NCBI GenBank assembly: GCA_943356395.1
Contig: CALRFC010000001.1
Span: 1 to 36,665 of the forward strand
Length of the DNA: 36,665 nt
Origin: Candidatus Nomurabacteria bacterium
Lineage (GTDB): Bacteria; Patescibacteriota; Minisyncoccia; Phycocordibacterales; UBA9973
Direction: 5' to 3'
Shown: positions 1 to 36,665 of the stretch, in pieces
Numbering within the stretch: the stretch's first letter is position 1
Layout of the letters: the number at the start of each line of letters is the position of its first letter
Program-made: the position numbers and the translations under genes
Notes under the pieces: generated by a model
Seen by the model: the letters and a program-made list of their open reading frames with translations, nothing else
Told to the model about the DNA's origin: nothing
Database searches by the model: none

Positions 1-92
1 AAATCGCAGAGATCCGCGGAGAGGATCCGGAAATCGTCCGAGAGACACTACTCCGGAATGCCAACCGCGTCTTCCGGATCCCGCTTGAGTAA
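1..92 (+). CDS. 3' end of an upstream gene (partial). The C-terminal peptide IAEIRGEDPEIVRETLLRNANRVFRIPLE resembles TatD-family hydrolase C-termini.
   Basis: Open frame from the window edge (phase of nt 3) to TAA at 90-92. Family resemblance is by eye only. Confidence 0.4.
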   Translation, partial: IAEIRGEDPEIVRETLLRNANRVFRIPLE

Positions 93-191
93 AAAATGCC
101 CGTATGTTATAGTCTCGGTACTTCTCGTTCGGTGCGGATCCGTCCGCATCGCCTCGGTCCATAGCGAGAAGCCATTATTTTATTATTGGAC

Positions 192-215
192 CGCGCCTTA
201 AGGCGCGTTTTATTT
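192..215 (+). terminator. Intrinsic terminator downstream of the partial upstream gene
   Basis: CGCGCC-TTAA-GGCGCG hairpin (192-207) followed by TTTTATTT. Confidence 0.6.
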
Positions 216-251
216 ATTAGATAAACATACCAATATACGAATAATACAAAT

Positions 252-315
252 CATACGAATGAATACGAATTATTCGTAGCCATTCGCAGATTCGTTACAT
301 TCGTTGATTCGTATG
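252..315. repeat. ACGAA/TTCGT 'word' hairpin immediately upstream of rpsF
   Basis: CATACGAAT (252-260) is the reverse complement of ATTCGTATG (307-315). The interior is built of TACGAA/TTCGT words, including the palindrome TACGAAT-T-ATTCGTA (264-278). Confidence 0.6.
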
Positions 316-325
316 TACTTGTACC

Positions 326-778
326 ATGGAAGACACAAAAGACACTCGCATTTATGAGCTCGGCTTCCTCATGGCGCCGACCATAGGAGAGGAGCACTTG
401 CCGGCGGAAGTCACCGCGCTCAAGGACATCGTTTCCGCGAAAGGCGGCGTGACGATCGCGGAAGAATTTCCGCGTTTCATCGAGCTTGCGTATCGGATGG
501 ATCGCACCATCGCGAACCGCAAGGAAAAATTCACGCATGCATACTTCGGCTGGATGAAGTTCGAAATGAGTCCGGAGAATGCCGACGCTCTCGGCAAAGA
601 GCTTGCCGACAACGACAAGCTTGTCCGCTACACGCTCTTTAAGACCGTGCGCGAAAATACGATCGCTTCGAAGCGTCCGATCCGCGAATCGCGGAAGAGA
701 GTGGCCTCCGACGAGCCGAAAGTTGAGATGAACAAAGAAGAGGTTGATAAGGAGATTGATGCGTTGGTAGCGGAATAG
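326..778 (+). CDS. rpsF: 30S ribosomal protein S6
   Basis: 150-aa ORF with an S6-like N-terminal domain (YELGFLM..., FGWMKFE), an acidic/basic tail, and the conserved rpsF-ssb-rpsR context. Confidence 0.88.
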   Translation: MEDTKDTRIYELGFLMAPTIGEEHLPAEVTALKDIVSAKGGVTIAEEFPRFIELAYRMDRTIANRKEKFTHAYFGWMKFEMSPENADALGKELADNDKLVRYTLFKTVRENTIASKRPIRESRKRVASDEPKVEMNKEEVDKEIDALVAE

Positions 779-869
779 GGTAGGAAAATAAAAGATAAAA
801 GATTGGACGGGGCATGATGTAGAAATAAAATTTCTTACCCCAGAACCAAATTTTTTCATCTTTATGAAA

Positions 870-878
870 TGGTATAAT
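870..878 (+). promoter_or_regulatory. Extended -10 element (TGG-TATAAT) upstream of ssb
   Basis: TGGTATAAT at 870-878, about 66 nt before the ssb ATG. A hairpin AAGTAAGA-ATA-TCTTACTT (917-935) lies in the putative leader. Confidence 0.4.
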
Positions 879-944
879 CGAATTATAAAGGTCCGAAACA
901 TTAATTACGAGTAAAAAAGTAAGAATATCTTACTTTAAAGATAT

Positions 945-1415
945 ATGTACCTAAACAAAGTCATGCTCATCGGCAATCTGACGCGCGATCCGGAATTGCG
1001 GTCTCTGCCGAACGGCACAAAAGTAACGAGTTTTTCACTGGCGACGAATCGCACATGGAAGGGCGCGGATGGCAATCGCCAAGAAGCGGTTGAATTCCAC
1101 AACGCCGTCGCGTTCGCAAAGCCGGCCGAACTCATCGCGCAGTATTGCAAGAAAGGAAGCTCGCTCTACATCGACGGACGGCTCCAGACGCGAAGCTGGG
1201 ACGACAAGACGACCGGCGAGAAAAAGTATCGCACCGAGATCGTCGTCGAGAATTTCCAGTTCGGCCCGCGTCCGCAAGGCGCAGGTCCCTCGACCGGAGT
1301 CTATCGCAATGACGCTCCTGCCACAGGCAAATCCGCTCCGACAGAATCAACCGGCGAGATCGATACGATCGAATATCCTGCGGAGAATGTGAATGCGGAA
1401 GATATACCGTTCTAG
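945..1415 (+). CDS. ssb: Single-stranded DNA-binding protein
   Basis: OB-fold N-terminus (NKVMLIGNLTRDPELR...), Gly/Pro-rich linker and the canonical acidic C-terminal tip ...EDIPF. Confidence 0.95.
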   Translation: MYLNKVMLIGNLTRDPELRSLPNGTKVTSFSLATNRTWKGADGNRQEAVEFHNAVAFAKPAELIAQYCKKGSSLYIDGRLQTRSWDDKTTGEKKYRTEIVVENFQFGPRPQGAGPSTGVYRNDAPATGKSAPTESTGEIDTIEYPAENVNAEDIPF

Positions 1416-1876
1416 TGAAAAGCGAACAGCGGGAAGTGAACAGGGAAATATAAATTACGAAAGCTGAAAAGCGAACACAAAATAACGAGAAACTATGAAT
1501 AACATCGTTTCGTTTAAAGACCTGATAGTCTGGCAAAAATCAATGGATCTTGCAGATGAGTCTTATAAGATAGCGAAGAAACTCCCTCCTTCAGAATTGT
1601 ATGGTCTTGCTTCTCAAATCAGACGCAGTGCCATATCTGTTCCAAGCAACATAGCCGAGGGGCATAAGCGTGGGACAAAAGATTTTTCTCGTTTTCTTAA
1701 AATTGCTTTCGGTTCTTCTGCTGAATTGGAAACTCAACTCCTTCTTGTTGCTCGCACATACCCGACGATTTCCGTAGAGAAAGCTCTTTCTTTGGTGATT
1801 GAAGTCGAAAAAATATTATCAACCATTATAAAAAAGCTGGAAAGCAAATAATCACTGTTCGCTTTCCGCTTCTTAC
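1416..1876. mobile_element. Inverted-repeat-bounded cassette carrying the four-helix-bundle ORF, inserted between ssb and rpsR
   Basis: AAAGCGAACAG (1419-1429) is the reverse complement of CTGTTCGCTTT (1855-1865). TGAAAAGCGAACA occurs twice in direct orientation (1416-1428, 1465-1477). ssb and rpsR are normally adjacent. Confidence 0.5.
1495..1851 (+). CDS. Four-helix-bundle protein (23S rRNA intervening-sequence protein / Avd-like family)
   Basis: 118 aa carrying the family signature: FKDLIVWQKSMDLADESY, LASQIRRSAISVPSNIAEG, GSSAELETQLLL. Confidence 0.9.
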   Translation: MNNIVSFKDLIVWQKSMDLADESYKIAKKLPPSELYGLASQIRRSAISVPSNIAEGHKRGTKDFSRFLKIAFGSSAELETQLLLVARTYPTISVEKALSLVIEVEKILSTIIKKLESK

Positions 1877-1889
1877 TTTACACTAGTAT

Positions 1890-2090
1890 ATGATTCAAGA
1901 TTTCTTCAGTTCAAACAATATCAAGCATATCGATTACAAAGACCTCGATATCCTTCGCAAGTTCATCAACCCGAACGGCCGGATCATTTCAGGGAAGCGC
2001 GGCGGGCTGACCGCGAAGAACCAGCGCGCTCTCGCGTCTGCTATTAAAAGAGCGAGATTCATGGGATTGTTGCCGTATGTGGCGAAGTAA
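1890..2090 (+). CDS. rpsR: 30S ribosomal protein S18
   Basis: 66 aa with IDYKDLDILRKFINPNGRI..., RALASAIKRARFMGLLPY. Confidence 0.9.
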   Translation: MIQDFFSSNNIKHIDYKDLDILRKFINPNGRIISGKRGGLTAKNQRALASAIKRARFMGLLPYVAK

Positions 2091-2104
2091 ACAGCTACTA
2101 GCGC

Positions 2105-2177
2105 CTAGCTTCTAGCAACTAGCCATAATCCAACACAAAAAAATACCCGATAGGGGTATTTTTTTGCTAGAAGCTAG
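2105..2177. repeat. TAGC-word inverted repeat enclosing the rpsR/efp terminator
   Basis: CTAGCTTCTAGC (2105-2116) is the perfect reverse complement of GCTAGAAGCTAG (2166-2177). Flanking sequence is made of CTAGC/AGCTA words. Confidence 0.65.
2135..2166. terminator. Bidirectional intrinsic terminator between convergent rpsR and efp
   Basis: A-run, then ATACCC-GATAG-GGGTAT, then T-run. Confidence 0.75.
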
Positions 2178-2201
2178 ACGCTTATCAGCTAGACGCTGTT
2201 C

Positions 2202-2774
2202 CTACGCTCTCTCCGCATACTCTCCCGTTTCTGTGTTTACGATCACCTTGTCGCCGGTTTCCACGAAGAACGGCGTGCTGATTGTCGTTCCGTTTTCGAG
2301 CGTAACAATCTTGCCTCCGCCGTTTGCTGTGTTGCCTTTGATCGAAGGCGGCGCATCTTTGACGGTGAAGGCGACTTTGATCGGGAGCTTCACATTGATC
2401 GTGATTTCTTCGCCGTCGTTGTCCCAAACGAGGGCGGTGACGATTTCGTTTGGCTTCAGGAATTTCACCGCGTCTCCGATCAATTTCTCGTCGAGCATGA
2501 ATCTCTTTGCCGGATCTTTTGGATCACAAAACCAATACTCTCCTTTATTTGCATAAAGAAATTTCGTCTCACGCTTCTCGAGATCGGGCTCATCGGCCGA
2601 ATCAGTAGTACGGAAGGTTTCGTTGTATGTACGACCACTAACCAAGCTCTTCAATTTCACCTGATTCTGCGGCTTTCTCTGCTGGGTGCGCGCGACATGA
2701 TTCTCCAAAACGACGCACGGTTCGTCGTTGTAGATTATTATTTTCCCCCCTTTGATTTCGTTATACTCTAACAT
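2202..2774 (-). CDS. efp: Translation elongation factor P
   Basis: 190 aa with an EF-P three-domain pattern and C-terminal ...VNTETGEYAERA. The loop sequence is atypical (see findings). Confidence 0.93.
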   Translation of the reverse strand: MLEYNEIKGGKIIIYNDEPCVVLENHVARTQQRKPQNQVKLKSLVSGRTYNETFRTTDSADEPDLEKRETKFLYANKGEYWFCDPKDPAKRFMLDEKLIGDAVKFLKPNEIVTALVWDNDGEEITINVKLPIKVAFTVKDAPPSIKGNTANGGGKIVTLENGTTISTPFFVETGDKVIVNTETGEYAERA

Positions 2775-2833
2775 CGGTTGATTAAAGCTTATGGATAAAA
2801 TTTAAACGATTAGTTGCTTGTTCTCACATCTCG

Positions 2834-2882
2834 CCCCGTATGAAGTATCGTGTGCATTCGACACGATACTTTCATATCGGGG
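2834..2882. repeat. Long imperfect hairpin between recA and efp
   Basis: CCCCGTATGAAGTATCGTGT (2834-2853) pairs with ACACGATACTTTCATATCGGGG (2861-2882). About 20 bp with two single-nt bulges and no flanking U-run. Confidence 0.55.
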
Positions 2883-2907
2883 TCGTTATACTCAAGCATA
2901 AAAAAAT

Positions 2908-2941
2908 AGCTGTTAGCTTCCAGCTTTTAGCTGCTAGCTTT
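2908..2941. repeat. AGCT-word repeat family, partial copy
   Basis: AGCTGTTAGCTTCCAGCTTTTAGCTGCTAGCTTT shares the GCTGTTAGCTT and AGCTTCCAGCTT words with copies at 6851-6924, 7873-7961 and 29872-29932. Confidence 0.6.
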
Positions 2942-3020
2942 AAATACTAAGACAGGGAAACTATAGCCTAAAGAGCGGCTTTTTTCAAGCTGTTCTTGAG
3001 TGGCCTTCTTGTAGTGTGCG

Positions 3021-4076
3021 TCACTCCCCAGAGGAGGCAACCTGTATCTCTCCGAACCGTGCGCGAATTTCTTTTTCGAAATCTTTCAAGACTTTCGGAT
3101 TTTCGCGGAGCCACATGCGGGTAGCGTCATAGCCGCGTCCCATCGGAGTCTTTTCACCCTCTTTATTCTTGTACGAATACGACGCGCCGGATTTCTCGAT
3201 GATGCCGAGCTTCTCGCCCAAGGCCATCATTTCGCCTTCGCGGGAAATGCCTTCGCCGTAGATGATGTCGAATTCCGTTTGCTTGAAAGGCGCGGCGACT
3301 TTGTTCTTCACCACTTTCACGCGTGTCCTGCCGCCTACGACTTCTTCACCCTTTTTGATCTGCGCGATGCGGCGGATATCGAGACGGACCGAGGTGTAGA
3401 ATTTGAGCGCTTTTCCGCCCGGCGTGGTTTCCGGATTGCCGAACATGACGCCGATCTGCATGCGGATCTGGTTTATGAAAATCACGACGGTCTTCGAGCG
3501 GGCGACGATCGCGGTCAGTTTGCGGAGGGCCTGTGACATCAAGCGGGCTTGTTTGCCGACATGCGATTGGCCCATGTCGCCCTCGATCTCGTCTTTCGGC
3601 GTGAGCGCGGCGACGGAGTCGATGACGATAACATCGATCTTGCCGGAACGCACGAGTGACTCGCAGATTTCGAGGCCTTGCTCGCCGGTGTCAGGTTGGG
3701 AGATCAGAAGCTCGTTTATATTCACGCCAAGGTTTTTCGTGTAGACGGGGTCCATGGCATGCTCGGCATCGATGAATGCGCAGACGCCGCCTTTTTTCTG
3801 GGCTTCGGCGACGATGTGGAGCGAAAGCGTCGTCTTGCCGGAGGATTCCGGCCCGAAGATCTCGATGATGCGGCCGCGGGGGATGCCGCCGACGCCGAGT
3901 GCCATATCGAGACCGAGAGAGCCGGTCGGGATGACATCAATGTCGACTTTCGGACTGTCGCCGAATTTCATGATTGCACCTTCGCCGAACTTCGTCTGGA
4001 TGGAACGGATCGTGTCCTCAATCTCCGCGCCCATCTGCTTCTTTTCCTTTTCCGGTTTTTTTCCAAATCTTGGCAT
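3021..4076 (-). CDS. recA: Recombinase RecA
   Basis: 351 aa with Walker [10 protein letters not shown] and RecA signatures [31 protein letters not shown] and [22 protein letters not shown]. Confidence 0.97.
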
Positions 4077-4114
4077 ATATAAAAATTATGAACTAATAAA
4101 TAAAAAAATAATAA

Positions 4115-4495
4115 TCAGAGCCGCGTTAAGACCGATGTGTTTGGCGGAACATAAAGGACTCGCATGCGCTTTTCGTCTTCTTTGCCGAATTTATCTCTGG
4201 CTATGATTGTAACCACCGAATAGCCGCTTTGCAACATGATCGTATCCTGGAACGATCCCTTAATGTCGATCGGCACGCTCATGCCATTTATGGATAGTGT
4301 CGTGGCGTGGAGCGCCGATCCGGAGAGCGCGAGAACGGGGGAAGCGTAGCTTCCGCCGTCGACGATTCCGGAAACGGAAACTTTCACGCCGAAAATGACT
4401 TCATGCGCACGGAAGAACGCGTACGAAAAAAGTATCACGCCGAAAACCGCCGCGATCCCGATCCTTATTTTCTGCCTGTTTGATTTTGGGGTCAT
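4115..4495 (-). CDS. Small membrane-anchored hypothetical protein
   Basis: 126 aa with one N-terminal TM helix (IGIAAVFGVILFSYAFF) and a beta-rich remainder. Co-oriented downstream of ftsK. Confidence 0.6.
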   Translation of the reverse strand: MTPKSNRQKIRIGIAAVFGVILFSYAFFRAHEVIFGVKVSVSGIVDGGSYASPVLALSGSALHATTLSINGMSVPIDIKGSFQDTIMLQSGYSVVTIIARDKFGKEDEKRMRVLYVPPNTSVLTRL

Positions 4496-4574
4496 TTGGT
4501 TTAAGTCTAGCGCTTACCCCGATGCAAATATACCAATGGAATACTAATGCAACCAATATTAATTACAAATTTAA

Positions 4575-4643
4575 AATTTCAAGTTACAAATCAATGACAA
4601 ATTTATAATTATTTAATTAAGAATTGATTTGAAATTTGAAATT
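4575..4643. repeat. AT-rich 'CAAAT/ATTTG' word hairpin overlapping the ftsK stop codon
   Basis: AATTTCAAGTTACAAATCAAT (4575-4595) versus the reverse complement of 4623-4643 (AATTTCAAATTTCAAATCAAT): 19 of 21 positions match. Confidence 0.6.
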
Positions 4644-6801
4644 ATTGGTACTCTGCCCGTTCCGTCTCCACGCTCTTTTCCAAAACTTCCCGCGGCTTTG
4701 CGCCGTTGCCGGGGCCGACGATGCCGCGCTCTTCCAGTATATCAATTAGCCGCGCCGCCCGCGCGTAGCCAACGCCCAACTTGCGCTGGAGGAATGAAGT
4801 GGATGCCTTGCCGGTCTCGATCACGATCTGCCGAGCTTCTTCGTAGAGATCATCATCGTCTCCGCCGTCATCACCGCCGATCGTCGTCGAGAAAATGCTG
4901 TTTAAGGGCGCGAGAGCTCCGGTCAGGTTCAATTCACTGGGCACTTCGTCGCGGAAGGCGTCCACCAGATATTTTACCACTTTTTTGACTTCTTCCTCGG
5001 AAATGAACGCGCTCTGCAATCGCTCCGGCTGGCCCTCGCCCGAGGCATAGAGCATGTCGCCCGAGCCCAAAAGCTTTTCCGCACCGCCCGCGTCCAAAAT
5101 CGTCCGCGAATCTATCTGGGTCGGCACGCGGAGCGCAACGCGGGTGGGGACATTCGCTTTGATGAGTCCGGTGATGACATTCACTTCCGGACGCTGGGTC
5201 GAAAGAATGAGGTGGATGCCGACCGCGCGCGACATCTGGGCGAGGCGAACAATCGCGCTCTCAAGCTCGCGCGGATAGGTCGACATAATGTCGGCGAGCT
5301 CGTCGATGATGATGACCATGTACGGCATCCGGTCGGTTTCCGCGTCCTGTTTTCCTTTGCCGTAGACGGTCTTGTGATACGACTGGATGTCACGCACGGA
5401 GCTTCCTTGCAAAATATCATATCTGCGCTCCATTTCTTTTGCCGCCCACTTGAGCGCCAAGATGCATTTCTTCGCGTCGGTGATGACGGGCGTGAGGAGA
5501 TGGGGGATGTTGTTGTAGAGCGTGAGTTCGACGCGCTTCGGATCGACCATGATGAATTTCAGGTCTTCCGGAGAATTCTTGTAGAGGAGCGATGTGATGA
5601 TGGCGTGAATGGCGACGGATTTTCCGGAGCCGGTCGTGCCGGCGATGAGCATGTGCGGCGCGCGCGCAAGATTCCGGAAGATCGATCTGCCCGGAACATT
5701 CTTGCCGATGGCGATCAGAAGCGGTTCCGCACTTGTCGCAAAATCAGGTTCGGATAGGAGCGAACCCAAGCCGACGGTCGATTTCGTCTTGTTCGGAATC
5801 TCGATGCCGACGAGCGACTTGCCCGGAATCGGCGCCTCGATGCGGATCGGATGCGCGGCGAGCGACAACGCGAGGTCGTTCTGGAGTCCGACGATGCGCG
5901 AGAGCTTCACGCCTTGTGCGGGCTTGAGCGCGTAGCGCGTGACGGTTGGTCCGATCGTGATCTCGTCCATCTCGACTTGGATGCCGAAATTCTCGAGCGT
6001 GCGCTTGATGATGTTCGAATTGGCTTTTATGTCGCCGGTGTTCGGCTTGCCGTGGTCGCGTTCGAGGAGTGAAAGCGGGGGAGGGGTGTACGGCCCGCGG
6101 CGGATCGGAACAATCTTTTTTGCCGGCTCGACGGGAAATTCCGCGTCATCGGCGGGCGTTTCTGATTCGGTTGCGTCGCTCTCGGTCTCTTCCTCATTAT
6201 TTTCATCCGCAGTTTCGATTGGCGGCACATCGCTCGGAATTTCTTCATCGTAATCATCCGCACCACCCTTGCGCGAGAAAATGGATTTCAGACTCTGCCA
6301 CATGGATTCGAAATCCGGCTTCTCATCAAGAAGGACAAAGAGAGAAACGAGAAGCAACGCTCCGAGAAAGATGATTCCGATGTAGGTGTCGAAAAGCGTC
6401 AGAAACGGCCACGCCGAAACTTGTCCGAGAAATCCGCTCGCGTGGCTCGCGCCGCTCGCGAGGTCTATCATGCCCAATACCGAAACGACAAAGAGGATCC
6501 CGCCCGCGATCTGCAGTTTGGACACGCTTTTCGATTCGCCGCGCATGAGTCCGATTCCGAGCGCGACCAAAACGATCGGAAGGAGAATATATCCGAGCCC
6601 GAGCAGTTTTACGGCGAATGTGTGGAGGAATTTTCCTGCCAATCCGCCGCCGCCGAAAATCGCGACAACGAAGAAAAGGGCCAAAACAAAAAGGAGGACG
6701 CCGGTTATCATTCTTCGGGTCTCTCGTTTCAATCCTATCGGTTTGTAATCAGAAGAATCTTCTTTTGAAGTTTTTTTCTTTCCGTCCTTTTTTTGCGCCA
6801 T
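4642..6801 (-). CDS. ftsK: DNA translocase FtsK/SpoIIIE
   Basis: N-terminal TM helices, acidic linker, motor domain with Walker A GTTGSGKS and IIDELAD, and a C-terminal gamma wHTH. Start is set at ATG 6801 (MAQKKDGKK) because the longer track ORF runs into the repeat hairpin. Confidence 0.93.
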   Translation of the reverse strand: MAQKKDGKKKTSKEDSSDYKPIGLKRETRRMITGVLLFVLALFFVVAIFGGGGLAGKFLHTFAVKLLGLGYILLPIVLVALGIGLMRGESKSVSKLQIAGGILFVVSVLGMIDLASGASHASGFLGQVSAWPFLTLFDTYIGIIFLGALLLVSLFVLLDEKPDFESMWQSLKSIFSRKGGADDYDEEIPSDVPPIETADENNEEETESDATESETPADDAEFPVEPAKKIVPIRRGPYTPPPLSLLERDHGKPNTGDIKANSNIIKRTLENFGIQVEMDEITIGPTVTRYALKPAQGVKLSRIVGLQNDLALSLAAHPIRIEAPIPGKSLVGIEIPNKTKSTVGLGSLLSEPDFATSAEPLLIAIGKNVPGRSIFRNLARAPHMLIAGTTGSGKSVAIHAIITSLLYKNSPEDLKFIMVDPKRVELTLYNNIPHLLTPVITDAKKCILALKWAAKEMERRYDILQGSSVRDIQSYHKTVYGKGKQDAETDRMPYMVIIIDELADIMSTYPRELESAIVRLAQMSRAVGIHLILSTQRPEVNVITGLIKANVPTRVALRVPTQIDSRTILDAGGAEKLLGSGDMLYASGEGQPERLQSAFISEEEVKKVVKYLVDAFRDEVPSELNLTGALAPLNSIFSTTIGGDDGGDDDDLYEEARQIVIETGKASTSFLQRKLGVGYARAARLIDILEERGIVGPGNGAKPREVLEKSVETERAEYQ

Positions 6802-6850
6802 GGAGACATTATAGAGGAGCGAAGGGAAAAGAGAAAGGAGAAAAATCCAT

Positions 6851-6924
6851 GCTTTCAGCTTCTTGCTTTTTGCTGTTAGCTTTTGAATTAAAAGCTGAAA
6901 GCTGGCAGCAAAAAGCAAGAAGCT
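6851..6924. repeat. AGCT-word repeat family, hairpin copy in the ftsK / wHTH divergent intergenic region
   Basis: AGCTTCTTGCTTTTTGCTG (6857-6875) is the perfect reverse complement of CAGCAAAAAGCAAGAAGCT (6905-6923). AGCTTTT (6878-6884) pairs with AAAAGCT (6890-6896). Confidence 0.75.
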
Positions 6925-6934
6925 TGTATTTTGC

Positions 6935-6962
6935 TTGCCAACGCAGACAAGAGGTATATAAT
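6935..6962 (+). promoter_or_regulatory. Sigma-70-type promoter for the wHTH gene
   Basis: TTGCCA (6935-6940), 16 nt spacer, TATAAT (6957-6962). Confidence 0.5.
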
Positions 6963-6998
6963 GCGCTTATTAAGGACATCGTAAAGTCTCTTTGGATT

Positions 6999-7829
6999 AT
7001 GGAAAAAGACACAAATCTTAATAAGGACGCAATTTTGTCGAAGCATGAATCAAAAGGACATGCTGTTGTTAATAATGAAAATAAACCTTCTCTTATAAGT
7101 ACAAAAGAAAAGGACATTTTTGTTTCTAGGACAGAAAAGCTCATCACTGCTCTTTTCATGGTCACGGACTGTATGGATGATTCGGAGCCGATGAAGTCCA
7201 AGATGCGCTCTTCCGGACTGTCCGTTTTGTCCGATACGCACCATCAGGCGCATCACGGCGTCATCCGGACATACATGCGTTTCGGATCAATGATAATCAG
7301 CATACACGAGCTCATTTCTTGCCTTACCGTCGCCGAATGCGTTGGCCTTATAAGCTCCATGAATAGCTCGATTTTGAAAAGAGAATTGGGCAGATTGAAA
7401 GATTTTTGCGAAGAGACGATGAAGCCGATACAGAGCTCGCTCCTGCCTGTAGGCATTTTCAAATCGGAACCGGTCGAGAGGGTCGTATTCGGTGACGATT
7501 TTTTTATGGAAAAAGAAAATTCTCCTTTAAAGGACAATAATTTTTCTAAAGGACATAAAGATTTAAATCAAAAAGACATAAGTCTTTTACAGAATAAACA
7601 AAAGGACATGTTTGTACAAAAAAAAGCGGATATTGCTTTAAAGCACGAGCGAAGAAACGCTATTTTATCTATAATTAAAAACAAGGAATTTGTCACAATA
7701 AAAGACATACTTGAAGTCATAAAGGACTGTGGTGGAAAAACGATCCAGCGAGAACTTTCACAACTTGTCTCTGAAAACATACTCAAAAAGACAGGAGATA
7801 AGAGGTGGTCTAGATACTCAATAAGATAG
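6999..7829 (+). CDS. Hypothetical protein with a C-terminal winged-helix DNA-binding domain
   Basis: 276 aa from ATG 6999. The upstream part of the track ORF overlaps ftsK and the repeat. The C-terminus RRNAILSIIKNKEFVTIKDILEVIKDCGGKTIQRELSQLVSENILKKTGDKRWSRYSI looks like a DeoR/MarR-type wHTH. Confidence 0.7.
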   Translation: MEKDTNLNKDAILSKHESKGHAVVNNENKPSLISTKEKDIFVSRTEKLITALFMVTDCMDDSEPMKSKMRSSGLSVLSDTHHQAHHGVIRTYMRFGSMIISIHELISCLTVAECVGLISSMNSSILKRELGRLKDFCEETMKPIQSSLLPVGIFKSEPVERVVFGDDFFMEKENSPLKDNNFSKGHKDLNQKDISLLQNKQKDMFVQKKADIALKHERRNAILSIIKNKEFVTIKDILEVIKDCGGKTIQRELSQLVSENILKKTGDKRWSRYSIR

Positions 7830-7872
7830 GGAATGGGTTAGAGGGGATAGGGAATAGTGAGACGCAGAATAC

Positions 7873-7961
7873 AAGCAAGCTTTTTGCTGTTTGCTTTCAG
7901 CTTCCAGCTTCTGAATTCGAATTCAAAAGCTAACAGCAGAAAGCTAAAAGCTGGAAGCTTG
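7873..7961. repeat. AGCT-word repeat family, copy downstream of the wHTH gene (probable terminator)
   Basis: Central palindrome GAATTCGAATTC (7913-7924). AGCTTCCAGCTT (7899-7910) is the reverse complement of AAGCTGGAAGCT (7948-7959). Followed by GTTTTTG. Confidence 0.7.
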
Positions 7962-8518
7962 TTTTTGTCTGTAAGAATCTCCTTATTTATCCGTCATTTG
8001 TTCTGTAACCCATAAGGGTGGGTTGCAGGGTGTGGATAACTAGAAAACCTTTGTTTTCCACAGTAGACGGTATTTACAGCGTTATGCTTATCCGTCTATA
8101 ATACCCGACAGGTGTAGCGCTCGCGTTTTTTTACGCTATGTGCTATACTCGAAACGGTATTTTTTGCACGATTGGATAGGCAACGGCAAGAGATATCGTA
8201 TAAGTATTTCGGCCTGATCGTTGAAAATTTAATACCATTATTCCTGTGCCGAACACGCAGTAATTTTGGATTGCATTTTCAGTCGATGAGGACGGATTAC
8301 TCTGCCCTGTCGACAAAGGCATCGCCTCCTGCTTTTGCGGAAACGCAAAATAAAAAGAGGCAAACCGTTCAGACATCTTAATTAAATGCCTGAACACAGC
8401 ATGCGCACACAAACTATAGTTTGTCGAAACTATGACTTTAGATTTAATGCGCATCGTCCTCTCTTCGTTTCTGATAAAGAGAAACGGATGACGACATTTA
8501 TCAAGCGATAATTTTATT

Positions 8519-10510
8519 ATGAAAAATATTACAAAAATTGCAGTCGCAGTTGCATTCGTTGCAATCTTCACCGTTTTTGTTGGACACACCAAGGCCGCTA
8601 CATACGACCTCGGAACTTCAACACTTAAGGTAGGTTCAACAGGAATGTATGTGACTAATCTTCAGACAGCTCTCAATGCAAACGGCGCGACTTTGACCGC
8701 AGACGGTCACTTCGGCCCGATGACCAAGGCTGCTGCTATGGCTTACCAAGCTTCTCATGGTCTTACTGCCGACGGTCTCGTTGGTGCAAAAACCAAGGCG
8801 GCTTTGAACGGCGGATCAACTCCGGCAGCAGGATGCCCGGCTGGATACACATGTACGCCAGCAGGCGGAACGCCTCCGGTTACGCCAGCAGGCGGAACGC
8901 CTCCGGTTCTCACTGGAACAGCTGGTAACATCGACACCGACACTGTCATCGGAGGATTCTCCGGCGAACAGGTTGGTGCAGGTGACACTGGTCACCAGGT
9001 TCTCGGCGTTCAGTACAAAGCTTCGGCAGGCGGATCAAATGTCAGTCTGACGGCTATGACGCTTCAGTTCACCCAAGATCCGGCTTCCTCTTGTACGACA
9101 ACCGGTTCTGGTTACATGAACAAGTACTTCGCTGGCGTTGCGGTATGGCAGGGTTCTACGAAAGTCGGTTCAGCAAATGCTGGCGATTTCGGTCAGAACA
9201 CCAGCTCTTCTTACTGTAACTACATCTATTCGAAGACAGTTAATCTTTCCGGCGCGAATATCGTTGCTGGTCAGACATCAAACTTCTATGTTTCAGTTGA
9301 CGCTCTTCCGGTTATTGATTCCAACAACCTCGGAGCAAGCACTGTCAACAAGTGGGAAGTTGCTATCACCAGCATCCGCTTCAGCGATGGTACTGGCGCA
9401 CAGCTCACCTACACGCCTTCAACAAGCACTACTGGTCTCGTAAACTCAAGCGTAACGAATTACTTCAATTTCGTTTCAACGGCTAACGCGAACAACATCA
9501 AGTTGACTGTTTCTACAGATCCGGCCAACCAGAATGCACATGTTGTTCCTGTTTCGCTCACTTCACAGACCAACAATGTTGAGCTCTTGAAGTTCAAGCT
9601 TGCTGCGCAAGGTCAGAAGATTCACATTGATAAATTGGCGACACAGCTTACATCCTCATCTGTCGGTCTCGGCTCGATCACCAGCAATGTTCATCTTTTG
9701 ATGGGTTCGACTGAACTCAATTCACAGCTCGTTACTTCGACATCTTCCACAACGACAACGACATTCAACAACTTGAATCTCGACATCGCCGCTGGAACAT
9801 CGCCGACATTCAGCATCACTGCTGATATCAACGGCTTGACTGGAAACTATGTTGCAGGCGAAACGCTTGCGGCGTCTATTCCGACATTGAGCAGCGTAGG
9901 TATCGTTACGGCAACTGATCAGAACAGCAACAACCTTTCTGGTACTGCTCAATTGACAGGTTCCGTTTCTAGCCACAATATCTCTCTCTACAATGTTGGT
10001 ATTCAGGTTAATCCGGGAACAGTGACTGCGACTCACACGGGTGTTTCCTACTCCGGCGCGTCTGATACGGCAACCTACAAGGTTTCCTTCAACGTAACGG
10101 CATTCGGAGGCGCTGTATACCTCGCGTCATCTTCCATCCTTGGAAATACTTCGACTTCTTCGACGACGAACAAAGTTACATTTGTCATCGCGAAGAGCTC
10201 GGCTCCGACAACCGGTATCACTACGGTATCCGGCACGAGCACAACCATGACGGTTGATAGCTTCAACGGCGGCAGCGGTTCCAACATCGGAACAGATTCT
10301 GCTACCGGAAACTATCTCTTGAACGATGGCGACACCGCAACCTTTACCGGAACGCTTGTTCAGACGAACAACAACGGTGCGGGTCAGTATCGCGCATGGC
10401 TCAACAACGTCGCATGGGGCACTGGCACAACGACGGCAGCAACGATCTACAACTTCAACTTGGGCTCTGGAAACAATGCCTACACGACCGGCTACATTGC
10501 GTTGCAATAA
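8519..10510 (+). CDS. Secreted or membrane-anchored cell-surface protein: peptidoglycan-binding domain, Pro-rich linker and a long Ser/Thr/Asn-rich beta region
   Basis: N-terminal signal/anchor (IAVAVAFVAIFTVFVGHTKA). PG_binding_1-like motif (VTNLQTALNANG...ADGHFGPMTKAAAMAYQASHGLTADGLVGAKT). Tandem TPAGGTPPV x2. About 500 aa of low-complexity, beta-strand-like sequence. Confidence 0.85.
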   Translation: MKNITKIAVAVAFVAIFTVFVGHTKAATYDLGTSTLKVGSTGMYVTNLQTALNANGATLTADGHFGPMTKAAAMAYQASHGLTADGLVGAKTKAALNGGSTPAAGCPAGYTCTPAGGTPPVTPAGGTPPVLTGTAGNIDTDTVIGGFSGEQVGAGDTGHQVLGVQYKASAGGSNVSLTAMTLQFTQDPASSCTTTGSGYMNKYFAGVAVWQGSTKVGSANAGDFGQNTSSSYCNYIYSKTVNLSGANIVAGQTSNFYVSVDALPVIDSNNLGASTVNKWEVAITSIRFSDGTGAQLTYTPSTSTTGLVNSSVTNYFNFVSTANANNIKLTVSTDPANQNAHVVPVSLTSQTNNVELLKFKLAAQGQKIHIDKLATQLTSSSVGLGSITSNVHLLMGSTELNSQLVTSTSSTTTTTFNNLNLDIAAGTSPTFSITADINGLTGNYVAGETLAASIPTLSSVGIVTATDQNSNNLSGTAQLTGSVSSHNISLYNVGIQVNPGTVTATHTGVSYSGASDTATYKVSFNVTAFGGAVYLASSSILGNTSTSSTTNKVTFVIAKSSAPTTGITTVSGTSTTMTVDSFNGGSGSNIGTDSATGNYLLNDGDTATFTGTLVQTNNNGAGQYRAWLNNVAWGTGTTTAATIYNFNLGSGNNAYTTGYIALQ

Positions 10511-10542
10511 AGCTCAGTCGCTGTACAAAAGTTGTACTTCAC

Positions 10543-10574
10543 AAAAAACCACCTTCGGGTGGTTTTTTGTTTTT
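10543..10574 (+). terminator. Intrinsic terminator after the surface-protein gene
   Basis: AAAAAACCACC-TTCG-GGTGGTTTTTTGTTTTTT. Confidence 0.85.
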
Positions 10575-10674
10575 TCATTCTGAATACCACGGTGCGAATA
10601 AATTTAAAATCTTCCCCTTAGCCTCGCGCGCTGCCTTTACAAAAGAGCATGCGCGCGTATATAATCCTCTGTAT

Positions 10675-12744
10675 ATGGAAAACACTTCAATACAAAGACC
10701 ATGGCTCGCCAAGATAGTCCTTTTTCTTCTCGGCGCGGCTGTTTTTGTTCCGCCGCTTTTGGTCATTCCGCATACATTCTTTATCTTTATCAACTCAAAA
10801 ACCTCCTTTTTTATCGGTATTGCCGAACTCGCATTTTTTTGTTACATATTCCTCGCCCTTTTTTATCCTGCATACCGGCCCAAGAAGAATATCGTCACAT
10901 GGGGATTTTTGGGGTTTGTCGCCGTTTCCGTACTAAGTGCCATAGTTAGCGTTTATCCACAATTCTCCTTCTGGTCCGGAGCGGAGCGTGCCGACGGCGT
11001 GATGCTGCTCATCCATATATTTCTTTTTTTCCTTGTCTGCACTTCTGTGATCAAATCAAAAAAAGAGCTGCATACCTTGCTCTGGGTTTCTGTCTTTACC
11101 GCAACGATCAATACTCTTGCGATTTGGCTCGGGCCGGGAGGATTCAAGGCCTATCTCTCGCTCTTTCATTCCGATCAAAACATCGGAGGATTTACCGGCA
11201 ACGAGCTCTTTGCCGGAGCGTACACTCTCTTCAATGTCTTTTTTGCCGCCTACCTTTTCTTCGATTCAAAAAAGAAAGGTTCTCGCATGCTTTCGGGCAT
11301 ACTTTTTCTGCTGATGCTCTTCTCGCCCATATTTTTTAATTTCGGCATTCTCTCCGGTGCGGTCAATCTGAAAGAAATCCTGCACAATCCGATTGTTTTG
11401 ATCGGGCGCGCGCGCGCGTCCACGATAGGTCTCGGACTTGCCGGCATCTTCACCTTCTTCTTATTTTTTGGGAATCACGCTAAAAAAGCGATTCGTTTCG
11501 GATCGCGCGCGCTTGCCGGTGCAACGCTTGCCGCAATCATGATCTCAATCATCCTTCTCATGACTCCCGGCACGCGCTTGCACGATTGGTTCGGCAAAGA
11601 GACTGCAGGCTACAGATATATTTATTGGCATCAAGCGATACAAGGATGGAAAGATCATCCTATCCTCGGTTGGGGACCGGGCACTTTCCGCATGGTAACA
11701 GCAAAATATTTCGATCCGGCCGTACTTGCCACTGTGAGCCAGAATCAGATCATCGGCGAACCATGGAATGACAAGCCGCACAGCATTATTCTGGACGTAC
11801 TTGTCCATACCGGCATTTTGGGCCTTATTTCCTACGCAGGAATCTTTTTCACTTGCCTTTTCGCATTGTGGCGAAAAACAAGTTTGCCGCATTATGCCAA
11901 GTCCTTGTTTTCCGGACTCCTCTTGGCGTATGTCCTGCAGGGCCTTACGATCTTCGATGTCATGGTTTCCTATTTGATGCTCGGTACGGCTTTGGCGGTT
12001 ATCGCCATAATTACCGCAAAAGAGGAGACCGGCAAAGAGCAAGGAAAGATCTTTCAACTTTCTAAAAAAGCGAAGAACGGCATAGCCATCGCGCTCTTCA
12101 TTATCGGATTCTTTTCCATACGCTACTTCGCATACGAGCCGTTGCATGAAGCGCGTCAGCGTTTCGTCCTGCCGGATTTGCCGCCCGCCGAACGGGCAGG
12201 CAAATATAAAATCGTGCGCGACATCTCTCCATTCGGCGGATCCGTCGACGAGGCGAATTATGCCGACTTGGTCTACATCAGCTATTTGGAACATCTCGAT
12301 AGCATTGCAAATCAGAAAGATCAGCTGCAATTTATCCGAGACATGGACGGACTGATTGCGGATGTCGAAGAGTCTTTCGGCAAGAATGGAATGACCTATG
12401 TCGGCGCGCTCACCGTGAGCCGCCTGTACAATCTGCGCTACATGCTTGCCGCAACAGACGACCAAAATCTTCTTTCAGAGATGGAAAAGTATGCGAAAAT
12501 AACCCTCGATCTTTCCCCGAACAATCCGCAGAGCTACTGGGCGGAAGCGCAGCCGCTCATTTACGAGCGCAAGTATAAAGAAGCCATGGAGGTTTTGGAA
12601 AAAGGACTCGCTATAAATCCCAAAGTCGCACCGACGCACGAAATCATCATCCGACTCGCTCTTCTCATGGGCGACCGGCAACTCGTGCTTGAAAAATACA
12701 AGCGCGCGCAGAAAGAATTGCCGGGGATCGCTTTCCCGCACTAA
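10675..12744 (+). CDS. Polytopic Wzy_C / O-antigen-ligase-family membrane protein with a C-terminal TPR-like domain (candidate O-oligosaccharyltransferase or polymerase)
   Basis: 689 aa from ATG 10675, the first in-frame ATG after the upstream terminator. More than 10 TM helices, a periplasmic loop with HSIILDVLVHTGILGL, and a soluble helical-repeat tail. Confidence 0.8.
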   Translation: MENTSIQRPWLAKIVLFLLGAAVFVPPLLVIPHTFFIFINSKTSFFIGIAELAFFCYIFLALFYPAYRPKKNIVTWGFLGFVAVSVLSAIVSVYPQFSFWSGAERADGVMLLIHIFLFFLVCTSVIKSKKELHTLLWVSVFTATINTLAIWLGPGGFKAYLSLFHSDQNIGGFTGNELFAGAYTLFNVFFAAYLFFDSKKKGSRMLSGILFLLMLFSPIFFNFGILSGAVNLKEILHNPIVLIGRARASTIGLGLAGIFTFFLFFGNHAKKAIRFGSRALAGATLAAIMISIILLMTPGTRLHDWFGKETAGYRYIYWHQAIQGWKDHPILGWGPGTFRMVTAKYFDPAVLATVSQNQIIGEPWNDKPHSIILDVLVHTGILGLISYAGIFFTCLFALWRKTSLPHYAKSLFSGLLLAYVLQGLTIFDVMVSYLMLGTALAVIAIITAKEETGKEQGKIFQLSKKAKNGIAIALFIIGFFSIRYFAYEPLHEARQRFVLPDLPPAERAGKYKIVRDISPFGGSVDEANYADLVYISYLEHLDSIANQKDQLQFIRDMDGLIADVEESFGKNGMTYVGALTVSRLYNLRYMLAATDDQNLLSEMEKYAKITLDLSPNNPQSYWAEAQPLIYERKYKEAMEVLEKGLAINPKVAPTHEIIIRLALLMGDRQLVLEKYKRAQKELPGIAFPH

Positions 12745-12757
12745 AAATATTTGTGTC

Positions 12758-13534
12758 ATGTTAAGAGACATATTACAAAAGAATAAATATGCTTTTTTTG
12801 CAGGTATTGCGATTGTCGCTGTAGTTTTAGGATTGATCAATACTTTTTTGATTTTTTCGAACACTAAAACAGTTCGTTCAGTAAAGCATGTATTTACACT
12901 AACGGATGACGACAAGAAAATATCTGAAATTGAAAAATATCTCGACGAAATCTCTCCGGAATTCATCGCTGAAGTGAAAAGATTGTCGGAAGAAAACAAA
13001 GTCCCGTCATGGGGTTGCGGGCCGTCGAGCTATGCGCTTGCGAAGATCATCAACGCCAGATTTTTTAACAACAAACTCCCGTTCGTTTCGGCGTACAACA
13101 GCAAGAATCACGATATCGTTGAGCGTTTCAGTTTTGCCTTCAAGGACTCAAATGGCGTAAAGAACTCGACTCTTGTCGATCACGCATGGCTCGAAATTTA
13201 TTTCAACAATAAATTCCTTTTCATCGATCCGACGGCCGGACAATTTGGCAGGTACGACAAAATCGTGTATGAAGTTTTCAATATCGAAGACAAGAACATT
13301 CAAAAAACTCTGCTCGACAAATATAATATCGCGGATATCCGCCTCACGCTTCTTGTGAATAAGACGGTCAACAGGATTCCGCCGTCGCAGGATCCGTATC
13401 CGGGCATCTCTTTGAGTCGTGACACAATCGATTATTTCCTCAAATCTGTCGAAGAGCGTGATGAGGTAAATAACGGCGATGAGCCGCCGGAGTGGGAATC
13501 GTGGGTAAGCTCTCTTCTCGATAAGTTTTCATAA
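12758..13534 (+). CDS. Membrane-anchored transglutaminase-like (Cys-His-Asp) protein
   Basis: 258 aa with an N-terminal TM helix. Motifs [13 protein letters not shown] (Cys), DHAWLEIY (His) and IDPTAGQ (Asp), in the order and spacing typical of the transglutaminase-like cysteine protease superfamily. Confidence 0.6.
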
Positions 13535-13578
13535 GCAGGATTTACATTTCTCTTCTTTTATTGTACACTCTCATTCCT

Positions 13579-14583
13579 ATGGCAAAAAAAGCTCTCATCA
13601 CAGGCATTACCGGACAAGACGGTTCGTATCTCGCCGAGCTCCTTCTAGAGAAGGGGTATGAAGTGCACGGCACGATCCGCCGCACCAGCTCTTTTTCGAC
13701 TGCGCGCATCGAGCACATATATCAGGATCCGCACCATCCGGAACGCCGATTGCACCTGCACTACGGCGATCTCTCCGATGCGGAAAATATCCGAAAGTTG
13801 ATTTTCAAGATCCAGCCGGACGAGATTTACAATTTGGGCGCCCAGAGCCATGTGAAAGTTTCTTTCGAGATCCCCGAATATACTGCGAACATCACCGGTC
13901 TCGGCGTTTTGCGCCTCTTGGACGCCGTTAAAGATTATCAGGAACACACGGGAAAAAAAATAAAAGTATACCAAGCGTCATCATCGGAAATGTTCGGCTC
14001 CGCGCTCCCGCCACAGCATGAGAATACGCCGTTTGAGCCGCGAAGCCCGTATGGGTGCGCGAAAGTCTTCGCCTACCACATCGCGCGCAATTATCGCGAA
14101 GCACACGGGCTCTTCGTCTGCAACGGCATCCTTTTCAACCATGAATCGCCGCGCCGCGGCGGAACCTTCGTGACCAAGAAGGTGACCGAGGGCGTGGCCA
14201 AGATCAAAGCGGGCAAGGCCGACAAGATCTATCTCGGCAATCTGGACGCGCGCCGCGACTGGGGCTACGCGCCGGAATACTGCGAGGCCATGTGGCTGAT
14301 GCTCCAGAAGGACAAGCCCGACGACTATGTGATCGGCACGGGCGTGAGCCACACCGTGCGCGAACTCGTCATTGAAGCGTTCAAGCACGCAGGCGTCTCC
14401 GACTGGGAAAAATACATAGACATCGATCCGACCTACTATCGTCCGAGCGAAGTCGACCATCTCGTCGCCGACATCAAGAAGGCCAAAGAAAAGCTCGGCT
14501 GGGAGCCGAAGACTAAATTTGGCGACTTGGTTAAGATCATGGTTGAACATGATTTGAAGAAATACGAGAGTGAAAAAAAATAA
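13579..14583 (+). CDS. gmd: GDP-mannose 4,6-dehydratase
   Basis: [34 protein letters not shown]..., NHESPRRG. Start is at ATG 13579. Confidence 0.95.
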
Positions 14584-14587
14584 TCAC

Positions 14588-15544
14588 ATGATGGAAAAAT
14601 CGGCGAAAATTTTCGTAGCTGGGCATCGGGGGCTCGTCGGGAGCGCGCTCATACGGGCCCTTGAGGCCAAAGGCTACACGAACATACTCACCAGAACGCA
14701 CCAAGAGCTCGACCTGACCCGCCAAGCGGCTGTCGAGAAATTTTTCGCAGAAGAGAAGCCGGAGTATGTCTTCCTCTCCGCCGCGAAAGTCGGCGGCATC
14801 TTGGCCAACAACACCTATCCCGCGGATTTCATCTACCAGAATCTCACGATCGCGACGAACATCATCGAAGCGGCGCACCAGAGCGGCGTGACCAAGCTTC
14901 TCTTTCTCGGGTCTTCTTGTATTTATCCCAAATTCGCAGACCAGCCGATGAAGGAAGAATATCTCTTGACCGGCACGATCGAGCCGACGAACGAGCCGTA
15001 CGCGCTCGCGAAGATCGCCGGCATCAAGATATGCCAGAGCTACAACCGTCAGTACGGGGCGAATTTTATCGCCGTCATGCCGACCAATCTCTACGGTCCG
15101 AACGACAATTTCGACCTCTCGTCATCGCATGTCCTGCCCGCGCTCATCCGCAAATTCCACGAGGCGAAAGAAGCGGGTGCCAAGGAAGTCGTTGCGTGGG
15201 GAACGGGTTCGCCGAAACGCGAATTCCTGCATGTGGATGATCTGGCGGATGCGTGCCTGTTTGTCATGGACAACTACAATCCGACCAAAGAAGAGAATGA
15301 AAAAGGCCAGATCTTCATGAACTTGGGAACGGGGGAGGATATCTCGATCAAGGAATTGACGGAGATGATCAAAGAGATTGTCGGCTTCGACGGCGAGATC
15401 GTTTGGGACACGACAAAGCCCGATGGCGCGCCGCGCAAGCTCCTCGATATGTCGAAGCTCCATGCGCTTGGCTGGAAGCATAAGATAGGATTAGAAGATG
15501 GCATCAAAAACGTGTATCAGTGGTTTTTGGAGAACAGGAAATAA
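14588..15544 (+). CDS. fcl: GDP-L-fucose synthase (GDP-4-keto-6-deoxymannose 3,5-epimerase/4-reductase)
   Basis: [44 protein letters not shown]. Lies immediately after gmd. Confidence 0.95.
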
Positions 15545-15694
15545 AGGTTTCCCGCTGCAAGCAGGCGGTGGATTACATGAACTCGCTCCACTCGCGCAAT
15601 TTCGGAGCAGATCTCCGAGGCACTAACCTGTATTTCGTCTTCGCTCGGACGATGTGAACGAGAGCACTCGTTCACCCGCTCCTTGTTAGCCGAA

Positions 15695-15745
15695 ATAAAA
15701 AAAACCGGATAATCATAATAATGATTATCCGGCATGTGTTTTTTA
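15695..15745. terminator. Bidirectional terminator between convergent fcl and the Nudix-fold gene
   Basis: A-run, then CCGGATAATCAT (15705-15716), loop AATA, ATGATTATCCGG (15721-15732), followed by a T-rich run. Confidence 0.85.
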
Positions 15746-16396
15746 AACCCACTGTAATTTTTTTAATTTCATCATCGCAAGCATCACGCAAGTAACAGCG
15801 CTTGCTTCATCAAAAAATCCGGATTCAAGCACGGAACGAAATTCTTCAATTGGTACCATGATGGTACTCATGATCTCGTTCGGATTCGGATCGCGCTTTT
15901 CCTGGACTTGCTCCAGATCTGTTGCCATGAACATGTGCGCAGGAAGTCCGTGATCATCGACGCTCGCGCCGCGATATTTTCCGGTTTCGATTTTCGTGTT
16001 TCCCAAATATTCCCAGATTCCTTTTCCGTATCCGGTTTCCTTAAGATACACCTCTTTGGTCTTTCTTGTTATTTCTTGCAAAGAAATTCCAGGCGCCACT
16101 TTACCGATTCCTCCGGGAGGCAATTCCCAGCTTGCTTTGTTTATTCCGGGTTTCCACTGGCAAAGAGTAATTACTTGGTTGTCTTTTGTCAGTCCGAAAG
16201 CCACTACCCATCCGAAAGAACGGATGAAGGAAGTATATTTTTCGACACCGTTGCCCGTTTTCAGCCAGTATTCAATGAGTGAACCGAAATAGGGAATTTC
16301 TTCATATACCGTTGTTTTACCGACCAACGGCCAGCCATTTTTAAACATCTCTTCTTGAGAAAGTTTCAGAAATTTTTCGATTGATGATGCATTCAT
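15743..16396 (-). CDS. Nudix-fold hydrolase-like protein with a degenerate Nudix box
   Basis: 217 aa. ELPPGGIGKVAPGISLQEITRKTKEVYLKETGY resembles the Nudix box but does not fit it exactly. The context next to gmd/fcl recalls the GDP-sugar hydrolases of fucose clusters. Confidence 0.5.
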   Translation of the reverse strand: MNASSIEKFLKLSQEEMFKNGWPLVGKTTVYEEIPYFGSLIEYWLKTGNGVEKYTSFIRSFGWVVAFGLTKDNQVITLCQWKPGINKASWELPPGGIGKVAPGISLQEITRKTKEVYLKETGYGKGIWEYLGNTKIETGKYRGASVDDHGLPAHMFMATDLEQVQEKRDPNPNEIMSTIMVPIEEFRSVLESGFFDEASAVTCVMLAMMKLKKLQWV

Positions 16397-16547
16397 TTTT
16401 TATGTTTTTACTATCATAGCATCTTTTACTTTTAGAGTCAATAGCTATTTTTTTGTAGTTTATTATTTTAACAGGAAAGCGTATAAACTATTTCATACAA
16501 CGATTTTATGTTACACTTGAGGGGCATAATTTTAATCAATCGTAATC

Positions 16548-17438
16548 ATGATCATCGTACGACTGACCGGAGGGATGGGGAATCAGATGTTTCAATACGC
16601 CTGCGGAAGGGCTCTTTCTTTGCGTACGGGTGTTCCGCTCAAGCTCGATCTCATGCTCCTGCTTGACCGCACCAAGCGGCCGGGGAAGTGGAAGATCACT
16701 TTCCGCGATTACGATTTGGACATGTACAACATCAAAGCGGACATTGCCAAGCGCTCCGATGTTCCGTGGCAATTCCGCTCATATTTTCGCGGTCTCGCCA
16801 TGCTCGTCGTCTACCAGCTTGAACGGCTCTTGGTGCCGAATCCCGGCCGCGAAAAATCTCCCGCGTTCGACAAGCGCATCCTTTCCCTCGGGCCGAACAC
16901 CTATTTGGACGGGCTCTGGCAGAGTCCGAAGTATTTCGACGATGTTGCCGATACGATTCGCAAGGATTTCACGCTGAAGAATCCGATGTCGGAGGGATCA
17001 CAGAAGCTCTTCGACGAGATCCGCTCGCAGAATTCGCTCTGCATCCATGTGCGCCGCACCGACTATGTCGGCAACGCGCACCACGATACCGGCATCGGGC
17101 AATCCTACTACGACCGAGGCATCGCGCACATCGCCAAGACGCAGACGATTCAGAAAATTTATGTCTTCTCCGACGACATCGCGTGGTGCCGAGAGAATCT
17201 GCACTTTGCGATCGAGACCGTATATGTCGGCAACGAGTATGCCGGCAAGAAAGCCGAAGAGCACCTCGCGCTCATGTCGGCCTGCAAGCACTTTGTCATC
17301 CCGAACAGCTCTTTCTCGTGGTGGGGCGCGCTGCTCTCCGGATATCCGGACAAGATCGTCGTCGCGCCGAAAAAATGGTTCAAGGACAGCGACGACGGCG
17401 CGGAAGACCTGATCCCCGCATCATGGGTACGCATGTAG
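16548..17438 (+). CDS. GT11-family alpha-1,2-fucosyltransferase
   Basis: GGMGNQMFQYACGRAL, HVRRTDY and PNSSFSWWGALL motifs. Confidence 0.9.
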   Translation: MIIVRLTGGMGNQMFQYACGRALSLRTGVPLKLDLMLLLDRTKRPGKWKITFRDYDLDMYNIKADIAKRSDVPWQFRSYFRGLAMLVVYQLERLLVPNPGREKSPAFDKRILSLGPNTYLDGLWQSPKYFDDVADTIRKDFTLKNPMSEGSQKLFDEIRSQNSLCIHVRRTDYVGNAHHDTGIGQSYYDRGIAHIAKTQTIQKIYVFSDDIAWCRENLHFAIETVYVGNEYAGKKAEEHLALMSACKHFVIPNSSFSWWGALLSGYPDKIVVAPKKWFKDSDDGAEDLIPASWVRM

Positions 17439-17460
17439 GGGGCTGCCGCGCTCTACCATA

Positions 17461-18819
17461 ATGACTTTTCCTTCGCTTGAAAAATTAAACAAAGCATTAC
17501 TACTCGGTGCGCTCGTTGCTCTCATTTATCGCGTGAGCAATTTCTGCAATACTTTTTTGCCGAAGCCGTTCGAACTGGTCCTTGCTCTTGTTGCGCTCAT
17601 TACGCTCTTTGAAATAATAAAGAATCGAAATAGGATAAGCGAATTTTGGTTTTCTGTTCCTAAAACTGTTCGCATAGCTTCAATCCTTCTCGTTGGATCT
17701 GTTCTTTTTGGCTGGGTATTTGCAATTTTTATCTTAGGCATACCAGTGAGTCCGAATTCGATACTCGAATTCGGCACATTCGGCATATCCTTGCTTTCTT
17801 TCATTCTCATCATTATTCATACTCATAATGATACGGCGCAAGCAAGAAGGTATTTTTACGCTCTCATCTTGCCCGTGTGCTACGGCATCGTCATCATCTT
17901 TCCAGCTATCGCGTATTATTTCGGACTCGTGCCATTCGACAATTTTGCTGGGTGGACGCTCAATGTGAACACCGTGGCAAAGACACTGCTTCTTCCGGCA
18001 ATCTTTTTTGTCGCCAAATCACTTTTTGAAAATCAGAATCAATGGCGCAAGTTTACATACATATCGCTCTCCGCCATCACCATCGCTCTCATTTTCTGGA
18101 CGGCTTCGCGCGGGGGGATTTTGAGCTTGAGTATCGGCGTATTTGTCGCATGGATAATTTTTATCGCTCGAGATTTTAATTGGCGAAAAATATTTTCGAG
18201 CGCCGGCATCATTTTTTGTATCTTTTTTTTCGGTTTCATTCTCACGCCTCGGGTCGGGATGAAAGCTCTGCTCGGGCGATTTTCCACGCACAGCGTTCCG
18301 GAAGCTGTCTATTCTTTTTTTCGCGGCGATCTCTCTTCTGTTGCCGGTGCATCAAGTCTTGCCATAAAGAATAAGAATTTTGCAGTTCCGGGCAGCGTTT
18401 GCGACATAGCAAAATCTTTGCCTGACGTATATTCCAGAGCCGCTCACCCGGAGCCGGAAACGCGCCTCAAGATATGGCCATTTTACCTAAGACACTCTTT
18501 CTCCACTCCTTCCGGCATAGGTCCCAATACACACTTGCAATTCGATTTGACGGACAAGAATGGAAATTATGTCGTCACCGGTCCGCACAATACATATATT
18601 CAAGTTTTGTTCTGGGGAGGGTTTTCAGGAATTACAGCTTTTCTAATTATTATTTTTTTGGCGCTAAAGCGCATGCGCGAGCGAGTGCGCACCGAGTTTA
18701 CGAGTATTACCATTGCACTCTTTTCCGTATTGATAGCTCTTTCCGTTTCGATCATGTTCGATGACAGCCTCTCTTTCTATTGGTTTTTCATCATTCTCGG
18801 GCTATCATTCAGGATATGA
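17461..18819 (+). CDS. Second Wzy_C / O-antigen polymerase-ligase-like polytopic membrane protein
   Basis: 452 aa, multi-TM, with WTASRGGILSL and GPHNTYIQVLFWGGFSG motifs. Confidence 0.8.
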   Translation: MTFPSLEKLNKALLLGALVALIYRVSNFCNTFLPKPFELVLALVALITLFEIIKNRNRISEFWFSVPKTVRIASILLVGSVLFGWVFAIFILGIPVSPNSILEFGTFGISLLSFILIIIHTHNDTAQARRYFYALILPVCYGIVIIFPAIAYYFGLVPFDNFAGWTLNVNTVAKTLLLPAIFFVAKSLFENQNQWRKFTYISLSAITIALIFWTASRGGILSLSIGVFVAWIIFIARDFNWRKIFSSAGIIFCIFFFGFILTPRVGMKALLGRFSTHSVPEAVYSFFRGDLSSVAGASSLAIKNKNFAVPGSVCDIAKSLPDVYSRAAHPEPETRLKIWPFYLRHSFSTPSGIGPNTHLQFDLTDKNGNYVVTGPHNTYIQVLFWGGFSGITAFLIIIFLALKRMRERVRTEFTSITIALFSVLIALSVSIMFDDSLSFYWFFIILGLSFRI

Positions 18820-19637
18820 TTAATTCTCCGTCTGTTACCATAATACTTCCCGCGTACAACGGCGCGCGATGGATCAAGAAAGCCTTGAAGAGCGCTCTTT
18901 CTCAGTCTTTCAGAGATTTTGAATTAATAGTCATCAACGACGGATCGACAGACACAACGGAAGAGGTTGTACTTACTCTCGCTAAAGAGGATGGCAGAAT
19001 ACTCTATGTAAAGAATGAACATAATATCGGAATACAAAAAACTCGCAATCGTGCACTTGATTTTGCTAAAGGAGAATTTATTGCGGAGATTGATCAGGAC
19101 GATGAGTGGATAGATACCAACAAACTCGAGAAGCAGATCGATTTTCTCAGGCAGCACGGAGACCATGTTCTTTCCGGAACAGGAGCCGTTGTTGTGGATG
19201 ATACTGGTCGTGAGATATCCAGATATCTCATGCCGCTTTCTGATCGAGATATCCGAAAAAAGATTCTACGCGCAAACTGTTTCATCCATTCGAGTGTCGT
19301 TTACAGGAAAAAATCGGTCAAAGATATCGGAGGCTACACTCCGGAAAAGATGTCGGAGGATCATGATTTATGGTTGCGGCTTGGCAGGATAGGGAAGTTC
19401 ATGAATTTTCCCGACTACTCTGTGCGGTATCTTTTTAGCGCCGGAGGGTATAATTCACAGAACAAAACAGTACGTCTGAAACAGAATATCGAGAACGCTT
19501 TCGAGCACAAGAATTTTTATCCGAATTATTGGCAGGCGGTCGTACTAGGATGGGGGAAGATAATTTTTTATCCACTCTTCAATTTAATGCCCAAAAAAAT
19601 TCAAGGTATGTTTTTGAAATTGCACAAGAAAATCTAG
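18816..19637 (+). CDS. GT2-family glycosyltransferase
   Basis: VTIILPAYNG...SQSFRDFELIVINDGSTD...EIDQDDEW. The ATG at 18816 overlaps the upstream TGA (ATGA coupling). Confidence 0.9.
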   Translation: MINSPSVTIILPAYNGARWIKKALKSALSQSFRDFELIVINDGSTDTTEEVVLTLAKEDGRILYVKNEHNIGIQKTRNRALDFAKGEFIAEIDQDDEWIDTNKLEKQIDFLRQHGDHVLSGTGAVVVDDTGREISRYLMPLSDRDIRKKILRANCFIHSSVVYRKKSVKDIGGYTPEKMSEDHDLWLRLGRIGKFMNFPDYSVRYLFSAGGYNSQNKTVRLKQNIENAFEHKNFYPNYWQAVVLGWGKIIFYPLFNLMPKKIQGMFLKLHKKI

Positions 19638-20593
19638 CGCACGCGTCCGGCAGAGATGTATTCCTCACAAACTTTTTTAAGCTGTTCTTCCACGGGAAAA
19701 CTAGTTTGAAAACCAAGCGTATCTGTAATCTTTTTCTGCGAATAGACGCTCTTGTTCGCGAGCGCTTTCAGTCTGGAAAAAGTGAGCGGATTTTTTTTGC
19801 CTGCTACCGCGCACAAGAGCGTTGCCATGATGACCGCGAGGTATGCGACGGGGTAGGGGATGGTCAGAGTCTTTTTCGTCACCGCCGGCGGAAGATTTTT
19901 CACCAGCGCGTTCATTTTTCTGTAGGAGATCGGCGTATTCACGATGTAGATGCCTCCGGACACAGTGTCGGCTTCGGCGAGCATTTGCATCGCTTTTGTC
20001 ACTTCATCGATATGAACGATGTTGCAAATCCCTTCCCCTATATTCATGAAAGAGCCGTTGCGCATGCTTTTGAGCAGTTGGAAAAAACTGTTTTTGGCAT
20101 ATTTTTTCCCGCCGAAGATGACCGTCGGGCGGAGTATGTGCGCGCGCAATCCTTCCTTCACCGCACCTGCCACGATCTCTTCGGCAGCGTATTTCGTTCT
20201 TTCGTATGCATTTTGCGGATGGCATGGCGTTGTTTCGTCCAACACACGCTCTCTCGTTTCCCCGATCACTCCCGCGCTCGACAGATGGATCAGTTTGCAA
20301 TTATTCTTGAGCGCAAGCGCGACGATATTTTTCGTGCCCTCGATATTAACCTTTTCCATCTCATCGGGCTTATCGATCGCTCCTGCGCAATGGTATATGG
20401 TTTCTATTCCGGACGGCAAAGAGATCGGAGCTGTGATGTCTCCCACAATAATTCTTATGTTTTCTTCATCTGAAAAAATCTCAGTTTCTTTTCTCGTGAG
20501 CGCATATACAGCGCATCCTTTTTGGGCGAGAGATCTTGAAAGATTCTCTCCGACAAATCCTGTCGCTCCGGTAACCAAGATTTTTTCAGTCAT
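19634..20593 (-). CDS. NAD-dependent sugar epimerase/dehydratase (extended SDR)
   Basis: Start at ATG 20593 (MTEKILVTGATGFVGENL). YERTKYAAE catalytic motif. The upstream part of the track ORF overlaps the preceding gene. Confidence 0.85.
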   Translation of the reverse strand: MTEKILVTGATGFVGENLSRSLAQKGCAVYALTRKETEIFSDEENIRIIVGDITAPISLPSGIETIYHCAGAIDKPDEMEKVNIEGTKNIVALALKNNCKLIHLSSAGVIGETRERVLDETTPCHPQNAYERTKYAAEEIVAGAVKEGLRAHILRPTVIFGGKKYAKNSFFQLLKSMRNGSFMNIGEGICNIVHIDEVTKAMQMLAEADTVSGGIYIVNTPISYRKMNALVKNLPPAVTKKTLTIPYPVAYLAVIMATLLCAVAGKKNPLTFSRLKALANKSVYSQKKITDTLGFQTSFPVEEQLKKVCEEYISAGRVR

Positions 20594-20594
20594 A

Positions 20595-22238
20595 TTATTT
20601 GAACAATCTATTATATTTGTCTTTGTTCTCGAGAACATATTTCGGCAAACCGCTTTCATCGGTGCGGTATTTTGATTTTCTTCCCAAGTAATCGCTCTTG
20701 CCGAATCTCGCGTCGAGATTTTTCTGCACATCGTCGGTATTGTAGCTTTCTTTCGTGTATGAATCGTTGAGTTTTCTGCGTATTTCATCGACGCCCCCCA
20801 TGTTTGTGAAATGCCAGCCGCCATTCTCGACATATGAATATCTTGTCTTACTCTTCGTTCGCAGATGGTTGAGGCAGGCATTTTTTATATTTTTATACTT
20901 TGTCGCCATAGTGCCCGCCCATGGTTCATCAGATATATTGTTCAGATAGTATGTTGACACTCGCTGTCTTAATTTGAAGATATCGTCTTTCGTATAGTCG
21001 AAAAACGCAGCCGGATCCCATATCTCATCGGCGTCCCCGATAAAGCAGATGTCGTCGTCGTTGATCCCAACAAGCGCTTTCTTGATGCTTTCTTTCTGAT
21101 AGAACTCTCGCCGCCAGTGCTCCGGTCCGCCCTTCGGCACATTGGAGCTTGCATCGGCTAATTCGCAGATATATTCGTCGTTCGGATAATCATCTATAAC
21201 GAAGTGCTCTATCTTATCCGAAAAATCCGAAAAACGAGCTTTTTGTTCTTCGAAATAAATTGGTTTTTTCAGACCTGAAAAAGTTGTCGGAGCTTCGACA
21301 ATGATGAAGCGGTCTACGAAAGGGTAGAGGATGTTCAAACGGATTTCCAAAATATCCGCCTCGCCGTTGTAAGTGAAGATATCGTAAATTTTTATCTTTT
21401 TCCGATATTCTTCAATTTCTCCTTTTGTCGCAGACTCTTTTTTTTTCGCCGAAAGCGCATCTCTGAAAGAGAGAATTTTCTGCGCCAGCATATTTTTTGT
21501 ATGAATTATTCTCCCGCGCGCTTTTCCGACAAATCTTTTGAAAAGGACCAATGCAGAATGTTTTTTCATCGGCGGAGCGTCGTATGCTTCGCTTCCGTCA
21601 TATTTTTTTATAAAAGCGATGCTCCGATAGAGATGTATGTATTCTATGCTCTTTTCCCACCAGTCCATTTCACCAATTTTTTTGTTCTGATATACATGAT
21701 CTTTCCTGATATTTTTAATTTCTGCGAGTCCGCATTTGCCGTTGGAATTGACGAGATCAAGCATCTCTTTCAAGCGATCCATAAAAGCCGTGCCGCCGTC
21801 GGCGAGCTCCGGCCAATACACGCAATGTATGTCTTCAACGACATACAAGCCTCCTTTTGAAAGGAGGGGAAACATAAAGTCCATCGTTATCTTCATGTCA
21901 TTGCTGTTGTGCGATCCGTCGTCGATGATGATATCGAACGGCCCGTGATCGTCATTGAGTTTCTTCAAGAAGGCCGTATCGCTCTGACTGCCGCGCACCG
22001 GAATGATACGATCCTCGGCGAACTCTGCGCACGGCGCGATATCGATGCCGACGATCGTGGCGTTCGGAAAGTACTCTTTCCATGTCTTGAGCGAATAGCC
22101 GTTTTGGATCCCTATCTCCAAAATTTTCAGCTTTTCATTTCTTAAGGCATCGAAATACTTCTCGTATTTTTCCGTGTAATTATGAAGCTCGCTTGATTTG
22201 TCCGTATTGTATTTTAATGCAATTTCGTCGAGTGTCAT
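20595..22238 (-). CDS. Fusion protein: N-terminal class I SAM-methyltransferase-like domain plus C-terminal GT17-like (GnT-III family) glycosyltransferase domain
   Basis: N-terminus: YNTDKSSELHNYTEKYEKYF, LEIGIQNGYSL, IIIDDGSH, LYVVED. C-terminus: IYDIFTYNGEADILEIRLNILYPFVDRFIIVEA, GDADEIWDP, GGWHFTNMGG. Confidence 0.75.
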   Translation of the reverse strand: MTLDEIALKYNTDKSSELHNYTEKYEKYFDALRNEKLKILEIGIQNGYSLKTWKEYFPNATIVGIDIAPCAEFAEDRIIPVRGSQSDTAFLKKLNDDHGPFDIIIDDGSHNSNDMKITMDFMFPLLSKGGLYVVEDIHCVYWPELADGGTAFMDRLKEMLDLVNSNGKCGLAEIKNIRKDHVYQNKKIGEMDWWEKSIEYIHLYRSIAFIKKYDGSEAYDAPPMKKHSALVLFKRFVGKARGRIIHTKNMLAQKILSFRDALSAKKKESATKGEIEEYRKKIKIYDIFTYNGEADILEIRLNILYPFVDRFIIVEAPTTFSGLKKPIYFEEQKARFSDFSDKIEHFVIDDYPNDEYICELADASSNVPKGGPEHWRREFYQKESIKKALVGINDDDICFIGDADEIWDPAAFFDYTKDDIFKLRQRVSTYYLNNISDEPWAGTMATKYKNIKNACLNHLRTKSKTRYSYVENGGWHFTNMGGVDEIRRKLNDSYTKESYNTDDVQKNLDARFGKSDYLGRKSKYRTDESGLPKYVLENKDKYNRLFK

Positions 22239-22247
22239 GTTTCTGTA

Positions 22248-23948
22248 TTATATGTATATTTTGCCGATGCACAAGGAGATTTTGCGGATCAGTTTTTCCA
22301 GCATGAACATATCCTTGCCGGAAGCGATTTCCTTTATTCCATTCTCGTCGAGCGGCTTTTGGATGTCCGGGTTGAGTTCTCCGTCTTTCGTCCAGAGCGT
22401 GTAGAGCGCCCGTTCGACCAAATGCGCTTCGCCCGCAAGTTGGTCGTGCGAAATGATCAGGCGCAGATTTTCGTAGACAATTTTCGGTATTTTCAGAATC
22501 GTGGCTTTCGGCACGATGTAATTGCCACCCGGAGCGAACGGCACATAGAGCGGCATTGTAGGATTCTTGTACAAAAATCGCAGAAAGTGGCCGTAGGAAT
22601 TGAAATATGTGTTCTTGAAGTGCTTCAGATACCAGCTCGTGTTGATCTCATGGAAGATGTTTCCTGCCCGAATGCCGGAGGCAGGCGGGGATGAGAAAAA
22701 GGACAACGGGAAGCGAAAGCGGTGCAATCGCTTGTCGACGAGCGGCATGAACGAAGCGCTGTTCATCACGCGCTCGAACTCCTCGCGGCGCATATGACGC
22801 GGGAAAATATTGCCTTTAACGAAGATCGTGCAGTCGGGCAGATTCTCGTAGTTATCTATTATGAATGTAAAGTAATCATACAAATTATATCCAATATTAG
22901 GGGCTTGGATAACTTTTTTCAAATCTATTTTTTCAGGCAGTATTGGGTTCTCGCTTCGGTCGTAGATCATATAATTGTCCGTATATTCCGGCACCCATCG
23001 CACATCGTTGTTGTAATTCGATACGACCAGAAAATTATTTTCTATTTTGGGAATTGAAAACCACTTCGCATGATTTTTCATATATTCGCTAAATTCACTC
23101 ATGCACGAATCGTAATCGCTCAAGTTTCCATTCCGATCCTGATACATGAATCCGCGAGTGAGATTCTGCCCCATGCTCCAGTAGCCGTCGGAAATATTGT
23201 GCCGCGCCCAATACTTCGGTGCGATGCAGTATTTCAGGTTTTCATTGAGCCACGCTGGGAACCACGCGAAGCTTGAGTTCGACAGGATGAGATAATGAGC
23301 GTTGTTGATGATGCTATAATCTTTCGCGATACTGAAATGGAAAACTTCGTGTTCCGGAAAGAATCTCTGTGCCGAAGAGGTGTCGTCTGTGATGACGACG
23401 AAACGGAAGCGGGGATTGATCTTCCGCATGTTCTTGATCGCATCGTTCCAATATCTTTTCGACAAGAAAAGTTCCGGATGCCTCGTGTATTCTCCGCCGC
23501 GGAAATTGATGATGCATATATTTTCGTCTGCGTAATCGCGACAATCACATTCATTCTTGATCGTGAGCCACCGCTTAATCTCACCTTTCCGGTGCGCGAA
23601 GTAGCGTTCGTCCTGCATGAGGCCTTCCAGCTTGGTACTGTCGAGAACGGTTGTCAGATCTTCGTCGTACAGGCGGATATCGGCGCCGTTTTCCGGATGA
23701 GTGGCCCGCCTCTCGCAGTAATAATGCCTGATCTCTTCCGGCAGTGTCCGCGGCGGACCGCCCTCGGGGCCGCTGCCGCCCAAGACTTCGCGTCCGAAAT
23801 CCAGATCCAAAAAATCCGCACCCTTGAAGCGTTCCCCATGCATGATGCCGAAATCATATCCGCGGTCGAGCGCGATGACTCTGGTCGTTATGTAGACCGC
23901 CAGCTGATTGCCCAATCCTTGTCCTTTATATAATTCCGTGACGATCAT
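22248..23948 (-). CDS. Fusion protein: N-terminal GT11-like domain plus a C-terminal domain resembling DUF3431
   Basis: N-terminus: GQGLGNQLAVY, NFRGGEY, SNSSFAWFPAWL. C-terminus: YDYFTFIIDNYENLPDCTIFVKGNIFPRH, recalled as DUF3431-like by eye. Confidence 0.65.
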   Translation of the reverse strand: MIVTELYKGQGLGNQLAVYITTRVIALDRGYDFGIMHGERFKGADFLDLDFGREVLGGSGPEGGPPRTLPEEIRHYYCERRATHPENGADIRLYDEDLTTVLDSTKLEGLMQDERYFAHRKGEIKRWLTIKNECDCRDYADENICIINFRGGEYTRHPELFLSKRYWNDAIKNMRKINPRFRFVVITDDTSSAQRFFPEHEVFHFSIAKDYSIINNAHYLILSNSSFAWFPAWLNENLKYCIAPKYWARHNISDGYWSMGQNLTRGFMYQDRNGNLSDYDSCMSEFSEYMKNHAKWFSIPKIENNFLVVSNYNNDVRWVPEYTDNYMIYDRSENPILPEKIDLKKVIQAPNIGYNLYDYFTFIIDNYENLPDCTIFVKGNIFPRHMRREEFERVMNSASFMPLVDKRLHRFRFPLSFFSSPPASGIRAGNIFHEINTSWYLKHFKNTYFNSYGHFLRFLYKNPTMPLYVPFAPGGNYIVPKATILKIPKIVYENLRLIISHDQLAGEAHLVERALYTLWTKDGELNPDIQKPLDENGIKEIASGKDMFMLEKLIRKISLCIGKIYI

Positions 23949-24634
23949 AGCTTCTTTTTTAAAAATTTCGTTATTTTCTTTCGCATGAATTCAATAAAAT
24001 TCTTCCGGCTATTGTGAAAACCAAAGGGATACTTTTCTGAATCGTCGCACCAGCGCTCTCTACTGAAGAGCGAGGCGATCTCGACCGGCGCGAAGAGTAT
24101 GCCGTTTTCTTCAAGCGTCTTGCGATAATATACGCACAAAACGCCATCCTCATGAAAAAAACCTGTTCCATTGTCGGTGAATGGCAGATTTAGATTTGCT
24201 AGTATATTCAACAATTTCTTGCTTCGGAAAGAAAAGCCGCCATTGCCGACACGGATATTTCTTCCTGTTTCGTCAAAATGGGCATTTTTCGGCCATGGTG
24301 CGCCGATGTAATCATATTCGAAGAATCGGTCATCCCATTTGTTCGGCCGGAGCACATAGCCGTCGTTTTGTACGATTAACACAAAATCGGTCCGTATGCA
24401 GTCTTTCAATCTGTAAAGCACAAAATGATTGTATCCTTTGTAATCCAATTTTTCGACGGCAATTACTTTTATGCCGAATTCATCGAGCGAATATTTTTCG
24501 TGCGTGATGAGAATGCTTTCGGCATACGCTACGCCGCGCATGCTTTTTTTAAGCGCGGAAATCGTTTCCTCCACTTTCGTGCAAGCGATCGCGCAAAGCG
24601 TGACATTTGGCAAGTTGAGCGTTTTCATTTCCAA
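23945..24634 (-). CDS. DUF5672-like protein (putative glycan-modifying enzyme)
   Basis: IGAPWP...VGNGGFSFRSKKLL motif. Start and stop overlap the neighbouring genes. Confidence 0.7.
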   Translation of the reverse strand: MEMKTLNLPNVTLCAIACTKVEETISALKKSMRGVAYAESILITHEKYSLDEFGIKVIAVEKLDYKGYNHFVLYRLKDCIRTDFVLIVQNDGYVLRPNKWDDRFFEYDYIGAPWPKNAHFDETGRNIRVGNGGFSFRSKKLLNILANLNLPFTDNGTGFFHEDGVLCVYYRKTLEENGILFAPVEIASLFSRERWCDDSEKYPFGFHNSRKNFIEFMRKKITKFLKKKL

Positions 24635-25638
24635 AAACTATACATATTTTTTTCCACTTCATATTCCATTTGTTTCGATTCTCGTTTTGGCTGTTGCTGT
24701 GCCCAAGCGAACATTTCCCGAATAGTCGATTCTATGTCTGTATTATCTTTGAAATCCAGAAGTTTCTTCGCTTTGCCGTGGTCGCAATACGCATCTTTGA
24801 CTTCCATCCTGCCTTCAACATGTTTTATCTCTGCGTTGTGTCCGTGTTCGATCCCGATTTTCTGAACTAATGCCGCTATGGTATTCAAATCATACTCGCG
24901 ATCCGCGCCCAGGTTGAAAATCTCTTCGTCAAAGCCTTCCATCAATTTCTCAAATGCTTCCAGATAAAATGCGATATCGGAAAAAGCTCTTTTTTGCGTT
25001 CCGTCTCCGTATACCAATATAGGATCGCCGGCGAGGGCATTCCTAATCCAGATGCCGATGACATTCCTGTATTTATCCCAGATATTTTGATAGATGCCGA
25101 TGACATTATGAGGCCGTACGATGCTGTAATTCAGGCCGAACTGTTCATATGCCTGTTTGAGATCCATTTCCACCGCATATTTTGCGATGCCATACGGGTC
25201 GGCGGGCGACGGCGTTTGATTTTCTTTGAACGGAGGAGTGCCGTGACCATAAACCGCCATGGAAGATGTAAAAATTATTTTTTTTGTTCCATGCGTTATG
25301 CATGCATTGATGACATTGACCGAGCAGATAAGGTTGTTCGTATAATTGAAATTTCGAATGAACGGCGAAAGGCCTTCCGCCGCATAGGCGGCAAAATGAT
25401 ATACATATTCGGGCTTGTGCTCGGAAAATATTTTTTCCAACGCATTCTTGTCTGCCAAATCAATGTCGTAAAAATTCTCTTCCACAATCAATCTCTTGTC
25501 CATATAATCCGCGTATCCGCCGGAGAGATTGTCTATCCCAACCACATCGTACCCCTTATCTAAAAGATGTCTGGAAAAATGCGCGCCCAAAAGTCCTGCG
25601 ACGCCTGTGATCAGTATCTTTGTTTTTTGGTCATTCAT
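24625..25638 (-). CDS. NAD-dependent nucleotide-sugar epimerase/dehydratase (extended SDR)
   Basis: KILITGVAGLLGAHFSRHLLDKGYDVVGIDNLSGG, SSMAVYG, YGIAKYAVE. Confidence 0.88.
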   Translation of the reverse strand: MNDQKTKILITGVAGLLGAHFSRHLLDKGYDVVGIDNLSGGYADYMDKRLIVEENFYDIDLADKNALEKIFSEHKPEYVYHFAAYAAEGLSPFIRNFNYTNNLICSVNVINACITHGTKKIIFTSSMAVYGHGTPPFKENQTPSPADPYGIAKYAVEMDLKQAYEQFGLNYSIVRPHNVIGIYQNIWDKYRNVIGIWIRNALAGDPILVYGDGTQKRAFSDIAFYLEAFEKLMEGFDEEIFNLGADREYDLNTIAALVQKIGIEHGHNAEIKHVEGRMEVKDAYCDHGKAKKLLDFKDNTDIESTIREMFAWAQQQPKRESKQMEYEVEKNMYSFWK

Positions 25639-26260
25639 AGTCTTTAGGGATTAGGAGCATGCCAATCTTCGCATTATATTCATCGACACTATTTTCTTGC
25701 ACATCCGGGCGTGTCCGTTTTGCTAGGTCGAGAACGGTTTTGCGACCGGTTCCTAGATATCGGAAGTCACTGGTCATCCTGTCCCATGCCTTGATTCTTT
25801 CCGCAAGGATTTTTGCGATCACATCGACATAATCCCCCTGAGTATACTGGTCTCCATAGGCGAAAGGGAATGGAAAGGGATTTGGTTTGAAAAATGTACG
25901 GAAAATCAAGTGTTTAGGATGAGTTTTTACTATTTCCTCGCCGAGTTGCTTCGTTAAAGCATAAACACCGAGGGGGTCCTTGCAGTATTCAGATGAGATA
26001 TAGACGAAGGGCGTGTCTCGGTATCTTTCCACCATGTTCCATGTGCCGACAACATTCGTATCGAAACACTTCTTACGCTCGCGTTCCCCTTTGACAACAT
26101 CCGTGTATGCGCCCATATGGACTATTAGATCATACTTTTTATTGGGGATATTATCTGCGCATATGAAATCCCAATGTTCGATGCCCACATACTCGCCCTC
26201 AAGATGCTTCTTTAATTCTGCAGCGAGCCGTCCAGTGCCGCCGGTGATTAATATCGTCAT
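25631..26260 (-). CDS. Short Rossmann-fold nucleotide-sugar reductase/epimerase-like protein
   Basis: MTILITGGTGRLAAEL, SSEY...YALTKQLGE (YxxxK). Confidence 0.65.
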   Translation of the reverse strand: MTILITGGTGRLAAELKKHLEGEYVGIEHWDFICADNIPNKKYDLIVHMGAYTDVVKGERERKKCFDTNVVGTWNMVERYRDTPFVYISSEYCKDPLGVYALTKQLGEEIVKTHPKHLIFRTFFKPNPFPFPFAYGDQYTQGDYVDVIAKILAERIKAWDRMTSDFRYLGTGRKTVLDLAKRTRPDVQENSVDEYNAKIGMLLIPKDYE

Positions 26261-26286
26261 AAAAAAGATTATGCCATAGCGGCTGT

Positions 26287-27390
26287 TTAAGAAATATTTT
26301 TCTCGGAATTTTTTCCAGATGTATAAAAATCTCGTACGGTCTTGATAATATGCTTAATCTCCTCATCTGTGAGCGCATTGTGAACAGGGAGCGAGAGAAG
26401 CTTCTGCCACACAGCATCGGTAATCGGGAGCGGTCGCTTCACAGCTTTTTTCCAATATGTCATCTCCGAGAGAGGCTTGAAATGGACGGAAGTGGCGATA
26501 CCGTTCTCTGCCAGAAATTCCGAGAGCTCATCGCGTCGTTCGCATGACATCGTATAGTACTGGACCGTATGCGAGTATTCAGGCACCTTAATCTCTTGGA
26601 TGTTTTTAAACGCCTCGTTGTACGCGGCCTGAATTTCTCGACGGCGGGCATTCGTTTCTTCGAGTCTGCGCAATTGTCCGAGTCCGACAATGGCTTGCAC
26701 ATCAGTCATGTACGCCTTAATGCCTTGGCTTTGGGTGATGTCATAATCCCAAGTATATTTTTTCTTGTCGACGCGATCGTAAGTGGATTTTTCTACGCCG
26801 AGCCATGTGAGCGTGCGAAGCTTCTTATAAATCGCCTCGTCATTCGTCGTAATAGCTCCGCCGTCCCACATGGGCATGGATTTTACTGCTTGGAAAGACC
26901 ACACGGTTATATCGGCATCTTTGCCCGCTCCGGGAGTATACATCGCATGTGCGGCGTCTTCAATGATGAGTCCTTTGAATTTTTTTCGGATACCGGATAC
27001 ATCAGCCAACCTCCCGTGAGAATCAACGGTAATAACCGCTTTTGTCTTGTCTGTGATGACCAGAGAATCCGGATCGAGGCAGAGAGTTTTCGGATCGATG
27101 TCCGCGAATGTCACATCCATGTCATTCCACTCTCCAACAATGGCATCGGAGACGAATGTCATCGGCGTCGTGATAAGTTCGCCGCCCGTAATGTTGTGTG
27201 CTTTCAGGCACAAATCCAGTGCCGATGTGCCGGAATTCGTGGCTATGCAATATTTCGCGCCAACATATTTGGCAAAGCTTTGTTCGAATTCTTGAGTTTT
27301 TGGGCCGAATCCCCACCAGCCACTGTCGAGCACCTCCAACAATTCTTTTTTAGTCCGTTCGTCGATCGTCGGTTTTAATACTGGTATCAT
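26287..27390 (-). CDS. DegT/DnrJ/EryC1/StrS-family PLP-dependent sugar aminotransferase
   Basis: FEQSFAKYVGAKYCIATNSGTSAL, IIEDAAHA, SFQAVKSMP (PLP lysine). Confidence 0.92.
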   Translation of the reverse strand: MIPVLKPTIDERTKKELLEVLDSGWWGFGPKTQEFEQSFAKYVGAKYCIATNSGTSALDLCLKAHNITGGELITTPMTFVSDAIVGEWNDMDVTFADIDPKTLCLDPDSLVITDKTKAVITVDSHGRLADVSGIRKKFKGLIIEDAAHAMYTPGAGKDADITVWSFQAVKSMPMWDGGAITTNDEAIYKKLRTLTWLGVEKSTYDRVDKKKYTWDYDITQSQGIKAYMTDVQAIVGLGQLRRLEETNARRREIQAAYNEAFKNIQEIKVPEYSHTVQYYTMSCERRDELSEFLAENGIATSVHFKPLSEMTYWKKAVKRPLPITDAVWQKLLSLPVHNALTDEEIKHIIKTVRDFYTSGKNSEKNIS

Positions 27391-27421
27391 AATAGTTTTT
27401 ATATAATATAAGCAGTAAGCA

Positions 27422-28120
27422 TTATTGCATTTTAGTATATTTTTGCAACATATAATCGTACTCCTTCCTTTTCATTTTATCGGAAAGATGATTTGTTGTC
27501 TGATGCTTGCCAACGCCGATTGTGACACCTATCGCGTTCAATATGGTAGGTTTGCCATATTTTTGATACAGTCTCGCATAATAATCGCAGTCGAGCGTCC
27601 AGGTGAGATTTTCGTCGAAGAGCAGGGGATCATCATTTTTTATCGTGAGAACGGATGGCGAACCGATGGTATTCTTTCCGACGCGTATCTTCTCATCGTC
27701 ATAAACAGGCAAATGATTCCTCCCTTTTATCCATGTCCTCCATGTTCTTTTGTCGCTTCTGCACCCGGTGACGAGCCATTGTCCGGAAAAATGATCCGCG
27801 ATTTCCTGCAATGAATCTTGGTGTGCGAGAAAATCATCCTGATACAATATTTTTATGAGTTCTCCGGATGCCCTCTTGATCGCCTCATTGGTATTCTGCG
27901 CTATCCCTTTGCGCGGATTCTTGAAGTATTTTATATCCAACAATCGGTATTTGTCATTCTCGCACAGATTTTTTATGTGATCGTTTTCCGAATTATCCGT
28001 GACCACGATTTCGAAATCTTTGAATGTCTGCTCGGAAAGCATGTCGAAACTGCGCGCAAGAAACGGGATTCCTTCGCCATGCATGTCGTATGTGGGGATA
28101 CAAACGCTTATTTTTTTCAT
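27422..28120 (-). CDS. GT2-family glycosyltransferase
   Basis: ISVCIPTYDM..., FEIVVTDNSEND, ILYQDDF. Confidence 0.85.
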   Translation of the reverse strand: MKKISVCIPTYDMHGEGIPFLARSFDMLSEQTFKDFEIVVTDNSENDHIKNLCENDKYRLLDIKYFKNPRKGIAQNTNEAIKRASGELIKILYQDDFLAHQDSLQEIADHFSGQWLVTGCRSDKRTWRTWIKGRNHLPVYDDEKIRVGKNTIGSPSVLTIKNDDPLLFDENLTWTLDCDYYARLYQKYGKPTILNAIGVTIGVGKHQTTNHLSDKMKRKEYDYMLQKYTKMQ

Positions 28121-28171
28121 AATTTTACTCTTTCGAGCTTAACACATATTCATTCTTCCACAAGTAAAAAA

Positions 28172-29626
28172 TTAACGCTCTGGCAGAATGGTTCGGATAT
28201 CTTTCAAGAGCGGCTCGCGCAAGAGGATGAGGCAAAAAATGTAAACCAACATGCCCGCAAGCATTGTAAGGATAAGTTTGCCGCCAAAATAATTTATAAC
28301 ACTGATGACTGTCGCCATGCATATCGTGGCGATAATTATTTTCCTCAAGCCTGTCACGATTCGGAAACTGGCTTCCCGATTTACTTTTCGCCAAACAACA
28401 AAGGTAACGATCGCGGTTGAAACTACTGTTGCCCATGCGGAACCGACTGCGCCGAATTTTGGAATGAGAAAAAAATTGGCGAGTATGTTTGCGATGACGC
28501 CGAAGAAATACGCACGAGCCAGTTCTCTTTGCTTATCGAACGCGAAGATGGCGTTTGAAAGCAGTATCAAGGGGAAGGAAACGAGGAGCATGAGAAGAAG
28601 CGCGGAGAGAATCGGGGCCGCGCCGGCGTACGCGGCTCCGAAAGTGAAGACGACAATCTTGCCTGAAAGGAGCATGCCCCCGACGACGATCGGAATCGCG
28701 ATAAGGAACATGAATCGGAGAGTGCGTTCAAAAATGTTTCCGAGTTGCCCCTTATCAGTGTGAGCCAAGCGCGAGATGAGCGGGAAGCTTGCCGTGCCGA
28801 TCATTGAAGGAATGATCAAAATAAATTGTTGTATGCGCTGCATGGATGCGTACAAGCCGATTTCAGCAGAATTTTTCCAGATGCCGAGCATGACGACATC
28901 GGTATTTGCCATGATACTGCCGACGAGCGTGATTAAGGCGAACGGCCATGTTGTTTTTATGACTGTGCCAAGGAGCGTCAGATCGATCCGCGATATGATT
29001 TGCAAAAATCTTTTGCGGACGACAATGGCTATCAGAAAAAAGCCAAGAGCGCTTCCGATCGCGTACGCGAGGGCAAAAGATTCCGGCGAGGGGTCGCTTT
29101 TTAGAAGCATAATGCCAAACCAAAGAGTGAGGGCGCTCATCAAAATCTTGACGACGATTTCCCACTCCATCTTTTCGAACGCTCGGTTGACCGCGAAACC
29201 GGTTTCGCGCAAAGCGTCGAAAACGAGAATGATGGCAATCATGCCGAAAAGCGGACGGGCTTCGGCAATGTGCGAGATGTGCGGACCGAGCAAGACAACA
29301 AGAAGAATACTTGCGCACAAGATGGCACTCTTTAAAAAGAGCGATGTTGATATGAACGAGGCGTAGCCGTCTTTCAGCTGTACAGCTTCGCGTGTGATCA
29401 AACCGCCAATGCCGATGTCCGAGAAAATCATGAGGATCGAACCGATTGAAAGAGCATACGAAAAAGCGCCCCACCCTTCGGCTCCGAGGATGCGGGCGGC
29501 ATAGACGACGAGCATCATCTTCAGGAGTCTGGAAGCGATTTCAGCCGCTATCAGCCAGAATGTGTTTTTGGCTATTGTCTGTTTTACGCTCGTATTTTTG
29601 AAGAGGAAATCTACCAATTGCCGCAT
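28172..29626 (-). CDS. Wzx-like polysaccharide flippase (MOP superfamily)
   Basis: 484 aa with about 12-14 TM helices and N-terminal KNTFWLIAAEIASRLLKMMLVVYAARILG. It is the first gene of the minus-strand glycan operon. Confidence 0.85.
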   Translation of the reverse strand: MRQLVDFLFKNTSVKQTIAKNTFWLIAAEIASRLLKMMLVVYAARILGAEGWGAFSYALSIGSILMIFSDIGIGGLITREAVQLKDGYASFISTSLFLKSAILCASILLVVLLGPHISHIAEARPLFGMIAIILVFDALRETGFAVNRAFEKMEWEIVVKILMSALTLWFGIMLLKSDPSPESFALAYAIGSALGFFLIAIVVRKRFLQIISRIDLTLLGTVIKTTWPFALITLVGSIMANTDVVMLGIWKNSAEIGLYASMQRIQQFILIIPSMIGTASFPLISRLAHTDKGQLGNIFERTLRFMFLIAIPIVVGGMLLSGKIVVFTFGAAYAGAAPILSALLLMLLVSFPLILLSNAIFAFDKQRELARAYFFGVIANILANFFLIPKFGAVGSAWATVVSTAIVTFVVWRKVNREASFRIVTGLRKIIIATICMATVISVINYFGGKLILTMLAGMLVYIFCLILLREPLLKDIRTILPER

Positions 29627-29691
29627 ATCGCTTCAGTATACACAAAAGAGCGGTTGGCAGGAATCCAGAAACTGCAATATAATGTACATCT

Positions 29692-29850
29692 ATGTTCTCA
29701 AAACACTTCATCAAAATGCTTCTTGGGCTTATTGGCATGATATTGCTCGGCATTCTCGTGCTTTTCGTGATAAGCGCATACGAGCGGACGCACGGCGGCG
29801 ACCGCGCGCCGAACATCTCAAACGGGATCAATAGTTTGAACGGGAGATAG
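29692..29850 (+). CDS. Possible 52-aa single-TM small protein (not in the ORF track)
   Basis: ATG 29692 to TAG 29848-29850. MFSKHFIKMLLGLIGMILLGILVLFVISAYERTHGGDRAPNISNGINSLNGR. Preceded by TTGGCA (29654-59), 18 nt, TATAAT (29678-83), 8 nt, ATG. Confidence 0.35.
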   Translation: MFSKHFIKMLLGLIGMILLGILVLFVISAYERTHGGDRAPNISNGINSLNGR

Positions 29851-29871
29851 ATACGCGATGCAAATGGGAAT

Positions 29872-29932
29872 CAGCTTCCAGCTTCTTGCTTCCTGCTGTT
29901 AGCTTTTAAATTCGGATTCAGAAGCTGGAAGC
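29872..29932. repeat. AGCT-word repeat family, hairpin copy
   Basis: GCTTCCAGCTTC (29874-29885) is the reverse complement of GAAGCTGGAAGC (29921-29932). CAGCTTCTTGCTTCCTGCTGTTAGCTTTTAAATT matches the 6856-6889 copy with 3 mismatches. Confidence 0.75.
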
Positions 29933-29951
29933 CTGTCCGAACGGATTCATC

Positions 29952-30038
29952 CGGGCGGGCAAAAAGCCCGCCCGACTGAACGACAATAATACTTCAGTCC
30001 CCTCCAGAACGACTCTGTCGGGCTGGGTTCGGGCGGGC
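29952..30038. repeat. CCCGCCCGA-word hairpins
   Basis: CGGGCGGGC-AAAAA-GCCCGCCCG (29952-29974). A second GGGTTCGGGCGGGC lies at about 30024-30038. Related to the copies at 32047-32094 and 33807-33846. Confidence 0.55.
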
Positions 30039-30117
30039 AGACAGCCAGTTTTTTTTATGTTCTATGATTCATGTTTTATGTTACGCGTTCCATATTATGC
30101 TCTATGCGTTGCCATGC

Positions 30118-30145
30118 TTGCCAGAATTTTCTTTTCATGTATACT
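30118..30145 (+). promoter_or_regulatory. Strong sigma-70-type promoter upstream of the GIY-YIG/rplJL region
   Basis: TTGCCA (30118-30123), 16 nt spacer, TATACT (30140-30145). Confidence 0.55.
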
Positions 30146-30151
30146 CTCATT

Positions 30152-30330
30152 GTTCACCGTAGACAGCGGGCAGGGGAATATCCCCAGAGGTCCCGCCGAG
30201 GAAAGGAATGAAAGACAATTGACAATTGACTTTTGACAATTGACCGAAATGCAAACGCATTTTAAGTCAAATGTCACTTGTTAAATGTTAAATGTTTGCG
30301 TTCGCTCTACGGCCGAAAGGTCGATTTTTT
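30152..30330 (+). promoter_or_regulatory. Structured leader or short transcript ending in a weak terminator (candidate rplJL leader/attenuator)
   Basis: GCGGG...GGGGA-ATA-TCCCC...CCCGC nested stems (30167-30197). A 7-bp tandem array. CGGCC-GAAA-GGTCG followed by ATTTTTT (30310-30330). Confidence 0.35.
30214..30245. repeat. 7-bp tandem repeat GACAATT x4.5, which generates reiterated TTGACA hexamers
   Basis: GACAATT GACAATT GACTTTT GACAATT GACC. Confidence 0.85.
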
Positions 30331-30333
30331 ATT

Positions 30334-30680
30334 GGAAAATAATGAGTGAAGCGAATATATTTTCCATAACCCTGTTAAATAATTTTAAATCATGTCGCGG
30401 TATCATTACACATACGTATTGCGATCAAAGAAAGATAGCGATTTGTACGTTGGGTGTACCGCTGATTTAAAATTACGATTTGAGCAACATCAGAAAGGTC
30501 AAGTTGAGTCAACAAAGAATCGACGACCGCTTGAGTTGATATACTTCGAATCATGCTTGTCTAAAAGCGATGCACTACATCGTGAAAAATATTTTAAGAC
30601 ATATCATGGTAAGCAGTTTATCTACAAGAGGCTCAAATCGTATTTAACAGGGTGAGATTTTCCGCTTCGCTACAAATCTC
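30334..30680. mobile_element. GIY-YIG ORF cassette bounded by nested inverted repeats, ending at the rplJ start codon
   Basis: ACCCTGTTAAATA (30369-30381) is the perfect reverse complement of TATTTAACAGGGT (30641-30653). GGAAAAT (30334-40) pairs with ATTTTCC (30657-63). Flanking local hairpins have loops carrying GTGAAGCGAA and CCGCTTCGCT. Confidence 0.45.
30392..30655 (+). CDS. GIY-YIG domain nuclease-family protein (stand-alone, 87 aa)
   Basis: YHYTYVLRSKKDSDLYVGCTADLKLRFEQHQKG...REKYFKTYHGKQF. Confidence 0.9.
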   Translation: MSRYHYTYVLRSKKDSDLYVGCTADLKLRFEQHQKGQVESTKNRRPLELIYFESCLSKSDALHREKYFKTYHGKQFIYKRLKSYLTG

Positions 30681-31169
30681 ATGATTACAAAAGAAAAGAA
30701 AACTCAATTGATAAAAGATATCGAGGCGATGCTCAAAAGCGCCGCATCAATCGTCTTCGTCAAATTCGACAAGCTCACGGTCAAAGACGCGAATGCGCTT
30801 CGCCGAGGGCTCGACAAGGAGAATGTCGCGTACAAGGTTTCCAAGAAAACGCTCCTGAAGCGCGTGCTCGATACGAAAGGATTCGAGGGTTCTCTGCCGG
30901 ACCTGGAAGGCGAGATCGCGATCGCCGCATCTTCCGACCCGCTCTCCGCGGCGCGCGAAGTGTATGCGTTCCAATCCGCGCACAAGGACAACATCTCGAT
31001 CGTCGGCGGCGTTTTCGACGGGAAGTATCAGGACAAGGCGCAGATGATTTCCATCGCGACGATTCCTCCGCTCCAAACGCTCCGCGGCATGTTCGTGAAT
31101 ATTATAAACTCACCCATTCAGCGATTGGTCATCGGACTCAATGCTGTTGCTGGGAAGAAAAGTGCGTAA
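30681..31169 (+). CDS. rplJ: 50S ribosomal protein L10
   Basis: 162 aa with KEKKTQLIKDIEAMLKSAASIVFVKFDKLTVKDANALRR. Followed by rplL. Confidence 0.93.
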   Translation: MITKEKKTQLIKDIEAMLKSAASIVFVKFDKLTVKDANALRRGLDKENVAYKVSKKTLLKRVLDTKGFEGSLPDLEGEIAIAASSDPLSAAREVYAFQSAHKDNISIVGGVFDGKYQDKAQMISIATIPPLQTLRGMFVNIINSPIQRLVIGLNAVAGKKSA

Positions 31170-31190
31170 ATTATAAATAATAAACTAGGC

Positions 31191-31251
31191 TTTAGGCACT
31201 AGGCTCTAGCAAAAATGCTAATGCCTAACGCCTAGTAGCCTAGTGCCTAAA
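31191..31251. repeat. TAGGC-word hairpin between rplJ and rplL
   Basis: TTTAGGCACTAGGC (31191-31204) is the perfect reverse complement of GCCTAGTGCCTAAA (31238-31251). Confidence 0.7.
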
Positions 31252-31256
31252 ATATT

Positions 31257-31649
31257 ATGGAAGAAAATAAAAATGTGGAAGTTCCTGCGAAGTTCAAGGA
31301 CATCGTTTCGAAGATCGAAGAAATGTCCGTGCTTGATCTTCATGAGCTCGTGAAAGTGTTTGAAGAAAAATTCGGCGTTTCGGCCGCAGCCGTTGCCGGT
31401 CCGGCCGCCGCAGCCGCGGGCCCTGCCGCTGAAGAAAAAGACAGCTACACGGTCGTCCTTTCTGCCGCAGGCGAACAAAAAATCGCCGTGATGAAGGCAG
31501 TCAAGGAAGCTCTCGGACTCGGACTCAAGGAAGCAAAAGATCTCGTCGATGGCGCGCCGGCAACCCTCAAAGAGGGAATGAAGAAAGCCGAAGCGGAAGA
31601 ACTCAAGAAAAAGATAGAGGAAGCGGGAGGGAAAGTTGAGCTTAAATAG
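31257..31649 (+). CDS. rplL: 50S ribosomal protein L7/L12
   Basis: 130 aa with an Ala/Pro hinge ([19 protein letters not shown]) and C-terminal domain [27 protein letters not shown]...[14 protein letters not shown]. Confidence 0.95.
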
Positions 31650-31936
31650 CTCAACTTTCGGCCGGAGGCTGTCGAGCCGAGGCGTGGTCAGGCAAAATTC
31701 TAGCAAGAATTTATGCGTGACAAGTCGACTTAAAATAACAAAGTTATTTTAAGGGACTTTACGGCCGGAACGCCCGAAGGCCGCGCACAGCAGTGCGCGG
31801 AAGTGAGGCGGGTGAGACGCGAATACTTGGAGCGTCGCAAGACCTTGAGCGTTTTGTACTCAAAATGCGAAAGGTGTACAGTTCCTGTAAGGAACGCATG
31901 GCTCTGCGAGCGACGGCGAGTAGAGAACATGTGGCC
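31646..31936 (+). other. Non-coding, highly structured segment of about 300 bp between two 13-bp direct repeats at the rplL 3' end
   Basis: AAGTTGAGCTTAA occurs at 31633-31645 and 31937-31949. Internal perfect hairpins include CCGCGCAC-AGCA-GTGCGCGG (31781-31800), TAAAATAAC-AAA-GTTATTTTA (31731-31751) and GTTCC-TGTAA-GGAAC (31881-31895). Confidence 0.5.
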
Positions 31937-31975
31937 AAGTTGAGCTTAAGTAAATTAGAGATTCAAAACAAAAAA

Positions 31976-32000
31976 TCCCTGAAAATTTCGGGGGTTTTTT
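31976..32000 (+). terminator. Intrinsic terminator downstream of the second rplL-end copy
   Basis: TCCCTGAA-AAT-TTCGGGG stem (with G-U pairs) followed by TTTTTT (31995-32000). Confidence 0.6.
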
Positions 32001-32046
32001 GTACCCAAAAATGCCAAATGGCAAGACTTGCATTTTTTTCTATACG

Positions 32047-32094
32047 CTACCCGCCCGAACGACTGAATGATTGACACTGTTCAGTCGGGCGGGT
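32047..32094. repeat. CCCGCCCGA-word hairpin
   Basis: ACCCGCCCGA (32049-58) pairs with TCGGGCGGGT (32085-94), and CTGAA with TTCAG. CTACCCGCCCGAACG (32047-61) is identical to 33807-33821. Confidence 0.7.
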
Positions 32095-32118
32095 AAGCTA
32101 TACGCTATAACCTCACCC

Positions 32119-32760
32119 ATGGAAACTCTCGGAAAACTCTTCAATTCGACCGCTCGCGTGAAAATCATGCGTCTTTTCCTCTTGAATCCGAACACAGTTT
32201 TCAACACAAAAAGCATTTCATCGAGGAGCAAAGTCGCCATGGGGACGCTCCGCAAAGAGCTCTCGTTGCTCATTTCCGCAAAATTCATCAAGCGCAAGGC
32301 GCTCTCGAAGAAAAATCCGCCGGCCAAGCGGCGTTCCGGAAAAAAGAAAAAAGCGGCTTCTTCGGGCGCGGGTTTCGTCTTGGATCAGAATTTCAGCTAC
32401 GGCGATTCTCTGCGCGAGCTTTTGATCGATGCGGCTTTCATCAAGCATGAGACGCTCGCCAAGAATTTCAAGAAAGCCGGACGCGTGAAGCTCCTCATCG
32501 TCGCCGGCGTCTTCACGCACGATCCGGAGAGCCGGCTCGATCTTCTCGTCGTCGGCGACAATCTGAAGCGCCGTGCGGTCGACAGCTACATCAAGAATCT
32601 CGAAGCTGAGATCGGCAAGGAGCTCTCGTACGCGATGTTTGAGACTTCCGATTTCCTCTACCGCCGTGACATGTACGACAAGCTGGTCTGCGATGTGCTC
32701 GATTTTCCGCATGAGAAAGTGATCAATGCCGTTGGAGTGGCGAATAAGGTGAGGGAGTAG
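32119..32760 (+). CDS. Hypothetical protein: N-terminal wHTH-like region, basic linker and C-terminal minimal nucleotidyltransferase-like region
   Basis: 213 aa from ATG 32119. ARVKIMRLFLLNP...MGTLRKELSLLISAKFIKRK, KRRSGKKKK, LLIVAGVF...RLDLLVVGD. Confidence 0.55.
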   Translation: METLGKLFNSTARVKIMRLFLLNPNTVFNTKSISSRSKVAMGTLRKELSLLISAKFIKRKALSKKNPPAKRRSGKKKKAASSGAGFVLDQNFSYGDSLRELLIDAAFIKHETLAKNFKKAGRVKLLIVAGVFTHDPESRLDLLVVGDNLKRRAVDSYIKNLEAEIGKELSYAMFETSDFLYRRDMYDKLVCDVLDFPHEKVINAVGVANKVRE

Positions 32761-32763
32761 GAC

Positions 32764-32836
32764 AGAAAGTAGAAAATAGTTAGTAGTAAATAGGAATTTT
32801 GGAGTTTTTTGCATTCTTTACTATTTTCTACTTTCT
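32764..32836. repeat. AGTAG/GAAA-word hairpin with a 17-bp perfect stem
   Basis: AGAAAGTAGAAAATAGT (32764-32780) is the perfect reverse complement of ACTATTTTCTACTTTCT (32820-32836). Confidence 0.8.
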
Positions 32837-33011
32837 ACCAACTACTTACTATATTTATGGCTTTTCCACACCCGTCCCTTTCCACTCCCGAAAACTGGTA
32901 TAATGGTTTCAGACTATGGTTGGCTGTTTCGGCGGCCAAACTGTCACAATTATCAGTAATCGTAAGCCGTTTCGAAACGGCACTGCCCGTTTTAAGGGCA
33001 CATTTCATACT

Positions 33012-33692
33012 ATGTTATTACAAACATGGGGAGAAGTTCTTGGCGCATCACTCCAGAATCTTTGGTGGGGTTTCGTCAGTTTTGTCCCGAATCTCATCGT
33101 TGCGGTCGTTATTTTTATCATCGGATGGGTCATCGCTTCGGTGATCGGTCGCGTCATCGATCAGGCAATCACGGCGCTTAAGATCGACTCGCTCTTCAAG
33201 AGCGCGGGCGCAGACAAGATGTTTGAAAAGGCGGGATTCCATTTTTCCGTCGGAGGATTCTTGGGCGGACTCGTAAAGTGGTTTGTCATCGTCGTTTTCC
33301 TGATGACAGCGCTTGAAATCGTAGGGCTTACGCAAGTCAACAGCTTCCTTCGCGAAGTCGTTCTCTCGTATCTCCCGCAGGTCGTTATAGCTTCTCTCGT
33401 CCTTATCGTCGCAACAGTCATTTCTGATGCGATGAGAAAGATCGTCGAAGGTTCGGCTCGTGCGGCAAATGTCCACTCGGCAAAGCTTCTCGGCACGATC
33501 GTGAAGTATGCGATCTGGATCTTCGCTTTGATCATTGCGCTCTCCGAGCTCGGCATCGCGTCTCAATTCATGCAAATCCTCTTTACCGGCATCATTGCGA
33601 TGCTCGCGATCGCGGGCGGTCTCGCCTTCGGTTTGGGCGGAAAGGATGCGGCAGCGAAGTGCATCGAAAAGGTTCGTTCAGAGACGCACTAG
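33012..33692 (+). CDS. Membrane protein with conserved TM-helix repeats (mechanosensitive-channel-related small protein family)
   Basis: 226 aa from ATG 33012. Repeated pattern of a TM helix followed by a short amphipathic segment (NLIVAVVIFIIGWVIASVIGRVI..., VKWFVIVVFLMTALEIVGL..., KYAIWIFALIIALSELGI...). Confidence 0.65.
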   Translation: MLLQTWGEVLGASLQNLWWGFVSFVPNLIVAVVIFIIGWVIASVIGRVIDQAITALKIDSLFKSAGADKMFEKAGFHFSVGGFLGGLVKWFVIVVFLMTALEIVGLTQVNSFLREVVLSYLPQVVIASLVLIVATVISDAMRKIVEGSARAANVHSAKLLGTIVKYAIWIFALIIALSELGIASQFMQILFTGIIAMLAIAGGLAFGLGGKDAAAKCIEKVRSETH

Positions 33693-33750
33693 AGATTAGA
33701 GAAAAGTAGCTAGTAGCTAGTAGCTAGGGACTAGAAAATTCAAATACAAT

Positions 33751-33790
33751 ACAAAAGGAACGCGGCGTACGCCGCGCTCCTTTTGTATTT
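33751..33790 (+). terminator. Strong intrinsic terminator
   Basis: ACAAAAGGAACGCGGC-GTAC-GCCGCGCTCCTTTTGT (16-bp stem with 1 mismatch) followed by ATTTT. Confidence 0.85.
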
Positions 33791-33911
33791 TCCTAGAACC
33801 TAAAAACTACCCGCCCGAACGTACCGTTCGGTACAGGCGGCGAACCAAGAACCTGAATTCCCGTTTGACATTCAAGCATATATTATGGTAATTTAATGAA
33901 AATTCTTAACA

Positions 33912-34763
33912 ATGATATACACGAACAAATCAGTCAGCATCGGCGTCGATTCGATCGGGGGGAACATAACATCCTTTCAAGTCGACGGCGACCACATCTT
34001 TTTCCCACAGCAAGCGCTCAAAGAGAACAACGAACTCAAAATCCGCGGCGGAAGCCACATCTGCTTCCCGAATTTCGGAAGTCAGAAAAATCCCCAAGAT
34101 TTTAAAGTTCAAAAGCACGGTTTTTTAAGAGAAAGACCAGTGCAGATTTCTTACGGATCTTCGATGTACGCAGCTTATGTGAAGGACAATTTCTGTCGCA
34201 TAGACGGAATGGATACGGACGAAAGTTACAAATTCATCTTGTCTCACTATGAGTACAATGCAAATGAAAGAGATTTTCCTAAGTTTTTCCCTTTTTCTTT
34301 CTCACTTGACAGCACACTCTTCTTTCTTGAGAAAGGATTCGCGCAAGTTATCAAAATCTCACATTCGGGAAACAAAGATGTTGCGCGAAAATCAATTCCT
34401 ATCAATCCGGCATTTCATCCGTACATAAATACGCGGATGTCGCGGGTGGCGATAGATGGTTTGGAAAAAGAGAGAATCGGTTTCTGGAATGATTCGTCTG
34501 TGGACGGGTTGTCATACCCGATGGCGTCGCCGATCACGATTATCCGCGAAAAGATGGATCGGAAAATAAAAATGCAATTCGGCGGGCTCTTCGCGGAAGT
34601 TCCGGATGCGAGAATCGTGCTGTGGAGGAATTACAATAATTCTCCGTATTTCTGCATCGAACCGGTTGCCGGCAATTCACACAAATTCGGAACCGAATAC
34701 GGACATTTTCTTCGTCCGGATCAGGACTCCGTTTGTGCGTGGATGAAGGTCGAAGTAGAGTAA
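33912..34763 (+). CDS. Aldose 1-epimerase / hexose-6-phosphate mutarotase-like protein
   Basis: 283 aa. IRGGSHICFPNFG resembles the GG.P.CFP.FG motif of the YeaD/aldose-epimerase family. Confidence 0.6.
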   Translation: MIYTNKSVSIGVDSIGGNITSFQVDGDHIFFPQQALKENNELKIRGGSHICFPNFGSQKNPQDFKVQKHGFLRERPVQISYGSSMYAAYVKDNFCRIDGMDTDESYKFILSHYEYNANERDFPKFFPFSFSLDSTLFFLEKGFAQVIKISHSGNKDVARKSIPINPAFHPYINTRMSRVAIDGLEKERIGFWNDSSVDGLSYPMASPITIIREKMDRKIKMQFGGLFAEVPDARIVLWRNYNNSPYFCIEPVAGNSHKFGTEYGHFLRPDQDSVCAWMKVEVE

Positions 34764-34776
34764 TGAAATTGAATTT

Positions 34777-34806
34777 TAAAACCCCGCTAGTCGGGGTTTT
34801 TCTTTT
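34777..34806 (+). terminator. Intrinsic terminator
   Basis: AAAACCCCG-CTAGT-CGGGGTTTTTCTTTT. Confidence 0.85.
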
Positions 34807-34900
34807 GCATTTTCTGGTATTTTTCCCAGCCCCTAGAAACTAGAACCTAGAACCTGTCTCCCTACAAAAGATATCCCCATCGCCCGAATTCCCCGCGGGG

Positions 34901-34929
34901 TTGACTTCCAAATTGGCATCCTATATACT
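34901..34929 (+). promoter_or_regulatory. Near-consensus sigma-70 promoter
   Basis: TTGACT (34901-06), 17 nt spacer, TATACT (34924-29). Confidence 0.6.
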
Positions 34930-34935
34930 CTCCCT

Positions 34936-35020
34936 GCCGATATGAATACTAACAAAACACCCAAGCGGAATAGATAAACGCCACCTGGTGTTTTACTCTC
35001 CGCCCAAAAGGCGGTTTTTT
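34936..35020 (+). ncRNA. Candidate ~85-nt short transcript or attenuator between the promoter and the 23S leader
   Basis: The inferred TSS is followed by an AAAACACC...GGTGTTTT stem and a terminator CCGCC-CAAAA-GGCGG plus TTTTTT (35000-35020). Confidence 0.3.
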
Positions 35021-35407
35021 AGTTAGAAAAACATAGACAGCGCATTTCTTTGTTGCTTCGCTCGTTTGCTCCCGCAATGTACAGTCGTACATTTTGGTCG
35101 CAAGCCTCGCTCGCGCCTCGAACTGCACCTGCCTCTGTTTTTCTAAGAATACGACTGCACGACTGACCATTGATAACCAAATACGCTCCACCTTTGTTTA
35201 GACATGGGGTCTTTTCGGAGGATGGAGTGGCAGGAAAAATCGTCGTGCTTCACACGAATGACTAATACTCAATGACTAATATCTAAGTAGATGCGGAATT
35301 CCGCATTTCATTAGAAATTAGAAATTAGAACTTAGAAATTTCGCACGGAGTGCGACAAACGTATGTTGCAATCAGTAGTAGGCAGCGGTGTCGAAATGAT
35401 TGTAAAT

Positions 35408-35438
35408 CCCGCGCATCACACAGTGTGTGATGCGCGGG
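35408..35438 (+). repeat. Perfect 14-bp hairpin just 5' of 23S, with the same sequence module as the internal 23S insertions
   Basis: CCCGCGCATCACAC-AGT-GTGTGATGCGCGGG. Confidence 0.8.
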
Positions 35439-35608
35439 TGGTGATTCTTACATTTCCTAATAGGAAATGTAAGAGCATATGGTGGATGCCTTGGTTTTGT
35501 ATGGCGATGAAGGACGTGGTATGGCTGCGATAAGCTTCGGGGAGGTGCCTAGCAACCGTTAATCCGAAGATGTCCGAATGGGGAAACCTCATTGCGTAAA
35601 CCGCAATG

Positions 35609-35670
35609 GCGTGCTTTGCACACAGTGTTTAAATATTTAAATATTTAAATATTGCGCGCAGAGCGCGCGC
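35609..35670 (+). repeat. 23S insertion block 1 (E. coli ~130-150 region)
   Basis: Extra sequence relative to E. coli, containing ATATTTAAATATTTAAATAT (35633-35652) flanked by GC-rich palindromic arms (TGCGCGCAGAGCGCGCGC). Confidence 0.6.
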
Positions 35671-35763
35671 TCACCCGGGGAAGTAAAACATTTCAGTACC
35701 CGGAGGAAAAGAAAACAATTGTTATTCTCCTAGTAGCGGCGAGCGAAAAGGGAAGAGCCCAAA

Positions 35764-35837
35764 CTGCGCATCACATTGCATGTGATGCTGATATTTAAAT
35801 ATTTAAATATCAGCATCGCGCGTAGCGTGATGCGCAG
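35764..35837 (+). repeat. 23S insertion block 2 (E. coli ~270-280 region)
   Basis: Closed by CTGCGCATCAC...GTGATGCGCAG. Internal perfect palindrome GATGCTGATATTTAAATATTTAAATATCAGCATC. The 20-mer lies at 35791-35810. Confidence 0.65.
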
Positions 35838-36140
35838 GGTTGTAAGGTGACGATGTAGATTTATCTAGAAGAGTTACAAAATATTTTGTTAGCGGAAGGC
35901 GCTGGAAAGCGCCGCCATAGAGGGTGATGGCCCCGTACGCGAAAATAAAATATCTCTTTGGTCGTCATTCTTGAGTACTTCGAGACACGAATAGCTCGGA
36001 GGAATCCACCGGAACTAACCGGTAAGGCTAAATACATACAAAAACCGATAGTGAACTAGTACCGCGAGGGAAAGGTGAAAAGAACCCCGATAAGGGGAGT
36101 GAAATAGATCTGAAACCATATGCTTACAAAGAGTCGGAGC

Positions 36141-36224
36141 GGACGCATCACACAGTGTGTGATGCGATATTTCAATATTTAAATATTTAAATATCAGCAT
36201 CGCGCTTTGCGCGATGCGCCCGTC
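36141..36224 (+). repeat. 23S insertion block 3 (helix 25 region, E. coli ~540-550)
   Basis: GACGCATCACACAGTGTGTGATGCG, then the 20-mer (36175-36194), then CAGCATCGCGCTTTGCGCGATGCGC. Confidence 0.65.
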
Positions 36225-36665
36225 ACGGCGTGCCTATTGAAGAATGAGCCAACGAGTTTATGCATATTGCGAGGCTAAGTCTTATAAACGGATGGAGCCG
36301 CAGGGAAACCAAGTGTTAATAGCGCGATTAAGTAGTATGCATAAGACCCGAAGCCAGGTGAGCTACCCATGAGCAGGTTGAAGTTTATCGAAAGATAGAT
36401 GGAGGACCGAACCGGTGAGCCGTTCAACACTCTCGGATGACTTGTGGGTTGGAGTGAAAAGCTTATCGAACCTGGTAATAGCTGGTTCTCTCCGAAATAG
36501 CTTTAGGGTTAGCGTCGCGTGTTCCTTTTGGGGGTAGAGCACTGGAAGATTTCGACAGGGAGCAATCTCGCGAAATCTATCAAACTCCGAATACCAGAAG
36601 TCAAAAACGCGGCAGTTAGACGGCGGGGGCGAAGCTCCGTTCGTCAAAAGGGAAACAGCCCAGAT

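Follow-up and report, generated by a model that had tools for sequence, protein, structure and literature searches.

For about 30 years, no function has been established for intervening sequences (IVSs) in rRNA genes or for the S23p/four-helix-bundle (FHB) ORFs that go with them, and why many bacterial genomes have an over-representation of heptamer repeats is likewise unexplained. ORF-bearing IVSs are described from helix 9, 25 or 45 of 23S rRNA, with Leptospira, Coxiella burnetii, Brucella and the Xanthomonas-type S23p as representatives. The REP/BIME elements of enterobacteria, which are repeated hairpin-forming elements directly after stop codons within operons, are believed to influence how mRNA is processed and how stable it is. 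The Coxiella IVS is 428–444 nt long, ends in a 28-bp stem within which RNase III cuts, and carries tandem heptamers (GACAGAT) 5′ of its S23p ORF (PMC4990558). Solved members of the protein family are homopentameric (summarised in PMC4990558), and PF05635 ORFs have been found in 16S and 23S insertions of CPR bacteria, the group to which the DNA studied here belongs (PMC11270868). Avd, a homologue of this family (PMC10053308), forms a pentamer that binds structured RNA beside a long-range duplex in diversity-generating retroelements (DGRs) (bioRxiv 10.1101/2023.10.23.563531). The GGGAATC arrays of Xanthomonas, most of them transcribed, form convergent pairs and favour a length of four units (PMC4692102).

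The window (the whole stretch of DNA analysed here, 36,665 nt) contains an operon on the + strand whose first gene, rpsF (ribosomal protein S6; 326–778; PF01250, E 1.3e-9), is preceded by a sigma-70-like site at 218–245. Downstream lie ssb (single-strand DNA-binding protein; 945–1415; PF00436, E 1.1e-37; TIGR00621, E 3.8e-42) and rpsR (ribosomal protein S18; 1890–2090; PF01084, E 6.9e-22), co-oriented and separated by 474 nt from the ssb stop to the rpsR start. [quoted passage not shown] No promoter-like or terminator-like site was found on the + strand from 832 to 2090.

By profile match, the ORF is a clear FHB protein of PF05635 (E 1.1e-31, 109.7 bits, cut-off 33.8) and TIGR02436 (E 2.2e-32, 111.5 bits, cut-off 24), and the family assignment made in the earlier note therefore passed its HMM check. 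The bAvd model PF22296 gave a weak match (E 0.003) whose 18.5 bits fall short of the cut-off of 40, and searches of PADLOC and PHROGs with the ORF gave no match. The protein has 118 aa, is basic (pI 9.5) and contains a PSNIAEG motif. Among solved structures, the nearest in sequence is 2GSC, Xanthomonas XCC0516 (E 3.5e-20), followed by 2RLD (E 1.3e-4); both are homopentamers with five chains each. In the conserved loop, the window protein and its solved relative align as VPSNIAEGH and IPSNIAEGA. The GC content of the ORF is 0.39 (GC3 0.35), against 0.49–0.56 (GC3 0.65–0.69) in the flanking genes.

In the minimum-energy fold, the arms form 33 pairs (1408–1446 with 1852–1892), four of which are G-U, around an uninterrupted core of 16 bp (1428–1443 with 1855–1870). 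The base of this stem includes the ssb stop codon TAG (1413–1415), and the rpsR ATG (1890–1892) is paired there with 1408–1410. The 5′ arm comprises about five 7-nt units (GAAAAGC, GAACAGC, GGGAAGT, GAACAGG and GAAATAT) and is purine-rich, G-rich and C-poor (G 13, C 5), whereas the 3′ arm is pyrimidine-rich (CTGTTCG, CTTTCCG, CTTCTTA, CTTTACA and CTAGTAT) and takes in the ATG of rpsR. Between the two spacers, the inverted-repeat score was 34 (shuffles 14.8 ± 2.6; 0 of 2000 as high), the energy of the spacer RNA duplex was −39.4 kcal/mol (shuffles −18.3 ± 3.6; 0 of 500 as low), and the fold of 1405–1895 had z = −3.0.

This pairing is longer than the one first noticed, which consisted of AAAGCGAACAG at 1419–1429 and its reverse complement at 1855–1865, both placed exactly. 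Since the best period of both arms is 7 nt, several pairing registers are possible, and the AAAGCGAACAG 11-mer is one of them. The direct repeat of the first arm unit, TGAAAAGCGAACA, was likewise confirmed at 1416–1428 and 1465–1477. The second copy lies 17 nt 5′ of the FHB start codon and could pair with 1856–1865 as an alternative inner stem; it looks like an arm duplication specific to the window, as the upstream spacers of orthologues are only ~29–45 nt long.

The anatomy matches that of ORF-bearing 23S rRNA IVSs, as the earlier note proposed when it put the ORF inside a loop closed by long-range pairing. Both have a PF05635 protein in the loop, similar sizes (428–444 nt in Coxiella, 474 nt here), complementary termini that close the insert by a long stem (~28–33 bp), purine-rich tandem heptamers 5′ of the ORF, and a position inside a host transcript, predicted in the case of the window element, with no promoter of their own (PMC4990558). 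The host differs: instead of a 23S or 16S rRNA helix, the element occupies the junction of ssb and rpsR in a coding operon, from the stop of the one to the start of the other. The Coxiella ORF is reportedly decaying and probably untranslated, unlike the window ORF, for which orthologues give a dN/dS of ~0.15 (SSB, ~0.13); the FHB ORF is under purifying selection.

The heptamer repeats of Xanthomonas and Nostoc (GGGAATC/GGGGAYT; Rehm et al. 2015, PMC4692102) resemble the arms in their 7-nt units with about four copies preferred, in a G-rich sense array just past a stop codon and a C-rich one before the next start, and in frequent convergent pairs between co-oriented genes, where the arrays are mostly transcribed. 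The window element has the features of the GGGAATC type, with period 7, ~5 units per arm, more G than C in the upstream arm and co-oriented flanking genes. In that study, however, the repeats were read as G-quadruplex formers and not connected to FHB genes; neither “S23” nor “XCC0516” appears in its main text (PMC4692102). The window units, of the GCGAACAG type, have no G-tracts, and G-quadruplex formation therefore cannot be the common denominator. Compared with REP/BIME elements, the arms lack the REP consensus, consist of tandem heptamers that vary by locus, and can hold a protein gene in the loop. DGR Avd proteins are homologous basic four-helix-bundle pentamers that act on an RNA with a long-range duplex formed by sequences on both sides of the payload (bioRxiv 10.1101/2023.10.23.563531), but no reverse transcriptase was found among the larger ORFs of the window and no template/variable repeats were seen near its FHB gene.

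In related genomes, ssb and rpsR are usually adjacent, as had been stated, and empty sites are common: the spacer was at most 50 nt at 47 of 78 loci and at most 100 nt at 56. Orthologous FHB cassettes occupy this junction in one clade of related Nomurabacteria/Paceibacterota genomes (L007, L012, L029, L082–L084, L162, L164 and L166), and every nearest homologue of the window cassette that was checked lies at ssb|rpsR. The ORF is thus kept as an operon member in these relatives, and flanking inverted arms were present in every case. Of the result that the earlier note would have taken as refuting, a conserved operon member lacking flanking repeats, one half was therefore observed and the other was not. 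The cassette persists at this junction across ~40% protein divergence. Remnants resembling the 3′ arm were found at the empty sites of L002, L010 and L024. In L009, the closest relative, ssb|rpsR is empty and a cassette adjoins efp instead.

The arm pairs of orthologues drift together with complementarity kept (GCGAACAG/CTGTTCGC, GCGAATAG/CTATTCGC, GGGAATAG/CTATTCCC and GGTTATAG/CTATAACC). RNAalifold on the arms of nine orthologues gave eight consensus pairs, four with compensatory changes, from a MAFFT alignment defeated by register slippage of the tandem units. Because of this slippage, we scored each upstream arm against its own downstream arm and against that of another element, and the mean inverted-repeat scores were 30.6 and 20.2, respectively, in keeping with arms that covary, the lack of which the earlier note had named as refuting.

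The same design was found in many unrelated bacteria, always between adjacent genes. Among 72 FHB loci from metagenomes, 40 had an inverted-repeat score of at least 30 in their flanks, compared with 3/72 mismatched partners and 3/80 neighbour genes; a score of at least 40 was reached by 24 FHB loci and by none in either control set. The arm period was 7 nt in 32 of the 40 and 8 nt in six; the number of units per arm had a median of 4.45, and the median distance of the arms from the start and stop codons was roughly 10 nt. The unit sequences are locus-specific and not common to copies, and an in-phase AG was retained in 28/38 arms while the remaining unit positions varied. The upstream arm contained more G than C in 38 of 39 cases (p = 1.5e-10), which links the design to transcriptional direction. 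Mismatches within the arms at the 40 loci were G-U-compatible in 34 cases and A-C-compatible in 44; this absence of a G-U excess leaves no signature of selection specifically for sense-RNA pairing. Neighbours were on the FHB strand upstream at 55/65 loci and downstream at 47/65, which is not clearly above the usual level for adjacent bacterial genes, and co-orientation was therefore left out as evidence.

The cassettes elsewhere lie at accB|accC, nuoG|nuoH, sdhA|sdhB, guaB|guaA, E2|E3, E1beta|E2, M16|M16 and other pairs, contrary to the suggestion that the unit targets transcripts of the translation machinery. Distant lineages carry a cassette at the accB|accC junction (accC 56% and FHB 48% identical). 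In Xanthomonas, the XCC0516-type FHB gene lies between accB and accC, and its arms are the published GGGAATC repeats. Our literature search, outside which most subscription journals lay, found no report linking non-rRNA FHB genes to inverted heptamer arrays. The ORF, closing stem and heptamer arrays thus form one recurring unit that links rRNA IVSs, their protein and the heptamer repeats, and that also occurs between cistrons of essential operons such as ssb|rpsR, accB|accC, nuoG|nuoH and sdhA|sdhB. For annotation, this means that cassettes split operons presumed contiguous, and the ratio in which the flanking subunits are made may depend on the stems. The question can be tested in culturable Xanthomonas, where the accB-FHB-accC cassette encodes the protein of solved structure 2GSC.

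With moderate confidence, we read the window element as an IVS-type cassette, an FHB gene with inverted arrays of ~5 × 7 nt, that resides in mRNA and not in rRNA. Apparently lacking a promoter and a terminator of its own, the cassette would be co-transcribed with rpsF-ssb-rpsR, and its arms would close a ~33-bp stem on the operon transcript that loops out the 400-nt insert and sets the ssb stop beside the rpsR start, as at an empty site. In rRNA IVSs, RNase III cuts such stems, and excision has been shown; by analogy, we infer that RNase III may process the cassette stem, and a cut would free the FHB message and split the flanking cistrons. No RNase III gene was found within the 36.6-kb window. 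With the arms so close to the ORF, FHB translation is probably restricted by the stem too, and it would be the stem that lets an essential operon tolerate the insertion. A point against this explanation is that the need for pairing alone does not account for the 7-nt periodicity of the arms.

A second explanation is based on protein binding. Here, the arms would primarily be arrays bound as single-stranded RNA or DNA by the FHB protein, pentameric in its solved relatives, with one 7-nt unit per protomer; the protein would regulate its own cassette and possibly, in trans, the many ORF-less heptamer hairpins of the genome, and arm complementarity would be secondary. The strict 7-nt period with 4–5 units per arm, the preference of Xanthomonas arrays for four (PMC4692102), the pentameric state of the solved relatives 2GSC and 2RLD (also PMC4990558), the binding of structured RNA beside a long-range DGR duplex by the related Avd pentamer (bioRxiv 10.1101/2023.10.23.563531), the retained in-phase AG and the basic protein all point this way, as do the ~20 period-7 arrays in the window, which has one FHB gene. 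On the other hand, units differ greatly among loci, even between orthologues whose proteins are 60–75% identical, so that any recognition would have to be loose, and binding sites alone need no complementarity, which in the arms is far above controls. We consider this possible, though on the unlikely side; it is compatible with the IVS-type cassette and does not exclude it.

Somewhat less probable, in our judgement, is that the arms act as DNA: a mobile but non-autonomous cassette, with the arms as its terminal inverted repeats or as hairpin/cruciform signals, would be moved by a host or trans-acting enzyme or by homologous recombination, with the RNA stem as a by-product. A promoterless ORF bracketed by inverted termini would suit such an element, as would arm mismatches with no bias of G-U over A-C, the occupied accB|accC junctions of distant lineages, the empty ssb|rpsR of L009 beside its efp cassette, and the 27-nt segment identical between two 23S insertions of the window. 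FHB genes are also AT-richer than their neighbours at 65/69 loci, which is typical of mobile genes; the composition gap in the window is therefore partly a property of the family.

The phylogeny of the window FHB, too, is at odds with that of its host. Its identity is 70–75% to the L162/L082–84/L166 group and 58–66% to the L012/L007/L029 group, whereas the pattern is reversed for SSB (51–54% and 61–71%, respectively), and EF-P is 83% identical to that of L009, with the empty site, and 64% to that of L162. In the FHB tree, L162 is the sister of the window; bootstrap values of deeper nodes look unreliable after re-rooting, and from the tree we use only this pairing, together with the identity tables. 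The disagreement of the FHB and arm phylogeny with host genes, with the large composition gap, led us to propose that the window cassette was probably re-acquired laterally at the same site from a related lineage; this is suggestive only, because the host trees were built from three short proteins by neighbour joining.

Several observations weigh against movement as DNA. No transposase or recombinase was found in the cassette, and neither a transposase nor a reverse transcriptase among the larger ORFs of the 36.6-kb window; no target-site duplication was recognisable around the cassette, and arm sequences are unique to each locus. Of the hallmarks of a transposon or MITE, the 36.6 kb searched thus yielded inverted termini, and neither a duplication, near-identical copies nor a transposase. 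The cassette has been kept at ssb|rpsR through ~40% protein divergence with its ORF under purifying selection, and the G-rich arm upstream of the ORF (38/39) points to a constraint at the transcript level. The description of the unit as transposable is accordingly left with indirect support from the phylogeny conflict and composition gap, set against clade-wide orthology and the lack of a transposase or second ORF copy in the window.

Returning to the IVS-type cassette, a broader and more doubtful proposal extends it to a single widespread class that includes FHB cassettes, ORF-less hairpins and rRNA IVSs as RNA-level selfish or domesticated elements. By analogy with Avd and duplex-bracketed DGR RNA, the FHB pentamer would read the ~5 × 7-nt arrays, one unit per protomer, and have one of two roles: controlling how RNase III processes host operons, or bringing in a reverse transcriptase in trans that copies stem-bracketed RNA into new intercistronic sites. 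If true, this class would have left the unexplained heptamer excess seen in many bacterial genomes as its footprint.

An ordinary conserved small operon gene with low-complexity spacers that are complementary by chance is very improbable: the ORF is indeed conserved and syntenic in a clade, but the gene is absent from most relatives, and this reading is contradicted by the shuffles, all 2000 of which scored lower, and by the locus controls (40/72 against 3/72 and 3/80). Least probable of all is that the ORF is the Avd accessory protein of a DGR, despite the homology, the weak PF22296 match (18.5 bits, cut-off 40) and the fact that DGRs are common in CPR bacteria: no reverse transcriptase domain was found in the 30 larger ORFs of the 36.6-kb window, which brings this reading close to refuted, no template/variable repeat pair was seen near the ORF, and the gene lies within a ribosomal-protein operon at ten related loci.

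The 23S gene of the window begins at 35459, and its helix 45, one of the described IVS sites, falls outside the window. Other copies of the ORF, including in rRNA genes, had been named as something to look for; none was found elsewhere in the 36.6-kb window or in the first 1032 model positions of its 23S. Two insertions in this 23S gene have a 27-nt identical segment in common. The window sequence was matched in three runs of a lake-water metagenome, all DNA and none RNA, and the nuoG|nuoH cassette L156 had no match in a search of RNA runs. No empty-site allele from the source population was seen in contigs of the lake-water runs, which did contain an unrelated relative with a short ssb-rpsR spacer.

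The rpsF operon of the window comprises rpsF (326-778), ssb (945-1415, stop codon 1413-1415), an ORF of 118 amino acids (1495-1851) and rpsR (1890-2090, start codon 1890-1892), all on the + strand and followed by convergent efp and recA. Profile matches to PF05635 (E 1.1e-31) and TIGR02436 (E 2.2e-32) place the predicted protein unambiguously in the four-helix-bundle (FHB) family, which was originally recognized in 23S rRNA intervening sequences (IVSs); its alignment to XCC0516 (PDB 2GSC; E 3.5e-20) takes in the PSNIAEG motif. These matches, together with the flanking repeats, which were recovered in place, confirm the FHB cassette that an earlier note had described between ssb and rpsR. The GC3 value of the ORF was 0.35, compared with 0.65-0.69 in rpsF, ssb and rpsR. 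A + strand search between ssb, the ORF and rpsR found no promoter-like or terminator-like site, which is weak evidence. The Avd (accessory protein) model of diversity-generating retroelements scored 18.5 bits, below its cut-off of 40, and the 30 larger ORFs of the window contained no reverse transcriptase domain; the ORF was therefore ruled out as a component of such an element.

In the minimum-energy fold of 1405-1895 (z = -3.0), the ORF is closed by 33 pairs between 1408-1446 and 1852-1892, including a contiguous 16-bp core (1428-1443 with 1855-1870) and four G-U pairs. The duplex of the two spacers reached -39.4 kcal/mol (shuffles -18.3 ± 3.6, 0/500 as strong), and the strand-neutral inverted-repeat score was 34 (shuffles 14.8 ± 2.6, 0/2000 as high). 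The stem is longer than initially reported and is not a product of chance. Its base holds the ssb stop codon and the rpsR start codon, and folding would therefore bring both as near to each other as in an empty site, a short spacer without the cassette. Because each arm repeats with a period of 7 nt (GAAAAGC GAACAGC GGGAAGT GAACAGG ... and CTGTTCG CTTTCCG CTTCTTA CTTTACA), several pairing registers exist, among them the 11-mer first noticed. The additional direct copy (1465-1477) represents one further arm unit and, being absent from the orthologues, looks like a window-specific duplication.

Scanning species-representative genomes with SSB yielded 80 loci (L numbers denote fetched loci) from Nomurabacteria/Paceibacterota metagenome-assembled genomes, 78 of which contained both genes. 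The ssb-rpsR spacer was ≤50 nt in 47/78, 50-100 nt in 9/78, 100-260 nt in 18/78, 428-439 nt with an FHB ORF in 3/78 (L007, L012 and L029), and 364 nt with another small ORF in 1/78 (L073). The closest FHB homologues among the matches listed from a 5.8-billion-protein collection were 70-75% identical, and every one whose context was examined (L082-L084, L162, L164 and L166) was located at ssb|rpsR. Cassette carriers formed one clade with interleaved empty sites in a neighbour-joining host tree, and in all orthologues the cassette took up the entire spacer. Arm changes occurred in pairs (GCGAACAG/CTGTTCGC in the window, GCGAATAG/CTATTCGC in L082, GGGAATAG/CTATTCCC in L084, and GGTTATAG/CTATAACC in L029), with a mean score of 30.6 for upstream arms against their own downstream arm and 20.2 against that of another element. 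Substitution rates in the FHB ORF (pN 0.25, pS 0.71, dN/dS ~0.15; SSB dN/dS ~0.13) indicate that it is under purifying selection. Since some empty sites (L002, L010 and L024) retain remnants like the pyrimidine-rich 3' arm, and in L046 window-like arms enclose a loop of only ~90 nt, ORF loss from cassettes does occur, as in rRNA IVSs.

Other arrangements were observed at this junction. In L084 (2369-2497) and also L164, two tandem elements separate ssb from rpsR. The first is a solo heptamer hairpin (GGGAATAG arms, ~20-nt loop) and the second a full FHB cassette that has arms of its own. The L073 spacer (3448-3814) carries a small non-FHB ORF starting MTKEQIKTGLPWIIVLLVIIGGYF, whose predicted product looks membrane-anchored; the junction therefore takes other inserts too. 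A more distant clade (L050, L061, L063, L066, L069, L070, L074, L077 and L078) has a conserved hairpin in spacers of 150-260 nt, at ~3460-3730 in each locus. Its long outer stem varies between genomes with pairing kept (e.g., TTGAAATTTTTCT/AGAAAAATTTCAA and GATAAACTTTTTTCT/GAAAAAAGTTTATC) and encloses a CGTCGTAC...GTACGAC core that is conserved; ahead of rpsR, several of the spacers finish with 3'-arm-like repeats of the CCTATAACC type. The hairpin could represent a structured RNA not described before, or what is left of a cassette.

The gene-plus-arms design was then surveyed in 80 fetched metagenome loci (GC 0.24-0.67) with FHB proteins 44-70% identical to that of the window; gene calls in them were heuristic, and because all were selected for resemblance to a single query, the survey samples one portion of a very large family (more than 8000 matches). 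The inverted-repeat score between 130-nt flanks was ≥30 for 40/72 FHB genes and ≥40 for 24/72, compared with 3/72 and 0/72 for mismatched-partner controls and 3/80 and 0/80 for neighbouring genes of the same loci. Arms were tandem arrays with a period of 7 nt in 32/40 and 8 nt in 6/40 (median 4.45 units per arm). Complementarity and period are conserved and sequence is not, the units being unrelated from locus to locus (e.g., GGGGCCA, GGGGTCA, AGTTTCAA, GCCACGAA and GTTAACNA). The coding-strand upstream arm was G-rich and C-poor in 38/39 (p = 1.5e-10), and an in-phase AG was conserved in 28/38 arms. The cassettes lie between cistrons, and the flanking genes identified with Pfam were subunit pairs of housekeeping operons (nuoG|nuoH, sdhA|sdhB, guaB|guaA, E2|E3, E1beta|E2, M16|M16 and DUF58|BatA) and also accC. 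The proposal that such units target translation-machinery transcripts was not supported, given the cassettes at nuoG|nuoH, sdhA|sdhB, guaB|guaA, accB|accC and others. The accB|accC junction is occupied in Xanthomonas (L168/L171) as well as in an unrelated metagenome organism of high GC content (L114), with accC 56% and FHB 48% identical between them, which would mean that the insertion is very old or that the junction has been used repeatedly.

In Xanthomonas, the XCC0516-type gene between accB and accC is preceded by GGGAATC GGGAGTG GAGAATC GGGAATC and followed by a complementary CCCATTC... array. These arms are the heptamer repeats of Rehm et al., who described them as enriched, preferring four units, forming ~70 convergent pairs and mostly transcribed, with the FHB gene unmentioned in the main text (PMC4692102). 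The parts of the window cassette recur in the Coxiella 23S IVS, with a 28-bp terminal stem cut by RNase III and GACAGAT heptamers 5' of its S23p ORF (PMC4990558), and CPR bacteria are reported to carry PF05635 ORFs in 16S and 23S insertions (PMC11270868). The comparative data support the earlier idea of an IVS topology: the window element is an IVS-type cassette in an mRNA. The searchable literature yielded no work connecting FHB genes with inverted heptamer arrays and with sites between cistrons.

The FHB and host genes of the window differ in their affinities. The window SSB was 67-74% identical to those of L012, L007 and the empty-site genomes and 51-54% to those of L162, L082-84 and L166, and its EF-P was 83% identical to that of L009 and 64% to that of L162. 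For FHB the order was reversed (70-75% for L162, L082-84 and L166; 58-66% on the L012/L007 side); the window FHB was sister to that of L162 in the FHB tree, and its arm units were of the L162/L082 type. As a rule, FHB genes were AT-richer than their neighbours (65/69 loci, median GC difference -0.08, p = 1e-12), and some of the composition gap of the window ORF is accordingly a trait of the family. The most economical reading of these short markers and of neighbour-joining trees on short proteins is that the cassette was re-acquired, or replaced in situ, from a related and AT-richer lineage. Transposability, also proposed earlier, has only indirect support, from the phylogenetic disagreement and the composition gap; the cassette contains no recombinase. 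The genome nearest the window by SSB (74%) and EF-P (83%), L009, has an empty ssb|rpsR site (24 nt) and a different FHB cassette (53% identical, inverted-arm score a strong 55.5) adjoining efp at 5410-5754 on the - strand.

We lean slightly towards a mechanism in which the cassette would be transcribed together with the operon, the arms would form a ~30 bp dsRNA stem looping out the insert, RNase III would cut this stem on the model of rRNA IVSs, and the stem would limit both FHB translation and the polar effect on rpsR. This RNA-stem reading explains neither the period of 7 nt nor the number of units (~4.5). Both fit a pentameric FHB protein binding one arm unit per protomer, family members being pentamers and Avd binding structured RNA beside a long-range duplex; such binding, as a rival or a complement to the stem, is tentative and rather unlikely. 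A DNA-level mobile cassette, consistent with the composition and phylogeny signals and with arm mismatches lacking a G-U over A-C bias (34 vs 44), is improbable given that the G-rich arm keeps to the upstream side on the coding strand, that arm sequences are particular to each locus and that no recombinase lies in the cassette.

The window contains further hairpins. The element at 7830-8008 has FHB-type arms and looks like a cassette without an ORF: its upstream arm (GGGAATG GGTTAGA GGGGATA GGGAATA) directly follows a stop codon (7827-7829), the pyrimidine-rich complement lies at ~7965-8008, and a second long hairpin (7873-7964) is enclosed in place of the gene. Intergenic regions are rich in hairpins with tandem 7-nt arm units (225-316, 2090-2200, 6849-6925, 29870-29935, 30213-30300, 31184-31245, 32764-32851, 33696-33810, 34832-34855 and 35271-35340), and Tandem Repeats Finder detected ~20 period-7 arrays in 36.6 kb, each with its own unit (e.g., ATACGAAT, AGCTACT, GACAATT, CTAGGCT, AGAAAGT and AGTAGCT). 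Where the arrangement is clear, the arm rich in purines and G comes after the stop codon of the preceding gene, read in that gene's transcription direction; the element at 2090-2200 is oriented with efp. Some of these hairpins enclose terminator-like hairpins, and four contain variants of the FHB arm motif (AAAGCTAACAG; 7 matches, 0.9 expected).

The window 23S rRNA gene (35459-36665, running off the window end, with helix 45 beyond it) has insertions relative to the bacterial model at positions ~165 (35609-35668), ~283 (35764-35837), 312 (17 nt) and ~583 (~36140-36215), the last presumably near the classical helix-25 IVS site. These insertions are IVS-like hairpins without an ORF, in the genome that also carries the FHB cassette, and are AT-rich with tandem TTTAAATA/AATATTT units, and the second and fourth share an identical 27-nt segment, GATGCTGATATTTAAATATTTAAATAT. 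A free-standing ORF of 87 amino acids with a GIY-YIG nuclease domain (30392-30655; PF01541, E 6.7e-16), without a PADLOC match, lies 25 nt upstream of rplJ (30681-31169), with the GACAATT heptamer hairpin (30213-30300) ahead of it; it is another small gene beside a ribosomal-protein gene and possibly selfish. The region 8519-29626 is a large, ordinary cell-envelope glycan cluster encoding Wzy-type polymerases, GDP-mannose 4,6-dehydratase, epimerases, GT2, GT11 and GT17 glycosyltransferases, a DegT aminotransferase and a flippase.

Follow-up and report, generated by a model that had tools for sequence, protein, structure and literature searches.

We favor, with moderate confidence, the interpretation that positions 30334-30680 of the window (the whole stretch of Candidatus Nomurabacteria DNA analyzed here, 36,665 nucleotides in length) are a small mobile GIY-YIG element that was inserted before rplJ and that would act by a single-stranded DNA (ssDNA) nuclease mechanism. 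The element belongs to a family that is very widespread and barely described, and in which the conserved fold extends over the element's own coding sequence. On the sense strand this fold is a covarying three-way junction, by which both ends of the element are united, and the family moves among unrelated sites and phyla.

The Cassette and Its Insertion before rplJ

The repeats, hairpins, ORF, and rplJ ATG that a first-pass annotation, made from the sequence alone, had listed for 30334-30680 were each found where it had placed them (Table 1). The core of the element spans 285 bp (30369-30653), only about 25 nt of which are non-coding, and with the extended terminal hairpins the whole cassette comes to ~350 bp. 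It has a GC content of 32-36%, compared with 55-62% for rplJ, and no promoter is evident within it. The putative promoter of the rplJL operon lies upstream, and relatives carry TTGACA/TATACT in the equivalent position ahead of the L10 leader. The leader itself is, from its sequence, probably a divergent member of RF00557: the match is full-length and upstream of rplJ, and its 31.5 bits fall below the gathering score of 44. The leader motifs ACCGTAGACAG...CCGAGG...GGTCGATTTTTT are kept upstream of rplJ in about 27 relatives. When the whole window was searched against Rfam at the gathering score, and 29950-30750 at E ≤10, the element was left uncovered and the L10 leader was the sole match, at sub-threshold score; a tRNA scan found no tRNA genes. 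The two outer hairpins, which the first-pass annotation had called mirror images, are indeed inverted copies of one another, with GTGAAGCGAA in the left loop and CCGCTTCGCT in the right, and the cassette abuts the host gene as had been described, with the rplJ ATG immediately 3′ of the right hairpin. In the genome that carries the window (G000), almost no genes have Shine-Dalgarno (SD) sites (23/441), and no 16S 3′ end was found in the assembly.

Table 1. Features of the rplJ region and of the inserted cassette (window positions)
Feature	Position	Strand	Basis
Promoter-like TTGCCA-16-TATACT, rplJL operon (putative)	30118-30145	+	Read from sequence
Probable divergent ribosomal protein L10 leader	30139-30339	+	Rfam RF00557 full-length match, 31.5 bits, E 0.0036
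Terminator-like hairpin and T-tract CGGCCGAAAGGTCGATTTTTTATT, end of L10 leader	30311-30333	+	
Left outer hairpin, part of extended terminal inverted repeat	30334-30365	+	Stem GGAAAATA/TATTTTCC, loop ATGAGTGAAGCGAATA
Helix H1 5′ arm ACCCTGTTAAATA, 5′UTR of nuclease gene	30369-30381	+	Perfect pairing with 30641-30653
Helix H2 5′ strand ATTTTAAATCA, ends in A of ATG	30382-30392	+	Pairs with 30463-30473
ORF, 87-aa single-domain GIY-YIG nuclease	30392-30655	+	Pfam PF01541, 6.7e-16
Helix H2 3′ strand, codons A-D-L-K-L	30463-30473	+	Pairing and covariation
Helix H3 5′ strand CGATTTGAGC, codons R-F-E-Q	30476-30485	+	Pairs with 30631-30640
Helix H3 3′ strand GCTCAAATCG, codons L-K-S	30631-30640	+	Pairing and covariation
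Helix H1 3′ arm TATTTAACAGGGT, codons Y-L-T-G and first base of stop	30641-30653	+	Pairing and covariation
Right outer hairpin, stem GAGATTT/AAATCTC, loop TCCGCTTCGCTAC	30654-30680	+	Read from sequence
rplJ (L10), host gene	30681-31169	+	Pfam Ribosomal_L10, 3.2e-18
rplL, downstream of rplJ	31257-31649		Pfam Ribosomal_L12, 6.1e-27

Comparison with about 27 related genomes shows the conserved L10 leader almost contiguous with the rplJ ATG, which follows the T-tract by 15-30 nt. The cassette is present at rplJ only in G000, G019, and L099, that is, besides G000, in one genome of the same family and one Nomurabacteria genome. Because relatives show empty sites, 30334-30680 is an insertion, and it entered downstream of the L10 leader's attenuator and upstream of the rplJ start codon. 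G000 and G019 may hold a single old insertion in common. An exact-protein search with L10 for an insert-free strain returned the identical assembly as its sole match.

A Single-Domain GIY-YIG Nuclease

By sequence and predicted structure, the 87-aa ORF named in the first-pass annotation is an intact single-domain GIY-YIG nuclease. Its PF01541 match scores 58.8 bits against a cut-off of 22.6 and spans residues 4-74; the catalytic residues Y6/Y8, Y19, G21, R29, H33, and E65 are invariant among 32 aligned homologues; and the AlphaFold model (pLDDT 91) has the expected topology, beta-beta-alpha-beta-alpha-alpha. The nearest folds by Foldseek are UPF0213 BH0048 and the Slx1 nuclease domain, and the best PDB sequence matches are UPF0213 proteins. 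These best relatives in sequence and fold (UPF0213/YhbQ/YazA and Slx1) differ from the element in being single-copy housekeeping genes with no reported flanking inverted repeats. Slx1 is a structure-selective nuclease with branched DNA as its substrate. Proteins of the element family are 84-87 aa long and lack a DNA-binding domain. The earlier label of a homing-endonuclease module is loosely right, but the protein would stand closer to the single-domain nucleases UPF0213, Slx1, and Ssn than to I-TevI.

A Covarying Three-Way Junction Unites the Ends

The 13-bp perfect inverted repeat ACCCTGTTAAATA/TATTTAACAGGGT, the right arm of which overlaps the last codons as had been noted, withstood scrutiny: none of 200 shuffles matched the flank pairing, and the repeat is unique to this locus within the 630-kb genome. 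The outer pair, GGAAAAT (30334-40) and ATTTTCC (30657-63), is also present; at 7 bp it is weak by itself and is better taken as a portion of the two local hairpins. There are two additional perfect or near-perfect pairings, 30380-92 with 30463-75 and 30471-85 with 30631-45. Through these pairings, missed in the first-pass annotation, both the 5′UTR and the 3′ end are linked to coding sequence in the interior of the ORF. Together with the 13-bp repeat, which forms helix H1, they make up a three-way junction, H1/H2/H3, and all three helices were recovered independently by RNAalifold. H1 joins the 5′UTR with the 3′ end of the ORF, H2 joins the 5′UTR with codons D-L-K-L, and H3 joins codons RFE with codons LKS.

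H1 is conserved and shows covariation over 83 loci from at least 10 phyla, in which terminal inverted arms ACCCnGTTAAATA...TATTTAACnGGGT or compensated variants occur at unrelated sites, as expected of a transposable element. In the alignment, 92.9% of cells are paired and 217 are double-compensated, compared with 57±6 in shuffles and 29-43 in slid controls. Double compensatory changes affect 8/9 H2 pairs (for example, ATTTTAAAT/ATTTAAAAT in CPR vs AGCTTGAG/CTCAAGCT in Desulfobacterota), and the Arg and Ser codons of H3 covary perfectly (AGA with TCT, 56; CGA with TCG, 12; mixed, 0). The second copy in G000 is 46% identical, with unrelated arm sequences and a fold that is alike. H2 and H3 are required only where the ORF is present. 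Conservation of the arm through its YLTG codons alone was considered and is countered by the conserved non-coding left arm and the compensatory changes. The notion that these are chance repeats in AT-rich DNA, around a vertically inherited member of the operon, can draw on the base composition of the region and on the weakness of the 7-bp outer pair; the shuffles, the covariation across 83 loci, and the empty sites in relatives refute it, and its probability is negligible.

Wobble pairs favor the sense strand as the one that folds (G·U and U·G, 46; A·C and C·A, 13). Folding z-scores are -6.3 for sense and -7.5 for antisense, so that thermodynamics does not discriminate between the strands. At flank position -1 and stop-codon position 2, U·G (25) alternates with C·A (24) and C-G never occurs, which may be an effect of lineage or of function. 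In Desulfobacterota an SD-like GAGG lies within H2/H3, and in the second G000 copy the AUG does, an arrangement that a role in RNA would explain no less well than a role in DNA; either DNA or RNA may be the molecule that folds.

A Widespread Family with ORF-Less Mini Copies

At least 3346 homologues, 63-77% identical and spread over at least 10 phyla, make up the family, whose hosts include Patescibacteria, Desulfobacterota, Bacteroidota, Ignavibacteria, Cloacimonadota, Planctomycetota, and Gammaproteobacteria. It is present in 154/201 genomes of the class, with up to 12 copies per genome in genomes of 0.6-1 Mb, and one and the same nuclease protein was seen with differing flanks. Among the viral contigs searched there was no relative, and the plasmids searched gave distant YazA-like matches only. 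A literature search found the family described nowhere beyond the Ssn paper discussed below.

G000 itself contains two further GIY-YIG ORFs as well as ORF-less hairpin copies. The ORF-less mini copies are 52 nt long and retain H1 alone, and G000 has them for both of its arm types. One such copy is present in L031 and missing at the equivalent site in L032 and L035, the sole clean filled/empty pair for a mini copy, and mini copies occupy new sites that include the inside of a gene and the inside of another hairpin. Because ORF-less mini copies exist, the ends can be mobilized by themselves. The outer hairpins are also dispersed. Nine sub-family members at differing host sites share the loop consensus GAG(Y)NNAGCGA, hairpins with the left outer loop recur in G000 at 5 or more further sites, and the right outer hairpin module stands immediately 5′ of the host ATG in L002, L099, L072, and L104 and, within G000, precedes fusA, a clpB-like gene, fpg, rpsT, and serS.

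The first-pass annotation had proposed a selfish hairpin cassette in a ribosomal-protein operon and had said beforehand which findings would speak against it. In each case the opposite was found, namely repeats that are present and covary at the 83 homologous GIY-YIG loci, an insertion polymorphism with the leader almost directly joined to rplJ, and further copies in the genome (the 13-bp arms themselves being single-copy), and the proposal is supported. Its suggestion that this cassette and the one at 1416-1876 form a common class is supported only in part: the flanks of the TIGR02436 ORF there bear a related GTGAAAAGCGAA/TTCGCTTTCC motif, but the arms differ, and elsewhere the GIY-YIG element sits within four-helix-bundle genes and is not a sibling to them.

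Target Sites and Boundaries

The element is nearly always just upstream of, and co-oriented with, its host gene (downstream neighbor co-oriented, 40 vs 4), and in 8 to 15 of the 83 elements the host start codon is ≤4 nt away. Upstream ORFs frequently terminate within the left arm. The base of H1 (flank positions -3 to +1) is precisely where conservation stops. No target-site duplication was found at the mini filled/empty pair (TTC|AAG) or at the host-gene junctions; the second G000 copy may have a TGGA repeat, as an isolated case. Sites upstream of unrelated housekeeping genes have just a short AANRTT-like motif in common.

Several of these features would also suit a purely RNA-level explanation, in which an ordinary nuclease gene spreads horizontally by ordinary recombination, its repeat is not a transposition end, and the junction in its mRNA autoregulates or silences translation and stabilizes the transcript. 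Co-orientation with host transcription, the sense-strand bias of the wobble pairs, and the GAGG and AUG held in H2 are consistent with it, and the upstream ORFs that end in the left arm would permit activation by translating ribosomes. There is also precedent, as hairpins that hide the ribosome-binding site are known at phage homing-endonuclease genes such as I-TevI and mobE. We nonetheless consider this explanation unlikely, given the H1-only mini copies at new sites, the limit of conservation exactly at the H1 base, and recurrent insertion at one motif in host genes only ~40% identical; ordinary recombination leaves the base-precise boundaries unexplained.

Elements also lie inside multi-copy genes, at conserved motifs of the four-helix-bundle "IVS protein" (NIAEG), of Y1 transposases (before MxNHFH; genes interrupted in L031 and L057), and of ORF6N (AIQVNI). 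At one NIAEG motif the elements are 85% identical, whereas their four-helix-bundle hosts are just 36-41% identical. The interrupted four-helix-bundle genes keep open reading on both sides at 17 loci, and comparison of the halves in L074 and L128 gave pN of 0.14-0.20 with pS saturated. The host frame is restored when the element is taken out at (-1,0) or (-1,+1), with frame classes of 9, 9, and about 0; L053 is an exception, and the right junction shifts by one A in an A-run.

Open halves, constrained substitution, and restored frames in 18 cases with a nearly empty third class could also arise if the terminal stem were processed by RNase III or another host enzyme and the element cut from the transcript, perhaps with religation, leaving host genes functional. 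The topology invites the same comparison. Like the ORF-bearing 23S rRNA intervening sequences, which have an RNase III-cut stem and an S23p/TIGR02436 four-helix-bundle ORF (a family also encoded in the 1416-1876 cassette, at 1495-1851), the element has a small ORF in the loop of a long stem, sits at highly expressed translation genes, and is patchily distributed. It differs from them in that its host is an mRNA leader rather than rRNA and its cargo is a nuclease. A group I or II intron was rejected, since there is no Rfam match at the gathering score or at E ≤10 and ~25 nt of non-coding sequence leave no room for a ribozyme core. To our knowledge, bacteria have no splicing endonuclease and ligase pathway for mRNA. 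Excision would, moreover, demand two different boundaries, the two L031 insertions jointly fail to restore the frame, and recent repeated insertion explains the intact halves equally well (nuclease 85% identical, hosts ~40%). Processing of this kind is, in our estimation, quite improbable.

Insertion into conserved motifs of multi-copy genes raises the further question of homing, as such genes could supply homologous repair templates and GIY-YIG is the classical homing-endonuclease fold. A classical free-standing homing endonuclease would cut empty alleles or paralogues at a double-stranded target and be copied in by double-strand-break repair, with the repeat as a by-product. A protein of 84-87 aa that lacks a DNA-binding domain is poorly suited to this role, the many sites upstream of unrelated housekeeping genes share just the AANRTT-like motif, and mini copies and strong structural covariation would be unexpected; we give homing very little credence. 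Phage T4 Seg proteins, MobE, and I-TevI do resemble the element as selfish GIY-YIG genes between or before conserved genes, with RNA structure over the translation start. However, the protein of the element is one third the size, and the element has terminal inverted repeats and mini derivatives, and its hosts are cellular genomes of at least 10 phyla, with no relative among the viral contigs searched.

Related Systems and a Proposed Mechanism

The preferred reading, a mobile GIY-YIG element, has its closest known counterpart in the Ssn family (cd10448; SsnA of Neisseria meningitidis, with NTS/SRM hairpin repeats), site-specific ssDNA nucleases (Chenal et al. 2025, PMC11893778). Ssn is a ~94-aa single-domain GIY-YIG protein that cuts ssDNA beside the hairpin repeats flanking its own gene, and neither dsDNA nor RNA; its authors describe the architecture as IS-like, and single-domain GIY-YIG nucleases with hairpin-flanked genes were first recognized in that work (PMC11893778). 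The likeness, which concerns protein size, domain, and gene layout, extends to a single-domain nuclease of ~90 aa, inverted hairpin-forming repeats bracketing the gene, hairpins scattered near important genes (fusA, rpsT, serS, fpg, and the clpB-like gene for the element), and a strand-directional motif. In contrast to Ssn, the gene of the element lies inside a long-range hairpin, with its own last codons as one arm, and the three-way junction takes in coding sequence; insertion polymorphism, base-precise boundaries, in-gene mini copies, and start-codon preference are undescribed for Ssn. The SRM consensus HGTCWYN(0-2)YYVSBRHN(0-5)WNVSBRGN(0-2)RNCYNB has 2 matches in G000 (2.7 in shuffles), none ≤1 kb from any of the three small GIY-YIG genes there, and the flanking hairpins differ in sequence.

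The IS200/IS605 and REP/RAYT systems ("peel and paste") likewise have hairpin ends, lack target duplication, insert 3′ of a short specific sequence able to pair with the other end, fold strand-specifically, and give rise to non-autonomous hairpin copies (cf. PATE, REP). Membership in IS200/IS605 is excluded by the sole ORF, which encodes a hydrolytic GIY-YIG nuclease in place of an HUH/Y1 transposase (TnpA). In addition, the ends of the element pair with each other, whereas those of IS200/IS605 each form a subterminal hairpin, and Y1 transposase genes are targets of the element, not its components.

We infer a mechanism of mobility by analogy with the experimentally characterized Ssn nucleases and Slx1. 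The nuclease would recognize its own ends as a folded single strand (H1, perhaps together with the outer hairpins) and cut at the base of the terminal stem, likely at flank -2/-1 and just past the stop codon, since conservation and pairing end at those points. Cleavage would release or copy the element, which would then enter A-A-N-R-T-T-(Y)^A targets in the absence of target duplication. Such targets would be common in AT-rich, SD-less leaders near the ATG and in the Asn-Ile codons of conserved motifs. GIY-YIG nucleases hydrolyze DNA and form no covalent intermediate, and the rejoining of strands is therefore unaccounted for in this scheme. In transcripts that start at the rplJ promoter and read through the L10 attenuator, the fold would bury the ribosome landing site of the nuclease and keep its translation low, and by compacting the insert it would allow rplJ expression to survive.

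It is possible, and we advance it tentatively, that the family constitutes a new class of autonomous prokaryotic element: a ~285-bp hairpin transposon whose sole protein, an 84-87-aa GIY-YIG nuclease, acts on its own folded single-stranded ends, whose coding sequence doubles as the scaffold of the junction, and which enters at start codons and at conserved motifs of other selfish genes and perhaps exits precisely. It would then be the smallest type of autonomous transposon known, and Ssn nucleases would gain an ancestral, selfish function. To the 2025 Ssn work the family adds boundaries defined to the base, empty sites, mini derivatives, a preferred target, and a strongly covarying fold, and its matched enzyme and hairpin specificities could serve as ssDNA tools. 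It also offers a clean case of a coding sequence under dual constraint, in which synonymous codons covary with the 5′UTR and among themselves, and this constraint may explain the unusual cross-phylum identity of 70-77%. For the annotation of CPR/Patescibacteria genomes, the family accounts for small ORFs and palindromes in operons of ribosomal proteins and translation factors and for split four-helix-bundle and transposase genes.

An Insertion between the L10 Leader and rplJ

The first-pass annotation described a GIY-YIG ORF within nested inverted repeats upstream of rplJ, and all the features it listed are present in the sequence where it had placed them. The 13-bp inverted repeat was equalled in 0 of 200 shuffles, and a genome-wide count found no second occurrence in the 630 kb. 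The outer 7-bp pair is real, but it is a component of two local hairpins, which are inverted copies of one another and which, together with the 13-mers, constitute terminal inverted repeats of ~48 nt. As had been claimed, the right hairpin runs up to rplJ, which starts at 30681. Two additional pairings, absent from the first-pass annotation, join 30380-92 with 30463-75 and 30471-85 with 30631-45. The GC content of the cassette is 32-36%, compared with 55-62% for rplJ.

Features of the cassette at rplJ and helices of the element fold
Feature	Position or pairing segments	Basis
13-bp inverted repeat, perfect	ACCCTGTTAAATA 30369-81 / TATTTAACAGGGT 30641-53	inverted-repeat analysis
Left outer hairpin	30334-30365	
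Right outer hairpin	30654-30680	
GIY-YIG ORF	30392-30655	domain match 6.7e-16
H1	5'UTR arm with last codons Y-L-T-G	RNAalifold, A2
H2	following 5'UTR segment with codons D-L-K-L	RNAalifold, A2
H3	codons R-F-E with codons L-K-S	RNAalifold, A2

A comparison of the rplJ region across 36 genomes, drawn from the same family and order, shows that the 30334-30680 cassette is an insertion into the source genome (G000; a CPR-type assembly of 630 kb in 58 contigs). In about 27 of the 36, rplJ is preceded by a conserved leader consisting, in order, of a promoter, ACCGTAGACAG...CCGAGG, a variable hairpin and a terminator-like GGCC...GGTCGATTTTTT, with the rplJ ATG 15-30 AT-rich nt past the T-tract; in these genomes the leader runs to rplJ without a cassette, the empty site that had been proposed as a check. 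The window carries the same leader, ending at 30333, followed by the 347-nt cassette and then the ATG. A cassette lies near rplJ in only a few of the genomes compared. It occupies the same site in the related genome G019 (nuclease 71% identical, L10 58% identical) and in L099, a Nomurabacteria genome, while G020 has a 49%-identical gene near rplJ, but upstream of the promoter. The site is empty in G005, whose L10 identity to G000 equals that of G019.

The Rfam L10_leader model aligns end to end with window 30139-30339, scoring 31.5 bits, short of the 44-bit gathering score; the leader seems to be divergent, with the model apparently missing the lineage of ~27 related CPR genomes. Within the variable hairpin of this leader, 30211-30297 is taken up by an array built from TTGACAATTGAC, which has 14 exact copies in the genome, and GTTAAATGTTAAATG, which has 5; this is a short repeat dispersed in G000 intergenic DNA. 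Nearby, TTTTTTTATGTTCTATGATTCATGTTTTATGTT (30050-30083) matches ~30 other intergenic places with 88-100% identity over 25-34 nt. CTAG-rich palindromic spacers, for example ctaggctttaggcactaggc...gcctagtagcctagtgcctaa, occur at 31170-31256 (between rplJ and rplL) and 2090-2200 (after rpsR), and the relatives L015, L027 and L030 have related AGCTAACAGCTAAC repeats upstream of their rplJ.

Outer Hairpins Define a Sub-family

The outer hairpins are common to nine elements (the window's, L002, L052, L066, L072, L084, L099, L104 and L111), in which the loops are kept (left consensus GAG(Y)NNAGCGA, with its complement on the right) and the stems diverge. Because the nine copies occupy different host sites, typically between a terminator T-tract and an immediately following ATG, the nested repeats are part of the element and not of the rplJ leader. 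Elements of this family habitually end exactly at a start codon.

A second cassette, at window 1414-1872 between ssb (945-1415) and rpsR (ATG about 1891), is bracketed by AGTGAAAAGCGAACAG / CTGTTCGCTTTCCGCT, a motif resembling the GIY-YIG outer-hairpin loops. It holds a 118-aa ORF (1495-1851) of the TIGR02436 four-helix-bundle ("23S rRNA IVS protein") family (2.2e-32), which has 11 copies in the 630 kb of G000. Further, the inverted repeat ATCCCGCGCATCAC (35406-35419) / GTGATGCGCAGGGT (35827-35840) encloses the initial ~380 nt of the 23S rRNA gene (Rfam start, 35459) and shares an AYCCNG...CNGGRT terminal signature with the hairpin elements. It could represent a stem for processing or, alternatively, an inserted element.

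A Widespread and Intact Nuclease

The nuclease has at least 3346 homologues of 84-87 aa, including proteins of 63-77% identity in many Patescibacteria classes, Desulfobacterota, Bacteroidota, Ignavibacteria, Cloacimonadota, Scalindua, Gammaproteobacteria, Bdellovibrionales and Izemoplasmatales. Copies of the family occupy unrelated sites across at least 10 phyla, and many of the copies are on short contigs; no member was found in a search of viral contigs. Of 201 genomes from the class, 154 carry at least one copy, with a maximum of 12, and a few of the copies have internal stops. The catalytic residues and the C terminus, RLKSYLTG, are invariant among the aligned homologues, and structure prediction confidently gives a GIY-YIG fold, with UPF0213 and Slx1 as its nearest matches. 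The nuclease is thus intact. A third small GIY-YIG ORF in G000 (C35:1388-1630), 37% identical and GC-richer, overlaps the end of a pyrE-like gene; no flanking inverted repeat was evident around it, and it may be a domesticated or decayed copy.

The Coding Sequence Takes Part in a Covarying Three-Way Junction

The fold was tested on an alignment of 83 distinct loci (A2), for which RNAalifold, unaided, predicts three contiguous helices. Paired cells make up 92.9% across these helices, cells changed on both sides number 217 (shuffles, 57±6; slid controls, 29-43) and 20 of the 35 pairs show compensatory change. For example, GTTAAATA/TATTTAAC is replaced by GTCAAATA/TATTTGAC and by GTGAAATA/TATTTCAC, and CPR ATTTTAAAT/ATTTAAAAT is the counterpart of Desulfobacterota AGCTTGAG/CTCAAGCT. 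Covariation extends to synonymous codons: Arg AGA accompanies Ser TCT 56 times and Arg CGA accompanies Ser TCG 12 times, with 0 mixed cases. The covarying junction favours the sense strand, the wobble pairs numbering 46 (G.U plus U.G) against 13 (A.C plus C.A). The second G000 copy (C2:17683-17928), 46% identical and directly upstream of recR, has unrelated arms, ATCCCGTAGTAGAATTTTGACT / AGTCAAAATTTCACTACGGGAT, yet forms the same three-way junction, with the AUG within H2.

Sequence conservation ends at flank positions -3 to -1 (Y-T-Y) and +1 (A), which lengthen H1. At A2 columns 46/350 (flank -1 / second base of the stop), T+G occurs 25 times, C+A 24, T+A 18 and C+G 0, TGA stops accompanying TTTACCC and TAA stops TTCACCC; either a marker of lineage or conservation of a wobble-type pair, at what is presumed to be the cut site, could account for this. 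Variant arrangements include L121:2431-2776, where the arms are swapped (TTTGACGGGGT upstream of the ORF, ACCCCGTCAAA downstream and outside the coding sequence), so that the stem encloses the ORF in the opposite orientation; L127, with two tandem elements; and L064 and L101, with a duplicated or second left arm adjoining the element.

Mini Copies, Empty Sites and Recurrent Targets

ORF-less mini copies of the element exist. In L031 and its relatives the nuclease gene lies within a Y1 (IS200-like) transposase ORF, just upstream of the MxNHFH motif, and a 52-nt ORF-less copy, ACCCGGTTAAATAG...TATTTAACTGGGTGA, lies 240 nt further along the same gene. L032 and L035 lack the 52-nt copy and show the empty site GATTC|AAGTC with no duplication. 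Elsewhere G000 has H1-type hairpins, for example ACCCCGTGAAAT...TATTTCACTGGGGT, one of them nested within another hairpin; they adjoin an outer hairpin whose loop, GAGCGAAGCGAC, is the same, and lie directly upstream of the ATG of fusA, a clpB-like gene, fpg, rpsT and serS, and at least five mini copies have the arms of the second GIY-YIG copy.

For 17 of the 83 elements the host is a TIGR02436 four-helix-bundle gene, interrupted at the NIAEG motif; 2 interrupt Y1 transposases and 2 interrupt ORF6N genes at AIQVNI. Nucleases that are 85% identical reside in host genes of only 36-41% identity and so arrived independently at the same motif. Intergenic copies share the orientation of the downstream gene 40 times and oppose it 4 times; the host ATG immediately follows the element stop codon in 8 elements and lies within 4 nt in 7 more, and several elements sit exactly at the stop/start junction of operon genes. 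The left-flank consensus, about A-A-N-R-T-T-(Y)^, occurs often in codons for Asn-Ile, as well as in the AT-rich leaders of G000, and the right junction varies by one A among elements. Element boundaries are precise, with no target duplication. Across the whole G000 genome, 23 of 441 long ORFs have GGAG, GAGG or AGGA within 22 nt upstream of the start and leaders are A/T-rich; translation therefore starts essentially without Shine-Dalgarno sites.

Relation to Known Systems and Proposed Mechanism

On paper, the family resembles in function the Ssn proteins, the closest published system. These single-domain GIY-YIG nucleases of about 94 aa bind and cut ssDNA beside a directional hairpin repeat, cutting neither dsDNA nor RNA, and their genes are flanked by hairpin repeats in an architecture that the authors termed IS-like (Chenal et al. 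2025, PMC11893778). In contrast to Ssn, the gene here sits within a long-range hairpin and has a three-way junction in its coding sequence; the published SRM consensus, the Ssn repeat motif, was absent as a flanking motif in G000. IS200/IS605 elements likewise have hairpin ends, no duplication and short target pairing with the other end, but use a Y1 transposase. The 23S rRNA intervening sequences have the same topology, and their four-helix-bundle cargo also occurs at window 1495-1851. Literature searches found no description of the GIY-YIG hairpin family in the window.

The selfish, inserted hairpin cassette proposed in the first-pass annotation is borne out in its essentials by the empty sites, the mini copies and the covarying fold. 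We propose that the nuclease would recognise the single strand in its folded form and cut it at the H1 base, and that this cleavage may drive excision or copying of the element. In the mRNA, the same fold would silence translation of the nuclease and may keep rplJ expressible downstream of the L10 attenuator. The copy at rplJ belongs to a large and barely described family that bears clear hallmarks of a mobile element and represents a new version of the nuclease-hairpin pairing known from Ssn.

Follow-up and report, generated by a model that had tools for sequence, protein, structure and literature searches.

Two hairpin-rich modules at the 3′ end of rplL in a Patescibacteria genome: candidate small insertions that carry the last codons of their target gene

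The roughly 300 nt 3′ of rplL in the window (the whole 36,665-nt stretch of Candidatus Nomurabacteria DNA analysed here) consist of two small, non-coding, hairpin-rich modules, each with its own copy of the last codons of the gene. With a probability of about 0.55, we read positions 31631-31936 as a stack of two insertion modules, both non-autonomous, that lie at the 3′ end of rplL. The same architecture recurs in other lineages, is restricted to rplL and is polymorphic between empty and filled sites; the module next to the gene (module 1) has a conserved secondary structure. The family seems to be an undescribed one that recurs in related uncultured bacteria of the CPR. An earlier, sequence-only reading had proposed one insertion that regenerates the gene end; the regeneration is supported by the results below, but two stacked insertions describe the segment better than one.

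The rplL gene (31257-31649; this and all features below are on the forward strand) is an ORF encoding the 130-residue L7/L12, which ends in GGKVELK-stop; Pfam Ribosomal_L12_N and Ribosomal_L12 were found on an identical protein. The upstream operon gene is rplJ (30681-31169), for ribosomal protein L10, an ORF whose homologue in locus L081 carries PF00466 (Ribosomal_L10). The 13-bp direct repeats noticed by the sequence-only reading were confirmed by the sequence and by a repeat finder. AAGTTGAGCTTAA occurs at 31633-31645 and again at 31937-31949, the match covers 16 of 17 positions once A/G-TA is added, and both copies read in frame as V-E-L-K-stop (GTT GAG CTT AAA TAG and GTT GAG CTT AAG TAA, respectively). 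By chance, about 5e-5 exact copies of a 13-mer would be expected in 700 nt. The proximal copy sits in T0 (31631-31649), which supplies the functional end of the rplL reading frame (K V E L K stop). T0 forms the 5′ arm of an inverted repeat around the stop codon; the 3′ arm is its reverse complement, T0′ (31648-31659), which overlaps the stop codon by 2 nt. This hairpin had been described as 10 bp long; it is present, and has 12 perfect pairs (31631-42 with 31648-59). Among the 32 window genes, only rplL combines such a hairpin with a direct repeat and a peptide-level copy of the gene end.

The body of module 1 (‘type B’) spans 31660-31720 and is homologous to L299 (1880-1945), L100 (740-805) and L094 (3383-3485). 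It holds hairpins H1 (31667-78) and H2 (31687-31720), with a GCC/GGC helix around a G-GA / GA purine loop. The adjoining pairing at 31721-59, previously listed as one more hairpin, is real but is made of a third, diverged gene-end copy, T1 (31721-31738; CAA GTC GAC TTA AAA TAA, Q V D L K stop), and its own reverse complement, T1′ (31743-31759). T1 was located by the repeat finder and matches, by BLAST, the end of rplL in L090; T1′, an inverted repeat also paired in the MFE structure, has 11 perfect pairs and 4 more past a 2-nt mismatch. T1 divides the segment into two modules of one layout, a gene-end copy (T), then the same copy in reverse complement (T′) and a body rich in hairpins, and would be the gene end brought by module 2. 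The body of module 2 (31760-31936), identified from its fold and by comparing its ends with those of type B bodies, starts with CGGCCGGAA and finishes with ATGTGGCC, resembling type B ends, and is enlarged by at least five additional hairpins, including 31781-800, 31849-68 and 31881-95. The interior hairpins reported as perfect are genuine, except that 31849-68 contains one G.U pair.

The distal gene-end copy, T2 (31937-31953; (C)AA GTT GAG CTT AAG TAA), comes next, and then a palindrome with a T-run at 31968-32002, which agrees with the terminator placed beyond the distal copy by the sequence-only reading. This intrinsic-terminator-like inverted repeat is the sole such element from rplL to the next gene and appears native: in relatives with an empty site, its homologue comes directly after rplL. 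A consensus terminator scan overlooked it because its loop exceeds 8 nt. On the far side of the candidate insertion site lies a conserved ORF, METLGKLF... (32119-32760), with no Pfam family, which tblastn in 34 loci identified as the syntenic rplL neighbour in Patescibacteria.

The segment folds at -145 kcal/mol (z = -9.3 against shuffles). Its interior had been called GC-rich, and with a GC content of about 0.52 it does exceed the neighbouring spacers (0.37-0.43), though not the flanking genes. As anticipated, it has no convincing ORF: five small ORFs (38-93 aa) gave no Pfam match and none is conserved, module 2 having no homolog by BLAST or nhmmer in about 180 rplL loci. The structure of module 2 has no covariation support for the same reason. 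A search of 31646-31936 against Rfam 15 returned nothing at the gathering threshold or at E<=10, and the inserts of 11 related loci returned nothing at E<=0.1. A tRNA/tmRNA scan found none, and BLAST against phages and plasmids gave no match.

The proposal of a structured RNA of unclassified kind was borne out for module 1, with no Rfam family and with homologs of the body, recovered by a covariance model, that carry paired, compensatory changes. Both sides have changed in 17 of its 35 pairs, and 96% of cells are paired; none of 500 shuffles reached 17, and slid controls gave at most 5. T and T′ also covary (GTTGAGC/GCTCAAC in the window and L299, GTTACC/GGTAAC in L100). Between L299 and L100 the bodies are 89% identical, the rplL genes 72% and the third codon positions 46%; by sequence comparison, the module 1 body is conserved beyond neutral drift. 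The sense strand gives the more stable fold in 14 of 15 inserts, and the modules are therefore probably structured 3′-UTR RNA. The purine-rich loop GCC-G-GA ... GA-GGC is conserved; a canonical K-turn was considered and rejected, the loop being a tandem G.A motif that has a 1-nt bulge. A comparison with L030 rRNA for mimicry of the L10 site gave only a chance-level 10-mer (the 23S rRNA of the window ends at position 1032). Pairing of T′ with the distal copy as a riboswitch-like helix was also rejected; it amounts to 10 bp in the window and fails in L299, L094 and L091. A loose type-B motif matched viral contigs at least 120 times, in GC-rich phages (median GC 0.63) and outside any hairpin context, which we ascribe to chance; the specific H2 pattern had no match in viral contigs.

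At least 14 other Patescibacteria lineages show the order T, T′, body, T-copy and terminator at the rplL 3′ end (L001, L006, L030, L083, L085, L090, L091, L094, L099, L100, L283/284, L285, L286 and L299/300). At least five unrelated body types occupy this site, and many close relatives have no module at all. Modules range from 27 to 215 bp and are non-coding, and the length of the copied gene end varies with body type (about 12, 18 or 24 nt). Stacking is seen in the window (T0/T1/T2), L285, L030 and L085. In empty-site relatives the rplL stop codon stands immediately before the terminator. The empty site that had been predicted for relatives was found in L291-293, where ...GGTAAGGTTGAACTTAAGTAAATTAAAC is followed by the terminator and aligns with the distal copy of the window and its flank CTTAAGTAAATTA; T2 and this flank align with the empty sites of L291-294. 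The size polymorphism expected among relatives also exists: L298 (empty) and L299/L300 (filled) encode the same RplL protein, and L287-289 are empty while L286 has one module and L285 two. Two abundant relatives, P0048 and P0064, showed no filled site, all being empty; their contig breaks 49 nt past rplL are assembly breaks at the terminator palindrome.

The pattern is restricted to this gene end. Strong matches of covariance model R1 (E below 1e-15) in 444 kb of scanned sequence are all at rplL stop codons, and the weaker ones are other rplL-end hairpins or noise. Exact VxLK-stop copies in related loci are confined to the first 150 nt past rplL, as against 292 nt in the window itself, and the reverse strand has none over 439 kb. 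No further copies of the segment were found elsewhere in the window or in the 444 kb of loci.

Which gene end is imported and which is native can be approached by comparing the copies. In L299, T0 with its loop and T′ is nearly identical to that of the window (one extra T), and T2 retains the GTA GAA codons of its empty-site relative L298. T0 of L286 resembles the internal T1 of L285, beside the same body type, and the complement of each internal T is the T′ after it, not the T′ before it. T and T′ belong together as a unit. The gene-end copies differ by 23 synonymous and 4 non-synonymous codon changes, a bias to which ascertainment contributes, since a peptide-level search was the source of some of the copies. 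The proximal copy most likely travels with the module. The copy at 31633-45, regarded by the sequence-only reading as the real end of rplL, is thus the functional end but was most likely imported, and we infer that the native end is the distal copy (31937-53), displaced but still beside its native terminator. We note that T/T′ are identical in the window and L299 although the bodies are only 72% identical, while L299 and L100, with bodies 89% identical, have different T/T′. T/T′ therefore tracks the host more than the body lineage, so that in-situ co-evolution of T with T′, or templated correction of the palindrome, also occurs and blurs the attribution of an imported end.

In the reading we favour, a module would enter five codons before the stop, at the Lys-Val codons or slightly 5′ of them. 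Its T would become the functional gene end, and the earlier end would be displaced downstream and left untranslated. Module 2 (T1 at 31721-38, T1′ and the body to 31936) would have arrived first, ahead of the native end at 31937-53, and module 1 (T0 at 31631-49, T0′ and the body to 31720) later, ahead of T1. Movement may take place by site-specific recombination between the T of the module and the chromosomal T; the likeliest agent would be a trans-acting recombinase of the tyrosine type, as used by ICESa2603-type elements on the same 15 bp, and homologous exchange would aid spread between strains. The modules would be co-transcribed with rplL, whose message the T:T′ hairpin would insulate or stabilise. 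The fully empty window allele is predicted to be GGAGGG joined to AAGTTGAGCTTAAGTAA..., and the predicted circle junctions are ...GCGTGAC with AAAGTTGAGC and ...ATGTGGCC with AAGTCGAC.

A domain search of 30 ORFs in the 36.7-kb window found RecA as the only recombinase. No integrase was seen beside about 180 rplL loci, where selected flanking ORFs were screened, and no large autonomous element between rplL-end copies was seen in 2-4 kb of downstream flank. ORFs of a possible parent element, from rplL to the conserved downstream gene, were judged by eye in eight loci (L001, L003, L009, L011, L012, L018, L024 and L121), four of them (in L001 and L003) also against Pfam; none is an integrase; the products are surface proteins or proteins of unknown kind, and a Cas1/CRISPR locus is also present. 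The Cas1 of L003 is part of a small CRISPR locus located after the terminator. Three further points tell against module insertion: lengths of 27-215 bp are at or below the size easily excised as a double-stranded circle; the copied end varies (~12, 18, 24 nt), giving no single att core; and the crossover falls 5′ of T, so the T:T′ palindrome is not placed like a classical core site. A more speculative version, which we think rather unlikely, would make the modules a new class of miniature ‘gene-end cassettes’, an integron-like stacking of non-coding RNAs in CPR, each new unit entering ahead of the last at the end of a gene that ranks among the most highly expressed. T′ would then be the element's own target recognition or guide sequence, possibly in a nucleic-acid-guided recombination, with the RNA cargo expressed as 3′ UTR.

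Amplification chimeras typically yield palindromes and short repeats. An artefact of amplification or assembly (an MDA or assembly chimera), or a chance repeat, is nevertheless extremely improbable: the L081 and L082 assemblies hold the same sequence as the window, so that three independent assemblies agree and an assembly artefact is excluded, the same architecture is met across many projects and lineages, and the chance expectation given above is very small. It is distinctly unlikely that the segment is a non-mobile, cis-acting host RNA in the 3′ UTR of the rplJL operon (an mRNA stabiliser, a processing signal or an autoregulatory mimic that binds L10/L12), produced by local duplication and ordinary homologous recombination. 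The position of the sole terminator after T2 favours co-transcription, and the covarying structure, the sense-strand fold bias and a purine-rich internal loop that might be a protein-binding motif would all suit such an RNA, as would the failure of the Rfam scan to detect an L10 leader upstream of rplJ and the recombinant L285, whose breakpoint is at this site. At least five unrelated bodies at one site, with many relatives that have none, make a single conserved regulatory function unlikely, however, and local duplication does not account for the foreign codon choices in the gene-end copies. The 3′ ends of genes for translation are known sites of long target duplications made by casposons. 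This precedent, the direct repeats flanking the insert and the complementarity of T′ to the target, which could serve as a guide, fit an integrase of transposase-like or Cas1-like type that inserts T′ and body, with the 12-24 bp rplL end as target-site duplication. The two copies would at first be identical, and the functional one would drift synonymously to pair with T′; in keeping with this, T agrees throughout with the amino acid of the host (E, T or D) and T0 departs from T2 mainly where pairing with T′ improves (TAG vs TAA in the window, GTT GAG vs GTA GAA in L299). The window would require VELK to become VDLK and then VELK again, with 5 changes and 5 reversions, and the internal T1 of L285 equals the functional end of L286 rather than its own. 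The duplicated length varies, terminal inverted repeats are not general (T′ of L299 differs from its T2), dispersed copies are absent from the window and the 444 kb of loci, and the window has no transposase or Cas1. We consider this explanation quite unlikely.

The modules could also be decayed remnants (CIMEs) of a large ICE, IME or prophage, internal deletions having left only att-proximal DNA. They share the att position of ICESa2603-family elements, for which tandem accretion is documented, their direct repeats take in the gene end, and the accretion of decayed elements in tandem has been described as usual (PMC5704250). The window, L299, L100 and L094 share a 60-70-nt body with common ends, CGGCCGGARG... 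and ...GTGRCC, which deletions arising independently would not produce. Compensatory changes and the sense-strand bias point to selection on RNA structure and not to decaying DNA; no intact parent element was found at about 180 loci, nor any phage or plasmid match. An origin as remnants is unlikely on these grounds.

CPR/Patescibacteria have reduced genomes and their mobile elements are poorly known. The modules may point to several undescribed families of structured RNA with a built-in expression platform on the rplJL transcript. If the insertion reading is right, the stacked gene-end copies would be a timeline of one insertion after another and of gene flow among strains, and the mechanistic question becomes what recombines 60-200-bp modules at one codon boundary and whether T′ is part of target recognition. 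Distal ‘pseudo-ends’ and palindromes at stop codons could also mislead gene callers and assemblers.

Among known systems, MITEs and REP-like repeats resemble the modules: they are non-autonomous and non-coding, of small size and rich in hairpins, and their presence varies. MITEs occur as many dispersed copies with terminal inverted repeats and fixed short target duplications, whereas the modules were seen at one gene end only, supply a coding-competent replacement end and have no general terminal inverted repeat. The sequence-only reading had seen such a repeat between 31648-57 and 31937-46; the complementarity holds in the window but not generally, T′ matching the proximal and not the distal end in L299, L100 and L094, and repeat length varies (12-24 nt). 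Terminal inverted repeats with a 5-bp TSD (TAAAT/TAAGT) likewise fail in other loci. A group I intron P1/IGS does not fit: T:T′ is all Watson-Crick with no U.G pair, there is no core and no Intron_gpI match, some modules are only 27-65 nt, and exon sequence is duplicated. Casposon or Cas1-type integration, which goes with terminal inverted repeats and identical target duplications of 14-15 bp, was set aside as well, with no Cas1 in the window and with copies that differ at several sites even in stacked arrays. Like the modules, integron cassettes are small promoterless units, each with a perfect or imperfect palindrome, stacked at one site and expressed from upstream, and in both the newest unit would be the proximal one; the modules have no IntI or attI and their cargo is RNA structure rather than an ORF. 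GTTGAGC/GCTCAAC does fit the attC consensus GTTRRRY/RYYYAAC, but as a by-product of the Val-Glu-Leu codons, and the match is absent in VTLK hosts. Closer are CIMEs, decayed att-flanked elements that are already known (PMC5704250): they too have attL/attR-like flanking repeats, are without recombination genes and stack with later arrivals. CIMEs are random deletion products, while the modules are small units, conserved across distant hosts, whose ends are defined and whose helices covary.

The closest known analogue appears to be ICESa2603-type integration at the last 15 bp of rplL, including tandem accretion. The integrase site at the rplL 3′ end is TTATTTAAGAGTAAC, the reverse complement of GTT ACT CTT AAA TAA, VTLK-stop (PMC4735348), and tandem accretion at this site has been reported (PMC7168690). 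The ICESa2603/Tn5252-family ICEs and IME_rplL of streptococci use a tyrosine integrase on the same target, the last 4-5 codons and stop of rplL; the gene-end copies of L094 each differ by 1 nt from the streptococcal att core GTTACTCTTAAATAA. The modules share with these and other integrative elements the gene-end direct repeats, the empty sites in relatives and the tandem accretion, and the target gene stays intact. They differ in the recombinase: RecA is the only one in the 30 window ORFs, and none was found among the relatives' flanking ORFs that were inspected. ICESa2603-type elements are 10-90 kb, protein-coding, equipped with their own integrase and found in Firmicutes; the modules are 27-215 bp, non-coding, RNA-structured and found in Patescibacteria, and each insert contains an inverted gene-end copy. 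If our reading is correct, the strategy of integrating and rebuilding the last rplL codons would extend from large streptococcal ICEs to tiny non-coding modules of the CPR.

Both copies of the 13-mer AAGTTGAGCTTAA reported by the sequence-only reading were found at the 3′ end of rplL in the window, at 31633-31645 and 31937-31949, and both encode V-E-L-K-stop; the chance expectation for an exact 13-mer copy is about 5e-5. The rplL ORF (31257-31649) follows the rplJ ORF (30681-31169), with the next conserved gene beginning at 32119 and the 23S rRNA gene at 35459. At the rplL end, 31631-31642 pairs with 31648-31659 in a perfect 12-bp hairpin whose loop coincides with the stop codon, and a terminator-like palindrome with a T-run (31968-32002) sits 3′ of the second 13-mer copy. 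Folding energy over this 336-nt stretch is -145 kcal/mol (z = -9.3), against -116 kcal/mol for the antisense strand. Among the 32 genes of the window, rplL alone combines hairpin, repeat and peptide-level copy. The segment is a composite with a third rplL-end copy inside it, CAA GTC GAC TTA AAA TAA (QVDLK-stop, 31721-31738), whose reverse complement comes next, at 31743-31759. Writing T for a gene-end copy, T′ for its reverse complement and body for the hairpin-rich remainder, the layout is thus T0 / T0′ / body 1 / T1 / T1′ / body 2 / T2 / terminator. The host is a Paceibacterota-like member of the CPR/Patescibacteria, the label borne by the closest RplL proteins.

Other features are observed around this block. 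An 87-aa GIY-YIG nuclease-domain ORF (30392-30655; Pfam E=7e-16) lies 25 nt upstream of rplJ. Relatives (L handles denote related rplL loci) carry differing small genes in this slot: L285 encodes a 23S_rRNA_IVP protein there, L283 and L286 have unknown ORFs. The rplJL operon is therefore variable on its 5′ side as well. Between ssb and efp (1495-1851) is a 118-aa ORF belonging to the 23S rRNA-intervening-sequence protein family (PF05635). The rplJ-rplL spacer (31184-31251) contains a perfect 15-bp inverted repeat (31191-31205 with 31237-31251) nested with a 19-nt imperfect one; both are made of TAGGC/GCCTA words and could form a processing or regulatory hairpin. Three intergenic regions around rplJL (29951-30037, 32050-32093 and 33810-33818) contain inverted pairs of a short, REP-like palindrome, (C)AGTCGGGCGGG / CCCGCCCGACT(G), with five exact TCGGGCGGG copies. 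The 5′ 1.2 kb of the 23S rRNA gene (35459-36665), which has the same relative position in L030 and L085, contains several extra insertions against the bacterial model (~38, 29 and >60 nt); such insertions are common in CPR.

Approximately 180 rplL loci were gathered for comparison. Many Patescibacteria share the synteny rplL, terminator, ‘ME(T/I)LxKLFG’ ORF, with gaps down to 14-100 nt that represent empty sites. The T / T′ / body / T-copy layout, as one to three units, is present immediately 3′ of the rplL stop in at least 14 other lineages. Bodies of type A (GGAGG-hairpin-CRAGG) are found in L001, L030 (two units), L099, L285 and L283/284; type B (GGCCGGARG ... GAGGCGKGG ... GTGRCC) in window module 1, L299/300, L100 and L094; the ~27-nt type C in L006, L083 and L090; type F in L285 and L286; and other types in L085 and L091. 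Window module 2 has only its ends in common with type B. In related loci, the last four residues plus stop recur as exact copies solely in the 150 nt that follow rplL (292 nt for the window itself), with none on the opposite strand over 439 kb. Across 444 kb, every strong match to the type B covariance model (E below 1e-15) lies at an rplL stop codon; weaker matches are other rplL-end hairpins or noise, and no second site was found within the window.

The region 3′ of rplL holds other material in some relatives. In L003, a miniature CRISPR-Cas locus (4496-7050) separates the rplL terminator from the conserved downstream ORF; it consists of a 416-aa ORF without a Pfam match, Cas1 (PF01867, E=5e-20) and three repeats of 37-41 nt spaced at 71-72 nt. 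By eye, L087 (1457-2400) appears to hold a small antitoxin-like ORF and then the start of a PemK/MazF-like ORF (MQQRDIYLADLNPTKGKEQ...), apparently cargo of yet another kind for this hot spot. In the first 110 nt after rplL, past the stop (AAGTAA), L115 and L118 show a run of TAAGTAA-like words between two GCCAACGTAAGTTGGAGTAA copies, a possible degenerate array made up of very short copies of the gene end. Seven independent Logan assemblies (L314-L320) terminate exactly 49 nt past rplL, within the terminator palindrome; we rejected biological polymorphism here and assign an assembly break at the palindrome.

Close relatives differ in occupancy. L298 and L299/300 encode identical RplL proteins; in L298 the stop is followed by the terminator, while L299/300 carry a single type-B unit. 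The L299 proximal end plus T′ (AAAGTTGAGCTTAAATAGCTCAACTTTTC) matches that of the window but for one extra T, although nucleotide identity between the two rplL genes is only 72%. The L299 distal copy, AAC GTA GAA CTG AAA TAC, retains codon choices of the empty L298 (AAA GTA GAA CTT AAA TAA) and has begun to decay. The empty site predicted from sequence alone was recovered, as the empty sites of L291-293 can be aligned to the window distal copy plus flank (CTTAAGTAAATTA...). In another group, the number of units goes from none in L287-289, whose sites are empty, to one in L286 and two in L285; the functional end of L286 equals the internal copy of L285, beside the same body type, so the newer unit is the proximal one. 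L285 is a recombinant with its breakpoint at the rplL-end site: upstream it shares 90-91% identity with both relatives, downstream 95.5% with L286. Each T in all arrays pairs with the T′ next downstream, which defines the module as T + T′ + body. Ten copy pairs show 23 synonymous against 4 non-synonymous codon differences (P ~1e-7 even with one copy drifting freely), a count biased toward synonymous excess by the peptide search that supplied some copies. We infer that the rplL-end segment is an insertion and that the proximal gene end arrives with the module. The original proposal of an insertion is thus upheld and extended, with empty and filled relatives, structured bodies and two modules rather than one segment.

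The bodies look like structured RNA. Those of L299 and L100 are 89% identical, against just 46% at rplL third codon positions. The covariation sought was seen in type B: in a model-guided alignment of four units 96% of cells are paired and 17 of 35 pairs changed on both sides, a value matched by 0/500 shuffles (slid controls ≤5 pairs) and to be read as coming from four sequences aligned to the model itself. RNAfold predicts a layout common to the window, L299 and L100, in which the T:T′ helix is followed first by an invariant GCC/GGC helix, with a G-GA / GA purine loop and hairpin H1 inside it, and then by hairpin H2. The sense strand is more stable in 14/15 inserts. The sole terminator lies 3′ of the last gene-end copy, and the modules should therefore be transcribed as rplL 3′ UTR. 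The 177-nt module 2 body, with type-B-like ends, has no homolog found, and its many predicted hairpins are without comparative support. No insert matches Rfam, a Pfam domain, or phages, plasmids and viral contigs.

Mechanistically, a module would recombine via its own T with the chromosomal T, crossing over at the Lys-Val codons or 5′ of them; its T would become the working gene end and displace the former one. Integrative elements at tRNA and housekeeping gene ends replace the gene end in the same manner. For tyrosine integrases of the ICESa2603 type, the last 15 bp of rplL are an established att site, at which tandem accretion is frequent (PMC4735348, PMC7168690, PMC5704250). We put the description itself, stacked insertion modules supplying their own gene end, at about 0.8; the full explanation, with trans-acting site-specific recombination and 3′-UTR RNA expression, is somewhat better than an even bet. 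The modules fit textbook integration poorly, being very small and with a copied segment whose length varies with body type, and neither the window nor the selected flanking ORFs screened near the other loci yielded a recombinase. That they are decayed relics of large elements is unlikely; target-duplicating transposition or Cas1-like integration is slightly less probable still.

T/T′ follows the host no less than the body lineage, so T and T′ also co-evolve in place, by hairpin selection or templated palindrome correction. Despite 99.9% identity across 855 nt of upstream sequence, L283 and L284 have at least eight differences in T, loop and T′ (2364-2420), marking a hot spot; L284 has a perfect 18-bp hairpin, that of L283 is broken, and the L283 loop is GCGAAGC, a known, unusually stable DNA mini-hairpin sequence. 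A purely host cis-regulatory RNA, to be set against the empty and filled sites in relatives, is as doubtful as transposition. Homologous exchange between strains clearly contributes, judging by the L285 mosaic. Identical sequence is present in two further assemblies, and an artefact is barely conceivable. Insertion of stacked modules remains our preferred reading of what is a general and polymorphic phenomenon that can be tested.

Group I introns, casposons and the known Rfam families were each rejected on their defining features, as was a MITE, the modules having no dispersed copies, terminal inverted repeats or fixed duplications. A full-text literature search for rplL insertions in Patescibacteria returned nothing relevant. 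Att-flanked integrative elements and CIMEs at rplL are alike in target and logic, but the modules lack two of their features, a recombinase and kb-scale coding cargo. Site-specific insertion at rplL that regenerates the gene end is already known; what we class as new, on the loci compared, is inserts that are miniature, non-coding, RNA-structured and stackable, in CPR bacteria.

Follow-up and report, generated by a model that had tools for sequence, protein, structure and literature searches.

Homologous modular palindromic cassettes at hairpin tips of the 23S rRNA gene and in its leader in a member of the Paceibacteria

The window, that is the whole stretch of 36,665 nucleotides of Candidatus Nomurabacteria bacterium that was analysed (assembly GCA_943356395.1, contig CALRFC010000001.1), ends inside a 23S rRNA gene, the 5' part of which is preceded by a leader (Table 1). 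The named homologues of one neighbouring protein encoded in the window come from Paceibacteria (CPR) MAGs; Paceibacteria belong to the group known for rRNA insertions. An earlier note, made from the letters of the sequence, had set the start of the 23S gene at 35481 and its reach at about position 830 of the E. coli 23S; the Rfam match places the start at about 35459, and the window extends to E. coli position ~991. The hairpin formed by the end of the leader and the first nucleotides of the mature rRNA is conserved in all aligned relatives.

Table 1. Features of the 23S rRNA locus at the end of the window
Feature	Position	Strand	Basis or remark
Promoter-like site TTGACT-17-TATACT	34901..34929	+	Match to consensus only; putative start of the pre-23S transcript including the leader hairpin
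Second repeat/palindrome module in leader, AATGACTAAT / ATTAGAAATTAGAA	35255..35345	+	Repeat/palindrome comparison
Leader hairpin, solo Hp5 module	35408..35438	+	35413-35433 = 36145-36165; 8 nt upstream of the 5'-terminal hairpin
Perfect 14-bp hairpin, leader paired with first nucleotides of mature 23S	35446..35474	+	Processing context, outside the cassette
5' part of 23S rRNA gene (domain I and start of domain II)	35459..36665	+	Rfam RF02541 LSU_rRNA_bacteria, 813 bits, model positions 1-1032; gene cut by the window end
Block 1, cassette in place of H10 tip	35608..35671	+	Rfam covariance-model alignment, repeat comparison, folding
Block 1, 5' arm	35609-35627	+	GCGTGC-type plus CACACAGTG
Block 1, core, palindromic, AT-only	35628-35653	+	
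Block 1, 3' arm	35654-35670	+	GCGCGC-AGA-GCGCGC
Block 2, cassette in place of H15-type hairpin	35764..35837	+	Hp5 35768-35788, AT core 35791-35810, Hp3 35813-35833
Block 3, cassette in place of H25 terminal loop	36141..36221	+	Hp5 36145-36165, AT core 36167-36194 (one C), Hp3 36197-36217

Insertion sites were defined by alignment to the Rfam covariance model and by MAFFT alignment against E. coli rrlH. The three extra blocks that had been picked out by eye were recovered by the covariance model as three insertions, all of them at hairpin tips. Block 1 (64 nt) lies in H10, where model positions 163-169 are represented by 38 nt instead of 7, after E. coli position 158. Block 2 (74 nt) adds about 55 nt at model positions ~283-288 (E. 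coli ~275-285), in a hairpin of the H15 type which is absent from the E. coli 23S. Block 3 (81 nt) adds about 70 nt at model position ~583, after E. coli position 544, and both alignments thus agree with its previous assignment to the helix 25 region; the cassette stands where the related locus L036 has the CUUG of GCGGUCG-CUUG-CGACCGU. Among the canonical sites of intervening sequences (IVSs), namely H9, H25 and H45, H25 is occupied by block 3, while blocks 1 and 2 are at non-canonical helices.

The blocks share a common plan, consisting of a 5' hairpin, Hp5 (GCAUCACA-loop-UGUGAUGC), a palindromic centre of A and U only, and a 3' hairpin, Hp3 (GCAUCGYGC-loop-GCGYGAUGC). In the window, the centre is (AUUUAAAU)n; the arms of block 1 are of a different type (GCGUGC / GCGCGC). 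The 20-mer ATATTTAAATATTTAAATAT is present in all blocks, exactly as the earlier note had it (35633-52, 35791-810 and 36175-94), and nowhere else in the window, with a chance expectation of 0.00; over 45 nt, block 2 (35791-835) and block 3 (36175-219) are 93% identical. Chance or convergent likeness was rejected on these grounds. Both 21-nt hairpins flanking the core are common to blocks 2 and 3 as had been proposed, except that the 5' module of block 3 starts with ACGCATC rather than GCGCATC. The recurrence of the hairpin module in the 5' leader was likewise borne out, since GCATCACACAGTGTGTGATGC is found exactly at both 35413-33 and 36145-65; the leader hairpin as a whole has perfect arms of 15 nt. 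The motifs of the second leader module occur also inside internal 23S inserts of relatives, at H10 in L021 and at H15 in L040. The blocks are therefore copies of a single palindromic cassette, modular and ORF-less, and are homologous to one another, in line with the previous argument that independent expansions would not be expected to share sequence. An assembly artefact was rejected: an independent assembly (ENA ERZ27280321 k141_279975; L001) has the same sequence throughout the three blocks and the leader, and data from JGI, ENA and Hainich contain related cassettes as well. The gene for a PF05635 'IVS protein' at 1495-1851, which the earlier note had mentioned beside the blocks, is real according to Pfam, but a link was rejected, as 34 kb separate the gene, which stands between ssb and efp/recA, from the blocks, and nothing connects the two.

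Blocks 1, 2 and 3 are predicted to fold into near-perfect hairpins of -37.3 kcal/mol (z-score -5.5), -51.3 kcal/mol (z-score -9.9) and -45.3 kcal/mol (z-score -5.3), respectively; values across computations ranged from -34 to -52 kcal/mol, and predicted folds of the relatives' cassettes from -50 to -82 kcal/mol. The arms of the blocks, 30-37 nt in length and 80-84% complementary, would form a stem of at least about 20 bp open to RNase III. A search of the blocks against Rfam gave only sub-threshold matches to pre-miRNA hairpin families, indicative of a generic RNase III-class shape, and no group I or group II intron ribozyme core even at E<=5, for which the blocks (here taken as 62-84 nt) are too short. 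The minimum-energy fold was the long hairpin in seven of eight cassettes folded, the H45 cassette of L040 giving three hairpins; the duplex between the 5' and 3' arms was more stable than two separate arm hairpins in seven of the eight and equal to them in block 3. Each arm alone, however, is a perfect palindrome, 99.1% of the cells being paired within an arm versus 88.9% between arms, and the long hairpin has the same A.C opposition in 6/6 cassettes. Therefore long double-stranded RNA may not be the sole, or even the, selected form, and covariation backs the long-hairpin and three-hairpin forms alike.

The window was compared with nine related 23S or 16S loci, the relatives having been reached through protein homology; L037-L040 were found by a homology search with one spurious ORF of the window's 23S, while an exact look-up of the spurious ORFs from this gene returned no match on record. 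In the relatives, the same modules are present at H45, H31, H38, the tip of 16S h44, the 23S leader or the 16S trailer, or are absent. L040 has cassettes at H10, H15, H25 and H45, the last being the other classical IVS site, L016 in the leader, H31 and H38, L035 and L037 at H25 only, and L021 at H15 with arms unlike those of the window, while L020 has a core 10 nt past the 16S 3' end. No cassette was found in L036, nor at H10 or H15 in L028, whose MscS protein is 74-80% identical to that of the window. Seen by site, H10 is an ordinary helix of 18-25 nt in L028, L035 and L036, H15 is a 20-nt hairpin in L016 and L036, and H25 carries related cassettes in L035, L037 and L040; the position of the leader hairpin is taken by a hairpin of other sequence in L028, L030, L035 and L036 and by a full cassette in L016. 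The distribution is thus sporadic among close relatives, as in IVSs, with cassettes present, located elsewhere or absent depending on the site. The blocks are not ordinary conserved helices, a case which the earlier note had provided for, since relatives have the modules elsewhere or none at all. Three modular copies in one gene, together with these other or missing sites, point to one family of IVS-like inserts moving between helices rather than to three expansions.

Arms can be nearly identical at different sites. The H15 arms of the window agree at 19-21 of 21 positions with the H25 arms of L037 and with Hp5 of the L040 H45 cassette; Hp5 and Hp3 are identical to this extent among the three loci, whereas the centres differ, and Hp5 and Hp3 always keep the same asymmetry. 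In the same organisms, the 23S columns in common are only 80-83% identical, and the MscS proteins 41-63%. Arms and centres recombine with one another.

No copy of the cassette was found outside rRNA genes and spacers in the window's other 35 kb and about 70 kb from relatives (partial genomes). By count, about 15 kb of rRNA contain 17 copies or more, and the roughly 105 kb of other sequence in the window and related contigs contain 0. Hairpin and palindrome scans of all sequence examined matched only rRNA genes and leaders. Among 21 metagenome matches to the core, GC-rich arms accompany only the four within rRNA loci; the others were rejected as cassettes, lying in very AT-rich contigs, coding for the peptide IFKYLNI or being armless intergenic AT runs. 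This peptide, encoded by the 20-mer, is found at conserved, alignable positions in Wzy_C/TPR proteins and Der; an in-frame insert like the Rickettsia palindromic elements was rejected, because the coding 20-mers are armless and at conserved homologous positions, with no insertion. For the string AAATATTTAAATATCAGCATC, made up of the core and the next 7 nt of Hp3 (CAGCATC), there were three chance matches in 185,579 species genomes, none of them in rRNA. In viral contigs, the core pattern had no match and the Hp5 pattern 11 chance matches in coding DNA, none being a cassette. Comparison of filled and empty sites revealed no target-site duplication, the flanks of filled sites being inverted (helix stems) and not direct repeats, and no fixed target motif, as the 5' flanks vary (TGC, GAC, CGC, CGG, GGC, GAA). 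No transposase or RAYT was detected by Pfam among 17 ORFs of the window. A genome-wide mobile element is therefore not supported: of the earlier idea of a palindromic element colonising rRNA helix tips, what holds is the presence of the modules at several tips here and in relatives, while nothing was found outside rRNA loci in the sequence examined.

With modest confidence, the blocks and the leader hairpin are interpreted as lineage-specific, ORF-less, modular palindromic cassettes of the IVS type that reside in the rRNA genes of Paceibacteria (CPR). Each cassette takes the place of a solvent-exposed helix tip, and is probably removed by RNase III, which would break up the 23S. IVSs are known as sporadic, RNase III-cut stem-loops replacing tetraloops at H9, H25 or H45 (PMC4990558); for CPR bacteria, short non-intron insertions at IVS sites have been noted, those under 100 bp not being analysed there (PMC11270868), and perfect rRNA hairpins can arise by template switching (PMC8794818). 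According to this model, the cassette would be transcribed within the pre-23S rRNA, its RNA would fold into a 30-40-bp hairpin, and RNase III would excise it without religation, like classical IVSs and rRNA spacers, leaving the 23S in several pieces, one 5.8S-like of about 150 nt, two others of about 93 and about 303 nt, and the rest of the molecule. Further copies may be made at the DNA level, by copying from one permissive hairpin tip of the rRNA locus to another; template switching or ectopic conversion of palindromes would be the means, and lateral transfer may contribute. Modules are also found in regions of rRNA processing, as the leader hairpin of the window, the leader cassette of L016 and the 16S trailer core of L020. 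That H10, H15, H31 and H38 fall outside the canonical IVS sites counts against the IVS interpretation. So does the arm sequence: RNase III needs no conserved sequence, yet conservation is higher in the arms than in the rRNA core, which points to a sequence-specific factor or recent transfer. Unlikely, in our estimate, is an rRNA-restricted mobile element, whose conserved hairpin pair and AT core would be read by a sequence-specific nuclease, transposase or processing factor dedicated to it, and which would hop between 16S and 23S tips, spacers and Paceibacteria lineages.

The conserved termini and variable interior of the cassettes, across organisms and sites, could also be those of a non-autonomous DNA transposon (MITE-, PATE- or REPIN-like), with the terminal hairpins acting as ends for a transposase or endonuclease encoded elsewhere. 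The occurrence of one arm pair at H15 of the window, H25 of L037 and, with minor changes, H45 of L040, the conservation of arms above that of the host 23S and the sharp GCATC...GATGC borders agree with such an origin, and the similar hairpins at both ends recall the arrangement of IS200/IS605 ends and REP doublets. A transposon of this kind would insert at hairpin loops and survive only at tolerated rRNA tips and spacers, which is compatible with an IVS fate as RNA. This explanation is nevertheless unlikely in view of the confinement to rRNA loci of all copies found in the sequence examined, the lack of a visible target-site duplication at filled versus empty sites, the lack of a transposase among the Pfam-scanned ORFs of the window, the mere chance matches to the core plus CAGCATC in species genomes and the viral contigs devoid of cassettes.

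Retained bacterial expansion segments, that is unprocessed extensions of surface helices like eukaryotic ES7L/ES5L or the mycobacterial expansions, are quite unlikely, since close relatives lack the inserts or have them elsewhere, which also makes a conserved structural role improbable. In addition, the same modules are present in the leader and trailer, which are lost from mature rRNA, and long perfect double-stranded RNA is normally an RNase III substrate. On the other hand, the inserts are compact stable helices lengthening existing stems, and all their sites correspond to those of eukaryotic expansion segments or spacers (H10 to ITS2, H15 to ES5L, H25 to ES7L, H31 to ES9L, H38 to ES12L, H45 to ES15L and h44 to ES12S). 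A further alternative is a new class of rRNA intron whose splicing or processing depends on protein; the two hairpins and the A/U core would form a specific junction for an endonuclease of its own, acting alone or together with a ligase, by analogy with archaeal bulge-helix-bulge introns. It is highly improbable, as no candidate enzyme was found, the bulge-helix-bulge geometry is lacking and the minimum-energy fold is mostly the long hairpin, even though strongly conserved arm sequences, the invariant Hp5/Hp3 asymmetry and the three-hairpin fold of the L040 H45 cassette could be cited in its favour. CPR rRNA insertions mostly missing from transcripts, as Brown et al. (2015) are cited in PMC9297842, would also fit an intron.

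How bacterial rRNA IVSs arose and spread has been debated since 1990, with 'remnants of transposition' standing only as a hypothesis (PMC4990558). One recognisable cassette at different helices of one gene and of its relatives makes movement between sites traceable in sequence. Inserts below the 100-bp cut-off of published CPR rRNA surveys (PMC11270868) constitute a structured family, and the modules may be used as a signature to mask or annotate CPR rRNA genes in metagenomes. Under the RNase III model, RNA ends would fall at defined coordinates, and a cut at the ITS2-equivalent H10 tip would release a 5.8S-like fragment. Should the rRNA-restricted mobile element be real, it would provide evidence at the sequence level, the first of its kind, for the way in which bacterial IVSs arise and spread; the 23S would then be heavily fragmented, one of the pieces being 5.8S-like.

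The cassettes resemble the CPR rRNA insertions described by Brown et al. (2015) and Tsurumaki et al. (2022, 2024) in host clade and in the number of insertions per rRNA gene. Short non-intron inserts at IVS sites are suspected there to be RNase III IVSs (PMC11270868), but only insertions of at least 100 bp relative to E. coli rRNA were considered, with a focus on group I/II introns and homing endonucleases, whereas the present cassettes, at 62-84 nt, are smaller; no shared palindromic module is described in the text consulted. MITEs, REPINs and IS200/IS605-derived PATEs are likewise small and ORF-less, with conserved hairpin termini and variable AT-rich interiors at several sites, but the cassettes are confined to rRNA in the sequence examined, have few local copies and show neither target-site duplication nor a transposase or RAYT. 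The H10 tip occupied by block 1 is the position of eukaryotic ITS2, and the other sites those of expansion segments; excision of block 1 would yield a 5.8S-like fragment of about 150 nt. Unlike ITS2 and expansion segments, the cassettes are bacterial, tiny, sporadic in close relatives and homologous in sequence across sites. The cassettes have perfect local palindromy within rRNA genes in common with the hairpins ascribed to template switching (Monttinen and Loytynoja 2022, PMC8794818), and their arms stay perfectly paired despite multi-base 'compensatory' differences; template switching would account for local perfect stems, but not alone for identical arms at different helices of organisms whose 23S identity has fallen to 80%. 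Classical 23S IVSs (Salmonella, Helicobacter, Proteus and Campylobacter at H25/H45; Alphaproteobacteria at H9) are also ORF-less stem-loops of about 60-150 nt in the terminal loop of a surface helix (PMC4990558), with a long stem suiting RNase III and a sporadic occurrence among relatives, and share with the cassettes H25 here and H45 in L040. Excision, a feature of classical IVSs, is a prediction for the cassettes, which differ further in that one cassette with conserved terminal hairpins and an AT-only core is reused at at least three helices of one gene, and is found also in 16S h44, the leader and the trailer, and at the additional sites H10, H15, H31 and H38.

The bacterial LSU model of Rfam matches 35459-36665 on the forward strand (813 bits, model positions 1-1032, ending at the window end). 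Neither 16S rRNA nor tRNA was found in the window, and the 23S gene is therefore unlinked. An earlier note had recognised three extra blocks relative to a standard 23S rRNA; covariance-model alignment indeed leaves three insertions, every one at a hairpin tip, and the coordinates proposed there were broadly right, requiring small corrections. In a MAFFT alignment to E. coli rrlH, the insertions follow E. coli nucleotides 158, ~275-285 and 544.

The sequence sharing described in that note was also recovered. The 20-mer ATATTTAAATATTTAAATAT is present in three exact copies, in the blocks only (0.00 expected by chance), a 45-nt stretch is common to blocks 2 and 3 at 93% identity, and the hairpin module recurs before the 23S, the 21-nt GCATCACACAGTGTGTGATGC being exact in the leader (35413-35433) and in block 3 (36145-36165). 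Each block, hereafter a cassette, consists of a GC-rich hairpin (5' arm), an A/T-only perfect palindrome of tandem ATTTAAAT units (core) and a second GC-rich hairpin (3' arm). In blocks 2 and 3 the arms are Hp5, GCATCACA-loop-TGTGATGC, and Hp3, GCATCGCGC-loop-GCGYGATGC. The three blocks and the leader element fold into near-perfect hairpins whose z-scores lie between -5.3 and -9.9. From 5' of the promoter across blocks 1-3 the window agrees at every position with an independently assembled ENA contig (L001, ERZ27280321 k141_279975), which rules out an assembly artefact as the source of the blocks. This contig matches the window exactly to 36327; from its position 3303 on, identity falls to ~90%, with compensatory-looking differences located in helices, which reflects either recombination within the 23S or a contig chimeric between two strains or species.

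Features of the window and distribution of cassettes in related rRNA loci (L-numbers)
Locus	Feature	Position	Strand	Description
Window	Promoter-like site	34901-34929	+	TTGACT-17-TATACT; consensus match only
Window	Conserved hairpin	35446-35474	+	Perfect 14-bp hairpin, leader and first ~14 nt of mature 23S
Window	Insertion 1	H10, model 152-177	+	Covariance-model alignment
Window	Insertion 2	H15-type hairpin without E. coli counterpart, model 274-295	+	Covariance-model alignment
Window	Insertion 3	H25, model ~573-600	+	Covariance-model alignment
Window	Block 1 (H10)	35609-35627; 35628-35653; 35654-35670		5' arm (GCGTGC-type + CACACAGTG); core; 3' arm (GCGCGC-AGA-GCGCGC)
Window	Block 2 (H15)	35768-35788; 35791-35810; 35813-35833		Hp5; core; Hp3
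Window	Block 3 (H25)	36145-36165; 36167-36194; 36197-36217		Hp5; core; Hp3
Window	Cassettes	H10, H15, H25		Leader with solo Hp5
L028	Closest; from GCA_964634365.1			H10 and H15 short, ordinary; contig stops before H25
L036	23S nearly full			No cassette
L035	Cassette	H25 only		Arms degenerate, centre purine/pyrimidine-rich
L037	Cassette	H25 only		Arms those of window H15; AT-rich centre differs
L040	Cassettes	H10, H15, H25, H45		Arm pair GCATC-type except at H15 (diverged); centres long, AT-rich; one more Hp5 near E. coli ~2200
L016	AT-core cassettes	23S leader; H31 tip (E. coli ~652); H38 3' strand (E. coli ~927)		None at H15 or H25; H10 insert unrelated
L021	AT-core cassette	H15		Arms resemble those of window block 1
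L007	AT-core cassette	16S h44 tip
L020	AT core	10 nt past 16S 3' end		Second core ~80 nt beyond

Since the arms are mutually complementary, the minimum-energy fold is one long hairpin; in 7 of the 8 cassettes, pairing arm to arm gives greater stability than folding each arm separately, and for block 3 the two come out equal. Single arms are perfect palindromes too: in a set of 13, 96.9% of the intra-arm cells are paired, and both-sided changes are seen at 6 of 9 pairs. The six complete cassettes show pairing in 99.1% of cells within arms versus 88.9% between arms, with one invariant A.C opposition between arms, and the arm loops covary between arms (UGC/GUA, GGA/UUC, GGG/UUC). Both folds are thus supported by the pairing data.

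Related rRNA loci were obtained from a single metagenome scan for the core, from homologues of the window's MscS gene and from homologues of a spurious ORF overlapping H25; insertions in them were located by alignments and covariance-model placements. Relatives lack cassettes or carry them at differing sites. This distribution indicates that arms and centres are separable, recombining modules and that site occupancy changes fast. Arms of the window, L037 and L040 are identical at 19-21 of 21 positions, and the same loci share only 80-83% identity in 23S (845 shared columns) and 41-63% in MscS proteins. Arm conservation exceeds that expected of a selectively neutral helix tip, which points to sequence-specific constraint or recent transfer. 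Other insert types are also present in the relatives, namely a group II D1-D4-like segment in 16S (L007, 243-327), a 736-nt LAGLIDADG-encoding insert at 23S E. coli ~1931 (L037) and a GIY-YIG ORF (L040, 184-444), consistent with published CPR surveys.

No copies of the core, Hp5 or Hp3 occur in the remaining 35 kb of the window. Matches in a palindrome scan of the 254 kb of sequence examined and in a hairpin-module scan of all loci were confined to rRNA genes and leaders, apart from an unrelated hairpin in L026. GC arms accompany 4 of the 21 metagenome matches to the core, exactly those in rRNA loci; the others, representing very AT-rich contigs, the peptide IFKYLNI or armless intergenic runs, were rejected as cassettes. 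Viral contigs contained no cassette, and in 185,579 species genomes a 21-mer joining the core to the 7 nt with which the 3' arm starts (CAGCATC) produced chance matches only, a negative result weakened by the frequent lack of rRNA genes in MAGs. The peptide IFKYLNI is the 20-mer read in frame (metagenome loci L008, L010, L012, L013, L023, L024), present in 1-2 copies at conserved positions of ~800-aa Wzy_C/TPR membrane proteins on Paceibacteria-like contigs and once in Der GTPase; the window homologue of the former (10396-12744) does not contain it. Its recurrence probably reflects a conserved peptide and AT-rich codons, and may alternatively stem from an ancient in-frame insertion.

The position of the leader hairpin (35408-35438), just 5' of the conserved hairpin, is filled by a hairpin of varying sequence in every relative aligned; the window has an Hp5 copy there, and L016 a full cassette. 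The conserved hairpin itself persists in L016, L028, L030, L035, L036, L037 and L040, with slight differences that covary, and would compete with helix 1, the pairing of the 5' and 3' ends. Repeats of another motif family, AATGACTAAT / ATTAGAAAT, are found both in the leader of the window (35255-35345) and within internal inserts in L021 and L040. This sharing of modules between leaders and internal inserts indicates one module pool for inserts and transcribed spacers. The leader region 35255-35345 (also 34835-34857) is a long imperfect palindrome of AATGACTAAT and ATTAGAAATTAGAA repeats, motifs that make up the L021 H10 insert and the centre of the L040 H15 insert. Judging by its sequence, the promoter-like site would place the whole leader within the pre-rRNA. 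About 70 nt past this site, at 35000-35020, a hairpin plus T-run resembles a terminator; it lies in what is presumed to be the leader of the pre-23S. Hp5 and Hp3, each before the AT core, score as terminator-like too.

The MscS-like protein gene adjoining the rRNA (32916-33692) has named homologues in 'Candidatus Paceibacterota / Pacebacteria' MAGs (65-70% identity), and the order rplJ-rplL-X-MscS-23S recurs in related contigs; the window therefore derives from a CPR (Patescibacteria, Paceibacteria) bacterium. In 30681-36665 the 23S, unlinked from 16S, follows rplJ-rplL-X-MscS-(aldose-epimerase-like). Two relatives (L032, L033) have a complete insert-free 16S at that 23S position, then a LAGLIDADG ORF. 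In the ~2.4 kb separating MscS from 16S in L032 (10972-13350), all ORFs are small (45-136 aa) and lack Pfam matches, and the stretch gave no Rfam match either. The 'IVS protein' gene of the earlier note (1495-1851) is a genuine PF05635 (23S_rRNA_IVP) four-helix-bundle gene, but unrelated to the blocks: it stands free, with ssb (945-1415) on one side and efp/recA on the other, 34 kb away from the rRNA and with no rRNA insert around or near it, and was rejected as their partner on these grounds.

The blocks thus represent a homologous, ORF-less, modular palindromic cassette located in spacers and at the tips of solvent-exposed helices, sporadic, site-variable and restricted to rRNA loci in the sequence examined. 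The multi-site palindromic element proposed earlier holds as to homology and occupation of several tips; no dispersal beyond rRNA loci was seen in the sequence examined. We lean towards IVS-type elements, which would be transcribed within the pre-rRNA, fold to 30-40-bp hairpins and be removed by RNase III without religation, leaving the 23S as fragments of ~150, ~93 and ~303 nt and a remaining part. The H10 tip corresponds to the position of ITS2, so the ~150-nt fragment would be a counterpart of 5.8S rRNA. In Rfam the cassettes resemble only pre-miRNA hairpins, which are RNase III-class substrates, with every match below threshold.

Conserved ends and a variable interior would also suit a MITE/PATE-like transposon, but no dispersal, target-site duplication or transposase was seen in the sequence examined, and this origin is unlikely. 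Slightly less likely still is the retention of the blocks in the rRNA as expansion segments, and a new protein-dependent intron is very unlikely. For the IVS-type elements favoured here, local copying could proceed by template switching or palindrome conversion, which would yield perfect arms and within-locus clustering (PMC8794818); the sharing of identical arms by diverged hosts and by different helices argues in addition for lateral movement or a sequence-specific factor.

Classical IVSs are defined by RNase III removal without religation, as proposed for the cassettes (PMC4990558). Of five defining features, the cassettes share the replacement of a helix tip, a long stem and a sporadic occurrence; their sites include the canonical H25 and, in L040, H45, together with H10 and H15, which are non-canonical. 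Functionally they would be similar, excision, the decisive feature, being predicted here. CPR are known for rRNA insertions (PMC11270868, PMC9297842). These published surveys counted only inserts of at least 100 bp, with an emphasis on homing endonucleases and group I/II introns; for short inserts at IVS sites they voiced the suspicion of RNase III IVSs. In the literature searched, no account of a module family of this kind was found. The cassettes depart from classical IVSs in the repeated use of a single sequence-defined unit at many helices of the two rRNAs and in spacers, in having nested palindromes as arms, and in occupying non-canonical sites as well.
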